Shown here: positions 1 to 64,000 of the stretch, piece after piece | How positions within the stretch are numbered: position 1 is the stretch's first letter | Layout: every line of letters starts with the position of its first letter | NCBI GenBank assembly: GCA_020891255.1 | Contig: BQFW01000012.1 | Coordinates: 310,001 to 374,000 of the forward strand | Length of the DNA stretch: 64,000 nt | From: Entomortierella parvispora E1425 | Lineage: Eukaryota; Fungi; Mortierellomycota | Direction: 5' to 3' | Notes under the pieces: model-generated | Told to the model about the DNA's origin: nothing | What the model saw: only the letters and a program-made list of their open reading frames with translations | The model's database searches: none | Program-made: the position numbers and the translations under genes

Positions 1-2690
1 TGGGCACGACTGTGCAGGCCGCAAGGAAGAGGCTCAACAGGAGACACGCTTGCGGATCTTACCAAATAATGAGGAGCAAGAGGAACAATGGATCGATCAC
101 TGCGTAAATGGGGTGATCATGCAACCTCCCGTTACTGCTTCGCTCCTGCAGCCGTTCACCCCCAGCCCTGTCGGTTGTGGACACGTTGAGATCATATCCG
201 CCTTTTTCAACATTGAACATCTTTGATCCTCCCTTCGTGCACTTTGTCTCTCCTCCATTTCCTCTTCTGCACCCGGTTGCCCCTACAGTGCCATTATTCT
301 CTAGGCTTTTTCGCCGTGCTTATTGCTCTGACCGATTCATGTCTCTTTTTTGCTCACCCCTTGTCTTTGTTTTCTTTGACGACTCCAAAAATAGGCCCGC
401 GAGACGACCGCCAGTCTGAAGGAAGCAGCCTCAGATGGACCTGATACTAAAGATCAATCGCCGGAAGAACTTAAGCAGGCGCTCGCCGATGCAGTGGAAA
501 AGCAAAAGCAGCAGGAGGCATTGATCAAGAAGCTCAGACATGAGGTCGATGTAGAGCGAGGTCACGCTACGATCTTGCGACATGATAACCAAGTACTTCG
601 ACAGATGAAGGCCAACATGGTATGGACCCTCTTTTTAGTGTTTGGGATGGAGGAGCTGAATTTGGCCGATCATGGCTCTTTGACATTTCACTTTTAATCC
701 TGGAGAGCTCAAATGACTTTGGGGCTAACCAGGACATTTATTTTTATCGACTTTTGGCTTTTATGTAATGTAGCATGCAGTCGCTGAGCAAGAGGAAGAA
801 AATATTTCCAACAGATTGCTGAAGCGCATCTCGGGACTCAAGAAGGAAAAGGGCGAGCTGATGATCCAGGTTGAGCAAGAGGAAGAGTATTTGACCAAGA
901 CGTTGCAAAAGAAATTGCAACAGGTACCGTCGCTGCGTCCGCAATCAACGATTATGATGTATAGAGCAATGACAGTCAATGATTGATCATATCCCGTCTT
1001 TGTGTAAATGATATAGTTGCAAAAGGAAAAAGTTGACATGGAGAATGCATTGGAGCAGGAGCAGGAGTATATTGTCAACAGACTGCAAAAACAGTTGGAT
1101 GCCATGCGCATGGAACAGCAGTCTGCTGGAACCTCAACCGCTTCTTCAAGCTGGCAAGACAAGGATCATCCTTTGGGCAGTTTGAATGTTGCCTCGAGTC
1201 TACCCATCGGATCCTCGCCCATCAACATTGCAGGAGGCGGAAGACACAGCATGTCGTCCTCGTCCGGTCGAGTCCACAACCCGGTCCCTTCACCCACTCC
1301 TTCGCCCACTCACAAAAAGTGGATGCCAGGGCACTCACCATCTTCCTCGGATATCGGCATGGGACCGCCTTCTCATCCTATTGTCGACATGCTCAAGGCA
1401 GAGTTGACCGCTGCTAAAGCAACTTTGAATGAGCTTGAGCGTGAATGTAAGAGAGGCGCCTGAGTACTTTTCAAAAAAAGAAACGGATATGGCCTTCACT
1501 CTTGACATTTCTGACGTTTTTATTCTTTTTCATTCAATATCCAGATATGATCAAGTTCAAGCAATGCACCCGATACCGTACAGAAGTGCTGACGCTCCGC
1601 CAGGAGCTCGGACTTCCTGTGGCATCGGATTTGCTTGTGGAAGACCACTTGCCAAACGTGTTGTCGTCCACACACCGCACTGGCGGAACTCCATCCAGAA
1701 GGGTAAGACAGTCAACTCGAAGTGGTTTCACCAAGACAAAAAAAAAAGAATGTAGGATGGCATCTAGCCCACGCATGGCTGACTTTTTGTATATATTTTA
1801 CCGGGCTTTTATCACTTCAGAACTCAAGCACAAGCACGTCTAGCAGAGTGACCTATGGCGTGCCTGCAACTCCGACCAATACCCCTGCCAATCCTGCACC
1901 CATCAGCAGCCACAGCTTCGCCGCACAGCGTGCCTCACTTTCACCTAGTGCGCCTTTGAACAACCCATTTGCTGGCGGTAACGGCAACAACGGTGCCTCT
2001 TCCCACTCCTCTGCTGGAGCATTCTCGAGCTCGCCAACTCTGTCATCCTTTACAACAACTTCAGGGTTCCATGGGTCTCATCATCAGCAGCATGGTAGTG
2101 GCGGCGGCAATGGAGGCGCAGGATTCTCGTCCTCAGCAGCCGCGGCCGCCATTGCAGCGGCAGCAGCTGGATCAACCCATGCCCACTCGCATCCGCATGG
2201 AGCCGGTCAGCCCTATGCCTCATCAGGGGGCACCAACTCGTACTCGTCGTCCGTCGGCTCTTTGGGTTCTACCTCTCCCATGATGTCGATGGCCTCCTCC
2301 CTGTCCTCGACTACTGGCAGTGGGTTCGGGGATCGGTACAGCGGAAGCATCAGCAGTAATAACAATGGTGCTTCTTCAGGAAGCAGCGGGCATGCGGGAC
2401 TTGGATTTGGTGGAGCTCCAGGAATGAGCGGATCAGGGATCCTTGGAAGCAGTGGTGGGCCATCTTTGCCTGCGATTGTCCCTGAACGTCAGTCGCTGTA
2501 CCGATCCAAGAGCAGCAGTCGTCAACAGGGCCAGTACGCGCAGCCCTCTGGGGTCGCGTCTTCAGGTCAGCAAATGTATCAACACCATCAGCAACAGCAC
2601 CAGATGCACCAACAGCAGCAACAGCAACAGCAGCGCGATCATGGACAGCACCAGGCGAAAGAACAACAGCTCCAAACACCCTCCGTTTGA
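1..2690 (+). CDS. CCDC6: CCDC6/DUF2046 (H4) family coiled-coil protein with a long Ser/Gly/Gln-rich C-terminus; multi-exon, 5' end probably outside the window
   Basis: Spliced exons (about 395-619, 774-924, 1017-1449, 1543-1702, 1820-2690) give AEQEEENISNRLLKRISGLKKEKGELMIQVEQEEEYLTKTLQKKLQQ-LQKEKVDMENALEQEQEYIVNRLQKQL, the repeated EQEEE(Y/F) coiled-coil signature of this family. GT..AG boundaries keep the frame. Confidence 0.85.
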
Positions 2691-3174
2691 ACGACTTGGT
2701 TATTTTTTTGGATTATCAATAAATACATGTTCATTTTTTTTCCCCCCTTTCTGATGGGCTCTTGCTATGGGCATCATTTTTGTGCTGATAGGCAGTACTT
2801 TTGACACCAAGGAAGAGTTAAACGGGGCCTCTTTGATACGTTGAATGCTTTTTTTCCGCTCGACAACCTGAAAGTACGCGAGAGAAACACGTCGAAAGAA
2901 CAACGCGTCGCGTTTCCCCTTGTCTATCAGATCGGTGCTGCGCCCGTTCGCATCCGCTTTCCTTTCTTTTTTTCAGCCGCTTTCGTGATAGCACGAGTCT
3001 CTTCTTCCAAGATTCATGTATAGCCCCCACCAAAAAAAATCCGAATGCACACACTTCAAAGGATCGGATGCTCTGGTAGCGCTATTATATTTCATTCTCC
3101 AGGAGATCTTTCAATTGAACATGTTTTCTTTGTGCTTTCAAGATACTTCTTTCTTCCATTGACCTTTGATGTAA

Positions 3175-4664
3175 TCAGATAAGACAAAAAGTAAAAGCAA
3201 TATTCTTGTGCGAGTCCACGATCTGCTTCAAGTATTTCCTCCTTTGATCGTCCGTCTTGTCCTCCAGCGCAACAACGTTCTTCAATCGCTCAAATGACTC
3301 CAGGATGCAATCCCAATCTTTCTCCTGCACCTCCCGTTGATCAAATTGAAGTACCTCCAGTTGACTCAAGGATTGCAGCAATTCCATCCCAAGATCCACC
3401 TGAAGAGGAAGGGACGTCCTTTCCTCCCCCTGAGCCGACGCACCATTCCTGCTTAAAATAAGAGTCTGGAGCTGAGAGAGACTCGATAGGCGCAGAAACA
3501 CCTGGCAACAATGGTCTGGGTCCCGCTTATCCATGCAGATCTCTATATTCCAGAACTGCAGCTCGTCACAGACCCAATCCCGTTCATCCTCCCACAGATC
3601 TGTCGCCAGGAGCTTTTCTCCTTTGATCGAGACCAACCATGGCAGCGAACATAGGATTGAATGCAACATCAGACTCGTCATGTCCTTGCATCCTTGAAGA
3701 TCCAGATACCTTAGCGTCTCTGCATGATTGATCATCAGCGCCGTGTACGCCTGGAAACCAAACAGGGTTTGAGACAAGTCGATATCTTCGAGCGGACACA
3801 TATTCAAGGCGCTCAGAAGCACATCGAGTCGGTCGTCCTCCAGGCCGCAGTCCGGAAAATGCAGCTTCACCAACTGTGGCCAACAGGGCCGTCTCTGGTT
3901 GATCTCCCTCACGAGGGGGTCGAGACTGCACCCCACAGGGTTGCTTCGACCCCCCACGATATTGGACAGGACCCTGGCATTCTTCACAGCGCTTCCTTCG
4001 CCATCGAAACCACCCGAAACGATAACCAGTTCTTGCAACTTCTTGAGTTTGGCCAGCGCTCCCCACAAGGGTGGACGCCACATCCCGAGTCGACTGCTCA
4101 CTTTCAGACTTTGAAGAACGTCGGCGTGATTTTGAATCAGTTGAGCGACCCCAAGACCCAGTCCGTGGGACGAGCAGGAGAATGGGTTGGCTTGGACGAC
4201 AAAGTGCCGTAGGTTTGGGTACTGCAAGGTGCAGTACCCTACCGGGATGTCGTCCGTACAACTAAGTGTTCGCACAAGAGCCGCGTGCCTTTTGACCATC
4301 GCCCAAGGAACTGAAGGCCCTTGGGGGCCATATTGGATGACCAGATCAAGCCAGAAGAGTACAGACGTGAATGCACAGTTGAAGGCTTTGGAGACCCTGC
4401 AGCAGATCCGGAGGGTGTTCTTGTCTTCCGCCAGACAAGCGGCAATGAGGGACAAGATCTCTGGCAACTCGAAAGGACTTCTGGGGCCAGGCACTTTCTG
4501 ACTGATATGGGTCTCTATGGTGTTGTTTGCAAGGCGATCAGATTGTCGGTCGTTGGAAGAAAAGACAAGAAAAAGTAGGAGGAGTCCATACCGATAGGCT
4601 GTTCATCAGAGGTAGAAGGGTCCTCTTTCAAGGGCAAAGATGTTTCTGGGGTGGCAGTGGACAT
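3175..4664 (-). CDS. F-box/leucine-rich-repeat protein, tandem copy 1 (exons 4664-4592 and 4514-3175; about 470 aa)
   Basis: N-terminal SPFELPEILSLIAACL...CCRVSKAF F-box-like motif followed by LxxLxL repeats. The 77-nt intron GTATGG..CCATAG (4591-4515) joins MSTATPE... in frame to the ORF-track protein. Confidence 0.85.
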
Positions 4665-4677
4665 GGGACAGCGGGAT
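4493..4677. repeat. 185-bp direct repeat, copy A (exon 1 + intron + start of exon 2 of F-box copy 1)
   Basis: Matches 6419-6603 with 4 substitutions counted by eye. Confidence 0.9.
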
Positions 4678-4923
4678 GTTGAGTTGGGGGGTTGAGGGAC
4701 AGGAAAGGGATGTGAGAAGGAAATCAGAACAGCAGATCGAAGACGAGCCTACTGCGAAAGGCAAAGGAGACGAGGGGTGTTCTCTTGTGCACCGTACACG
4801 CCCTCCTCGTGCGACTCAATGTTTTGACCACCAAAGAAACAGACGACTCGTCTTGTTGCAATGGTTTTTTTTTTGTTCACGCTGACTGCGTGCCTTTATT
4901 TGCCATAGTCTGGAACTGGGGCT

Positions 4924-6590
4924 TCAGATGAACGAAAAATGAATTCTTCTGTGCGATTTAGCTATTCGCTTCAAGTACTCTTGCCTTTGTTCGTCCTTCT
5001 TGTCCTTTGGTGAGACAATCTTATTCAGATGCTTAAACGACTCTAGGATCCAGCCCCAGTCTTCCTCATTCACCCTTCGTTGATCAAAATGAAGTTCTTT
5101 TAGATGGCTCAGGGACTGCAGCCAATGCAAACCAAAATCCGCTTGAAAAGGGAGGGTCCACTTTCCTTTCTCTGACCCTCGGCCTCGACCTCGGTTAAGA
5201 ACAAGAGTCAGTAGACGAGAGAGACCCGAGAGGCGCAAAAACACTTTAAGACAGTGATCCGGATCCCATCGATCCATGTAAATCTCCAGGTCCCACACCT
5301 GCAACTCGCTGCAGACCCAATCCCGTTTATCAGCCAGCAAATCGGCCACCAGGAGCTTTCTTCCTTTGATCGAGACGAGCTGTGTAAGTGAACACAGGAT
5401 CGAATGCAGCATCCGACTCGTCATGTTCTTACATCCCTGAAAATCCAACTGCTTCAGTGTCTGGGAATGGTGGTTCATCAGCGCCGTGAAGGCTTGGGAA
5501 CCGAACCGCGTGTGAGATAGGTTGAGATCTTCGAGCGGACAGGTCTTCAAGGCATTCAAAAGTACTTCCAACCGATCGTCCTCCAGCCCACATTCCGGCA
5601 AATGGATCCGCACCAGCTGTGGCCAACAAGGCCGCTTCAGATGGATTTCTGTTACCAACGGCTCCAGCGAGGACCCCTCCAACACGCCCCGACACACGAT
5701 CTTGTGCATCACCAAGGACCGGAGATTGGGAGAATGGATGATCTGCAGAACGAAGTAATGAAATGTGGGTTAGAGACAACAGACCTGTTGAAAAGAAATG
5801 TCCTCCCAGGGGGAAAGGCAAAGCGAGCTAGAGAGAAAGGGAGCTGCCCTTGCACCGATCACGGCTCCTTTCAAGGAGAGGACATTGACATTTTTCAAAG
5901 AGTTGTAGAACGCTTCGGCTCTACAGTTGCTTTCGAAGCGACTCGAGTTGATATCCAGTTGCTGAAGGTCCTTGACGTTGGCCAGGGCTACCCAAAAGGG
6001 CGTACGCCACATCCCCAACTGACAGTTGCCTTTGAAACTTTGAAGGACGTCTGTGTGATTTTGAAGCAACTGGGCCACCCTCCGAGGCAGCTTGTTGGAC
6101 GGGGCAGTGGATGGTTTGGATTGGATGACGAGGTGTTGCAGATTGGGATACTGCAGGGAACAGTAATTTGTCGAGAGACTGTCATCGAGGGTCAGCGTGC
6201 GGACAAAAACAGCCTGCTTTTTGACCACGGCCAATGGCACCAGTGCCTCTTCAGGGCCATTGGGCACGGTCAGATCCCCCCAGAGGACAGGCGTGAACGC
6301 ACAATGGAAGGCCCTGGAGACCCTGCAACAGGCCTGAAGAGAATGATTGTCCCCAGCTAGGCAGGTTGCAATGAGGGGCACGATCTCTGGTAATTCAAAA
6401 GTACTTCTGGGGCTAGGGACTTTCTGACTGATATCGGTCTCTATGGTGTTGTTTGCAAGGCGATCAGATTGTCGGTCGTTGGAAGAAAAGACAATAAAAA
6501 GTAGGTGGAGTCCATACCGATAGGCTGTTCATCAGAGGTAGAAGGGTCCTCGTTCAAGGGCAAAGATGTTTCTGGGGTGGCAGTGGACAT
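4924..6590 (-). pseudogene. F-box/LRR tandem copy 2, interrupted by an in-frame TAA at 5772-5770 (probable pseudogene)
   Basis: ORFs 5770-6381 and 4924-5715 are in the same frame, 18 codons apart. The TAA aligns with CAA (Gln) of copy 3 (TGT TTT CAA CCC vs TGT CTC TAA CCC). Exon 1 (6590-6518) and intron (6517-6441) match copy 1. Confidence 0.8.
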
Positions 6591-6603
6591 GGGACAGCGG
6601 GAT
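6419..6603. repeat. 185-bp direct repeat, copy B (same segment of F-box copy 2)
   Basis: Matches 4493-4677 with 4 substitutions. Confidence 0.9.
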
Positions 6604-6892
6604 AAATGAGGGTGTAAAGTTCAGGGACCAGGAAGGACGCTAAAAAAAAGAAGAGAAAAAAAATTAAAGAAATGAAAGAGTAGATCGAAGTCGACCCCGC
6701 TGCTGCAAAGGCAAAGGGAGACAGGGGGGTTTTTTCTTTTCTTTACCGTTAACACCGCGTGCTATTCTTGACTTAAATACCAAGTCGGTAGACTTCTCAT
6801 AGAAGCAACACGCCGTCCTCTTTCCTTTTTTCATGTTTACTTTGTGCCGTGCGAAAACATTTATTCGCCACTGTCAGGTATTAATACTGGGA

Positions 6893-8574
6893 TTAGAAAA
6901 AACAAAATTGAATTCTTCCATTCGATTGCGTTATCCGCTTCAAGTACTCCTGCCTCTGTTCGTCTGTCTTGTCCGTTGGAGCAACAATATTCTTCAGACG
7001 CCTAAATGAGTCTAGGATCCAATCCCAATCTTCCTCCAGCGCTTCTCGTTGATCAAAATGAAGTTCTTCCAGTTGAGTCAGGGACTGTAACAATTCCAAG
7101 CCAAGATCCGTCTGGAAAGGAAGGGAAGACCTTCCCTTCGCTGACGCTGTAGCCCGACCTCGATTGAGAATAAGAGTCCGTAGATGAGAGAGACTCGAGA
7201 GACGCAAAAACACTTGGCAACAGTGATCCGGATCCCTTTCATCCATGTAAATCTCCAGGTCCCAAACCTGCAACTCGTTGCAGACCCAATCCCGTTCATC
7301 CGCCAACAAATCCGTCGCCAGGATCTTCCCACCTTTGATCGAGACCAACCGTGCATGTGAACACAGGATCGAATGTAGCATCAAACTCGACACGTTCTTG
7401 CATTTTTGTAGATTCAGATGCCTCAAATTCCAGGAATGATTGACAATCAACGCCGCATGTGCCTTGGGACCGAACTGTGTGAAAGCCAAATTGAGATCCT
7501 TGATCTGACAGGAATCCAAAGAGCTCAAAAGCGTTTCCAACTGAGTGTCCTCCAGGTCACAATCCTGCAGATGAAGTCGCACGAGCTGTGGCCAACAAGG
7601 TCGTCTCCGCTCGACCTCTTCTACCAAAGACTCGAGCGAAAAGTTTTCTGAGTGATTGTCCGAGTTCGTGATCTTGAGCAAGACCAAGGACCGGAGCCCG
7701 GGTGACTGAACGATTCGTTGAATGAGACAATAAAACATGGGTTGAAAACACCCCACCTTCTCAAAATGGACGTCTTGCCAGGGGGATGGACTAGGAGCAC
7801 CCGAGAGGAAAGGAACCGCTCTTGTTGTAAGCTTGATCATTTTCAAGGAGATGTCTTTGGCGTTCCTTCCTAGGTTGTAAAACGTCGTAGCTCCGTCCTG
7901 GCCCTCAAAGGCAACATGGGTCAGGTCCAGATGCCGAAGGTCTTTGACTTTCTCCACTGCTTCCCAAAAAATTGGTCGCCTTCTCAAGGATCGACAATAG
8001 ACTTTGAGACTTTTCAGGACGTTTGAATGGTTTTTGACCAAGGAGGTATATCCCAGAGGCAAACCGTCATCCATAGTCGAGTCAGGGTCGGACAGGATGA
8101 CGAGGCTACGCAGGTTTGGATACTCCAGGAAGCAGTAGTCGTTCGAGAAATTGCCAACGAATGTCAGTGTGTGGACCAAGCCAGCGTGTTTATCGACCGC
8201 TGGCAACGCAGCCAGTAGTTTATGGGGACCATGGAACAAAACCAGATCACTCCAGAGAACAGGTGTAAAGGCGTCATAAAAGACTTTGGAGACTCTACAG
8301 CAGGTCTGGAGGGCATTTCTGTCCCCGGTGAGGAGGGTGGCAATGACGGGCACGATCTCGGGTAGCTCAACAGGACTTTTGGGACCCCGGACTGGTCGGT
8401 TCTTTGGAGCTACGACAGTTCTTTTTGCAAAGCGATCAAACTTGCTGTTGGTCCTTTTGAATGGAGGGAACGAGGGATATGATATATAAGACTGGTGGCC
8501 ACATCGACTTACGGAGCGCCTAAAGTAGAAGAGTCTTTGACGGACAGCGAGTTGTTCCGGGTAGCAGCAGACAT
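6893..8574 (-). CDS. F-box/LRR protein, tandem copy 3 (apparently intact, longest copy)
   Basis: SPVELPEIVPVIATLL...TCCRVSKVF motif, and RPCWPQLV / LHSILCS / RDWVC blocks shared with copies 1 and 2. Likely ATG at 8574 with a short GTAAGT intron; the exact acceptor is uncertain. Confidence 0.85.
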
Positions 8575-8932
8575 GGATGGCGCCGAGGGTGGGAAGGGAG
8601 TTGGGATGGATACAGGAAGAGTGAGTGAGAGAGCAAAAAGAGAGATCAAAAAATGGCACAGGCTGCCCCTTCTTGCGCATGCTTTGCCTCGGCACCGAGG
8701 ATGTGTGACTGGTTCTTTTTGGTCTTTTTTGGTGGCAACACGGTGATGAGCTCTTGCCCTGGATTGAACCGCTCTTTCTTTGTTCTCTTTATTTGCTCTT
8801 GCTCAAAGATCGTCTGGGATAAGCATCAAATGGTATTGTGTTATTGTGGTCAAACAGATGCTGGCCATTCTGGGCTTTGAGTTGCAGCAGAGGAAACTGT
8901 GAGGTGTGTTTTGTCTCGGGGGAAGAAGGCTA

Positions 8933-9439
8933 TCAAGCTGCGGCGCAGGTGGCTCCCTTGTACTCGAGGCGCCACTTTTGGTTCAGACTTCCAGTATCGA
9001 CGGCAAAGTTGACTGGGTCTCCATAGTTGCCACCGGTCAATCCAATGCCCCTCGTGAAATCTTGGACAACGTCGATCGAAATCCTTCCCTCGTCGTCATC
9101 TGTGATGAGCCAGGTACGAGGAGCGCCTTCCGTCGTGGTATTTGTGGTGGCGATCGAGCCCGTACTGCGAAGATAACGTTGGGTTTCGCAATTTTGGATC
9201 GTCATGAGCGATTTTGAGTACTGAGAGGCGGCAAAGTTCCACAGTTGATTGGCGCCTCCGTTGGAGACCCATCCGTCGGCGGTGTGGGTTTCTCTCTTCT
9301 CATCGAGGACCCTTTCGGGGAAGGCTACGTTTCGGACAAGGTACACGCCAGGCACAACCTGTCCAGAGGCAAGGACAAAGACGTGAGCTGCAGCAAGAAC
9401 GGCAGAAATTAGAGAACGGATTCGCAGGTTGTCGAGCAT
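8933..9439 (-). CDS. Secreted ricin-B (beta-trefoil) lectin-domain protein, 168 aa, single exon
   Basis: Hydrophobic signal peptide (LISAVLAAAHVFVLASGQ), then GVYLVRN...VLD, NQLW, TIQN..T.RYL and NQKW: the QxW repeats of ricin-type lectins. Confidence 0.8.
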   Translation of the reverse strand: MLDNLRIRSLISAVLAAAHVFVLASGQVVPGVYLVRNVAFPERVLDEKRETHTADGWVSNGGANQLWNFAASQYSKSLMTIQNCETQRYLRSTGSIATTNTTTEGAPRTWLITDDDEGRISIDVVQDFTRGIGLTGGNYGDPVNFAVDTGSLNQKWRLEYKGATCAAA

Positions 9440-10002
9440 GTTGGATGGGGATAGAGATGATGAAAGGTGTTTTTTGAATTGTAGGTCAAAGATTGGTAGA
9501 CAGCGCTCAAAAGGAATTTGAGGATTTAGAGCTGCCTGCCCTAAGGCCTTTGGTGGCTCCTTCCCTCACACTGCATGCACCCTCCCTACAACTCTTTTGA
9601 CCGTGATGGCCCCGTCTTTTACGAGTCCTACAGACGCCCCTGATCATAGCCATCTCGGTGTTTTCTACTCCTGAGCAGCGGGTTGTTTTGCTTTCTGTGT
9701 ATCATCGTCCCCCTAGATTGTTCTCCACACGCATGCAAACCATTCGATGCTATCCTTGGGCAGGCAGGGCGGCTTTTGAATCATAGTTGCCCCGAGTTTT
9801 TCTGAATATCACTAGAAGCACACAGCTGCCCCAGCTTCTCTGTTGTTTTATCCCCCTCAAATCGACTCCATCGTGCCTTTGGTAGCAAAACTGATTCTGG
9901 TGTAGTTCGTTTTTCATTGCTCATGGTAATCACATCATAATCCCGTGCGCAAAAGTCCTCTTTTTTTTCTGTCCTATTTATTGAACGACAAAGGAAGCAT
10001 CT

Positions 10003-11304
10003 TCAATCGCTATCATCATCATCGCTATCGTCGTCATCATCACCACTCCGGCGTGGAAGATTTGGTACTCCTCCCATACCCACGACGCTCAGATCCTCGA
10101 CCATGCCTGTATCCTCGTCCGCTGCAGGAGCATCACTTGCAGCTTGAGCAGCCAAGGCTGCAGCATTGGCGGCATCGTCTTCATCTCTCCTGCGGTTCGA
10201 TTCCTCAATCTTCGCCTTGCGCTCTGCAACCTTTTTCAAGAAATCCTTTGAGACAGAATTGAAAAGACCACCTGTAGGGGTCTGACAGGCGGCACATTTT
10301 GGTGTCTTGGCATACCGCTTCAAGGCACACTTTTCACAAAAATAATGGTTGCATCTAATAAATACAAAAAGCAAGTTGATATTAGTAAATGGTCGGCCAT
10401 CTTGACACATTTGTCCAAAGAATGATTCGACAGGCACAAAAAAAAAAAAAAAAAAAAAATACCTAGTGACAACGGGATGCTTGAATTCCTCGCGACAGAT
10501 CAGGCAAGCGAATGGTACCTCGTCGTCATCACTTGAGCTCTCAGCTTCGTCATCCAGTCCTTCGATCAATGCCAGTTTCTTGGCTCGTTGCTCAGCCTCC
10601 CACTCCTGGTCTAATTGCCATCCAGCCTTGTAGTCGCCACGGTCGTGCATATAAATACAGGAATCTCCATAACCACAGAATCCCGTCTCCTTGTAATCCT
10701 TGCAAATATCCGGTTGGTAATCAAATCGGTTCGTCACACGAATGTTCGAGGATGCCCTCATAGGTCCAACACGAATCTTGGAGTTGGTGACTTCTCCTTT
10801 TTGGATATGGGATTTGTATCCGGCCAGACCCTTATAAAGACCATCATCGCCGCCGTTGGTAGGTTCGTCAATGCCGTGTTCTACTGCCCGCATGTGTCGA
10901 TCAATAATAGCTTGGGCATCCCGATCATGAGCTGTATCAATCTCCTGAGTCCTTGTTGCATCGTCGATACGGATATTGCCCTCCAGTGTAGCCTTGTAAG
11001 AAACACCGACAGTCTTATCCTCTTCAGACCCATCCTTGGACGCTAACCGATTCGCGCTGCTGTTTGAAGAGGATTGAAGCATGTCTGCGTTGGAGGTCTG
11101 GGGAGCACGTTTGGCGCTGCGCTTTTTGGAGACTGAGGAGAGAGAAGTATGGCCGAGTCCTGAGGGTTCGGAAGAGGCAGAGGTGGCGGAGAGAGGATCA
11201 GATTCATCGTCAGACAAGTTGCGTTTCCGGACGTTCTTGCTCTGAGCACGCTTCTTGAAGAAGGGTACGTTGGGCGCACTTGTGGCGGATGCTGCCTCGG
11301 ACAT
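10003..11304 (-). CDS. CWC24: Pre-mRNA splicing factor CWC24/RNF113 (CCCH zinc finger + RING), one intron at 10462-10355
   Basis: FDYQPDICKDYKETGFCGYGDSCIYMHDRGDYKAGWQLD is the CWC24 CCCH signature. The RING CLIC...VVTR|CNHYFCEKC...CAAC is restored after removing the 108-nt GTATTT..TTAG intron. Confidence 0.95.
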   Translation of the reverse strand: MSEAASATSAPNVPFFKKRAQSKNVRKRNLSDDESDPLSATSASSEPSGLGHTSLSSVSKKRSAKRAPQTSNADMLQSSSNSSANRLASKDGSEEDKTVGVSYKATLEGNIRIDDATRTQEIDTAHDRDAQAIIDRHMRAVEHGIDEPTNGGDDGLYKGLAGYKSHIQKGEVTNSKIRVGPMRASSNIRVTNRFDYQPDICKDYKETGFCGYGDSCIYMHDRGDYKAGWQLDQEWEAEQRAKKLALIEGLDDEAESSSDDDEVPFACLICREEFKHPVVTRYFFFFFFFVPVESFFGQMCQDGRPFTNINLLFVFIRCNHYFCEKCALKRYAKTPKCAACQTPTGGLFNSVSKDFLKKVAERKAKIEESNRRRDEDDAANAAALAAQAASDAPAADEDTGMVEDLSVVGMGGVPNLPRRSGDDDDDSDDDDSD

Positions 11305-11654
11305 GCTTGTGATGTTTGTTTGTTTGAGGTCGTGAATGGATTATCCTTTGTGTCAAAAATGAATGGTTGTTCCTGGAGTCAAGCAACGCTTTATATCGCC
11401 GGGAGATGGTCGTTTTGTTGCAAGCGGTTGATTTGTCAGCGATTTGCTAAGGATTCCAGAAGCAGAGAAAGAGAAGGAACAGTGATCGCATGCATGCGGA
11501 CATGTTTGAGCCGCCAGAAAGTCACGTGTGCACAAATTGGTGGCCAATCGAAAGAAGAAGATATAGAAAAGCTACATATGGGCATGGAACAAAAGTAGAG
11601 GTTTGCAAAAAAGCAATGTTTTTATTCAACCAAGTTCTGGATTCGGGAACGTAT

Positions 11655-12575
11655 TTATTCCTCATCCTCATCATCACCACCGGCATCCTTGGAGGCAGCG
11701 GCAGCAGCACGCTTTCTCTTGACACGACCGGCACGTCCACCACCGTAGGGGGAGGTGAGGGAGAAGTCAATGTGCTTCTGGGAGTCGAGACGGACAACGA
11801 AGGAAGGGATATCGACGACCTGCTTGCCGACGCGGATGTGGCGCTGACGGATCAAGACACGAGCGTGGTGAATGGACTTGGCAAGACCGAGCTTGAAGAC
11901 CTGGGTCTGGAGGCGACGCTCCAAGAAATCCTCAATCTTCAAGGCCAAGACGTAATCCAACTTCATCTTGTCCTCGTCCAAGACACCGATGCGGACCAAA
12001 CGGCGAATCAAAGCGTTACCCTCGAAAAGGCGACGGGGGTCCTTGTCCTCCAAAGTCAAGAGCTCACGAGCAGCACGACGAATGTTGGAAAGGGTGAAAC
12101 CAATGCGCCAGATCTCGCGCTTGTTACGGAGACCGTACTCACCAATGAGCTTCAACTCCTGGTCGAGACGGGCGGCCTCGAAAGGACGACGGGGGACCTT
12201 GTAGGTCTTGGAACAGTTCTTGGGAGCTCCGGAAGGCACTGATAGTCAGAAAAAGATAAAAGGTGAGTGGGTGATGTTCTTGCTTCAATTCATTGTCCTT
12301 GCCAACGTCCTTGTTCTGTAGTCTTTGCCGTTGGTCAACAGCCGTCGAAAAGAAAGAAAATAGATCCAACTCTTGAATTCAACATTGGACATTTCCAAAT
12401 CGCAAAAAAAATGGGCAGAGTGATCATGCCGCAATGTCCTTTGTGAATGAAATCTGTCCATGAATGAATCCAGCTGGTCCAGTCTGTTCTTCCGGTGGTT
12501 GGCAACGACAGTAGCTACAAGTCCAAGTCGTTGGCGAAGGATCCTTGGCATGCTCGGGGTGGACATTAACATACT
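11655..12575 (-). CDS. RPS9: 40S ribosomal protein S9 (uS4); start codon split A|TG by a 336-nt intron (12574-12239)
   Basis: [27 protein letters not shown]...[28 protein letters not shown] is canonical uS4. The only in-frame start is made by joining ...TAACCA|GTATGT to CTATCAG|TGCCT. Confidence 0.95.
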
Positions 12576-13175
12576 GGTTAAGACTGAAGAGAAAGAGAAG
12601 GATCTTGCCTGGCCGCAGGGCCGACCTCGTTCTTATCCTCTCGAGAGCAGTCATGAAATGTAAACACAAATACGGGTTGCAGACCATAACAGGAAATCAA
12701 CCCCGGTGGCGACCAGGGACGGAGAGAAGCACGTGATCAGGAAAGATTTTTTTTCGCTTTTGCTCCACGATTCAATCCACGGTCACAGCCTTGAATCCGC
12801 CAGAGTCAAAGAGAGGCCCGCCCGCGGTTTGTTTTGATTCCTCCTCTTCTTTCATTCTTGACCTCTTAGGGTAATTGCTGATGGACTGAATCATCATCAA
12901 GCACCCACACAGGACAGCTACGCGGGAGCATACAGGGAGCAGGAGCCATGCCGGAAGAGCTCATCACTCCTGGACCAGAAGCGGATGATCATCATGCCAG
13001 CGCTCTCATCCATCATCCCATCACCATCATCGACTTTTGACATTGGAATTGAATTCAGGATCCATCATGTCTGCAGAGGGAATCTCTCATTCAACATTTT
13101 ACAATGACCATGGAGGACTTATGCCCAATTTCTTTTCTTTTCCACTCCAATCAACCTCAACAGAATTGATTCATC
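12576..13175. promoter_or_regulatory. Shared divergent promoter / 5' UTR region of RPS9 and RPL21, including a probable RPL21 5'-UTR intron (12871-13163)
   Basis: 600 bp between divergent starts. Contains CACGTGA (12730-12736), TTAGGG (12866-12871), a GTAATT donor at 12871 and a pyrimidine tract + CAG at 13163, with several upstream ATGs between donor and acceptor. Confidence 0.55.
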
Positions 13176-14211
13176 ATGCCTCACTCCTATGGTATCCGTG
13201 CTCGCACCCGCCACATGTTCGCCCGTAACTTCAGGGAGCATGGTATGCCCATCAAGCTTACCACCTACTTGAAGACCTACAAGGTCGGCGACATTGTTGA
13301 CATCAAGGCTAACGGTGCTATCCACAAGGGTATGCCCCACAAGTTCTACCACGGGTATGTCGTCCAGTCTGGTCCTTTTTGCCGGTTACATCAGGATCTC
13401 GTTGAATCAGCGTCAGGAGGAGACATCGTAGCAGGGATCAACAATTCAACAGTCAAGTCGAGGCCAGAAGGAATGAAATCAGGATCATAGAGGAAATGAG
13501 GCTCGCCTTTGACCTGATCTCGGCATTGATGAGGAGCTACTCCCATCTCGGATTCAATAAGCCTGGGAGCTGCTTCTGGCCAATGACCTACAGTCGGATC
13601 TGCATCTCAACGCCCAGTCAACTTTGTGGCTGATTTTTGTAGCAATTGGATGACTTGGATCTCATACCCATTGGACTCTATCCCTGTCAACATTTTCATC
13701 AACATTTTTACAGACTTGATTGTGGAGAAAGCCAGGATTCTGATGAAAATCATTTAGGACATCGTTTTACAAAGGGAATTCCCCTAACACTTCTTTTTTT
13801 TATAATCTAGTCGCACCGGTATCATCTACAACGTGACCAAGTCCGCTGTTGGTATCATCATCAACAAGAAGGTCGGTAACCGTTTCCTCGAGAAGCGCGT
13901 CAACATCCGCATTGAGCACATCAAGCACTCCAAGTGCCGTGATGATTTCTTGCGTCGCGTCAAGGAGAACGCTGCTGCCAAGATCCAGGCTAAGAAGGAT
14001 GGTGTCAAGCTCAACTTGAAGCGCCAGCCCGCCCAGCCCCGTGAGGCCCGCTTCGTCTCGATCAAGCACAACATCCCCACCACCCTCAACCCCATCCCCT
14101 ACGACAGTAAGTTTCATGGACGTGAATGTCTCCTTGCTTTTGAACCCCATGTGGAAAACTGTTTCTCTAATTCTCTTTTCCTCTCTTTTTCTCCCCAATA
14201 GCCCTTGTTTA
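13176..14211 (+). CDS. RPL21: 60S ribosomal protein L21 (eL21); exons 13176-13354, 13811-14106 and about 14201-14211
   Basis: [15 protein letters not shown]...[26 protein letters not shown]|RTG...[22 protein letters not shown] and GTAAGT donors, TAG acceptors; ends YDTLV-stop. Confidence 0.95.
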
Positions 14212-14604
14212 AGTGCTGTCAGGATTTGATCGTGAGCGGAAACGTTGGAAATAAAACGAGCAGATATATTTCCTCAGACGGTGCCTTTTTTTTTTTTTAC
14301 TGCAGATTGGTATATTTTTATTTTATTCGATTGATGATTGCGTGCACGACGGTGGCAAAACAATCCTCGCACAAGTCACCACCATGCACTTTCTTGTGAG
14401 TCTAGTTGTGGTGGATGATGGCTAGGTTGAAATACAGGCCTCGCTGTGCATTGTGCGAAGGGGTCTGCGCAAAGAGCGGCGCGTGGTATTTGCCACCAGT
14501 GGCGCACAGTCCACCCTCGAATTCTTCTGTTGAGGAGACATTCGTCTCTATTTTTCCTTCATTCACCATTTTTCATTCCCTCTGCAAAAGTATGAGCAAG
14601 TCCC

Positions 14605-15288
14605 ATGCCGCCACCTCCGTCCCTGCTGTTACTCCTGTTGGAGTGTCTCCAGATAATCCTCGGGTTGTTTGTGGACCAGTCCGACAAAACCATGTTGGAT
14701 CGAATCCTACAAGTTAGCCGCTACTTTTGATCGCTTACTTTGCCGTACCTTTACACTGAGGCGTATTCAGCAAAAACGGAAACTCCTTCTGCTGTCTCTC
14801 ATGCAGCTTGTGGGGTTATTCAAACACTCCTTCGACAGCAGCCAGAGGTGCAAGTCAGCGATCTACTTTCTGCGGCTTATGGCGTCTTTCCCGCGCAGAC
14901 ATCCTCTGTAACAATTGACAACGACTAGAAGTTCCAGGAGCACAATCCCAACAATGGCCAGTCGCAGCAGGTGAACATCGACTATCCGTCGTTCGTGCGC
15001 ACCTTCAACTTTGAACTCGGCTGCTTTAATCCTCCCCACAAAGAGTTACATTTGTCTTGTCTCGGTGGCAAGAAAGGGAAAGCTGCATCGGTATTCAGGT
15101 TGACAACAACTCTCAGTTGGAGACAAAATGCTACGAGACTGGAGGCATTAAAACGGCAGGATCTGTTGTATACAGGAGAGTGGGGAGAAACGACAGGGAG
15201 GCAAAAGAATACCTATTTTCCATGCCGCCTTGAGGACACTTGCGTGCCTTGTCCTACCATGCCCCTGAATTTCACCTGGTTTCCTTGA
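14605..15288 (+). pseudogene. Degenerate F-box-like gene with in-frame stops (TGA 14728-14730, TAG 14926-14928)
   Basis: One frame reads MPPPPSLLLLLLECLQIILGLFVDQSDKTMLDRILQVSRYF*SLTLPYLY...VIQTLLRQQPEVQVSDLLSAAY...*...IDYPSFVRTFNFE, resembling the LECL..I...L.V.RY...TLP.LY F-box N-terminus. The expected LRR body is missing. Confidence 0.65.
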
Positions 15289-16057
15289 AACAAAACCTTA
15301 TCCGCACATCGCCATCGACCAAGACAAACTTCGCTCCGGTAAAGCAAGGAAGAACGCAAGGTTTGAAAGGTAAGCAGACAGGATCTCGCATCTTGCCATC
15401 AATTTCCTCTTCTTTCTTTGTCCTTTTATTTGTCCCGCTCCTTGGTATCTTCCCTCGTTTCCTCGCAAGTCAGAACCACCTCTCCCCCAACGGACACAGG
15501 AGAACAACATGTGTCGCCTTGAAAAGATCTACTACCGGGACCCAAAGGATCCAGGATCCGACTCGATTGTTGTCGATTTACACTTGACACACGATGAAAA
15601 CTACATGAATGGTACTTTCAATATCACTGTTTCCTCGACAGGCACCTATTTTGATCTTGGCCAAGTCATCCTAGACTTCAACGCAACCGAATTCAGATTC
15701 CCTTGGCTCACATTCACTATCCCCGAGAAGTTCCAGCCGTTGGAAATGGATGTGGGCAGCAGTGAAGTCTACCATGACCCTGACCCTCTCTAGTTTTTCA
15801 TGAGCGTCATGCACTGCGACGTCAAGTACCGGGAGCATCCCGGGTTCGTCTTTCCAGGATCGTCATGGATGGACAAGACATGTACAATTTGCGACAGTGA
15901 CGGCGGCGTTGCCGTTGTCAAAAAAAGGACACGCCGGAAGATCACCGAGCAAATTCTCTCTCAGTTGAATGGGGTCAGCGATTTTGAATGGGAGGCTTCT
16001 TCTTGGGGCGCCATGGATGATGATGCATTCTTTGCCAACCTTGACAAAACTGGCTAA
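15240..16057 (+). pseudogene. Gene relic of unknown family, with an intron (15370-15473) and an in-frame TAG (15791-15793)
   Basis: A GTAAGC..TCAG intron joins ORF 15240 in frame to ORF 15509. ORF 15800-16057 continues in the same frame two codons after the TAG. No recognisable domain. Confidence 0.4.
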
Positions 16058-16255
16058 ATGGACTACAGTCTCCTGGCCTTTCCCCCCTTATTCTAAGAAC
16101 TATCTGAATAAAAAGTCCTCATAAGCCCAAAAATCACATACAATTGCTGAATCTTTATTTTTTTTTCCCGGGACTACAAGAGGATTAGCCCGCCTATACT
16201 TGGGTAGAAGGCTTCTTTAGTACACGTCCGCATGCTAAGGGTATCTTCGATGATG

Positions 16256-17698
16256 TTACATGATAATGGAAATCGTGACGGCTACAACGGCCAAGACGCC
16301 TGCGATGGAGTTCCTGGCAGAGAGGTTCAATGCACTATTGCTTCCATTACCGGATCCTCCGGCGCCGCCGTTGTTGTTGCTATTGCCTCCGGTCGAAGTT
16401 TTAGAAGACGGGGTATATACCGTTCCCCAAGAGTTGGCCTTCATATCCAGAACAATTGGACCTCCCAAGTTGGATTGTATCACAACACTGTCTCCAGAAA
16501 AAGTGTTATAGCCTCCCCAGATAATAAACGAATCGCCAGAAACAGCACAGATACCGCCATAGTATTTGGATGGCATGCTGGCCATCTTTGTCCACACCAT
16601 GGTGGGCACATCGAGCATGTAGACGTCGTCGAGAGCCAGGTTGGGATTGACAGGTGCACGAGTTCCAGAGTTGTCGATCGCGCCTCCTGCGATGATCAGC
16701 TTTGTGCCATTGTAGGCTATGAGTGTTTTGCAAGGGCGACGTGGGGTTCACTCGTTAGAAAGAAAAAAAAAAGCATCAAAGGCAGAACGGTGCTGGCTTG
16801 GAGAACAAGTCTTTGCATTTACCAGAAGCGAAACATGGTGTCTTCCTTGGGGAAGGGATGGCTCCTGTTGCAGACTGTAAAAGAAAAGGAGGTGACGGTT
16901 AAGATCGATAATCAATCCTCTTTCCATGAAAAAGTTCAGGGGCATGAGAAAGTGTGCGCTTGGGCTTTTTTTTCTTACAATTGGCGTGAAAGTCTTTGCG
17001 GCAATGTCGTATTGGTTCAATTGACTGACGCCAGTGCGGAATGGTGATTTATACGTGAAAAAGCTCTTCTTGGCGCTGCTGTATACCGTCGTCATCGTAT
17101 TGGTGACACTGGGACCATCGGAGATCGTTTGATACGTATAGCTGTTCTTGACAGGGTCAAAGGCCGTAATGTTCCAATCGCCCGTCGACGAGGCGCCTCC
17201 AAATCCGTAAATCAGACCGGCATCTGTGTCCGTTGTGATACCCTTATCAGCAAAGGAGAAAGGCAACTCCACAAAGGTCTCTTTGGTATATTGACCCGAG
17301 GCAACATCGTAGCGACGGGTGCCATTGGTGGGGAAGAAAAACACTGATTTGCCGTCGGGAGTAGCGGCCAGAGGTCCATTGTTATCGCCAGGGTAGGCTG
17401 TGAGGCGATCCAAGGATTTCCAGGCAGGAGAAGCTGTTGTCCAGGAGGTTGTCAGATCCAAGGCGAGGAATTGGTGGACGAACGTAAACAGGTGGGCATT
17501 TCCCAAGTGAGTACCGTCGCCCAAATACAGAGTTTGACCATCGATGTATGAAGTATCGGAAAGGCCCGATGCGTTGGGGACAGCGTTAGTGGCCAGTGGT
17601 GAGGAAGGGCCGGCTGTGGTCATTTGTGCATTCACCTGGGTCATGGAGAGACCCAGGAGTGCAAGAGAGGCCAACGTAGACAGAGAAGAAAGGAACAT
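16256..17698 (-). CDS. Secreted Kelch/galactose-oxidase-like beta-propeller protein with a C-terminal GPI-like signal; exons 17698-16979, 16874-16823, 16716-16256
   Basis: Signal peptide MFLSSLSTLASLALLGLSMTQVNA; FLALDLTTSW; AYNGTKLIIAGG and CAVSGDSFIIWGG Kelch-type motifs; Gly/Ser/Asn spacer, then a hydrophobic C-terminal tail. Confidence 0.85.
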
Positions 17699-17765
17699 GG
17701 AGAAGGAGGGAAGGGGAGGGCGTTGATGAGCACAAAAAAATCCAGGGAAAAAAAACCTCGCTCAG

Positions 17766-17773
17766 CTTTTATA
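17766..17773 (-). promoter_or_regulatory. TATA box (TATAAAAG) about 70 bp upstream of the Kelch gene ATG
   Basis: Consensus match at a typical distance. Confidence 0.5.
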
Positions 17774-20157
17774 CGCCGTGGCCTTATTTTTAGGTTCACC
17801 GCGTATTGTACCTGGGGAGGACATGTCAGAAAGGAAAGGGCTCCCAGGAGCTGCCCGGTTTCTCTTTGGATGAGAGCTTCTCGTCTGAGGCTGCGCGCGG
17901 TTGAAGATTTTTTTTTCTTGTGCGCCCAAAAGCACAAACGCCAATACTCGGATCGACTATAGATTTTCAACATTGCAGGGATGGGGAATGCTGGTCTTTT
18001 CAATCGCGTCCTCTCCTTGTCCACAACTGAGGTCCAAATTAGGACCTGCATTCTGAACAACGAGAAGGAAACATGGGAGGAGAGAGAAGGCAGTTGACAG
18101 AATTGCTCCCACCTGCGCCCTCTTCCTTATTTTTAGGTTTTAATGGCCCAGCATGTAATGGAGCAAGGGAATGCTGCGTCGTACCGAGATTCGATGTTCT
18201 TCTGAACCTTCCAAAGAACAGCTCCGCTTTTCTGACCGAGGTTTTTTCAACTTGCTGCTCTGCAGAGATGACAGGACCACGCGCGTTCTGCTCACTCGAA
18301 TTTTTTCAGTCGCTAGAAAAAAATAAAAAAATATACACACACAGAGTGACCTGTCCGGTGCCTTCCTCTCCCTTAGGAATATGGACGTCAGAAACTCATC
18401 TAGCGAAAAGCAGGCGAATTGAATTCCTTCTTCGAGATCAGTGAGCGCTGAATGGCATCCAAAAGAGGCATGCACAGCCGGGGAACTGCCAACAGCGGGC
18501 TCCCAAGACACCACCAGCTAATATTCTCTCCTCGTGCTCCAAGAAAACTCAATTGGCACACATGGTACTAGACAGAGTTCAACGAGCCATTACAGCTGCG
18601 CCGTTTCTCATCTGAAAGACATGCCACCAGTTCCCGTTTGCTCCTTTCTGCAGGAAGTAGACGTGACAAGTCGGAATTCGATTTGTTTCCAAAATAAAGA
18701 AGACAAGTGAGGGGGTAACATTGTGCAGTGGGACCTTAAGGTGCCTTCTGGAGATAGAAGGAGATAGAAGGCTGCTTTATGATAAAAAAATAGAGGAACT
18801 TCTGTATTAAAATGTCTAAACATAAAGGATATCTAAAATAAAAGAGACGGTGAATCCCGCGCGCCTGAACTTGAGGATGAGGAAAAGAAGCAGGAAAGCC
18901 GTCGTCGTTTAGGGCGACCTGAGCAGGTTCCTCGATAATTGACATGTTGAGTAGTGTACGATCAATAGCTGTGGTCTCGCCTTGTCCTGACTACGTCGCT
19001 GGTTTAGTACTGTACGTCTTCACGTCCTTGGAGTTTAGTACAGGACGTCGCTGGAGTTGAGTAGAATCCGCTGGAGACGTTTTTATCTTTGTCCACTAAA
19101 AAGATGAAGGGACAAAGGCCTGAGCCGGCATAGCAAGCAGCAGTTTGGCTGGAGAACTGTAGAGAATATTTGGTGAGCGCGCCAAAGGCAAGGCCTGGCC
19201 AGAGAAAAGACGGCAGGATCATGATTTTTGGTTAATTTCGACAGGGAAAACAACCGTCTGACAATACTTTTTCATGAATGAGGAAACTTACTCTTGGCAT
19301 TCGGACTATGGCTAGGTGTTGAGAATCCAAGGCTAACTAGATATCTCTGACCGAGAAGACCGTTCGCTATATTGCGCTCGGTCAAAAGCAACAGAAGCAA
19401 CCGCTGGGAGACCAGTAGGGAGGCTTCACTCGGTAAGCCTAAAAGCTCAAAGGGGTTCTAAGGACTAAAGTTGTTGGAGTTGGATAGAAGCAGAGAGTAA
19501 GAGAGAAAGGGAAAAAACAGACGCCCCAATCATGCAATATAAGGTGAGGAAACAAATGAGGGTAAAAAAAGCAGGAAACAATAACAAAGACGCAGAGGCA
19601 ATGATGGAGGAGGCGAAGAAACAATAGAGGGTAGAAGGAGAAGAAGTACGAGGACAGAGGGGCTACAAGTGAGGCAAGAAGAGGGGCAAGGCGCAAAGAG
19701 ATGGTGGTGCACGTCGCCCCACCCCGTTTCGGTCCGTTTGGCCGCCTCATTTGATCTCTTCATATTTGGTCTTTTTTTCTTCTGTGACAGGAGGCCACCG
19801 ATGGTCGCCATTATTGGACTCGAAAGCGCCATCTAGCTCTCGCCCGTCACCATTTGCAGGAGTATTTCAATAGTACAAATAAAACCAACTCCTGAGTCGG
19901 GCGCCTCAAAACAGTGAAAAAACAGTTGGTCTGTGGATGACTTGCCTCGCTGACGTTGCTAGAAGATAAAATACAAAAAAAAAAAAAAAAAAAAAGAAAA
20001 AAAAAGGTCGCGAATAATCCAAACATCTGTACAAAACGCTTCCAAGAGAGTGTCGATCATCATCCTCAGGTTTTAATTTACAAGGTATCTCTATTTTGAA
20101 TGAGGAGTGGGGAGTAAATTACAAAAAAAGTGTCCCTGCTGGACTTCCATGAACCCA

Positions 20158-22736
20158 TTAACCATCAATCGTCCACCCGTGCGCCAACATCTCGGGCGTA
20201 ATCCCTCTCCGCAAAGTCTCACTTTCGCTGGTCGGTTGACCCCACAAGTGAACATTGTCCATGGAGTGGGTTCCAAACGCGCCTGTTGACTTTGCCACAT
20301 TTCGATCCAGGATATCCTTGCACCCGGTCGGTCCACAAGCCTTGCCCTTTCGAACGTAATCAATGTAGAGACCATACGACCGCTGGCTCGTACCGAGAGC
20401 CATGGTGTGCTTCAGGTTCTCTTCTGCCAGCATCTCTTGCTCCTTTTCAGTCTGCAACTTTTCGACAAGCTTGACCATCCTGACCACATCGATCCAGCGC
20501 GGCGTCCCTTTCCAGTACTCGGCCTGATAGATCCATGAAACCCAGGTATTATACTTCTCGAGCAGAGCCTTTGGGTACTCAGGTCCAATCAGGATGTCCA
20601 ACTCTTCCAAAGCTAGCTTTTGGGCCTCTGGATGGCTCTTCACGTAGGCTCGTTGGTTATCATACACACTCTGCTTTTGCTCATCAGTCATCTCCTTGAG
20701 TTCGTCGTAGGACTTGATCATCTCTTTGGGCAGCCCTAAGATGACGTCTGGTTTGTTTTCGAGCAGCTTGGCTGCGCCCACTGAGTCCTTAGAGTAAGGG
20801 CAGCGAGCTTTTGTCTCCTCGTCCGCATACTGGGTAGGTCCGCACCAAGTCTGAACAAATCGTTGACCGAGCGCTGAGGAGGTGGACATGAACCAGTCCT
20901 CTGTGTACCGTGAAGTATCGACACTGATGATGCTGGAGACGGGGTCGTGGGTTGGCATGAAGATGGACGCTCCAAGAGCATTTCCGTGGGGTGAGATCAG
21001 CACGTTGACATCCCGAAGCAAGTACGCAGTTTCTGCAAGTCCACAGCCATGATCAAAACTCATCCACTTGACACGGAATCCGGCCTGGACCAGTTTCTCG
21101 ACCAATTCGTCCCCATTCAAGAGTCGCCTGGACGATTCACGTTGCAGAATGCCCACAACCAGCTGACGCTTGCCTCCAGCTGTGATAGTGTTCTCATAGG
21201 TCGATTCCAAGTCAACGTAATCCGGATTGCGCTGCCCAATACGACTGGTAACCTCGCCCTGCTCTTGACCATGCCCAGGAACGGCTCGTTCAAAGTTGTA
21301 GTAGCGAGCAATCTCCAAACATTTCAGCTGAGTGGTATCCTGTGCGCCCTTTTCCTGTCGCCTCTCTAGCACGCCGGTGATATTCGACTTTCTGACAAGC
21401 GCCTGGGTCTTTTCAAGGTTTTCGTTATCGTCAAGCCACCGTTTCTTTGTCTTGTGTCCAATGGTTTCGTGCTCTTGGTGATCCAATCCGTGGTCGATTG
21501 CATACTGAGCATTTTTCAGATGACTTTGCCATGTCAAGGGTGTCTTCCAGTAGAAATCCGCGATCTCGTCCCTGAAAGCCTTGTAAACCTCTGTTGGGAT
21601 GTTCTTCTCACAGTACCCAAGAGCACACTGAGAACCAAGACCGATGACAGCCCTTCGGAAACAGATGGGTGCATCCTTGGGAGGCAAGGTCTGAAAAGAT
21701 GTCGAGAGCTCCTCCTCACGAAGTACCAGCTCTCTGCCCGTTTGAAAAAAGTGATCCATCTCCCAAGTTCCTTGACGGTCGATAGGGTCCGCCCAAAATC
21801 GTGCTGCGCGAAAAGTCCATGAATCCCTCGTGTGTCCAAACCGCTTCATCGTACTATTTGTTTACCAGATCAGGGGTTAGAAAGGTTATGCCCGAATCCA
21901 CCAATTGCTTTCGTCTAGTGACCCACAATTATTTTTGGGCCAAACAACCTAACAATTTTTCTCTACCTGTAGAGAGGGGTCATGCCGTTGTACAGCCAGT
22001 GGGAAAAGTGGAAATGCGAGTAGAACGAATGAACAAAGACGGTATCGTTCACAAAGTGGGCCTTGATGGTTTTACTTCCGAACCAAGAAAGGCGTTCCAT
22101 CCGTGGTTGCCACATCTGATCCGACTCTTCATCCGACGCCATGAGGTTGACTTTTGGTACGTTCTTCCTGAAGTATCCTTCCTTTCGAATGAATCCACCT
22201 GAAATTAAAAAAAAAAAAAAAAAATGAGAGGGGGGGTCTTTTTGATCCATTTCAAAGTGCAATACCACACTGGAGGCTGGCAGATCAAGGCAACGCAAGT
22301 GTGCGTGGGTCTTCCTACCTTTCCGATCGACACAAAAGTTTTCTACCACACATTGACGGGATCGCCTGTTCGACTTTGACTCTTGTTCGCTCCTGCTTAG
22401 ATCATCGTCCGTGCAAGTCCAGGTGGCCTCTTGAAGTTTAAAGTCCTGAGCTTTTGTCTCTGCTGTCCATGGGGCATCAGGGGCAGCATTAGCGTCGTTG
22501 TCAGAACCAGAGTTTCCTCTCCTGGAGACCCCGTCCATAGATTGTCCCAGGCTGATGAGCAGGACGAGTCCTGTAGAAAGGATGAGACCAATGAGGACGG
22601 CTCGGCGCTTTGTCCTGGTGGCAGCCAAGACCAAGGCCAGGCATTGGGCAGCCCTGTTCATAGGCCGACTGTGAGGGTTGTGTGGCCCGCTCTGGTCTCC
22701 GCCCGCAGTCAAGGGTAGAAGCTGGTAGGATGCCAT
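20158..22736 (-). CDS. Type II membrane glycosyltransferase family 61 (DUF563/EOGT-like); exons 22736-22319, 22198-21967, 21853-20158
   Basis: N-terminal TM helix (AVLIGLILSTGLVLLISLG). RESSRRLLNGDELVEKL..GF.V...FD...L...DVNVLISPHGNAL..SIFM matches the GT61 R..N.E.....D...HG motif. Introns keep the frame. Confidence 0.8.
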
Positions 22737-22919
22737 GGAGGACAAAGAGGGAGATGAAGAGGGAGAGAGATGACGGATGGTCCACGCTCTGCATTCATTG
22801 CAGGCAAGGACCGAGGAAAGACCGTCTTGTACCCTTAAGGAAAAAATCATTGGCCAATCAGCGCTGGCCGCTGCGGTGGCAGTGCGTGCCTGTCAATGTG
22901 TGTATCTATTACGGTGTCT

Positions 22920-23264
22920 TCAGTCATTGAACAGGATTTCCGTGTAATTTGACCTGATGATACTCACGTAAGGCGTAAGGTTGCGGCAGGTGCAATTCGT
23001 CCTTGCATAACCGGCTGGATGAATTTGGAAAATAGTTTCTTCGGTGTTTGAGCCGACGTTGGGGAGTGGTTGCGACCAAGGTCGCGATGATCTTGCAAAC
23101 GGAGGAAGGGTTGCTCTGTCTGATGATGTGAGCTGAGGGTACCCTGATGCTGCGATGTTTAAGGCGGCGTTGGTGTCCCGGCCCCGAATGGTATACCCGC
23201 ATCGATGGGATATACATTCGGCGTTTGTGCTCTCAGCTGCCCCGTCAATCCTGACAAGCCTCGC
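22920..23264 (-). mobile_element. Relic of a TnpB/Fanzor-type RuvC nuclease C-terminus (transposon-derived; truncated, pseudogenised)
   Basis: Stop-free minus frame not shown in the ORF track (no early start codon): ARLVRIDGAAESTNAECISHRCGYTIRGRDTNAALNIAASGYPQLTSSDRATLPPFAR. RDTNAALNI (23180-23154) matches the RD-x-NAA-x-NI RuvC-III motif, preceded by a partly decayed Cys region. An in-frame TGA lies at 23267-23265. Confidence 0.7.
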
Positions 23265-23520
23265 TCAAGCGACGAGCTCGGACTAGTCGGATGAAAAAAA
23301 AAGCAAAAGGGACATTGCTTAAGCGAATTATCTTCCTTTGTTTTGCATACCATTGTGTGAAGTAGAGGGTCCATGTCCCCCCAGAGTCCAGGAATCCATT
23401 CCCGTTACGAACAGTTTGATTGAGTTTTCCATGGATCGCCCTCATGAGCTGGTCCAGAGGTTTCCCCCAAGCGATTTCTTTCTTCCCAGTTGAAGCCACG
23501 GAGTCCGGACTGTCGGGCTT

Positions 23521-24090
23521 CAGTCCTAAATTCTTCTGCATTGCAGAGACTTTGTTTGGACTACCGGCAAAAACAAGTTACTAAAGGCAGCACAGTCCCT
23601 GCATAGATTGATCTTATCCAACTTACAAGTGACTGGTGATACTATTTGACTGCAAGAACCCGCATCACTGGACCATTCGAATCCAGTCGAGTACCATTTT
23701 CCACGCTTCCGCTATGGAGCTTGATTGATTGGTCTTGAGAGTGCAAATACTCCAGTAGTTGACACAACTGCATGTAATATTCTGTTATTGGCAACAAAGG
23801 TCCCAGAGTATCGACGCAAAGTCACTAGTAATTTGGTACTTGATGTAGAGACAGGGGAAGATATTAGCCTTCCTCTAAAGCACAGGTATGTATGATCTCT
23901 TCACCGGGATGTATCGTTCTTCTCTATTCTAGTGTGGTGAATGCTGAGTTTTGATTGCGGGTGGCACTACATGTGTTGGGGGATGGAATGCTACGCGTGT
24001 GGATGAACAGAAAGAAGCAACGCGACATGCGGCATGGAACGTTCTTTTCAGCAGTCACTGAAATTGTTTTTTTTTTTACGTATTTCTCGC
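23521..24090 (+). pseudogene. Possible decayed gene fragment with a 47-nt intron (23886-23932); family unknown
   Basis: One frame reads LLKAAQSLHRLILSNLQVTGD...ATKVPEYRRKVTSNLVLDVETGEDISLPLKHR|SVVNAEF*LRVALHVLG... with several stops and a frame-preserving GTATGT..TCTAG intron. Confidence 0.25.
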
Positions 24091-24274
24091 CACCAAGTGG
24101 CCATTGGTTGCACCATTATGTTTCTTTCCTCAAACCTGCATTCATCTTTTGTCCCATCTCATTTCATCTCAACTGCCTGCCGCCACTCGTCGACAACAAC
24201 ACCTCATTAATCCTGGCATTCTCAGCTTCCTTCTCAGTTCATTCGCCTGTGCACATTGACCCATCCACGCAACA

Positions 24275-25885
24275 ATGTCAATAGCATCCCAGCCTTCTAC
24301 ACATTCCCCCAAAAGACCAGAGCTCAAGGCAACAGCGTCTTTTATTCAAAAACGCGATCACTTTCCCCGGGTCTTCAAAGACCCACCGAACGCCGTTGAT
24401 CTGCTGGCCAGAGTATACCCAACTGGTAAAAGCTGCCTTCTACTTATGACCTCAAGTGTAACATTCGCTTGTTCCCTTCGAGGACTCATCGTTTTCTTTC
24501 TTCTGTTCATAGAATCGGAGCTTACAAAATTTCCCCATGTCGAGATCAACAACAGCGCCGTGGATTCCTTTCATCTCTTCCAATTTGGGCCATCCGGGAA
24601 GAATTGCGAACATATCTTTCGCGCTGTCGTCTTCCTTTGTCACTACCTCCGAGGACGAGCGCATCTACTTGATCCCGCATCTCACTTTTCAACGTCAAAA
24701 GATGGACAGGATTTCAAGGACCTGGCCACAGATTTAACAAAACTGGAACCGAGCCTCGTCGGTGTCTCTGCCTCGTCACTGGTAGCCCTCTATGAACGTA
24801 TTGTCCTCGAAAGGCGGAAACTGGACACTTTTCTGTCTCAGGCGGTTGGCGTGGAATGGACAGACACTCATCTGTCCAAGTTGGCGCGGGATCTGGTCCA
24901 ATTTGATAATGATATCAAAGCCCGCGACACTCAACGGAAATCGGCCACGGACAACTCAAAAGAAGCGCCACGGGAAGGGGGCAAATCTGCTCAGGACTCA
25001 GAGAAAGCTACGATCCTTGTGGCGTCAGGATTGGAAAGTCGATCATCGGCTCCAGAGTCAGCGATAGCGACGACTAATGCAGCAGTGGGATCGGAATCAT
25101 CAAGTTCAACGGTGGATCTGCAAACTAAAGAACAAAAGCTCGCTAGAAGAAACTCTAAGAACACAGAGCAAGGACAGTCCGCCTTACCTCTGAGCAATAC
25201 TGCTTCATATCCTGTTGGAGGAATCGTCATTACTAGTACGACGCTTCCCTCGGGTGCTGGTGTGGCACATCCATCACAACAGTCGCAAGCAGTGTCAACA
25301 TCAATACAGCAATCAGCACCAGTCCCAATACAGCCTGCTAAAGCGGGGCTCAGCTCACAACTAGAGTCACTAGGAGCTCAACCATATTCAAATCAGGGAT
25401 CTCAATCGCCTTCATATACCCACCACATGCCTACCTCGGTGCCGTCTCCAGTCAGCAGGAATAATGACAGGAAACGAGCAGCAGCAGTGTCAGTCGATAT
25501 TGAAATTGTCAAGTATCTTCGCGAGGAGATCTTTGGCATCATCCGGTCTGAAATTGAGAAGGTCAACCAACAGCACCATATTCTTCGGACCGAGATTGAG
25601 AATATCAACGCGCGTCATCTAAGGCTGGAGGAGGCCTTTGTACAAAGCCAAAAAGCACTTCGAGCGCGACTGGACCTTGATAATACAAACAAGACGTACC
25701 ACGATTACCAGTTGGCAGTCTTGGGTCGGGACCTTCGCAATACACTCGATAGGATCCAGGTTGTTGAATCGCGCGTCGGACTTCGGCCCCTACCAATCGA
25801 TCCTGTTAGTCCCCATGCCATGGCCACGCCTCACCCACCTGCTGCCCCACAACAGCAGAATAGAGAAGGGCCTCGCCAGCATTAA
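24275..25885 (+). CDS. Hypothetical protein (globular N-terminus, low-complexity linker, C-terminal coiled coil); probable intron 24426-24512
   Basis: Long ORF with an 87-nt GTAAAA..CATAG in-frame segment of intron-like composition; heptad-like IRSEIEKVNQQHHILRTEIENI. No family recognised. Confidence 0.65.
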   Translation: MSIASQPSTHSPKRPELKATASFIQKRDHFPRVFKDPPNAVDLLARVYPTGKSCLLLMTSSVTFACSLRGLIVFFLLFIESELTKFPHVEINNSAVDSFHLFQFGPSGKNCEHIFRAVVFLCHYLRGRAHLLDPASHFSTSKDGQDFKDLATDLTKLEPSLVGVSASSLVALYERIVLERRKLDTFLSQAVGVEWTDTHLSKLARDLVQFDNDIKARDTQRKSATDNSKEAPREGGKSAQDSEKATILVASGLESRSSAPESAIATTNAAVGSESSSSTVDLQTKEQKLARRNSKNTEQGQSALPLSNTASYPVGGIVITSTTLPSGAGVAHPSQQSQAVSTSIQQSAPVPIQPAKAGLSSQLESLGAQPYSNQGSQSPSYTHHMPTSVPSPVSRNNDRKRAAAVSVDIEIVKYLREEIFGIIRSEIEKVNQQHHILRTEIENINARHLRLEEAFVQSQKALRARLDLDNTNKTYHDYQLAVLGRDLRNTLDRIQVVESRVGLRPLPIDPVSPHAMATPHPPAAPQQQNREGPRQH

Positions 25886-26025
25886 AAAAAATAGCAACAC
25901 TAAAAGGTTTTTTTTCTATGTTGAACTGGGTGGCGGAACAGACTAGATTTGCTCTAATGAAATTGTCGCGGGTTGTCAGCAGCAGACATGCCACCATCCG
26001 GTACGGGCGTTTCGATCTCTACTGG

Positions 26026-27837
26026 CTATTCAAACCAGTCCTCCCCTTCTTCATCAAAAGAACCGTCATCGTCATCGTCATTGTCATCGTCATCATCATC
26101 ATCATCATCATCGCCATCGTCATCGTCATCGTCGTCGTCGTCGTCATCGCCATCATCATCATCATCATCATCATACTCATCATCATAAAATGGGTGTAGA
26201 TATTGGTCTCTCTCCTCAAAATTTTCATATCCGTCCTCCTCCGCCCAGTTTCCCTTCTTTTGGACGTCCTTAAAAGTGATGCCCCTCCGCTTCAACTCTC
26301 CATAGTACTCCCCCATATCGTCGTCGTCTACGGTCATGCTCAGCTCCTTAAGCTGGGAGAAAGCTGACAGCATCCATCGCCAATCAATAGCTTTCACTCG
26401 ATAACAGAATGATCTCATTCGGTATGGCTCTCTGAAATCCAATGTTTTCAGCTCTTGCATCGTCTCCAGTGACCCCATCCCAAGGCTTAACTGAAGCTGT
26501 ATACGCTCGTTGCGGTAGCCCGTAAAGAGTTCGTACCACGGAGATACCATTTTAGGTCGAAGGTCCAGATCCTGGACGTGCTTCAGAGTTGACAGCTGTT
26601 GAAAGACTTGTTGGTACGCATCCTTCTGATCCATGTAGATGGGCACGCCCCACTGTCGTAGATCTTGACAAAGCCAAGGTCGAGTCGTTACCTGGACAAT
26701 GTCCGAAGCCAGAATGCCGTCTGCCTGGACGGAAACAAGGCGTTCGCAAGAGCAGAGGCAATCGTTCAGCATGGCGCTGGTGAACGCACTGCATTCGTCA
26801 AAGCACAAATGAGTCAAGGTCCCTGAATGGATGGCCAAGAGTGCTCGGGCCGAATGAGCGCCGAATGTGGGACAGTGAATGCTGAAGACTTGAAGATTGA
26901 AGGAGAGACAACCTAAAGCTTTGCCCATGATTTGATCCCCCAATGGGTGGGCTGTCTCCACAAATTTCAATTTTTTTAGATGTGGCCAGAGTGGCGGCAC
27001 CTCAGTCTTGGAGATCTTCTTGATCAAGGATACCAACGAAGAAAGCAAGTTGTCAACGCCATCTTGATCCCATGTTAACTCTTCGAGATCTGGGGACTGG
27101 GTCAGAATGCGAACAAGTTGGTCAAGAGACTCCTGATCCAAACACATATTCCTCAGGTGAACCTTTCGGAGTCGTGTCGTTGATGCAGACTCCAGTTGTG
27201 AGGGCGTGCCGAAGATCCATCCATACATAAAGGTCAATTCCAGCAATTGAGAGCCACAGAGGGTCCAAAACGCAGTCGTTCTCTCGGCGCCTACTAAGGC
27301 CGCATCGAATATCTTTAGGTTCTGAAGAGTCGGAAGCTCCGGAAGAGTGTCAAGAGTGCTCGGTTGTTCTGCTTCTGGATTCCATTCGGCAGGAGGACCA
27401 CATCCCAAATCTAACATCTTCAATGTTGCGCTGTGCTTGCGAATGAGAGCCCTTGAAGACCCCTCCATCCATGTTAAACCTTCGAACTCAAGACTGGTCA
27501 GGTGGGGGAACTGGATTTTCAAAAGTCGCCGCCAGGGCGCCGACAGCAGACGCAGTGATTGAACAAAGCGAGCATTGGCTAAAAGTGAGCCGGAGGGATA
27601 ACTGAAGGGATTCAAAAGGGTGATTTCGGCCCACAGTCTTGGAGCAAAAACCCAGTAGAAGGACCACGAGACTTGGAGACAGGATGCAAGAGCACTGGTT
27701 CTGCCTTTGCCACTCGAGTTATGGATATGAGAGGCGACCATATTCAGGATCTCTGGGACATGGAGAGGATTTCTACCGTCTCTACAAACGCTCTGTGATC
27801 GAGGGACTACAGTGGTTACGGGTATGGAATCAGGCAT
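26026..27837 (-). CDS. F-box/LRR protein related to the tandem array, with a poly-Asp C-terminal tail (about 603 aa)
   Basis: NPLHVPEILNMVASHI...CLQVSWSFY F-box-like motif; WPHLKKLKF / LNDCLCSC / WLCQDLRQW blocks homologous to the array copies. Confidence 0.85.
   Translation of the reverse strand: MPDSIPVTTVVPRSQSVCRDGRNPLHVPEILNMVASHIHNSSGKGRTSALASCLQVSWSFYWVFAPRLWAEITLLNPFSYPSGSLLANARFVQSLRLLSAPWRRLLKIQFPHLTSLEFEGLTWMEGSSRALIRKHSATLKMLDLGCGPPAEWNPEAEQPSTLDTLPELPTLQNLKIFDAALVGAERTTAFWTLCGSQLLELTFMYGWIFGTPSQLESASTTRLRKVHLRNMCLDQESLDQLVRILTQSPDLEELTWDQDGVDNLLSSLVSLIKKISKTEVPPLWPHLKKLKFVETAHPLGDQIMGKALGCLSFNLQVFSIHCPTFGAHSARALLAIHSGTLTHLCFDECSAFTSAMLNDCLCSCERLVSVQADGILASDIVQVTTRPWLCQDLRQWGVPIYMDQKDAYQQVFQQLSTLKHVQDLDLRPKMVSPWYELFTGYRNERIQLQLSLGMGSLETMQELKTLDFREPYRMRSFCYRVKAIDWRWMLSAFSQLKELSMTVDDDDMGEYYGELKRRGITFKDVQKKGNWAEEDGYENFEERDQYLHPFYDDEYDDDDDDDGDDDDDDDDDDDGDDDDDDDDDDNDDDDDGSFDEEGEDWFE
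26066..26180 (-). repeat. GAT/GAC trinucleotide repeat encoding the poly-Asp tract
   Basis: (TCA/TCG)n on the plus strand; translates DDDDDDGDDDDDDDDDDGDDDDDDDDDDNDDDDD. Confidence 0.9.
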
Positions 27838-28348
27838 GATGAGGTGGATGATTGTGGAAGGTAGCGGCAGTTCGGAGGGAGAAAGGGAAGGAGGGTTGGA
27901 GATGGAAAGAGAGAGGAAAAGAAAGGGCGCAGGAGAGACTGTCAAAGAAAATGAGTATGAAGCGTGGTCACAAGGCTCTCGCGGCCTCTGTCCCAAAGTC
28001 AATCAACACACCCGCCTTGGATCAGAGAGAGCCCATTCGAACGCCAAAACATGACGCTTGTGGACAATGGCATGGTTTATTGAAAGCCATGATCTACGCG
28101 GAAAACACAATCCAAGTCGCGTTGACGCAGTAGGATGGCCCGCTGGGTAAAGGCGGCTGTTGGCAATGTCTTCAGTCAACTACGTACATCTCGTTTGCAA
28201 AGATGTGAAGGGGCATGTCCATGAGGCGAGTGTCCCAAGTTCACGAGCGATTATCCCAGCTGTTGCTTGTTGCTGGGCGATGAAAACATCCGTGCAGTCT
28301 CTCTCTGTGACTGGCATTGGTCACTGAGGTGCACTCTAGACTCAGGTG

Positions 28349-28384
<36 letters not shown>

Positions 28385-28587
28385 GACTGACGATGGACAG
28401 CTGGTTTAGGTGGAGCTCTCAGATGATGGCATGTCCGACCAAGGTATTGCTGGTATTTGGATTGGGATTCTTCTGGACAAACTCTTTTGGCGCGCAATAA
28501 ATAGGACCTCGCAGTAGAACTAGCACTCTGCTTTGGTATTTTCGTTTATTTTTTTTTGAGACGAGGTCCAAGAGCAACAAACATCCC

Positions 28588-31444
28588 TCAAAAGAAGAAA
28601 AACATGGGTCCACTTTGTTCATTCTCCTGCTTCTGCTGTTGAGGTTGCAAAGACTGGTTCTGATACGACTGGTAGCCATACCCGTATGTCTGCTGCTGTT
28701 GCTGCTGTTGATGTTGAAGCTGCCGCTGTTGTTGCTGCTGCCGTGAAGCGGGTGGTGGTGCGGATCCCTTCTTCTTCTTTTTGTCTGGGACAAACCCATT
28801 GACGTTGTCCACGCAGCCATCCCTCGCCTTCTTGGACCCACCTGATCGTGTCATCGACTCTTTGTGCGACGCGTCCGTGTCGGCCGTGAGACCGTTTGAG
28901 GAAGCATGACCCCATCCGCCCTTTCCAAACGTCGATCCTGAGAAGCCAGATTCACTCATCAATGGCGCATTTGACCTTGACGAATGATCCTCCTCTTCCT
29001 CCTCGCCTATCACACTGTAACCCCCATGGTATCTCTGTCCTGATTCGAGATCGCCTCCTCCTCCTGGCAGCAAGAGCGAAGATTCCTCATATTGTTGCCG
29101 CCGTGCCTTCCTCTTGTTCTTGCGCTCCATTTTTCTCCGATCAGACTCCTTGGACCGTTTGGGGTCATAGACATCAATGGCGGGGAAATTATAATCGCCA
29201 AACTCCAACTGTTTGCTGGCATCGTACAACTCTTCCATGCCATCATCATCCTGTTCGTCCACATCCGCAAAGAAGAGACTTGGTGCCCGTTCGTTATAAC
29301 TGCTGCTCATCTGCTGACTGTACGAATTCGGGTTCCGGGCATAGTCTGGTCGTCCTGACCCCAGACTAGAGGAGGCGGGGATACCATTGGAGGAGGAAGG
29401 AAGGAGACTCTGGGTGCTGTCGGATAGACCCTCTCGACCAATTTTGTTGGCATCCGGCAACCAATACTTGGCCGTACCACCTCCAGTGTAACGCAATCCT
29501 GCCATGATACGACCCGATCGACTCATTCCCACGGTGGCGACACCCTCCGAGGGTTCAAAGGTTCTGTACGTGAATCGAGTGCCCCTGAGTGTCTCCAGTG
29601 AATCCTGGATGATGTCTTTGATACCACTGGCGTCTCGAACTGCATAGTAAATGGGCATCCTGGCAGAGTGAATGTCCAGTTCGGTGTAATCCTTGTGAGA
29701 GAATGCATACCTGAAATGAACCACAAGAGTACAGAAAAAGATGGATCAGACGTTCGCCACAGTAATGTCAGCCCAACCTGCAAGGCACATGAAAATTTGG
29801 AAATCGTGGATCAAAATGGTTCTTCACTTACCAGTGTCCGACAGAGGCAAAGACCATCTCGAAACAAATTAAAAAGTCCTGGATCGCCACTGCCGTTTCC
29901 GCCGAGGCTGTGAAGCACATCAAAAAAGGGAAAGAGACGGTGTCAATAAAACTTTCCAAGACCTTGGGAATGTTGTGATTTGTTTTTTTCCCGCAACCAT
30001 CAAAAATGTTGGCAACCAAAAGGAACGAAGGAGGGGTGGAGGCAGGGACAGGGGTAGGGGTAACTTACTGTTCTGCATGATGCCTGTCGCGACTAGAACT
30101 GAAATCGCAAATCCTTGCCAAAATGAAAAGAAAATGACGGCCTTGATACAAAGAAACTTTGGAATAGGTCTGTTGCAGGGCAAAAAAAAAAATTCATGCA
30201 TGCAAAGTAGAAACACAAAAAGAGTTAGTAAGACCCAATTTGCAAAGGCATTGCCGCTGCTGTTGTTTTTGCATGATTGAACACAGCAGATTGTGCCACA
30301 GGCACGCAACCGCCAAATGAACGATTGAAATGTTTTAGTCCCTCTCTTACCTGAACTCCTCCAGATCATCCTGGGTCGCCATGAAGAACATGCCAAGACA
30401 GTATAAACTCAGACACACGCTCAAGTTGTACACAAACGAGACCCAAAAGTATCCAGAGGTCAAGGACACGGATCCATCGTTGTATGCCCCGTTGGATTTC
30501 AAAAGCATGGTCACAGCAGCCAAGATAGGCTTCACATAGACGTATTGAAGAATGCCTCGTTTGATGAATAGAAACGTATAAGGATCGCCCACCTAGAGTT
30601 TCACAGATAAACAAGGATCAGACGATGAGATGCATGCTCGGATGTTCGGCAATTCCTTGAGCCCGCTGATGTTATCAAGCATGGGGACAATTTGCGATTG
30701 TTTGGTTTCCTCGGCAGCTCTTTGTGCTTACATCCATTTCCTTGGACCACATGCTGACAGGCCAAAGATGCTTTGTATAAGGTCGTCCATGAAGCATCAC
30801 CAACAGTGATCGTTCGCCTCCCAGGTAACAGACCAAAAGACTGAAAAAGCAGTAAATGACAAATGCCTATTTCCGCGAAAACAAAAATGAGTACAAGTTC
30901 CCCTGTTGTGATTTTCAAACCATCAGACCTGGCATCGCCTGACATGCCAAGGAGAGAACATACCTCATAGATGTCCCTGAAGGCGTCAATGTAAAAGGCT
31001 GCGTTCAGCGACACCAAGGAGACCCAAGAAGACAACGCAAAGATAGGCACCCTGATGGATCAGAAACAAAAAAGAAAAAAGAGGGACGGTGAGTTTGGGC
31101 TCTCATGAGGGTCCTGCACTTGCTCTGCTGTTTGAGAAGAAAAGCACCACACTTACATCCACAGGATCCTGACGACAAAGCGTTGTAGCAGCTGTAGAAA
31201 ATGGGGAATGAACAGAAAGAAAAAAAGGGATCGCGTGAGTTCATGATTGTGGCGTGACACAGCACAGAGAATTGTTCAGCGACGAACGACATACGGGCTT
31301 GCGGTAGTTCTTGAGCTGCATCCAGATGGCGACCAGCGAAATCATGGTGGCACTTATCGCACAGAATCCGGCAGTCCAGACAGCGGTCGATGACAACTCG
31401 GCGCCCGACCCGGAGTCCTCGCCGGGCGCAGTACTTGGATCCAT
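28588..31444 (-). CDS. TMEM184: TMEM184/OST-alpha (Solute_trans_a) family membrane protein, multi-exon, with a long disordered C-terminus
   Basis: Spliced product contains QLKNYRKP-LLQRFVVRILWMVPIFALSSW...RDIYEAFVIYCFF.LL..YLGGE...KRGILQYVYVKP...PIPKFLCIKAVIFFSFWQG...IQDFLICFEM...H.YAFS, all family signatures. The extreme 3' end is uncertain. Confidence 0.92.
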
Positions 31445-34400
31445 GGAGGTCGGGGTCGTTTACTTGTGGTCGTTAGAAGAAAGGGACAGGGCGAAGCGCG
31501 ATACCTTGCTTTCTTGTCCTTGCTTTCTTGTCCTGGGAGGTTATTTGTTTTGGTCGAAGTGAACGGACTGGTGAAATGAGAAAAGGAGGAAGGAGAGTGG
31601 AAGGGTCGAGGAGCAGTTGAGGGGAACAAGTCGTTATGGTAGTGAGCAAACGTCGCTCAAGGAAATGGAATTAAAGAATGAATGAAAGAGAGTCGATCTA
31701 CTGACTGAATGAGGGATCGGAATGTGGATGGAGGTGTTTTAGACAACGGTGCAGCAACGACTTGTGGTGGTGCTGGGTGGGAGATGAAAAGAGAGAAAGA
31801 AAAAAAAAAAAAGAGATAGAAGGAGATAGACAAAGAGAAGGGAATGAATGTCAAGAGGACAGATGAATGAGGTGACGGAACAATGGGAGCAAAAACGAGT
31901 GCAGAAGAGGAAAGGAAAAGGGCTTGTTTGTGTGTTGGAGGGGCTCGTTCAGTCGTCTTTGTCTCCCGGAGCTGTTGTTGGCTGTCGCGAAGACTGTTGG
32001 CTATGGTTGGTCCCTTTCGCAATTAGCAAAGAGACAAAGCAAGGCAAGGCAAGGCAAAGAAGGAATGGACAAAGAAAAAGACAAGTGCAGAGGAGTGGGA
32101 CGGGTGAAACGCCAAGGGGACAACAGCTGCTTGGCTGTCTACCTAGCTAGGAACGGAGAAAGAGAGAGAGAATGAGAGCGAGGGGGACCGAAGGAAGGGC
32201 AATGGTGTAAAGTACAGTACAGCACAGGACGAGCACAGTTGCAAACAAAAACGCAAAAAGAAAGGAGGAGAGGAAGGACAAACTGACAACAAACCCAATG
32301 ACCAAAGGGAAAAAGAAACGGTGATCTGCATCTTGCATGCATCCCCACTTTGGACATCTTTTTGTTCCCCTTTCTACTTTGGCATTCGCCCGCTCCCATC
32401 GCGTGACTTTGTCAGCGCATGCGACTTGCTTGCCTTCCCGCACGTGCCGGATATGGGCATTGCGCGCTCCCATTGGTCATGCCAGCACGCGTCCTTGTGT
32501 CCGCCCGCCTTCTCTCCTCGTTGCTTCCACAATCCACACAATCCACACACGGGTGAAGAGAAACAAAAACATTCATGCACGCACTGTGCCCTGCCCTGCC
32601 TTGCCCTGCCCTGCCCCGCCCTAAATTATTGAATTCATTTCGCCACACTTACCTTCTCTGCTTTTCACTTTTCTCATTCGGGTGAAAACTACCGCGCAGT
32701 TGCGCCTCGTCTTGGGTCCTTGCGCGCACGAATCACCATAGAAAAAACGTGTCCCCCTTCTTTTGTGGGATGCTGAACATTGGGATTGGAGAAACTGGGG
32801 AGGAAGATTTGAATCGATCGCTTCCTAAAAGACAGCTGCCAGTGTTGAAAAATAGCTGCCCAAAAAGCGGCATGGTCATTCAGATTCAATGATGGCCCAT
32901 CCTCGTCCATTGAACAAGAACAAAGAAAGCCCCTACTTCCCACGATCTTTTATCTCTTCGTCTATCCACCCATTATTATTGTGGTTTCTCGCATGGTCTA
33001 CGGCGCTCAACCCTTTCAAAGAAGAAAAAAAATCACGCTTTGCCACACAATGCATGTCAGTGGACGGATTAAAAATTTCGTTCCCCCCCAGTGTCCCTCC
33101 CTCCCCACCCCCCTTTCAGCAGTGAATTCCTCCCCCGTCTACATATCTACATTTTTTTTCATCACGTCCACGTAAAACATCGTTCCAAAATGCAAAAAGA
33201 AGAACATTGGCTCACACTGGGCAGGATAGATATTCGAGACCAAAAAAAAAGCTGTTGTTGACTTGTCCTCTTTTTATTTAGCCTTTGGGTGGTCCCTGCC
33301 CCATCCGTGGTCTGGATCGCTTTCCAAAAAAAAAAAAAAAAAAAAAAAAAAAAGACCTTCCAAAAGGCCTCCCTCTAACAAAAAAATTCTCGGTCTTATT
33401 TTCTTGCGGTGCAGATTGGATCTTCCATCCCTGAAAATCAACGCAAAGGCAACAAAGAGAAATAAAATAAAAAAAAAAACGCGTGCGTGCCCACGGTGCG
33501 TCCCTCACCGTGGACGTTCTCTCCCTCTCTCCCTATCATTCTCTCTCCCGTTTGCGACGTTCTCCCTGGTCTGGCTGTCGTTAACATCGTTGATGCTTTT
33601 TAGGAGAAAAAAAAACTTCATAAAGTCAGGAAATACGAAAAAAGGGAGAGGATCAAAAAATCTTAAAAGTTCCAATCAAGACGAAAAGTTGGACGGACGT
33701 ACAACGCATGAAGATTTTGACAAAGGATATCTTTTTTGTTGCTCGTGTTGAATGTCTCCAGCGGACTGCGAGCTGAAAAATTGTACATGTACATGACGCT
33801 TGCACAAACAAAGAGAGGGAAAAATTGAGGGTTCAAGGTTTGCCCCTTTGTGGCACCGAAGCACGAGGGAGAATCGCATAGTACAGTACATGTAATTTTT
33901 TTTCTGTGGCCAACTGGGCCAGGAGGTGTGGCCCAAAAAAGGGGGGAAGCTGCTGGGAGGGGCGGAGAGGGGCGGCCCAAGAGGGAGAGTCAGTGAGAGG
34001 AGAGTGTCTATCACAACAGGGAAGAGGGGAAGAGGGGCAAGGTGCGGTTGGTGGGGTTGGTGGGAGAGCAGCAGGGAGCGGTGATTGTAGGTGGCACCAA
34101 AATGAGCGTCGAGTAGGGGGGGCACGAGGGCCACGGGAGTGGGTGAAGGATCGATTGAACACTGGAGGTGAAAGTAAGGACCATGCCATGGACCCAGGCA
34201 GTAAGCGGATTGTTCGATCACGAGGGAGGGACCATATTCTGAAGCAGCCAGACAATCGAACAGTCGTGGCCTGTGTTGGTTTTGCCCCTTGCAACCAACA
34301 ACAACGAAAAAAAAAAAAAAAAAAAAAAAGTCAAAGGGAGAGGCGAAATGCAAAGGACAGGGATTCTCCATGCATTCCACTTGCCCAAAAGCGGCAACAT

Positions 34401-36558
34401 TGCTCAATTGTCATCCACGGAACATTCATCAGCAAGGGATGCGGTCCCTTGCGATAGGAACACTAAGCACAGTCTGGTATTCTACGTGTTATTATTGTGC
34501 GCGCGCCAAGGGCACTACGTTTCCTGCCGTGTCGGAAGGGGTGCATGAGGAAGGAGACAAGAAGAGGAATAGGCTGACAGACAAGTTCAGCAATACGGAT
34601 CGTCGTCCTGAAGCAGACAAAGAGGCAAGGCAAGAGCTTGGGTCCATGTTTGAGATGGTGGGACGGATGTTCTTTTAGTTTCTGTCCTCTCTTGCTCCTG
34701 CCTCCTTTGTGGTCAATCCGTCATCATCGATTGACACGTTTTGCGCTTCTTTTCCTCTTTTTCTCTCATTCGCACATTCTTTTTTTCTTTCACCTCTTCT
34801 TGGTGCCCTTCCTTTTCCTCCTGGTCTGTCCTTCACCCAAAAATACCTTGTTCTCCATTGTTACAATCCACATTGTTTCTCTCATCGACATTCCTGCGAC
34901 GTCTTTACCCGGCAATCCTTGTTGATCTCATAGCAGAGGTAATGTAGAAAGACACGCTATCATTTTCACCTCAGTGGCCGGCATCTGTCCATCCATCTAT
35001 CGCATCTAGAGCGCAATCAAAGGGCCACAGGTTCCCCTTCCCTGTCACTGCTGAGGGCATCTTTCCTCCCCCTCCTCCTCTTCACCACTTTCCTTCCCCT
35101 TCCCACAACAACACTCTTTCCTCGAGTCTCGCCCTTCATTCCGTCCCTCCGTGATTTTTTTTTTACCTTCTCTGGCTCTTTCTCTTTCTCTTTTTTTTCC
35201 CGCTCGATGCCGATTTTCTTTCCCTTTTCCTGAAATTGACTCCTTGTTTGAAATGTCGTTGACGACATCCGTTTTTCCGTTGCAATGACTTGCGAGAGAA
35301 TTTTTCACGTTTGTGGTCATGGTGCGGGAGTATTGGAGGAGAGGGATCAGGAGCGAGAGTGAGAGTGAGGGAGAGATAGAGTGCGCGAGAGAGAGGGGAG
35401 AGAGGACAGGGCAGGGCAAAAGTGCTAGGCCTTTCCAGCCCTTGGAGGGGGCCAAGTTGCATTGTTCCTGTTCCTGCTTTTGCTGGGTTGATCATTGTTT
35501 GTGTACATGTGTGTGTGTGAATGTGTAACTCGTGGGGTTTTCTCCAGCCAGAGAGAGAGAGCGCATTGTCCATCCCAAGTTTGATTGTTTGAGCTTGCAG
35601 GGATGGATGGTGCAACCATGCCTCGCGTCACCAAAGAAAAAAAAATGTCAACAAACAACAATACGGGTTGGGTTCTGCAATGAAGCGAACTTGGATCAAT
35701 GGGGATCGAGCCCATGTGCGTTGCCATTCCATGCATTACTGTTTCTTCCATTGAGCTCAATGGCCACCCACCCCCCTTCTTTTTCTGTTTTTTTTTTATC
35801 GCGTCCTTACTTTCGCTGTCATGCTACGACATGGACAGGGCGGGTCAGAGGGACAGAGAGAGAGTGAGAGTGAGAGAAAGAGAACGAGAGAGAGAGAGGG
35901 GACACACGGATCCCTTCTTCACTCCTCGATCGATCTTTGCTGCATTGTTGTTGTTGTTGTTGTTGTGTTGAGGTCCCGAGATGTTCTGTTCTGTCCTTGC
36001 CTCCAAGCCCTTGACAATTACTCCCCTTGACCAAAGGACATATTTGTTCCTGTGTCATATCGTTTGACTTGTCCCCCTGTGCTATCGTTGATACTGTGGA
36101 TGCTGCTGGTGCCGGTTCCGTTGGGACCCTCAATCCGTATCTGCTGGCTGTGGTTTGGATCGTGAAGAGACGAAGAAAGAGCCAGGAGAACCATCCTGCA
36201 GAATGACAGAAATGAGACGCATTGGACCATTGGTGGCAAACAACCTTCCATGATTTTGCATCGCATTTATGCGGGGATCCTCATCTTTTTTTGTTTGCAC
36301 TACACTTCGGCCCTTTTCTTTGCTTTTCTTTTTCTCTCCTTCTCTCTGTCTTATCACCCATTGACTCACAAAGTTCCGACCTCACTGACCCGCCTCTCTC
36401 TTGATTCCTTCGTTTCTTGCCTCTCACATACTTACACACACATTCTCTCTCTCTCGCTCTCTATCCCCACTCAACGCTCTTCTTCAGACTAGTCTCTCTT
36501 TTACTATCCACCAGATCAACTCTTTTTTTTTTTTTTTTTGGTTCCATCGTCGACAACC

Positions 36559-39500
36559 ATGACAACCTCTCGAACCGAGCACCCATACCAGGGCACTGTT
36601 CGCCCTGGCTACTCTCACCAGCACCCACAGCACTTTCATCACAATCACCAGCCACTCCATTTCCAAGAGAGGTCCCTACACCCAATGCACCCTCTGAATC
36701 CACCTACCCCGAATATGCACTCGCAGTTCATCAACAACAATGATACTGCCATGGATTCCATACAGCCTCTGGCCTGTCTGTCGGCTGCGGCGGTCGCCGT
36801 CGCTACAGGCGCTATCGTCCAGAACCAACCAAGGGACGACCATTGCCACAGAGTCATGGAGATTGATGATGACACCGAGTCCAACAGGGTCAGACTCCCC
36901 TCCATCAAAATGACAGAAGACAGCGATGGTCCTGGTGGTCAGGACAACAAAGAGAGGGATGGACGATCCCCGCAGTTTACGCATCAACGGGTCGCCACAA
37001 GTGCACGGTACTTTGGTGTGAGTACGGAAGGTGCGAGCCGTGCACCCGGATCGACAAAGACCATGATCATGACCACGCAAGAGCCTCACGACAACGAGCT
37101 CGGCAGCGGTCAAGGTGGTGAGGATGGCTCGACGCGATCAGCAGTAGTATGGGACAAGGCCCATGGGGAGTCTAATTCGAGGCAACAATTGCCACCAGTG
37201 CAAACACGACAGCACCACCACCCCCCTAGCAGCACGAATGTGCGGGCATCCAGGGATTCTTCCTCCTCGGCCCTGAATGGATCGTCATCGTCATTGTCCT
37301 CACCTCGCGGTAAGTTTTTTTTGTTTTTGTTTTTGTTATTGTATATATTTTCATCTATTCTTTCCATTGTCCAATCGCAATGGCTGCAGTGCACTAGAGA
37401 AACGCGAGAAAGGGCAGGGGGGATGTGGTATGTGCTGCAGTTCAGTCTGGGAACAAAGAGACACATTGGGACGAGTCTGCGTCTGCCTGTCTGCCTGTCT
37501 GCCAGAGTGCTTGTGTGCGTATGTGCATTGGCGCAGACAGTGCATGCATGTTGTGACAAAAGGGAAGGGAAGCAAGAAAAGAGAGTGCCCATCTTTAACA
37601 CGCACTGGCTGAGAAGGGAAGATCAAGGAAGAAAGAGAGAAAGGGAAGAAGAAGAAGAAAAAAAAAGAAAAAAAAAAAGGGAAGCGCGGGATTGTTTGTG
37701 TGATGGTTGCGCACAAACCAGACTTGCTGAACACAAGCACGTTTCCCTGCTCTGATTTTTGTTTTTATCTGCACCTCGCCACATTCTCTTTTTCACTCCA
37801 CCAAACACCACATGTCATGTCATGTCACTTTCAAAATACCTTCTCTCCACTGTCACTTGGCATTGGTTTCGTGTTTTTTTGAAGCTTGGACTTTATATCC
37901 TTTTTATTTTCATCGTGTGCAGTTCCTGCGCCTTCAAGTGGTTCAATGTTCTCCATAGAGGAAAGGAGAGGGCAAGATCTCTCTTTTTCCCTCTCCCTCT
38001 CTCATTTTTTTGTTCCTTCTTCTGGGCTGCATGCATTCACTTAGCAATTCGTTGCTTTGAAAGCCAAAGACGGAAGAAAGGAGCATCGGGCTTGTGAGCG
38101 TGCACAAGGGCGAGTAAAAAAAAAAAAAAAAAATTGGGAGCACAAGGGACCCCGAGAGCAGATGGGACGCGCGCGCGGCAGCCCAAAAAAACAGAACGCG
38201 GGTGCCAGAGTGAACACACGTAGGACACAGATTGGCAAAGACAGGCATCAAGAACGAGTATGAAGGAGAGAGTGAGGGCAGCAATTGCTTGGTGTAGGAT
38301 ACTGCTATGATAGGAGGAAAGAGAGTCAGAAAGGAAAGTGAGAGCGATCCACAGAGAGATAAAGATAGAGACAACAGCTGGCTGGAAGAGCGGGAAGGGG
38401 CAAAATAGACGAGGGAAACGGACACAACGTATAAAACTGACAAAACGGACAAATGAAGGTCTGAAGCAAAGAAAGGAAGGCAGGGAGGAAAGTAGGGAGA
38501 GAGAGAGAGAGAGACGGACAAGGGAGGTGGGGGGGACCAAGCGGAGGAGGGGAAGAAAAGGAACGGCTGCGAACAGACAATGTGGCAAAGCGGGTCGAAG
38601 GTGGCCAGAGCAGAGCACAGAGCAGAGCAGTGCAGAGGGGGGTGGGGGACGGGGGGCGGTGGGACGGGCGGATGGACGGGCGGATGGACGGACGGACGGA
38701 CGGGGACCGACCATGGCGCGGACACGTTTTGGCCGTCGTCCTTCTGTTTGTGTCAGTCTCGTTTGCTTTTCTTTTCACTCTTTCCTTCTCTTCTCTTTCT
38801 TCTTCCTCTTCTCGTTCTCTGCCATCCCTCTCCCTCTCTCTCTCTCTCTCTTTCTCTCCTCTCTTCCTCCATCCTCATCCACCTGTCGCGCACTCATTTC
38901 TCTCACCCCCTCTCCCCTCTCCTCTCCTGCTCCCCCTAGTCGACTCTCATTCATTCATTCTTTTTTTCTCTCTTTCTCTCTCTCTCTTTTATTTTGCGCG
39001 TTTACTCACGTTTTGTTTCTTTTTTGCTCTCTCCCTTCTTTCCCCTGTCGCATTCTTCCTTGTACCCCCACGCCGACCCACAGACGGTGACATGACCATA
39101 ACGGCTGGCCATGCCCACGAGGGCATCGGTGACCGCGACCACAGCGGTCATTCCTCCAGGAGGGGCTCCCTGACCATGGACCACATCACCACTCCCACGC
39201 CAAGTCCCCATGGTCACGCTCCCGACTACGCCTCGGCCCCTTCGGAGCCCGGTGACACCACCTCGACCGGCGGTGCAGTCCATCATCACCTGCCACAGTT
39301 GCCCCCCAAGCATCAACACCAGGGCGGCAATGGCCACAACCATCATCATCACTTTACGCCAGAGCATCAGCAGCATCAGCAGCAACCTCATCCTAGCAGC
39401 TACAAGACACACCCGTCCCAAGACCACCCCGCGTACTCGCAAGGTCAATACTCTGGATCCCAACACACACACAACACTCCTTCACCCCCGTTGCCATCTC

Positions 39501-41232
39501 CCGCCGATGGTTTCCATGCTCAAGACCCTTCCAACCCGTCCCACCAGTCGTACAGGAGCGACTCTCGACGTGGGTCAATAACGGATCCAGACTACCATGG
39601 ATCTGCAATGGCTGTGGATAGAAGACCCTCAAACGCAGGTACCATTGACGGCAGTCCTGGCTACTACGGCCCCAACACACCTGCCTCGATCGCAGAGAGG
39701 CGACACTATGCCGCGTCGTCGCCATCCTCGACTCCATCCTCCGCGACTTCAGAGCCCCACCCTCACCACCAGCACCATGGCCCTTACGCCCCGCACGCTC
39801 ATCCTTCAACATCTCCGATGCAACTCCGCCAGTCTGAGCAGTATGCCGGCGGCAGGCGAGAGTCCCTGCCCTCGATCCACAGCAGCGCGGGACCATTGGG
39901 CCAACTCTTGGCTCAGGAGCCACAGCGGCGGCATTCAATTGCTCACGCAGACCCCATGGGACCCTTGAAGCGCAAGATTTCAACGCCTTTATCTCAAATG
40001 CACTCCTCGAGCACAGCAGAGCACCCCGCGAAACGACGCGACTCTATCCCAGATGCTGCCCATCCCCATCACCACGGTCATCACGGACATCACCCTCACC
40101 ATCACCACCCATACCCTCCTCGGAGCTCATTCTCTGCACCTTCCAGTCCTCCACGACGGGGCTCTCTGGCTCCCCCCCCACCCGTCCCGACTCTGAATCT
40201 TCAGCCCGCAGCTGAGATCAAGTCTTCGCCCAATCATCATGGTGGACCTGCGCCTAGCAGCAGCGGATACGGTAGCAGCAACGGCAACAGTGGCATGAGC
40301 AGCAGCAGCATCAGTCATATCAACGGCAACATGGACCATGTCCGACCTCATTTCACCCAACACCAACCTCGGCGCCCTTCCCTCTTGTCGGACGCGAGTT
40401 TGTCAAGACGATCTTCAGTTGCGGATGTGTCTTCACAACACTACCCTCCTGCTCACTATCAATCATCCTCGTCCTCATCCTCACTCCAACAACAGCAAGA
40501 TTATGACAACAACATGAATATTGACTTGCAAAACATGAACTTGACCGGAGCACAGCAACATAACGGATCCGAAGGTGGGCATGGCTATGGAGGCTCAAAC
40601 CCAGCGGCGCCTGCGGGCTCAATTGGATCAAATGGGTCAATGTCGCATGCGCACCACTTGTACCCTGGATACCCAAGCTACGCCGATGGAGGGTCTCAAA
40701 AGGGGGACACACCTTATTCTCGGTCACCTGAACTTCGCGTTTCACACAAGTTGGCCGAACGGAAACGTCGTAAGGAGATGAAGGAGCTCTTTGATGAGCT
40801 GCGGGATTCTCTACCCGTGGACCGAAGTCTGAAGACCAGCAAATGGGAGATTCTTAGCAAAGGTAAAGCGGGAGAGGGGTTTTTTTTGTTTACGCGTTAG
40901 CAAATGAGGGGCTTGTGTTTGGCAGGAAGCGGATTGTTTCTTTTGTTTCAGGCCTTTTGGTGCGCTCGGCTTTGAACCTTTCTTGCGTGGATTTTGCCCA
41001 GAGCTTTTATCCATTGGACAGGCGTGGTGCAATCGGTGGTGGAAAGCAAAGCTTATGGTTCAATGACTAACTTGTTTGTTCCTTTTGTTGCCTTGCCTTT
41101 GAATGCGTCCTACCCTACCACTTTGCCCAAATAGCGGTCGACTTTATCTCGAGCATGAAGAACAGTCATGATGAGATGGCAAAGGAAGTGGACATGCTGC
41201 GACAAGAGTTGTCGAGACTTCAGAAGCGTTAG
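36559..41232 (+). CDS. bHLH transcription factor (group B, H-E-R basic region); exons 36559-37309, 39084-40862, 41135-41232
   Basis: [33 protein letters not shown]...SKWEILSK|AVDFISSM is a fungal bHLH domain. Phase-1 junctions are consistent across the 1,774-nt and 272-nt introns. Exon 1 linkage is less certain. Confidence 0.85.
38606..38710. repeat. Intronic simple repeats, (AGAGC)n and (GGAC/GGAT/GGGC)n
   Basis: agagcagagcacagagcagagcag, followed by ggacgggcggatggacgggcggatggacggacggacggacgg. Confidence 0.8.
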
Positions 41233-41643
41233 AGGGACGTTCTTTTGCTTGCAACAGGGAACAAAATGTAGAAAGCACCTCCCAAGTCAAGAACAAGGGA
41301 ACAAATTTCCTGTTCAGTGTTTTTTTTTGTCTTTTTTTGACCCAACCAAACTACAAACCACTATAATACCATCCACTGTCAAAAAAATAATAATAATCCT
41401 TCTCCCTCCTTGGAGTGTAACGCTCAAAGAGCTCAGGCTGTTGAATGATGTTTTGCAAAAAGAAAGAGAGGGAACGCCACAGAGAGAGCTTCGCCCATCG
41501 AGCAGTCACTTTTTTTTTTCTCAAGAGTTCAATGCATCATTTTGAGAGACATTTCCATCCTCTTTGTTTGCTCATTGTCCATCGCCAATTACGCGTCACC
41601 GATCGCCACTGTTGCATCCATCCACTACAACCAGGAATACAGA

Positions 41644-43623
41644 ATGTTTAGGAACAGGAGGAAATCTGTCGTCTCGATCGGAGACATTCCCTCTCTGAAT
41701 GAAGACTATGATGAAATGGCCCAATCTTTGAGAGGTACGCTCCGCAGGACAAGTCGAAAACAAAAGGGGCATGTCCTTTGTCAGCTGGTTCTTCCAACAA
41801 CCATGGCTTGGGTCTCGTCGGTGTATGAAAACAATATTCATTCATCCCTCATTCCTTCACCTCCCCTCCAACCCCTTAGATCCTCTATTCCCTGCGAATG
41901 AGCGCTGGAGCGACCGTATCTCTCTTTGGTAAAAGGACGATAAAACCCAAAAACGAGAAAGGAAAACACGGTCCACACGCGTCTAAAACCTTCCACTTGC
42001 TGCATTTTCTTCCGACTTTCTATTTTTCATCTTTTCAGGGCTGGCGATATGACTACTCTTCAGACCGACGCCATCGGTATGCATTAAGGACTTGAACAAA
42101 CGTTTCCACTTTTTGTTCACTGTTACCTGCTCTAGTTCCAAAGATTTTTATTTTATTTTTTATTTTTTAATGATTAGTAAACGCCGCCAATACATCTCTT
42201 CTAGGAGGCGGTGGAAGTAAGTGATTCAAAGAGAAAAGAGTCGGCATGTTGCGTGTATTCATGAATTCATAGACGGGGGTGAGGCGTCGGCCGCAGTCGA
42301 TAGATAATAACAAGGACGGACCCGATCCATCAAGGAGTGATTGCAATCGATTTTGAGCCAATATCCAAATATTCTTCCTTTTTTTTCTCCCTATCTAGTT
42401 GATGGCGCTATCCACAACGCAGCTGGAAGTCAACTCTTGCAGGAATGTCGAGGCTTGAAAGGCTGCGAGACGGGGGTTAGTCAACGCCCCAAGGAAAGCC
42501 GCTTTGAAGAAACGATACTGGTGATTGATAAGCAGCCCTCTTTGATATAATAGAAAGCCAAGATTACCAAAGGGTATAATCTTCCTGCAAAACGTAAGGA
42601 GTAAATCTGACTAGAGTCTGAGAAGATATTGGTTTGAAGCGCTGGACTGACTCGATTACCTCTGCTGATATATCATGTTTTATGTAGATGTGATCCACAC
42701 CGTTGGCCCTATTGGCGAGAAACCAGACGCATTGAAGAGCTGTTACAATAGTGTTCTGGACATAGTGCGAGACAACAAACTGTCTACGGTGGTAAGGAAG
42801 AATCGCCATTGCAGCCCTACCGATCTGATTGATATCTTGATTTGGTACGAGTGAAAGAGCCTCACTTTTAACGTTCATTTCACTTTTGCAATCCTTTTTG
42901 TCTTGATTTCCTTCAGGCATTCTGTTGTATTTCGACCGGTATTTACGGATACGACAATGGAAGAGCAGCGCGGGTGGCTCTGGAGACTGTCCGCAAGTGG
43001 CTGGACGAGAACCACGAGGACGCTATGAAGGTGAATACACTTCTACTTGCCTTTTTTTATTTTTTTATTTTTATTTTTTTGTCTTTTCCTGTTTTTTCTC
43101 TTGTCTCTCTATTTCAGTTGCAGGTCTAACATGGGATGATTTCGCGTTGTAATTTTAGATCGAAAGAATCATCTTTTGCGTGTTTCTATCCAAGGATGAT
43201 CAAATCTACAGAGAACTTCTGCCCCTTTACTTTCCAAAAGCGAAAATCACGTCCCGAAGTGAACAGGAAAAGCAGGAGGAATCAGAGTCGGTAGTCAATG
43301 CAGCCAAAGAGGATGCGAATAAACTGTCTTCAGCAAAGGCAGCGCCTCTTGAGACCCAGGCAGGGGATGGATCGGCTTCGACTACCGCAATTGCTGCAGC
43401 ATCCTCGAACCATGACAAAGCCCAAAGTGATCTCGACTCTCAAGGGAGTGGTGCTCCAGGGCATGCCCTGGAAAAGACGGTTCGCCGGTCTATCAGTGAG
43501 GAAAGCCTGGACAAAAGAAAAGCAGAGGATGATATTGTGAAGACAGATACACCCAACAAGAAACCAGGCGGCAGCAAGAGGAACTCGACTGACTTTGAGA
43601 ATGAAGGTGACACGAAGCCATAG
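41644..43623 (+). CDS. MACROD: MacroD-type macrodomain protein (O-acetyl-ADP-ribose deacetylase / mono-ADP-ribosyl hydrolase), about 9 exons
   Basis: Small exons (including 42039-42076, 42178-42216, 42399-42475, 42554-42594, 42688-42791, 42917-43030, 43159-43623) splice to [76 protein letters not shown]...AFCCISTGIYGY...IERIIFCVF...IYRELLPLYFP. Confidence 0.93.
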
Positions 43624-44197
43624 GCCAAAGAGGACGCGGATTGCTGGTGACATGCAGCTATTGTGGATCAGAACTACAGAATTTTCATCCGCACTCGTAA
43701 TGCAACCTGTCCAATACACGATTCTATGAAGAGAACAACATATGGCACCTGATGCAAAAACAAAACTGTCAATGTGGTCTGGCCTCTTTTCTTCCCATGC
43801 CCTGTTTGTAATCCATCTGCTGCAAGGAAACGTCAATGAGCCAGGTCAACACTTTGACAAATGGACGGGTCTTCAATCTGGTGATAATATCTGGAACAAC
43901 AGGCTCATTGCCGCTCCTTCAGGCATCTTTTAGGTTCTGTTACTGGATTGAGGAAGAGAGTAAGGATAATAATAAAAATAAAAAAAAAGTGGCAAGAACG
44001 AGACTTCTTCACTTCTTGCGGCTGTGAAGGCTGTAATCGACGTCGAGACGGCGCCCCCAAAAATAGAACATCAATCGTGCGCACGGGGTCTGCAATGCAT
44101 TGCATGAGGATGAGCGCATCCTTCACATTCGCATTCAATCCTACTCTCTCCGTCATTCATTCTCTCCATCCATCCATCCCTCATTCCAATAAAGTCA

Positions 44198-46255
44198 ATG
44201 TTTTCCCACGTCCTCTCTCGTATGACATCGTCTCTCTTCCATTCGAATGGCCGGCCAAAGTCACCCCCTACAGAGACAACACCAACGACTGCGACTCTGC
44301 TCAAAAGCGCAAGTCCAGGTTTGGGTCTTGCAGAGATCCTGCAACGGATCAGTCAGCATCTTTCCCAAGAGGATCTCTTGCGGTGCATGCTGGTCTCCCG
44401 GACGTTTTATTACGCCTTTGGACAACAACTATGGACTCAGGTCACAATCGAATTGAGAACCTCTGAAAGTCGAGCATGGAGTAGAGGCCCCCGGGGGAGC
44501 CGAAGAAGGGGCTATCGTTCACAGAGCCATCCTGGTCAATGGATTGACGAAAGGACGTGCGATCCAATGGACCAGTATGTGGCCAAGATGGCGCTGTTCT
44601 TGGATCAACTCGTCAAGAACATCCATCACGTCCGAGAATTAAGGATTTATTATGGAAACTCGATTCATGATCCATCTTTGGTCCCGGACAAAACTCGTAC
44701 AGCTGGCCAGATAGTGGAGGATGAAAACGCATTTGCAAGCGATGATGACGATCACGAAGAAGATGACCCAGTACATGAGGACGGGATTGAGGATGGGGAA
44801 CAAGCAGCTCATCTTACAACGTCGTCACAGATCCTGGGCAAGATCAAGGATGTTCTTCGAATGAACGGTCTGGAGCGGCTACGACATTTGTCCTTGATTG
44901 GAGATTCACGCCAGATTTCGGGGCGGGCCATCCCTCTAGAACTACTCGTCGAGCTAGGGCTGTTTATACCAACAAGCACGAAGGCTCAACGTCCTGGACC
45001 CGATGTCGACTGCAATGGACATACGCTGAATGGCTATTCGAGCCGATTTAGGAACTTGCAGAGTCTAGACATCATCCTAGTCGAGAACATGTCGCAGGTC
45101 TTCCAAGTGGAGGATGTACTTCGTGCCTGTCCGCTACTGGAGAATCTCAGGATTGACCGTGCTATTGGTCCGCTGTTTGAGATCGATCACAACGATGCAT
45201 CAGAGCCAGAGATTCACAGCAGCAAGTTGAAGCGTCTATCGTTTGGAGGGATGCGCTGGCCCAACAAGGAGTTCTTGGAGCTGGCACGACGATGCCCTCA
45301 CCTGATGTCGCTCACGCTGGTGGGGCATGTCCGATCTCCATGGACATGGACCTCTGAAACGGTGGACGAACTAGTGAAGTGCTGTCCAGACTTGGTCGAG
45401 ATCCACATCAATCCAGGATACCGCTCTGCGTTTCAAGAGGAGCTATCTACGCGGCTACTGGAGGGGCTCCCGTGTCTTCGAGTCTTTAAAATCCCAGGCG
45501 GCAACTTTGGCGAAAGAACGTTCGAAGCTCTGATGAGAGTGATGACAACAGCAACTTCGACTCAGGATGCAAGTGGATCTGGACCTGTGCAACAACACAG
45601 GCTGATCAGTCAGCTGGAAGAGCTGGATTTGTCATCTACGAGGAAACCAGGACTGAGCAATGAGATGTTGGTCCAGCTCATGAGCTACGCGTTCAACTTG
45701 CGGATTCTGAATGCGTCAGGCGTCTCTCTCAGTCCTCGTCAGTTTGTTATTGCAGAGCCTGAACCTGTTCAAGGTATAAAAGGAACCGGTGACGACAGGA
45801 AGACGGTTGACCTCAACCCATTGCCACGGCCACCTCAAGGATGGAGGTGTCACAAGCTGGAAGAGATCTCTATTGGCTTTGCAATGGCTGATGTGACGTT
45901 TCGCGGGTGCAACAATATCTATGCAACTCTTGGTCAGCTACTCGAGTTGCGTCAGATTCATATCCTACCCAACCATTTGCCACTCACCTTGGAAGAGGGC
46001 CTGGGACAGCTGGCGACATTGAAACACCTGAGGCATCTGGACATCCATGGGGTATCTAATGTGGGACGGTACACAGACCCTGCTTCTGGAAAAAAGGCTA
46101 TCACAGAGGAAGTGATCCAATGGATGGTCCAGGCCTGGCCAAAGCTCGAGTCCTTGCGATTGTACCTGGACCCACCTAAGCGGCAGTCCCTTGCCGAAGT
46201 TCGACAGTGGCTGGTTCAAGCGGGTCGTGGAGACGTTAGAATATACGTGGACTAA
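44198..46255 (+). CDS. F-box/LRR (RNI-like) protein, single exon, 685 aa
   Basis: LAEILQRISQHLSQEDLLRCMLVSRTFYYAFGQQLW F-box; CPLLENLRI, CPHLMSLTL, CPDLVEIHI, WRCHKLEEISI and AWPKLESL repeats. Confidence 0.85.
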   Translation: MFSHVLSRMTSSLFHSNGRPKSPPTETTPTTATLLKSASPGLGLAEILQRISQHLSQEDLLRCMLVSRTFYYAFGQQLWTQVTIELRTSESRAWSRGPRGSRRRGYRSQSHPGQWIDERTCDPMDQYVAKMALFLDQLVKNIHHVRELRIYYGNSIHDPSLVPDKTRTAGQIVEDENAFASDDDDHEEDDPVHEDGIEDGEQAAHLTTSSQILGKIKDVLRMNGLERLRHLSLIGDSRQISGRAIPLELLVELGLFIPTSTKAQRPGPDVDCNGHTLNGYSSRFRNLQSLDIILVENMSQVFQVEDVLRACPLLENLRIDRAIGPLFEIDHNDASEPEIHSSKLKRLSFGGMRWPNKEFLELARRCPHLMSLTLVGHVRSPWTWTSETVDELVKCCPDLVEIHINPGYRSAFQEELSTRLLEGLPCLRVFKIPGGNFGERTFEALMRVMTTATSTQDASGSGPVQQHRLISQLEELDLSSTRKPGLSNEMLVQLMSYAFNLRILNASGVSLSPRQFVIAEPEPVQGIKGTGDDRKTVDLNPLPRPPQGWRCHKLEEISIGFAMADVTFRGCNNIYATLGQLLELRQIHILPNHLPLTLEEGLGQLATLKHLRHLDIHGVSNVGRYTDPASGKKAITEEVIQWMVQAWPKLESLRLYLDPPKRQSLAEVRQWLVQAGRGDVRIYVD

Positions 46256-46685
46256 TAAAGAATTAGTTCAGAGTGAGGACGGATATTTGAATGGTGGACT
46301 GACAACGGAGAGGCAAGAGGTTTCTCTTTTGACGCGTTGCTACCATGTCGGGCCAGGTTATTGACTGGGGTCATCGGGCAAAACAGAAATGGATTTTCTT
46401 AGACTCGTAAGTCTAAGAAGATCCTATGAGGATCTACTTCGCAAATCTTTCACCAATCAACTGACAATTTCATGAAGATGGATTACATACACGGCGTTGG
46501 AAGAAACAGTCTGGCCTTTTGCAAAACATGGGCGAAGAATCTAAAACTATAGGTCTATGGGAGTTGACTCTTGCTTATTAAGGATCTCACAAACGTTCTT
46601 GCAGACCATGCAAGGGTCAAAGAAAAAAGATATTCGAGATGTATTTTTGGTCACCAAAAAAAAAAAGGGAGGACAATCCCACTAT

Positions 46686-47582
46686 TTACAACTTTTGCTT
46701 GAAGAACTCGACGAGCTTGGGAAGAACCTTGGACACATGGCGATCGTAAAGATCAATGTGAGTCGATCCCTCAATAATATAAAGTTCCTTGTTTTCAGGA
46801 CCCGCCTCCTTCATGGCCTTCTCACTCCAGCACAAGGTATCGGCCTTGGAGCCAGCAATGAGCAACATTGGACGCGGTGAGATCTGATCAATCTGAGCGT
46901 ACGAGTCGTAAATGGCCAATTGGTTGTAACTCCAGATCGCGGTACGGTTGATCGAGTTGGGGTGACCACCACGAGGGGTCAGGTAGTATTCTGCACCCTC
47001 GGCCATGAGGTTGGGCGTTTGGGGGGTGACATCCTTCAACTCTGGCACAATAGGGAGATACTTGACCTCTCCAGTCTTGGCATAGTCAATTCTGGCCTGA
47101 CCGGCCTGGTCAAGGATGCCATCAAGGGTGGGCTTGCCCAAGGTGCGGATGAAAGCACCAAGATCAACGGCGCTGACGCCAGCCACAGCCTTAATGCGAC
47201 GATCAGTCGAGGCGCCAAAGATCACATATCCACCGCCGGCACAGACACCCAGGATTCCGATACGGGCAGGGTCGACCTGATCTTGGAGACTGAGGAACGT
47301 CACGGCAGAACGAATGTCCTCACCAGCACCAAAGGCGTCTTCCACCTGTCTTGGGGTGCCCTCACTTTCACCTTGGTAACGGCGATCGAAAGCCAGGGTC
47401 ACGAATCCGTTCTTGGAGAGCTCTTGAGCATAGGTACCAGCGGTTTGCTCCTTGACACCTCCGTAGGGGTGGAGGACGATAACAGCGGGTACCTTCTGTC
47501 CGCCCTTGTACGAGTCTGGGATATAAAGGTGACCAGCAATGTTGAAGTTCTGGCTGGGGAAGGTAATGGCAGTTCGAGTCAT
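46686..47582 (-). CDS. Alpha/beta hydrolase of the YcjY/COG1073 type with a Cys nucleophile elbow (GVCAGG); intronless, 298 aa
   Basis: HPYGGVKEQTAGTYA...GFVTLAFD..YQGESEG.PRQ.E...EDI..AV.FL...VD..RIG.LGVCAGGGY...DRRIKA...H.DLYD closely follows the bacterial YcjY-like family as recalled; not searched. Confidence 0.85.
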   Translation of the reverse strand: MTRTAITFPSQNFNIAGHLYIPDSYKGGQKVPAVIVLHPYGGVKEQTAGTYAQELSKNGFVTLAFDRRYQGESEGTPRQVEDAFGAGEDIRSAVTFLSLQDQVDPARIGILGVCAGGGYVIFGASTDRRIKAVAGVSAVDLGAFIRTLGKPTLDGILDQAGQARIDYAKTGEVKYLPIVPELKDVTPQTPNLMAEGAEYYLTPRGGHPNSINRTAIWSYNQLAIYDSYAQIDQISPRPMLLIAGSKADTLCWSEKAMKEAGPENKELYIIEGSTHIDLYDRHVSKVLPKLVEFFKQKL

Positions 47583-47676
47583 TGTGGTTGTTTTTTTGTT
47601 TTGAGTGTGGGAAAAAGAAAGAGGAAGCGCGTGTGTGAGAATGAAAGTATAAGAAAGTGAGGGAGCAAGCGGCCCT

Positions 47677-47684
47677 CTTTTATA
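47677..47684 (-). promoter_or_regulatory. TATA box (TATAAAAG) about 95 bp upstream of the hydrolase ATG
   Basis: Consensus match at a typical distance. Confidence 0.5.
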
Positions 47685-48328
47685 CAACGGAGGGGAAGGA
47701 CAACACCTCGAAAACAACAAACCGCAACGCAGGCATGACAAACTGAACCGCCGTTTCGGTACGAGATTGCATGGGCCACTTTACGACGTTCAGATATGGA
47801 GGGGGGCAACTCTGTTTTTCTAGACATGGTGCGGGGTTTCAGAGCAAAAGTCAATCGACAATCGAACGCACAGAGATTATTGACGGAAGCACTACGCGGC
47901 CCCTTGCCCGATCTGCACTCCGCTCGTTCTTTTTGGAGCAGATCGGGCAAAGAGCTTCAACCTTTGCGCTCCTCTGGCTGCCCCACAGGCTGGCGATCTC
48001 TTTTGGGTAGTCACCATGGTTTTCCTAATTTGCTTTTTTGTTTGCCCAATAAGGGCACTGGGCAAAGAAGAAAGAAGCGCGTCTGGGTCGAGACGATGGG
48101 CTCGACCGAGGAGATTTGTAATTGCACATGCAGACGATCCTTAAATGAACGGCGATGATCACTTGCACGTGATGCAGACCCACGATCTGCTTCGCTTTTT
48201 TTTTTGCCACCCTCTTTTTTCTCTCCCACGTTTTGCTTCTGTCAAACACGACCCTTGCATGTTCTGCTCCTTCTCTTCGCCTCCCTCCTTGCTTGGCTCA
48301 TTTCCTCTGTCTTTCTTTCCCCGATGCT

Positions 48329-49840
48329 ATGGCCCCTCCACTCCAGGACCACCCGCTCTTTCTGCCCGAGCTCCTCACTATTATCGCGTCCCTCCTTAAG
48401 GACGACAAAGCCTCCATTTTCTCCTGTCTCCGCACCTGCAAGGACTTTCACCATGCTTTTGCGCCCTTGATCTGGAAGGAGGTGGTCCTCCCTCTTAAAA
48501 CTGGCAGGTTTTACAAATCTAGTCGCAACGTCCTACCAAAGTCGGTCCTAAACTATGCACCCTATATCAGTTCTTTGACTTTCCGAGATGATGCGCCCGA
48601 TTCCTACGCTTTCAGGTCCCTGACCTGTCCCAACTTGACCAAACTGGAGCTGTGGGCCTCGCGAGGAGACGTGAAGCGGTGGATCCAAAAACTGAGCGAC
48701 GCCCCCGAGTCCCTGGTGAGCTCAAACCGTGGCACCCTTCAAGAGCTCAATCTGTCTGGGTTCCTGTTCTGGAGCGAGGATCTTCAGTTCTGGACCACGG
48801 TCAGACAAGTGCCAGGCCTCAAACGTCTTTGCGTGAACAACTCTTACTTTTGCGACAAGGAGTGCATGCTGGCGTTCTGGGATGTTTGCACAAAGGAATC
48901 GTTGGAACAACTGCGCCTGGAACAGACCAAGCTGGCGACACCTGTCCCAGACATGAAGGGCTTGAACAAGCTGCAGCATGTCACCATTTGGAAAGTGACG
49001 GCCAACACCTCCAAAGAACTGACAGACTTCATTTCAAATCTATTAGGAAGTGCTTCCGGCCTGGCCACTCTGAAGCTGATGAACGTCGAAGAGGAGGAAG
49101 TTTTTAACGATCTAAAACCTGTTCTACAAAGATCGCGTCATCGGTGGCCCATGCTCACTCGTCTTGAAATGAATGCGTCCACCAACATCACTGACCAGGA
49201 TATGGATGAGATTATACGACAGCTTCCGCTCTCTCTCTTAACCCTGACCTCTCCTAACCTTGGTCCCCGATCCTTTCGTGCATTAGTGGATACCTACGCC
49301 AGTACATTGACACATCTCAATCTTTGTCAGTACCACCAGTTGTCAAGTCTGGATATACGTCGAGTCTTTTGGGAATGTAAGAATCTTGTATCGCTCAAAT
49401 CAGACCTTCACTACGCGGTCCAAATCTCGGACGTGACCACCTCTTCCTGGGTGTGTGAAAACTTGGAGGAATGGAGCCTTGGTATTTTGAACGATGCTCC
49501 AGATCCAGAAAGAGCCAGTCGAGAGATTTTTCATCGATTAGGTAGTATGACAAAGTTGACGAGTCTTCAGATCCTGTCCAAAGCACAGCAGGGTCAGATC
49601 CCCCTCTTATCGCCTCGCATCATTCTGGGACTCGATGGCCTGCGACCGTTGAAGGCGTTGAAACGATTCGACTTTGACGGTCGGAAGATGGCGCAGAGGG
49701 ACTGGCATTGGATCTTGAAAACGTTTCGTCAAATGGAAACCATCTCTTGCTGGATTGACCGGAACGATGAACTGCAGCAAAAGTTCCTTACTGAGTTGAG
49801 GAGAACATATGGAGTCCATATCATTGAATTCTTGGTTTGA
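48329..49840 (+). CDS. F-box/LRR protein related to the tandem array (about 503 aa)
   Basis: HPLFLPELLTIIASLL...CLRTCKDF...FAPLIW F-box-like motif; WPMLTRLEM, WVCENLEEW and RDWHWILKTF blocks shared with the array. Confidence 0.85.
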   Translation: MAPPLQDHPLFLPELLTIIASLLKDDKASIFSCLRTCKDFHHAFAPLIWKEVVLPLKTGRFYKSSRNVLPKSVLNYAPYISSLTFRDDAPDSYAFRSLTCPNLTKLELWASRGDVKRWIQKLSDAPESLVSSNRGTLQELNLSGFLFWSEDLQFWTTVRQVPGLKRLCVNNSYFCDKECMLAFWDVCTKESLEQLRLEQTKLATPVPDMKGLNKLQHVTIWKVTANTSKELTDFISNLLGSASGLATLKLMNVEEEEVFNDLKPVLQRSRHRWPMLTRLEMNASTNITDQDMDEIIRQLPLSLLTLTSPNLGPRSFRALVDTYASTLTHLNLCQYHQLSSLDIRRVFWECKNLVSLKSDLHYAVQISDVTTSSWVCENLEEWSLGILNDAPDPERASREIFHRLGSMTKLTSLQILSKAQQGQIPLLSPRIILGLDGLRPLKALKRFDFDGRKMAQRDWHWILKTFRQMETISCWIDRNDELQQKFLTELRRTYGVHIIEFLV

Positions 49841-50932
49841 ACGATCGCTGAACAATGCTTGGATCCGTCCTGTCGCTTTTTGGCTTTCATCATGGGCTAC
49901 TACAGACTAAATGCACAAAAAAAAAAAAAGGACTGAAAAAATAAAAAGCCCGCTTTGTGCCCCGATTGTAACCCATGTATCACCACGTTTCATTATCCCT
50001 TCCGATCTTGGTCCTCAATCGAACTGGGCCATTGTTCACATTGAGATGACACACATGAAATCTCTTCATCCTTGCTCCATCTAATCTTGCCGACGAAAGC
50101 TACTGTGTCTCCATCAGCACGAGAAACCGAGTTCCAATAATAGGCTGAATATGAAAAGCGGTCCCATGGACTAAAAAAACAACAGAGAACTGCGGTGCCC
50201 CTTCACAAGGAAACGCACTGGAGATTCTGGACTGTGGGTTCCTTCACTTCCTTTGAGACAAAGTGCAAAACTGGTTCAATACAACCATGCACTCGATCGG
50301 CTTCCCTTGAAAAGTCAATAATTCATCCCCGTCCTCCAGGAAAAAAAAAGAAAAGAAAAGAGGGGAAGCAAGTCCATCGATGACATTGTAAAGTAGATTT
50401 GAAATCTCGATGAACAAAAGAGGGCAATGACACCTGTCGAATTCCAAAAGGTTATAGCGACTTCAGGAATGCTGGTTTGTGCCTTCTCTTCTGTACTCTT
50501 CAAAGAGCGCCCCCAGGTCATTTAGATAATTTAGGTATTTGAAGAGGATACTCCTCTCTCGCGATAGAAAGAGCCCCAGCAATCGTTGTCGCGTAAGTGC
50601 CTCTATCAGAATAGAAATGAGGTGACCGCAAGCCTTCCAAGGGTCTTCCTCATCATCGCTCCTGCATGCTCACGATTAAGCTGCGTGAACCCTTGACTCT
50701 GACTCCACCTTTTGTTCACCTCCCTCACTCTTGTTACACTAATTTGTTCTTAAAGTCTGCCTTCCAAAGGACGCCATCTTCTGCGTGTGGTTTACTCTAA
50801 TACAAAGCGAGGCTTTCACTTGAAAAAAGAACATTAGAGCTTCTTTGGCGCATGGACGACACGTTCCTGTGAAAGCCGATTCACGGTACCAACAGATCTT
50901 GAAATAAAAGGAGTCGCGTCTTCTCTCCCCAT

Positions 50933-50966
<34 letters not shown>

Positions 50967-51258
50967 GACAGGAGCGCAAGCATCCACATCTCCTTGCGCA
51001 ACGTCCTTCCCCGTGAACAAGTTAGCATCATCACCCTTTCAATTAGATGAAAACGTTCCAACGATGCAAAAGGCACACCAAAAAAGCCAGAAACACAAAC
51101 TATTACTCCTAGTGGGGCTGCAGAAGCCAACTTTCTCGCGACGTATAAAAAACAGAAGGATCTCTTGGATATCCAATACCTCTTGCCCCTCCCTTCTCAT
51201 TACTTGCTTCTTCTTTCTTGATTTATACTTTTCTTCCCCTCCACACTTTAACCAAACC

Positions 51259-51549
51259 ATGCGCGGAATCTCGAGCCTAAGCAGCGCTCTTCTCGTCCTC
51301 TTGGCGGTGACTTCTTTGACTGCCATGGCAGCACCTGTGTCGCCACCAATCAACACTGGTCCAGCAGGGTATCTAGCGAGTGAATATCCGAAGGGGACAC
51401 AGCCTTCGAGTATCCAAAGTCTAGCTGCGACACAGAGGACCACCCCAATTGGGAGCACCGTATCCAACACTCAGTACACTCAGTACCATATCAACAACAA
51501 CGGCCAGCCCGGCGAGGGTACCTCTTCTCCAACGGCTTCAGGTAGTTAA
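51259..51549 (+). CDS. Small secreted Ser/Thr/Pro/Gly-rich protein (96 aa)
   Basis: Signal peptide MRGISSLSSALLVLLAVTSLTAMA; TATAAAAA at 51144-51151; duplicated signal-peptide sequence at 52551. Confidence 0.7.
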   Translation: MRGISSLSSALLVLLAVTSLTAMAAPVSPPINTGPAGYLASEYPKGTQPSSIQSLAATQRTTPIGSTVSNTQYTQYHINNNGQPGEGTSSPTASGS

Positions 51550-51682
51550 GAGACCGTCCTCGTCCTCTTACAGATGAGATCGTCAAGTCCACAAGTGACC
51601 AAAGGTCAATCCCTTGGTATCAATGTCTAAACAAAGTGGTCCCTCCAAAAAAAAAAAAAAAAAGGACAACAAAATCATCGCA

Positions 51683-51741
51683 GTATGGATTATTGAATAT
51701 AGACCGTAATAAACACGGTATGGATTATAGAATATAGACCG
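51683..51741. repeat. Two copies of a 24-nt direct repeat GTATGGATTAT(T/A)GAATATAGACCG separated by 11 nt
   Basis: Copies at 51683-51706 and 51718-51741, one mismatch. Confidence 0.85.
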
Positions 51742-52550
51742 ACGCACGATGCCATCTTTGGCTCTATAAAAAAACAGGGTCCAAAAAATGAGGTCCCTTA
51801 TTCAATTGCGTTCGGGATCAAGGCCCCAGACTTCCAGAAATGAAAGTACATAAACGTAAACGATGGTGATGATAAGCGACTCTAGGCCCTTGGAAAAGAC
51901 TACAAGATCAGATTGTCCCTTTTGAAGGTATGGCCCCCCAAAGCTGTTGATCCTGAACGCGCGCAAAGATCTGAACGTTCCTTTTTAGGGAGAGAGACGG
52001 GAGAGAGAGAGAAAAAGAGAACACGGGGCGGCACCAACGTCTGTCAAGGAGGCTTTCCTCAACAAAGTCGCGTTTGCTTGCCCCCCTCAAAACTGTAGCA
52101 CACATTTCAGTTGCAGCAATCTCACCCTCCTAGCGTCGAATTAAACTCCTTGTCCCTTGATGCTGCTTTTCAGGACCCTCTCATCATCGGGAACAAAAAA
52201 AAAAAAAAAAAAAAAAAAAGAAAAGAGGTAGATCGCGCCCCGCATCTGATACTACCAACGTCTTTCCCCGTGAAGAATTTAGCGTCATCCTTCTCTGGAT
52301 TAACGGAAAGTGCGCCCCACTCCTCCTTTCTTGGGGAAGTCAACTTTTTCAAAGATAGATGAGAAGATCTAAACTTTTATATCGTGCTGCCAGCTTTCAG
52401 TGACATATAAATACAAAGATCTTTTGGAACGTCTGGAAAGAACAAAAAAGAAAAAGACAGAAACCCCATTCATCCAACTTCTTCCATCCCAACACTTGTT
52501 TTCTCCTCCCCCTCTCCCCCTTCCCCCAAACATAAACTCCAATACACACC

Positions 52551-52785
52551 ATGCGCGGTATCTTTCAACTTGAGCAGCGCCCTTCTCGTCCTCTTGGCCA
52601 TAGCGACGTCTTTGACAGTCATGGCGCAGAGTGAAATCCATTACAACGAAGCGAGCCAGTACGCGGGTGCAGGATTCAATGATGCGAACCAGGACACGGG
52701 TGCGTACCTGTTCACGGATGCGGACCAGTACAAGGATGCGAGCCAATAAACGGATTCGAGCCAGCACAAGGATGCGAGCTACTAA
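52551..52785 (+). pseudogene. Paralog of the 51259 secreted protein with hexapeptide (18-nt) repeats; +1 frameshift near 52563-52565 and TAA stops
   Basis: The first about 75 nt align with 51259 except one extra base. The corrected frame reads MRGIFNLSSALLVLLAIATSLTVMAQSEIHY-NEASQY-AGAGF-NDANQD-TGAYLF-TDADQY-KDASQ*-TDSSQH-KDASY*. TATAAATA at 52406-52413. Confidence 0.65.
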
Positions 52786-53496
52786 GTCCACCACAACCCG
52801 ACTTACAGCTAAGCCGAAGTGGAAAATCGTACCACACTACTTCCGATGCCTAGGAAGATGAATTGGCCAGCGATTGTTTTTGCTGGAGAACCTGTAAGAG
52901 GCAACAATAGTCCGACCATATCACAAACCACTCAAATCTTCTTCTGGTTGGGTGGGAGCGTGTCAAAAAAAAAAAAAAAAAAAAAAAGGAACCAAGCATT
53001 CGTGTGGAGAGTCGTGATAGAAAGTGTCAATAAACAGGGTCCACCCTGAGGACAAATCGAATCCAAGTACATGCACAATGCAGAACTCAGAGACATTGAA
53101 GGCTGCAGGTGTATTTTGAAATGAGAACGGTGTTTATATATTTTGGGGAAACCCAAGGGCGATATCTTGACCTAGGCGGAGCTTGCCCAAAAGATCTGTC
53201 TGTTTCTATGTTTGTCGTATCCCAACACCGCCACCAGAAAACCAACTACGTGTCAGGGCACAGCCTTCCAATGGCTCTCTCTTTTCACGCTGCCCGGACA
53301 TGCTCACATTTTTGTCTTTTCTTCCTTCCAACACATTTCTTTGTTTCCCCTGCTCACTCCATCACACCCCCCTTCCTTCCACTTTTTGTGCTCACTCTTG
53401 CAGCGTTCCATTACAACCACATCTCACCGCCACCACCACCAGACATTGCCCTCCACAAACATCCTTCCATACTTTGTTAGACTGCCCCCCCCAAAA

Positions 53497-54393
53497 ATGG
53501 AAGGATCCAACTTCAGACCAACACAAGCCCTCTTGGACTCTTTACGCCAAAGACCCCTCAAGATCACCGTCGTCAACTGTCTAGGCGGGTCAGGCTCTAC
53601 CAGCCTCATCTATCGCGTCATCAACAACGAATTCATACCTGCCACGATCGCCACCGCCAGCATCACCGCACACCCAGCCCTCAATTTCGTCATGTACCTC
53701 ACTCAAGTCCGGGCCGCGGCGGCGTGTGGTGCCTCTTCTCCTTATTGTGCCACACCTATCACCCCTACCTTGTCGTATCCGACCCCGTCCCCGTCCCCAA
53801 GGGCAACTACAACCACTACGCCCGCCCCCACGGATGAGGCGACTCTTGGCCCGAAAGGATGGGGCTCCACTCTTTTGTCCTACGCCCTCCGTCCGTTCTA
53901 CAACCTTGCCAACAACAGCAGGGAGGCCCTCCTCTATCCAGGTCCCCTCAAGACCCCACTGTCGTTGGTCGATGTCTCGGGTCAAGACGGGTACCAACGG
54001 AACCACCGACTGTTTGCAGAATGCAGCGACGCCATGATCTTTACCCTCGACGCCACGCGTCGCGACGACGTTCATGCAGCCGACTGGAATGCAGAGGAAC
54101 GCGCGTTGGTGCAGCGGTTGTTGGATTATATCGAGGATGAACAGAGTGCGTTGTTGTTGTTCGTGAACAAGATGGATCGACAGGATGCGAGGACCGTGCG
54201 CGAGGTCGTGGGTGCGCTGGGGCTGGATCGGCCATTGGAACGGTCTCGACAATATCCACAGGGCGCAGTGCCTCGCTGGTTGGCTATGGGCTGCAGTGCT
54301 AAAACGGGAGAGGGCGTTCAGGAAGGGATGGAGTGGATTGTTGGGTATGCATTAGAGAAACGAGCCCGAACAGATGCCATGAACAAGACATGA
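53497..54393 (+). CDS. Arf-family-like small GTPase homolog with a degenerate P-loop and a large insertion (probable pseudo-GTPase)
   Basis: G3 DVSGQ, IFTLDAT, G4 FVNKMD and G5 GCSAKTGEGVQEGMEWI are Arf-like. G1 reads CLGGSGST instead of GxxxxGKT. Confidence 0.75.
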   Translation: MEGSNFRPTQALLDSLRQRPLKITVVNCLGGSGSTSLIYRVINNEFIPATIATASITAHPALNFVMYLTQVRAAAACGASSPYCATPITPTLSYPTPSPSPRATTTTTPAPTDEATLGPKGWGSTLLSYALRPFYNLANNSREALLYPGPLKTPLSLVDVSGQDGYQRNHRLFAECSDAMIFTLDATRRDDVHAADWNAEERALVQRLLDYIEDEQSALLLFVNKMDRQDARTVREVVGALGLDRPLERSRQYPQGAVPRWLAMGCSAKTGEGVQEGMEWIVGYALEKRARTDAMNKT

Positions 54394-54721
54394 TAGAACA
54401 AAATCACGGGCAAAACTATCAACACTTCGACATTGCACCATCTTTTTTTTTTTTTGGGCAGAGGACTGAATTATGTATTATGACAAAGTTTTTGGATGGA
54501 CAAAGAGAGAAAGAGAAAAGAGCAAGGGACAAATGAAATAGAGACGAATAGAAAGTAGAAAGAAAAAGTGGATATAAAAGTACAATTGGCTGCTCGGTCA
54601 AGGGCCGAAACACCTCTCCCAGATATCGAGTCGGGACGTTGATGGAGGGAGAGCTGGTTTCTCTTTCCCATCCCAAACAAGATGTCGTTCATTCGTTGTC
54701 TTTGCTGCCATGACTCTGCTC

Positions 54722-56692
54722 TCAGCAGCACCTTGATTTTCGCCTTGCTTCCGATTCCGTGTCCCAATCCAATCGTGCAGAGCCATTCCCTGTTCCTCCG
54801 ACCATGTCCAGCTCCATTTGCGGTATCCTCACAGTCTTTGCAATGTACAAGAAGGCGTCCTCGACATGAATGCCATCCTTTGCCGATGCCTCAAAGCACG
54901 GCATTTCTGTCTTGGATCCTGTCACAGTCGAATGCTCCTGTGCAAAACCTCGTGCCTGTCGTCTGGATACTACTCGGTCATCGATATCAATCTTGTTTCC
55001 CAAAAGCACAAAAGGGAAATCCGGGTTCGAGTCTCCAATTCCAGCCTGGTTCAAAAATTCGCGTCTCCATTTGGCCAAATGTTCAAACGTCAAATAGTTG
55101 GTCACATCGTAACAGAGCACACAAGCGTCCGCTCCTCGGTAGAATGCGATTCCGAGAGATTGGAATCTCTCTTGGCCTAAAAGAAAGGGAAAAAAAGGGA
55201 AAGGAGGGTTGAGTGTCGATCGCTTGTTGCACAACAAGAAATAACATAAAAAACCAAGCCAGGAGAGCCATGTGGGCATGCATCAAGTAAGGGGCTTGAA
55301 AAAGGGTGAGAGCCGTTGATCACCATGAGAACCTTTTTTTCTTCTTGACATCCTGCCAAAAACACTCACCTGCTGTATCCCAGATCTGAAGAGAGACCCG
55401 TTTGCCGTCATCGAGCTCGATCTCTTTTGTGATAAAGTCCGCGCCGATGGTGGCCTTGTATGCGTTGGTGAACCTCTTGTGGATAAACTATTGATATATT
55501 TTTTTTCCCGCAAAAAAGAGGGTAAAGAGAAGCACATGTTAGTTTTCTGTGACCAAATCCTTTCCTGTTTGTCTCTTGTGTTTGCTTTCGTGCATGACAA
55601 ATGCATGTCTCCAGGGTCGTGTGCGCTTCGAACTGCCGGTCCTTGGGAAGAACAAAATGAACCTGTTGTTTTTTGTTGTCTGTGCTAGTGTATCCTCTAC
55701 CCTGTCAGTCCTGTCCTGTCCTGTCGTGTGTTGTTGTAGTCCGCTAGGGGGAAGGGGTGGGTCGGTCGCCAAATCCGAGGTCTGCTGCCCCTCTCCTGTC
55801 CGCCATCCTCTCACCCCTTTGTGTTTCCCTTTGTTGTTATCCACATGTTCTACAAAGATAAAAACCAAAGACGAGGCACGAGCAACTGCTTTTTTTTGGG
55901 CACAAGGCCCAGATGGACAATCCCGTTCTTCCTCCACTCAATTTTTTTTACTTTTTTTTCTTGTGTCCAAAACTTTAAGCCCATCTCATCGCAGTGTCTT
56001 TTGGGTGTCTTCTCCCGAGAGCTTGGATCCAGATGGTGGATGGGTTGCTTTTTTTTTGAAATCCTTGGATGCCTTTTTTCTTTTTTTTGTTTTTTTTTTT
56101 TTTCCCGCCCGTTTGCTCCTTGTTTTCTTTCCTTGTCCTGTTCATTTCAAATATGAAACGACGAGAGTGTTGACGACCGAGAAAAAGGAAATTCCTCCTA
56201 CCTGATTACGCAAAGATGTCTATTCCACAAAACCCGATCGAAACGAAACAACGGACAACAACAATAAAAAAATAGAAATAAAAAAAAACGTCAGTTGAGG
56301 CTGTGATTGGCAACTCCATTAGAGCCATGGGGTGATGAAGTGTGGTCAGGTAATCAACCAGTCCATGTCCACCCAGTCCTGTCCTTGTGTCGACATGCAA
56401 CTCTACGCGCCAAGGAATCCTTTCGGGTCTGGGCTGTTTCGTCAGCCTGGCTGTGCTTGAGAGAGCAACAGTAAAAAGACCCCCATGGCGGGGTTCGTTC
56501 CAAGGCATTCCCTCCATGCACTGTCTCGGTCCATGGTCCTCGAGGATGCCATGAGCAAGAATGAAGAAGGAAAGAAAGAAGGAAAGAAAGAAGGAAAGAG
56601 AGAGACAGGAATCAGCAAGCTGTGATGAAGCTAATTACCTTGCCAACACCCCCGTCGCCGATGAGGACGACCTTCAGGAGCTGCTTGCCCAT
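54722..56692 (-). CDS. YPT7: Rab7/Ypt7-like GTPase; exons 56692-56639, 56219-56202 (18-nt micro-exon), 55487-55370, 55176-54722
   Basis: [13 protein letters not shown]|TSLRNQ|[18 protein letters not shown]...[32 protein letters not shown]...[11 protein letters not shown]...FEASAK; C-terminal CC prenylation motif. Confidence 0.92.
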
Positions 56693-57531
56693 GGGAGCGG
56701 TGGGCGTCCTGTGTGTGTGTGCGTGTGGTGGTGGAATGGTGGAAAAGGGATGAATGTGAAAGTTGTCAAGAAGGGTGAGTGACTGTCCCGAGGAAGGAAA
56801 GAAGGAAGGAGTAGAAAGAGGAGTGAGTGAGTGAAGAGAAGAGAAGAGAAGAGAAGAGAAGAGGAGGAAGGAAGAGAAATGACTGAATGGAAAGGAACGA
56901 ATGAATGAAGAGAATGAAGAGAAAGAAGGAAGAAGGAAAAGAAAAAGAAAAAGAAGCACAGAAACACACACACACACACACACACAGACAGACAGACAAT
57001 CCCTCCTCATCTCATCCGCCCATCTTTTCTTTTCCTTTTCTTCTTCTTCTTCCTCTTGCCCCCTTCCTTGCTTCTCTCCATTGTTCTTTATCCTCCCTGT
57101 CCTCTTCTATCCTTCCTTTTCTCTCCCTCTCTCTCTCTTGATGCGAACACACCTCCTGAACCCCAACCAACTCTTTTTCTTCTATTGTCTTGTCTTCTGT
57201 ACCCTTTGTTCCTCTTTCCTTCCTTCCCTTCCTTCCTTCCTTCCTTCTTTCCTTCTTATCCTACCTCATCATCCTCCCCTTTCCCTCCGTGCCCCTCCTT
57301 CACCTCATGACTGAACAGATCATTTCACAATGATTTCGTCAAACGGGAATCGATCGTATGAAGATCAAGATGTCATCTTGCTTCGTGTTGCTTCTGTTGT
57401 TGGCTTCTTTGCGTCTGTTTGCTTCTGTTTGCTTCTTTGCGTGCTGCACCTGCAGACACGCGCTTCTTATCTGTGGCAATGCCAAATGCCCTGTCTGCAT
57501 CCTCTGCTTTGGCCTGTCTGCATCCTGATGT

Positions 57532-57565
<34 letters not shown>

Positions 57566-57668
57566 CGTTCTGCCCTGCAGGACATCAAGTGGTCATCTTT
57601 TTGCATCTTTCTCTCTTCTTCCTCTCCTTTTTATTATTCTTTTCTTTTTCTTTTCTTCTTCTCTTCTT

Positions 57669-60600
57669 TTAAAAGACATCCTTCTCCCACTCTTCATCGT
57701 CATCTTCAACATCCACTCCCTCTTCGTCATTCTCATCTTCTTGATTGTCTAGAACGGGCCTCAAAGACGTCGATGCTGTGGCGTCCAATGTTGCCGTTAG
57801 GACCAATGGCTCTACTGGGAATGACAGCCCTCCCTGCAAGGGTCCGTGAGATACAGAGAGCGGCGCGGTGGCACTGTCCCTTCCTTGCTCGTCGTGCCTG
57901 TTCCTGCTCTCGTGTGCGCACAGACGATCCACAAAATCATCTCTCAAATCAACATCTGCATTCGCTCCCCTTTCCCCGACCTCGCCTTCTTGCTCTTGTT
58001 GACTTTCTAAAAGCTCTTTGGGTCTGAACTGCTGCTCTTGTTGTGGTAGGGGTGGCCTCGGCTGCTCCTGCTCGTCTTTGTACCCTTGCTGCTCCTTCTC
58101 TTGCTCCTGCTTTTGTTCCTGATCAAAAAGCTCTGATCGGGGCCGGACGGGTGGTGCTGGTGGCTGTTCTTGAACCTCTTCCCATGCATAATCTACTTTT
58201 TCAACCATGTGGAATCCAACATTGGCCTTTTGTACTTCCTCCAAGGGCGTCAAATCGTCCATCAATGTCACCAAGGGGCAGTCCCGTCGCTCCATGTCCT
58301 CATCCAGTCTCTTCTTCAGATCTTGTAGCTCCTCCAGCGATCGGACTAGGAACCCTAAAAGCATGGACGGATCAAGCTCCTGAACATCCATCGATCGCAC
58401 TACCCCGCAATGAAAGCTCTATTTCAATCAGCGAACAGGAACAGTGCATGGCTGGTTAGCTTTCTTGGTAAGGAAAATTCGCCTCCTGGTCCCAAAGACA
58501 AGGGGACAACAAACTCGAAAACTTACGGGAACTGGATAAGACACCACGATATCTTCGGGCGGAACTCGAGCCTTGACAAAGTGAGGGTCGTAATAGTACA
58601 GATCGTCGCCTAGTTGAAAAACATACCATGTGCATCAATCATCAGCAATGAATAAACCAATTGTACCTTGTAGCCATCCTCTTTTCTTTGCCATCATTTT
58701 ACCTTGAGATGCGACAAAATACAATGAGCGGCCTGGTCTTCCACCGGCGATGCCTAGAAATTGTGGCATCCTGAACAGTCGCTTCAGATTCCCACGGTAG
58801 CTTTCTGTGACCTTGTCCAATCCAAAACGTGTTGGGAGCATCAACAGGACTGGTCGGATCCAAGGTAGGACAACGGTCCCGTCCTCGAGCGCCTCACCCG
58901 TCATGGACGACACGGAGGATGAAAGATCAATCGGAGTGGCTGCAGCCTGCAAAAGGGTCGAGAACCGAACACACCCATCCATGTTCACAACAATCTGCAG
59001 AGGACAGTCCTTGTGTTTGACAGAGAGTCGCCTGAAGTGATGCAAGGGTGACAACAGTTCAAGATCTGTTAGTGCGTCGTACTGTACGAAAAACGGTCCA
59101 CCATATCTCAACTTGTACAAAAACCTACTGAAGAGCATGGGCCACGGTGGCAGGTCCAAACCACTCGCCAATCTTCTTATCGAGTGCTAGTCCCTCCTTG
59201 GCAATCCCGTGAATACTATAGTATGCCTTGGGTGAAGTCGCTGCAGGTTCGTCACAGAACCAGCCGAGCATACGCCTATAACGTCGGAGGTGCTGTCTTT
59301 GCTTCCTTTGTTCTCGCTCATTCGCCTCGGGTGAGAGAGCATTGGATGGCTTTGACTGAGGAAGATGGACCCGCCATTCTAAACAAGTCAATGAAAGAGA
59401 ACAATTGATAACAGTCAGTACTTTTTTTCTCAACACTAGCCCCAGTCTCGATAAGCATTTACAGGTGTCCTCCGCTCCGCCCTACCTCGCCCCATCATGA
59501 CCTGAACAAACGCCTGTGCTAAAAGACTTTGACCTGTTCGCATCATACACCCCCACCCAGAATCGCAAGTGTAAAACGATGGCTCTATCCTGGATAGATC
59601 CTTTCTGTACGTGAACCACAGTCTTGACTGGAAATCCATCATGAATCGAGTCAGAGTCTGGCGTTGTTGTTCCCGCTGCTTTTGGAAATGATGAGCGGCA
59701 ATGAGAGCTCCATTCAAGTCGACAGTTCCTTTCCGCTTTGGTGCCTTGTCCGTAGGAGTATTGTCTTCATTGGGTGTGGCGGTTCCCGTTGATGTGTCAT
59801 CCTCAGAAGTCTCTGGTGAAATGGTGAGCATCGGAGGACTGAGAAGTAGCGATAGATAGGCCGACGTGGAGGGCAACAATGAAACCTGGTCAATGTTTAG
59901 ATCTTGATCTTGGAATACTTTGTCATGAAGGAGCTGGGTGTCTGAGCCGCCTTCCACCCCTGTCGTCCGAGATCTTGAACCCAAAAAGCTCTTTCTGGGC
60001 GAAGACATGGATAACGATCCTGTCGCTCCAGAAATCGTTGAGGGTATAGCAGGCGTAGGTGGTGTAGATGTTGTGGGCGAGAAAAGTCCCATGGAGGGAA
60101 ATGACGACTTGGCAGAGGCGATAGAGAGGGAGAGGGATCGCCGCCATGAACGCTTGGGAGCTTGGACGGCGGTATCAGGCTCTGGCGCCTCATTACCGCT
60201 ATGACTACGAGCAAATGAATCCGAGACCGGCGTACTTGCAGGACCACGTTGATGATCTATGTCAATGGGGCTCCTCGATTCCGTGACAGATGTTGACAAA
60301 GGGGCCAATGTTGACGTCGCCTTTGACGACTTTTTGCTGCTGACCAGGTCCATGAATACACCTTCACTCCTCGACCGCTGCGAAACGTGGCCTCTGTGCT
60401 GTGGGCGCTGGCTCTGAGACAGATCAATGTCGCTTCCTGCATTCTCTTGAGGCAGAGATCCTCTCAGCGGCCCCATTCCTGATCGGATATAAGACAGGGC
60501 TTCCTTCCGCTCATCCGTCAAAACAGCCACTCTTGGGTCCGCTCTATCTTTTGTTCCGTTCTTAGCAGTTGAATTCATCTCTGCAATGTTGCCAGAGGAA

Positions 60601-63600
60601 TGAACTCGAGTTGGCCTTGATTCTCTGTCAGAGTCAAGTTGAATCTTTACTCCTGATGCTGCTCCCCATGAAGAAGGGGGGGATCGACGGCCGCCATTGG
60701 TTAGAGGAGTCGATCGCTCAACAGAGTTGACTGCCGACGACCGAGGTCGCCTCCCTGTCAAGGACGTAGCTGGGGCTGGAACAGGGTCTTTTGAGAGCGG
60801 CGACTGTTCCATTGGGCTATCATTTTCTCGCTGATGTGGCGGCGGCGACTGTTGTGGACGAGGTTTACTGGCTGCTTTGTTTGACTCTGCAACAATGATC
60901 TTTAAAACCGATATGCTGTCGGCCTGTGGTACAGGAGGCACTGGAGGACTCTCTGCGCCGGTTTTGACTCCATCCCATGAAAAAAGACCAGAAATGGTCA
61001 AGCGACGTCTCGTCGTTTTTCGCGGAGAAGGAGGTGCTGCTGGTGCAGGCTCAGATACTTTTTCTTCCTTTTGCTTCTGGTTGGCATAATGGGCAGCAGG
61101 TAGATCGTGATTATAACTCGACGGTTCAGCTTCCAGTGAGGGGGGGTTAGATTTCTCGGGCTCATCATGTTGTGCGAATTCGACAGACGAAGAAACCGGT
61201 CGGGGTGTTGGTCTCCTGGAAGAGCGATGCTTGGATAATGCCGAAAATGAAGTTGCCGTAGCTGAAGAGGGCAGGGATTCGGACTGAACTCCTTGAAGGG
61301 AAACCGAGGAGGTAGGTGGAGATCGCGGCGGAATCAGTTTGCTGAGATTGGAGTATGAGAATGAACGTGAATGTTGCTGCATTCTGTCCTTTCCCTCCCC
61401 TGTTTCTGTCACTGTCGGGGAGATCGAGCCTGTCCTTGAAAGAGGGGAGGCCTCTAGTAGAGCTCCATTTCCAACTGATTTTGAAGTAGAATCTTGCAGG
61501 GTAGCAACCGTAGAAGGATCGACCCGTGTGACGGATGTCGATTCTAAGGGACCAAGACTGTTGGAATGTTGGTCGAGATGGGTGGTTGTGGTCAGAAGGT
61601 CAATCTTTGAATTTTCGGCTCCTGGCTGTGTCTTGGTTGACGACGCGACTCTTCTCCTACTGCCGCTGTTCTTCCTGACCAACGACTTTTCAGACTCTAA
61701 AAGCGATCGGATGCTTCTGCTCCTCCTTATCCTTCTCTTGGCCACGGATCCCGTCAGTGTTGTCGGTCTCGAAACGGGCTGAAAGCTATAGCAGACTCCC
61801 AGCATCCAAATGTCCTCTCGCGTTGAGAAACTGGATTTTGTCCGAACACGATCATCGCGCGCAATGAGCTGCACTACCTTGGAGTTGTAGAGCCAGTATC
61901 TACATGCATAACGAGAGACAGAAGGTTCTGTTAGACAGAAGATTCTGGCGTCATTCTATCTAGACATCAATCGACTGCTTTGACTGTTTTACGCTTACCC
62001 CATCTTGGAAAAGAATTCTGATGTTGCTTGGACGAGGTGCTCTCCTGTATCAGGTTCCTGGTACGCTGGCACGACCGAGGCAGCGGCAGCAGCTGCAGCC
62101 TTCAACCTTTTCTGATCCTTACTCTTGCTTGATCCCTTTGTATTGGAAACTACACCTTGATAATAAAGCTCGTCATCCTTTTCGAAATCTCCGTCATCAA
62201 ATCGAATCGTCTATTGAGGAACAAAAAGTGGCCAGGAATGGATAGTCAGTTTCGCCAATGAGAAAATAAGAGCGGCCATCATGGCACTAGACCTTCTCTT
62301 ACAGTGAGCCTGTTGTGGCCTAGATCCCGATCAAAGGTATAGGAAAGCGCTGCCGCACTAGCTCCAAGACTGTCTGGAGGGGACGTCGTCAATACCAAGT
62401 CCACTTTTAGCGTTGTCTCGTGAAATTCTTTGCCGTCGGGTTGTGTTGCCTTTGCAGTGAGATCTAAAACGCGTGTTTCGTAAATGTAAAATGGCGGGAT
62501 GTCGCCGTGGCTTGAGAAACTGGTGTCCCACCCGGTCTTGGTGCTGTTTGCAAGATGGACATTGTTGGGCTGAAAGGTGCCCATGCACTCGACAGTCTTT
62601 TCTCCAGCAGGCGAGGCTGTATTCGAATAAGACAGCCAGATCGGAGTGGGCGGTGAACAAGACGAAGGCTCCAGCACATGCCTTTTCCCTCCACGTCGAC
62701 TCTGGGTACTGTTCTTTGAGCTTGCAGTGGAGCCCGAGTTAGAGGCACAGGCAGGAAGAGCAGACTCGACAGTGAAGAATAGCACAAATGAGAATGGGCC
62801 CGACTCGGCTGAAAGGTGCCTTGTAGCCTGGTGATGGAGCGATGGTGTCGACGACACGTCTGGAGCAAGCGACTCAAAGTAATGATGATCACGACCTTGA
62901 TCCCGATCGGTCCCTCCTGGACGCAAAATAGACTCTTTGGTACACTTTCTCAGCACCTGCAGCACCTTGATCCTGTGTGCTGCTGCCGTGGTTGTTGACC
63001 GACCCTGACGGGTGCTGTCGATCGTGCTAGTCGTGCTCTGTGGAACCCTGTCGTTGCTGCTCGTGTCCAACGGTTCATGATCGGATGTTGAAAACAGTGG
63101 CAAAGTCGACTGCGCTGGTCCTAGTCCGGGCGCTTGTGCCTCCCGCAGGACTGGGTGCTGAGCATAAAGCGAGGACCAGAACTCTGTTCGGTCCTCGACT
63201 TGATCACCACGATCACCACTGTCCGCGTACTCGTCCTGTTCCACAGCGCGTTTCCCACCCTCAATGTCCCTGAGACGACGCATCAGGTCCTTTTTCTTCC
63301 TTTCATCCTCTCCCCGATCCATTGGACTGAGCTCTTGCAGCGTATGTGATCTCCCGCGCGACAGGGAGGACGAAGCAGAGGACGCGGAAGAGTTGGTTGC
63401 TGTGGACCGTGTCTTTTTCTCTTTGGGGAGCCTCCTGTCCCTCGTGTCGGAGCGAAAACTCGACCGTTGCTTCTCGGTCAACAGAGTTTGGTCCGTCTTG
63501 AGAGTCTCGAACTCGCCTCGACTGGTCCATTCCTTGTTGGAATGGAATGCACCCTTTGCATCACGGCTGGGGTGGAATGGCTCGAGGACATGAGTAGAGT

Positions 63601-63604
63601 CCAT
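57669..63604 (-). CDS. ATG4: ATG4 cysteine protease (peptidase C54), about 1,779 aa, with a long N-terminal extension and an internal insertion; exons 63604-62303, 62210-61999, 61899-59486, 59378-59129, 59031-58703, 58609-58527, 58418-57669
   Basis: IWMLGVCY; FMMDFQSRLWFTYRK; CDSGWGCMMRTGQSLLAQA (catalytic Cys at 59549-59547); YSIH..A..G...K.IGEWFGP; GIAGGRPGRSLYF; YYDPH (Asp/His); SFHC..R.M...LDPSMLLGF. All junctions are GT-AG and the phases sum to 5,340 nt. Confidence 0.93.
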
Positions 63605-64000
63605 TGAGGGAGAAGAGTGAGAGGGGAGGAGAGGTTAAGAGAAAAGAGAGAGAAAGAGAAAGAGAAAGGAAAAGAAAAGACAAAAGGAGAAAAAGAGAAC
63701 GAAATCAACCGGTCTGTGCCCCCTGTTTCGATGCGTCCCTCTTTCGTGTCTCCTTTGGACAGGAGGGGAATGAATGAATGGATGAATGAATGAATGAATA
63801 AAAGAGACGGGAAGAGAGAGAGAGAGAGTGAATGAGGGAATGAAGAATAAGTGAATGAATGAATGAATGAATGAACCAGTGAAGAAGGGGGGGGGGGGGG
63901 GGGGGTTGAAGTGAATATCGAGAGAGTGAACGAGAATGGGGAGAACCCATACGGCGCTTTCTTTTTTTTTTTTTTTTTTCTTTCTTGCTTGTTTGCTCGT

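Follow-up and report, generated by a model that had tools for sequence, protein, structure and literature searches.

The window, by which we mean the whole 64-kb stretch of Entomortierella parvispora DNA analyzed here, has a G+C content of about 49% and contains spliced genes; neither an Rfam family nor a tRNA was found in it. On its minus strand, EMPS_08488 encodes a glycosyltransferase of family 61 (GT61), and a divergently oriented plus-strand ORF occupies 24275–25885. The 1.5-kb space between these two holds the feature of interest, a relic made up of short coding pieces that lies on the same strand as EMPS_08488 and aligns with the C-terminal end of a group of large Fanzor1-type proteins. 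Fanzor1 proteins are eukaryotic homologues of TnpB, RNA-guided RuvC nucleases carried by transposons. The relic and its neighbor on the minus strand comprise the following features:

23303–23359, minus strand: piece 1, HTMVCKTKEDNSLKQCPFC, in the frame of ORF 23159–23374 (frameshift-aware alignment; tblastn and tblastx of relatives).
23294–23302, minus strand: T9 homopolymer and frame break 1, with one base extra relative to the relatives (sequence; DNA alignment with L001, the locus of the closest relative).
23260–23301, minus strand: piece 2, FFFIRLVRARRLSE, the basic linker between the two zinc-ribbon halves, in the frame of ORF 23245–23541 (tblastn of relatives P0001 and P0005).
23043–23261, minus strand: piece 3, 73 codons, the peptide picked out by the first-pass annotation, covering the second half of the zinc ribbon and RuvC-III (translation, phmmer, HMM).
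22987–23043, minus strand: piece 4, the C-terminal tail ending in RLCKDELHL, which follows frame break 3 (about 23045–23043) and aligns to the final residues of P0001.
22931–22972, minus strand: conserved non-coding block just past the point where the relatives have their stop codon, with about 83% identity to L001 (blastn, 22971–22931).
22910–22919, minus strand: the 10-mer AGACACCGTA, which follows an AG here; in L001 the identical 10-mer, in collinear position, comes after a CAG acceptor.
20161–22736, minus strand: GT61 gene EMPS_08488; an adjacent ORF of 563 codons matches part of it with 100% identity.

EMPS_08488 is not part of the relic, and its annotated ATG (22736–22734) lies 195 bp downstream of the last significantly conserved base of the relic (22931). 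Over the region of its first exon (21969–22736), the match to the annotated protein is limited to 84% in 256 columns, since about 40 internal codons of ORF 21963–22850 are removed as an intron in the gene model; that ORF has its own ATG at 22850, which differs from the annotated start of EMPS_08488. About 130 nt upstream of the 5' limit of the relic there is a 32-nt near-palindrome (23491–23522, with overlapping 21-nt arms that are 81% complementary), which showed no connection to the relic. Further along, a trinucleotide repeat at 25918–26228 encodes poly-Asp on the minus strand, forming the acidic C-terminal tail of a 658-codon ORF (26026–28002); translated in other frames, it gives runs of Ile/Val or of Ser.

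A frameshift-tolerant protein-to-DNA alignment of the extended P0001 frame of L001 against the minus strand of the window traced a single collinear path (23359–22987, minus strand) of 124 aligned codons in four pieces, with 81 of the 124 identical. The limits of the relic, 23359 to about 22930, were the same with fourteen metagenome loci fetched via the family alignment. In total, about 430 bases survive, namely some 124 C-terminal codons and about 55 nt of conserved 3' non-coding sequence reaching to 22931. The damage consists of three frame breaks, one TGA within the aligned path, a deletion of four codons, and the replacement of one zinc-ribbon Cys by Ser.

Piece 1, which marks the 5' limit of detectable homology and matches positions 325–345 of the family HMM (E 0.02), carries the alternative RuvC-II Glu codon (23335–23333) and the first zinc-ribbon CxxC (CPFC, 23314–23303). 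Here the relic reads S-L-K-Q-C against S-S-K-T-C or T-S-K-x-C in the relatives, the first [TS] residue alone being retained. Frame break 1 was placed by the frameshift-aware alignment before the codon at 23301; this break, located within the T9 run, may reflect an error in the assembly, but the other defects and the truncation are independent of it. Piece 2 terminates at frame break 2, which is accompanied by the 4-codon deletion and the TGA (23267–23265).

By direct translation, the minus-strand peptide that begins at 23264 is open for 114 codons (to 22923) and then meets a TGA. In its piece 3 portion, the third zinc-ribbon Cys has become Ser (23231–23229), giving AAES at the site of A[VI]EC in the relatives, and the fourth is retained (23216–23214). 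The RuvC-III Asp codon of RGRD is readable at 23177–23175 (minus strand), 11 residues past the fourth Cys, a spacing equal to that of all long relatives. Downstream of the zinc ribbon, piece 3 retains GYTIRGRD, NAALNI, and the family tail motifs LPPF and PWSQPLP. The first-pass annotation had described an intact catalytic RuvC-III Asp, a partly eroded zinc region, and a TGA ahead of the frame, and all three can be read in the sequence, with the TGA immediately preceding the frame. The CxxC half and the fourth-Cys half of the zinc finger lie in different frames, and the C4 finger is incomplete, with three of its four Cys. At the columns that are near-invariant among close relatives, the relic deviates only at the third zinc-ribbon Cys. 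It is a clean example of how relics split over three frames hide from ORF tracks.

Large-database searches carry the identification. A phmmer search of the relic peptide against 1.84 billion representative proteins returned 58 matches at E ≤ 1e-3, six of them at E ≤ 1e-10, and an HMM built from 16 relatives scored the peptide at 86 bits (E 3.4e-26). The closest relative, P0001, came from a word-indexed search (71% identity over 72 residues; pairwise E 3e-37). It is a 153-aa protein encoded on a 960-bp contig of a soil metagenome, has an intact zinc ribbon (CPFC...CTNSQC), and contains RDNNAALNI. At the DNA level, the relic is only 65–73% identical to its nearest relatives, the metagenome copies P0001 and L007–L009. 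Pfam was less telling: PF07282 (Cas12f1-like_TNB) matched the relic over profile positions 43–60 only, with 13.5 bits and E 0.081, below the 26.3-bit gathering cut-off, and P0001 itself reached 22.3 bits against that cut-off. A profile check upheld the proposed family with the dedicated HMM and fell short of threshold with the existing Pfam model, and database comparison on this scale confirmed that the match is beyond chance, deciding the matter where Pfam alone is weak. Pfam and NCBIfam searches of the peptide and the adjacent ORFs gave nothing but this sub-threshold PF07282 match. A database protein search of the relic region gave no annotated protein belonging to the window itself, and a search for annotated E. 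parvispora copies of the family turned up proteins of M. alpina and A. ambigua alone, with none from E. parvispora.

We consider it very probable that the relic is what remains of a Fanzor1-type gene, a pseudogene fragment without function on the minus strand, and that it comes from a lineage of very large proteins that is widespread in the Mortierellaceae. The unannotated, decayed Fanzor/TnpB-type relic proposed at first pass is borne out by the family HMM and phmmer results and by the PDB profile and Foldseek searches of its family described below. The further proposal that this genome hosts or hosted an element of the Fanzor family also holds, in that the relic shows that the family was once present. 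As a pseudogene, the relic is a member of the already known family Fanzor1, a real but ordinary fragment.

DNA similarity to L001 and L008 runs beyond the position of the relatives' stop codon and through the 42-nt block, reaching its 3' limit of significance at 22931. At the start of this block stands GTGAGT (22967–22962), which resembles a 5' splice site. Most family loci have a donor-like GTRAGT 0–18 nt past the stop codon (L001:782–787, L003:5670–5675, L004:12190–12195, L005:6729–6734, and L017:1064–1069), and the variants at or near family stop codons are GTAAGT, GTGAGT, or GTAATG. The guide RNA of TnpB and Fanzor systems derives from the 3' end region of the transposon (PMC10432273). These motifs suggest a conserved 3'-UTR intron in the family, at the place where a Fanzor guide RNA is expected, and the block in the window is probably the start of this intron and of the guide-RNA region. 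The putative intron of L005, with a branch-like CTAAC and a CAG acceptor, contains a perfect 8-bp hairpin. The 10-mer AGACACCGTA may conceivably represent an exon, or the end of the element, after a short 3' intron; homology past 22931 is not significant, and 30 of 300 shuffles scored equally well.

Alternatively, the relic may have been exapted, either as the promoter or 5'-UTR of EMPS_08488 or, through its 3' block, as a guide-RNA (omega/fRNA) scaffold usable in trans by intact family copies elsewhere in the genome. The relic shares its orientation with EMPS_08488 and lies close by (195 bp), the block at 22972–22931 is better conserved against L001 (83%) than the coding part (65–73%), and the block is located on the 3' side, from which guide RNAs of this kind come. 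However, an RNA fold of 23060–22900 was unremarkable and no stabler than those of shuffled sequences (z −0.67), the block is supported by a single independent relative, and a young relic would be conserved even without function, all of which leaves exaptation highly unlikely. Stated conditionally, if the guide RNA of this family were made from or next to the 3'-UTR intron, the relic could yield a scaffold RNA loaded in trans by intact giant Fanzor1 copies elsewhere, or it could serve as the 5'-UTR or promoter of the GT61 gene; we give this proposal a small chance of being right.

The front of the gene is missing. Searches with full-length relative proteins (tblastn) showed that everything ahead of piece 1, the RuvC-I Asp included, is missing not only from the relic but from all 64 kb of the window. 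Upstream of 23360, the family HMM found nothing in 21500–26500 beyond the relic, and a frameshift-tolerant alignment of 23360–24300 with the upstream parts of six relatives scored no better than shuffled DNA. The locus L007 supplies 1.9 kb of upstream Fanzor coding DNA from the closest lineage (HMM positions 15–321), and tblastx gave no match in the window to that part. Neither tblastn nor blastn found a second copy in the 64 kb. Because the gene has lost its RuvC-I Asp, its WED/REC parts, and its long N-terminal half, and what is left is out of frame, no nuclease can be made from this locus. The first-pass description of the locus as the best lead in the window for an uncharacterised programmable nuclease system was accordingly overstated, as RuvC-I and everything else at the front of the protein are gone from the window copy.

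A stretch further upstream, GKKEIAWG...LYFTQ (23541–23350), had been put forward tentatively as a decayed RuvC-II part. This translation does exist (ORF 23245–23541), yet its alignment is no better than that of shuffled DNA, it has no HMM match, and the upstream coding DNA (1.9 kb) of the closest lineage has no counterpart there; we reject the link. The true upstream continuation of the first-pass peptide is in another frame, at 23359–23303, and contains the alternative Glu and the first CxxC. Element ends, a TSD, and a partner transposase had also been named as features to look for. The surroundings of the relic yielded no convincing TIR or TSD and no transposase relic, and none was recognisable around its relatives L002–L005.

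Could the relic still belong to a working gene, with breaks that are short introns or assembly errors and a front half in unrecognised exons? Family genes are rich in introns, and one break falls in a T9 homopolymer. The breaks, however, are shifts of one or two bases with continuous homology on either side and are therefore not introns. Furthermore, a near-invariant Cys is gone, full-length relatives and the profile find nothing further in the 64 kb, and only about 900 bp are available up to the next gene (24275), against more than 2 kb needed. We regard a working gene as very unlikely. That a short string resembling RD-x-NAA-x-NI arose by chance in a random open frame, a view for which only the weak Pfam score speaks, has a negligible probability given the family HMM match (E 3.4e-26), the collinear matches of three additional pieces and of non-coding sequence, and a pattern of identity by codon position that has the signature of coding sequence.

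That pattern also bears on the history of the locus. Identity between the relic and L001 is 69%, 85%, and 41% at codon positions 1, 2, and 3, respectively, which indicates that most of the divergence arose while both lineages were coding and under purifying selection. Divergence of this selected type, together with the loss of just one near-invariant residue, argues that the death of the copy was recent relative to its split from the nearest known relative. A copy of a Fanzor1-type gene formerly resided here on the minus strand, and its parent was probably functional until fairly recently. The 5' side of this parent gene would then have been truncated by deletion or rearrangement, and the fragment would now be in neutral decay between EMPS_08488 and ORF 24275–25885. 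The relic marks a past insertion next to a GT61 gene; it has little significance alone and is of interest as a pointer to a family of large Fanzor1 proteins.

Those relatives whose origin was looked up all belong to the Mortierellaceae. The six longest matches in this family (802–1823 aa) are proteins of Lunasporangiospora selenospora, Linnemannia hyalina, Mortierella sp. AM989, Gryganskiella cystojenkinii, and Modicella reniformis. Among the shorter matches, named relatives occur in Linnemannia gamsii, Mortierella sp. AD032, and Mortierella alpina, and the remainder come from metagenomes or run assemblies. Relatives looked up at NCBI are named "hypothetical protein" or "unnamed protein product." The gene models are intron-rich. 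The long N-terminal parts of the six big relatives have no Pfam match and no XPG/FEN1 domain, and the C-terminal ~470 residues of the relatives align well (alignment A1). In A1, the conserved elements follow in the order GTDYG (RuvC-I), a long helical insert, G-x-AGTGVGSR, E-x-x-TSKTC-x-FC, NGAVEC-x-NP-x-C, GYTIR-x-RD-x-NAA-x-NIA-x-AG, and LPPF, and many members have RD-x-HSA-x-AIA in place of RD-x-NAA-x-NI.

Two observations on individual members concern how such copies are annotated. P0002, a 132-aa protein from a JGI metagenome and the second-closest relative of the relic, looks decayed (RF for the first zinc CF, QY for QC, and GSCS for AGYS), and dead copies of the lineage are therefore also called as small genes in metagenomes. 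In the Linnemannia hyalina locus L004, a pair of 55-nt inverted repeats (5413–5467 and 7170–7224; 87% complementary, 1.7 kb apart) spans the 5' end of gene model P0014 and may be a MITE-like insertion read into that model by annotators.

Several features place the family within Fanzor1. The signature described for Fanzor and TnpB proteins has the RuvC-I Asp 125–275 residues upstream of [TS][TS]-x-x and a C4 zinc finger, with RD 5–50 residues later (PMC3627910), and the long relatives fit D-X(229–276)-[TS][TS]-xx-C4-X11-RD. In Fanzors with a rearranged RuvC-II, an inert residue (Gly or Pro) occupies the canonical position and the Glu lies about 45 residues further on (PMC10530073). In the relatives, the canonical RuvC-II residue is Gly, and an alternative Glu precedes TSK some 35–40 residues on, by our own count in A1, in keeping with that distance. 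Of this pair, the relic shows just the alternative Glu codon, since the canonical position falls within the part that was lost. Searched against all PDB sequences, the A1 profile of 16 relatives matched no proteins below E 0.1 other than SpuFz (E 0.0085) and PpFz1 (E 0.036), and PF07282 was matched by 7 of the 16 members (best E 1.3e-6). For an AlphaFold2 model of P0016:330–802 (pLDDT 70), the six best Foldseek matches in the PDB were Fanzors (E 6e-6 to 2e-4, probability 1.00), with Cas12 variants and TnpB ranked after them. The TM-scores to the Fanzors were modest (0.25–0.37), and the fold assignment therefore rests on the ranking and the motifs together. Judged by sequence and predicted fold, both taken at the level of the family rather than of the relic, the relic's family is Fanzor1.

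The Fanzor1 family as such has been published (PMC3627910, PMC10432273, PMC10530073, PMC11423790). A supplementary table (PMC10432273) lists a protein of Mortierella sp. AD094, the lineage of which looks different, and none of the papers in the library searched named both Fanzor and Mortierella in the main text. Any value for genome-editing discovery is in this Mortierellaceae-wide lineage of unusually large Fanzor1 proteins, not in the copy in the window.

Compared with the solved Fanzor1 proteins (SpuFz of Spizellomyces punctatus, 8GKH and 9CEU; PpFz1 of Parasitella parasitica, 9CF0), the relic's family has in common the RuvC-I Asp of GxDxG, Gly at the canonical RuvC-II position, the alternative Glu before [TS][TS]xxC, and the C4 ribbon followed by RD-x-NAA; of these, the relic itself retains RD, the Glu, and all but one of the four Cys. 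They differ in size, since the solved chains have about 590–730 modelled residues whereas intact members of the relic's family have 802–1823 aa, making them 1.3 to 3 times longer. With the bacterial TnpB, IS605 OrfB, and Cas12f proteins (PF07282), the family shares the zinc ribbon and the RuvC-III RD, but it differs from them in having the eukaryotic features of introns, large size, and a rearranged Glu.
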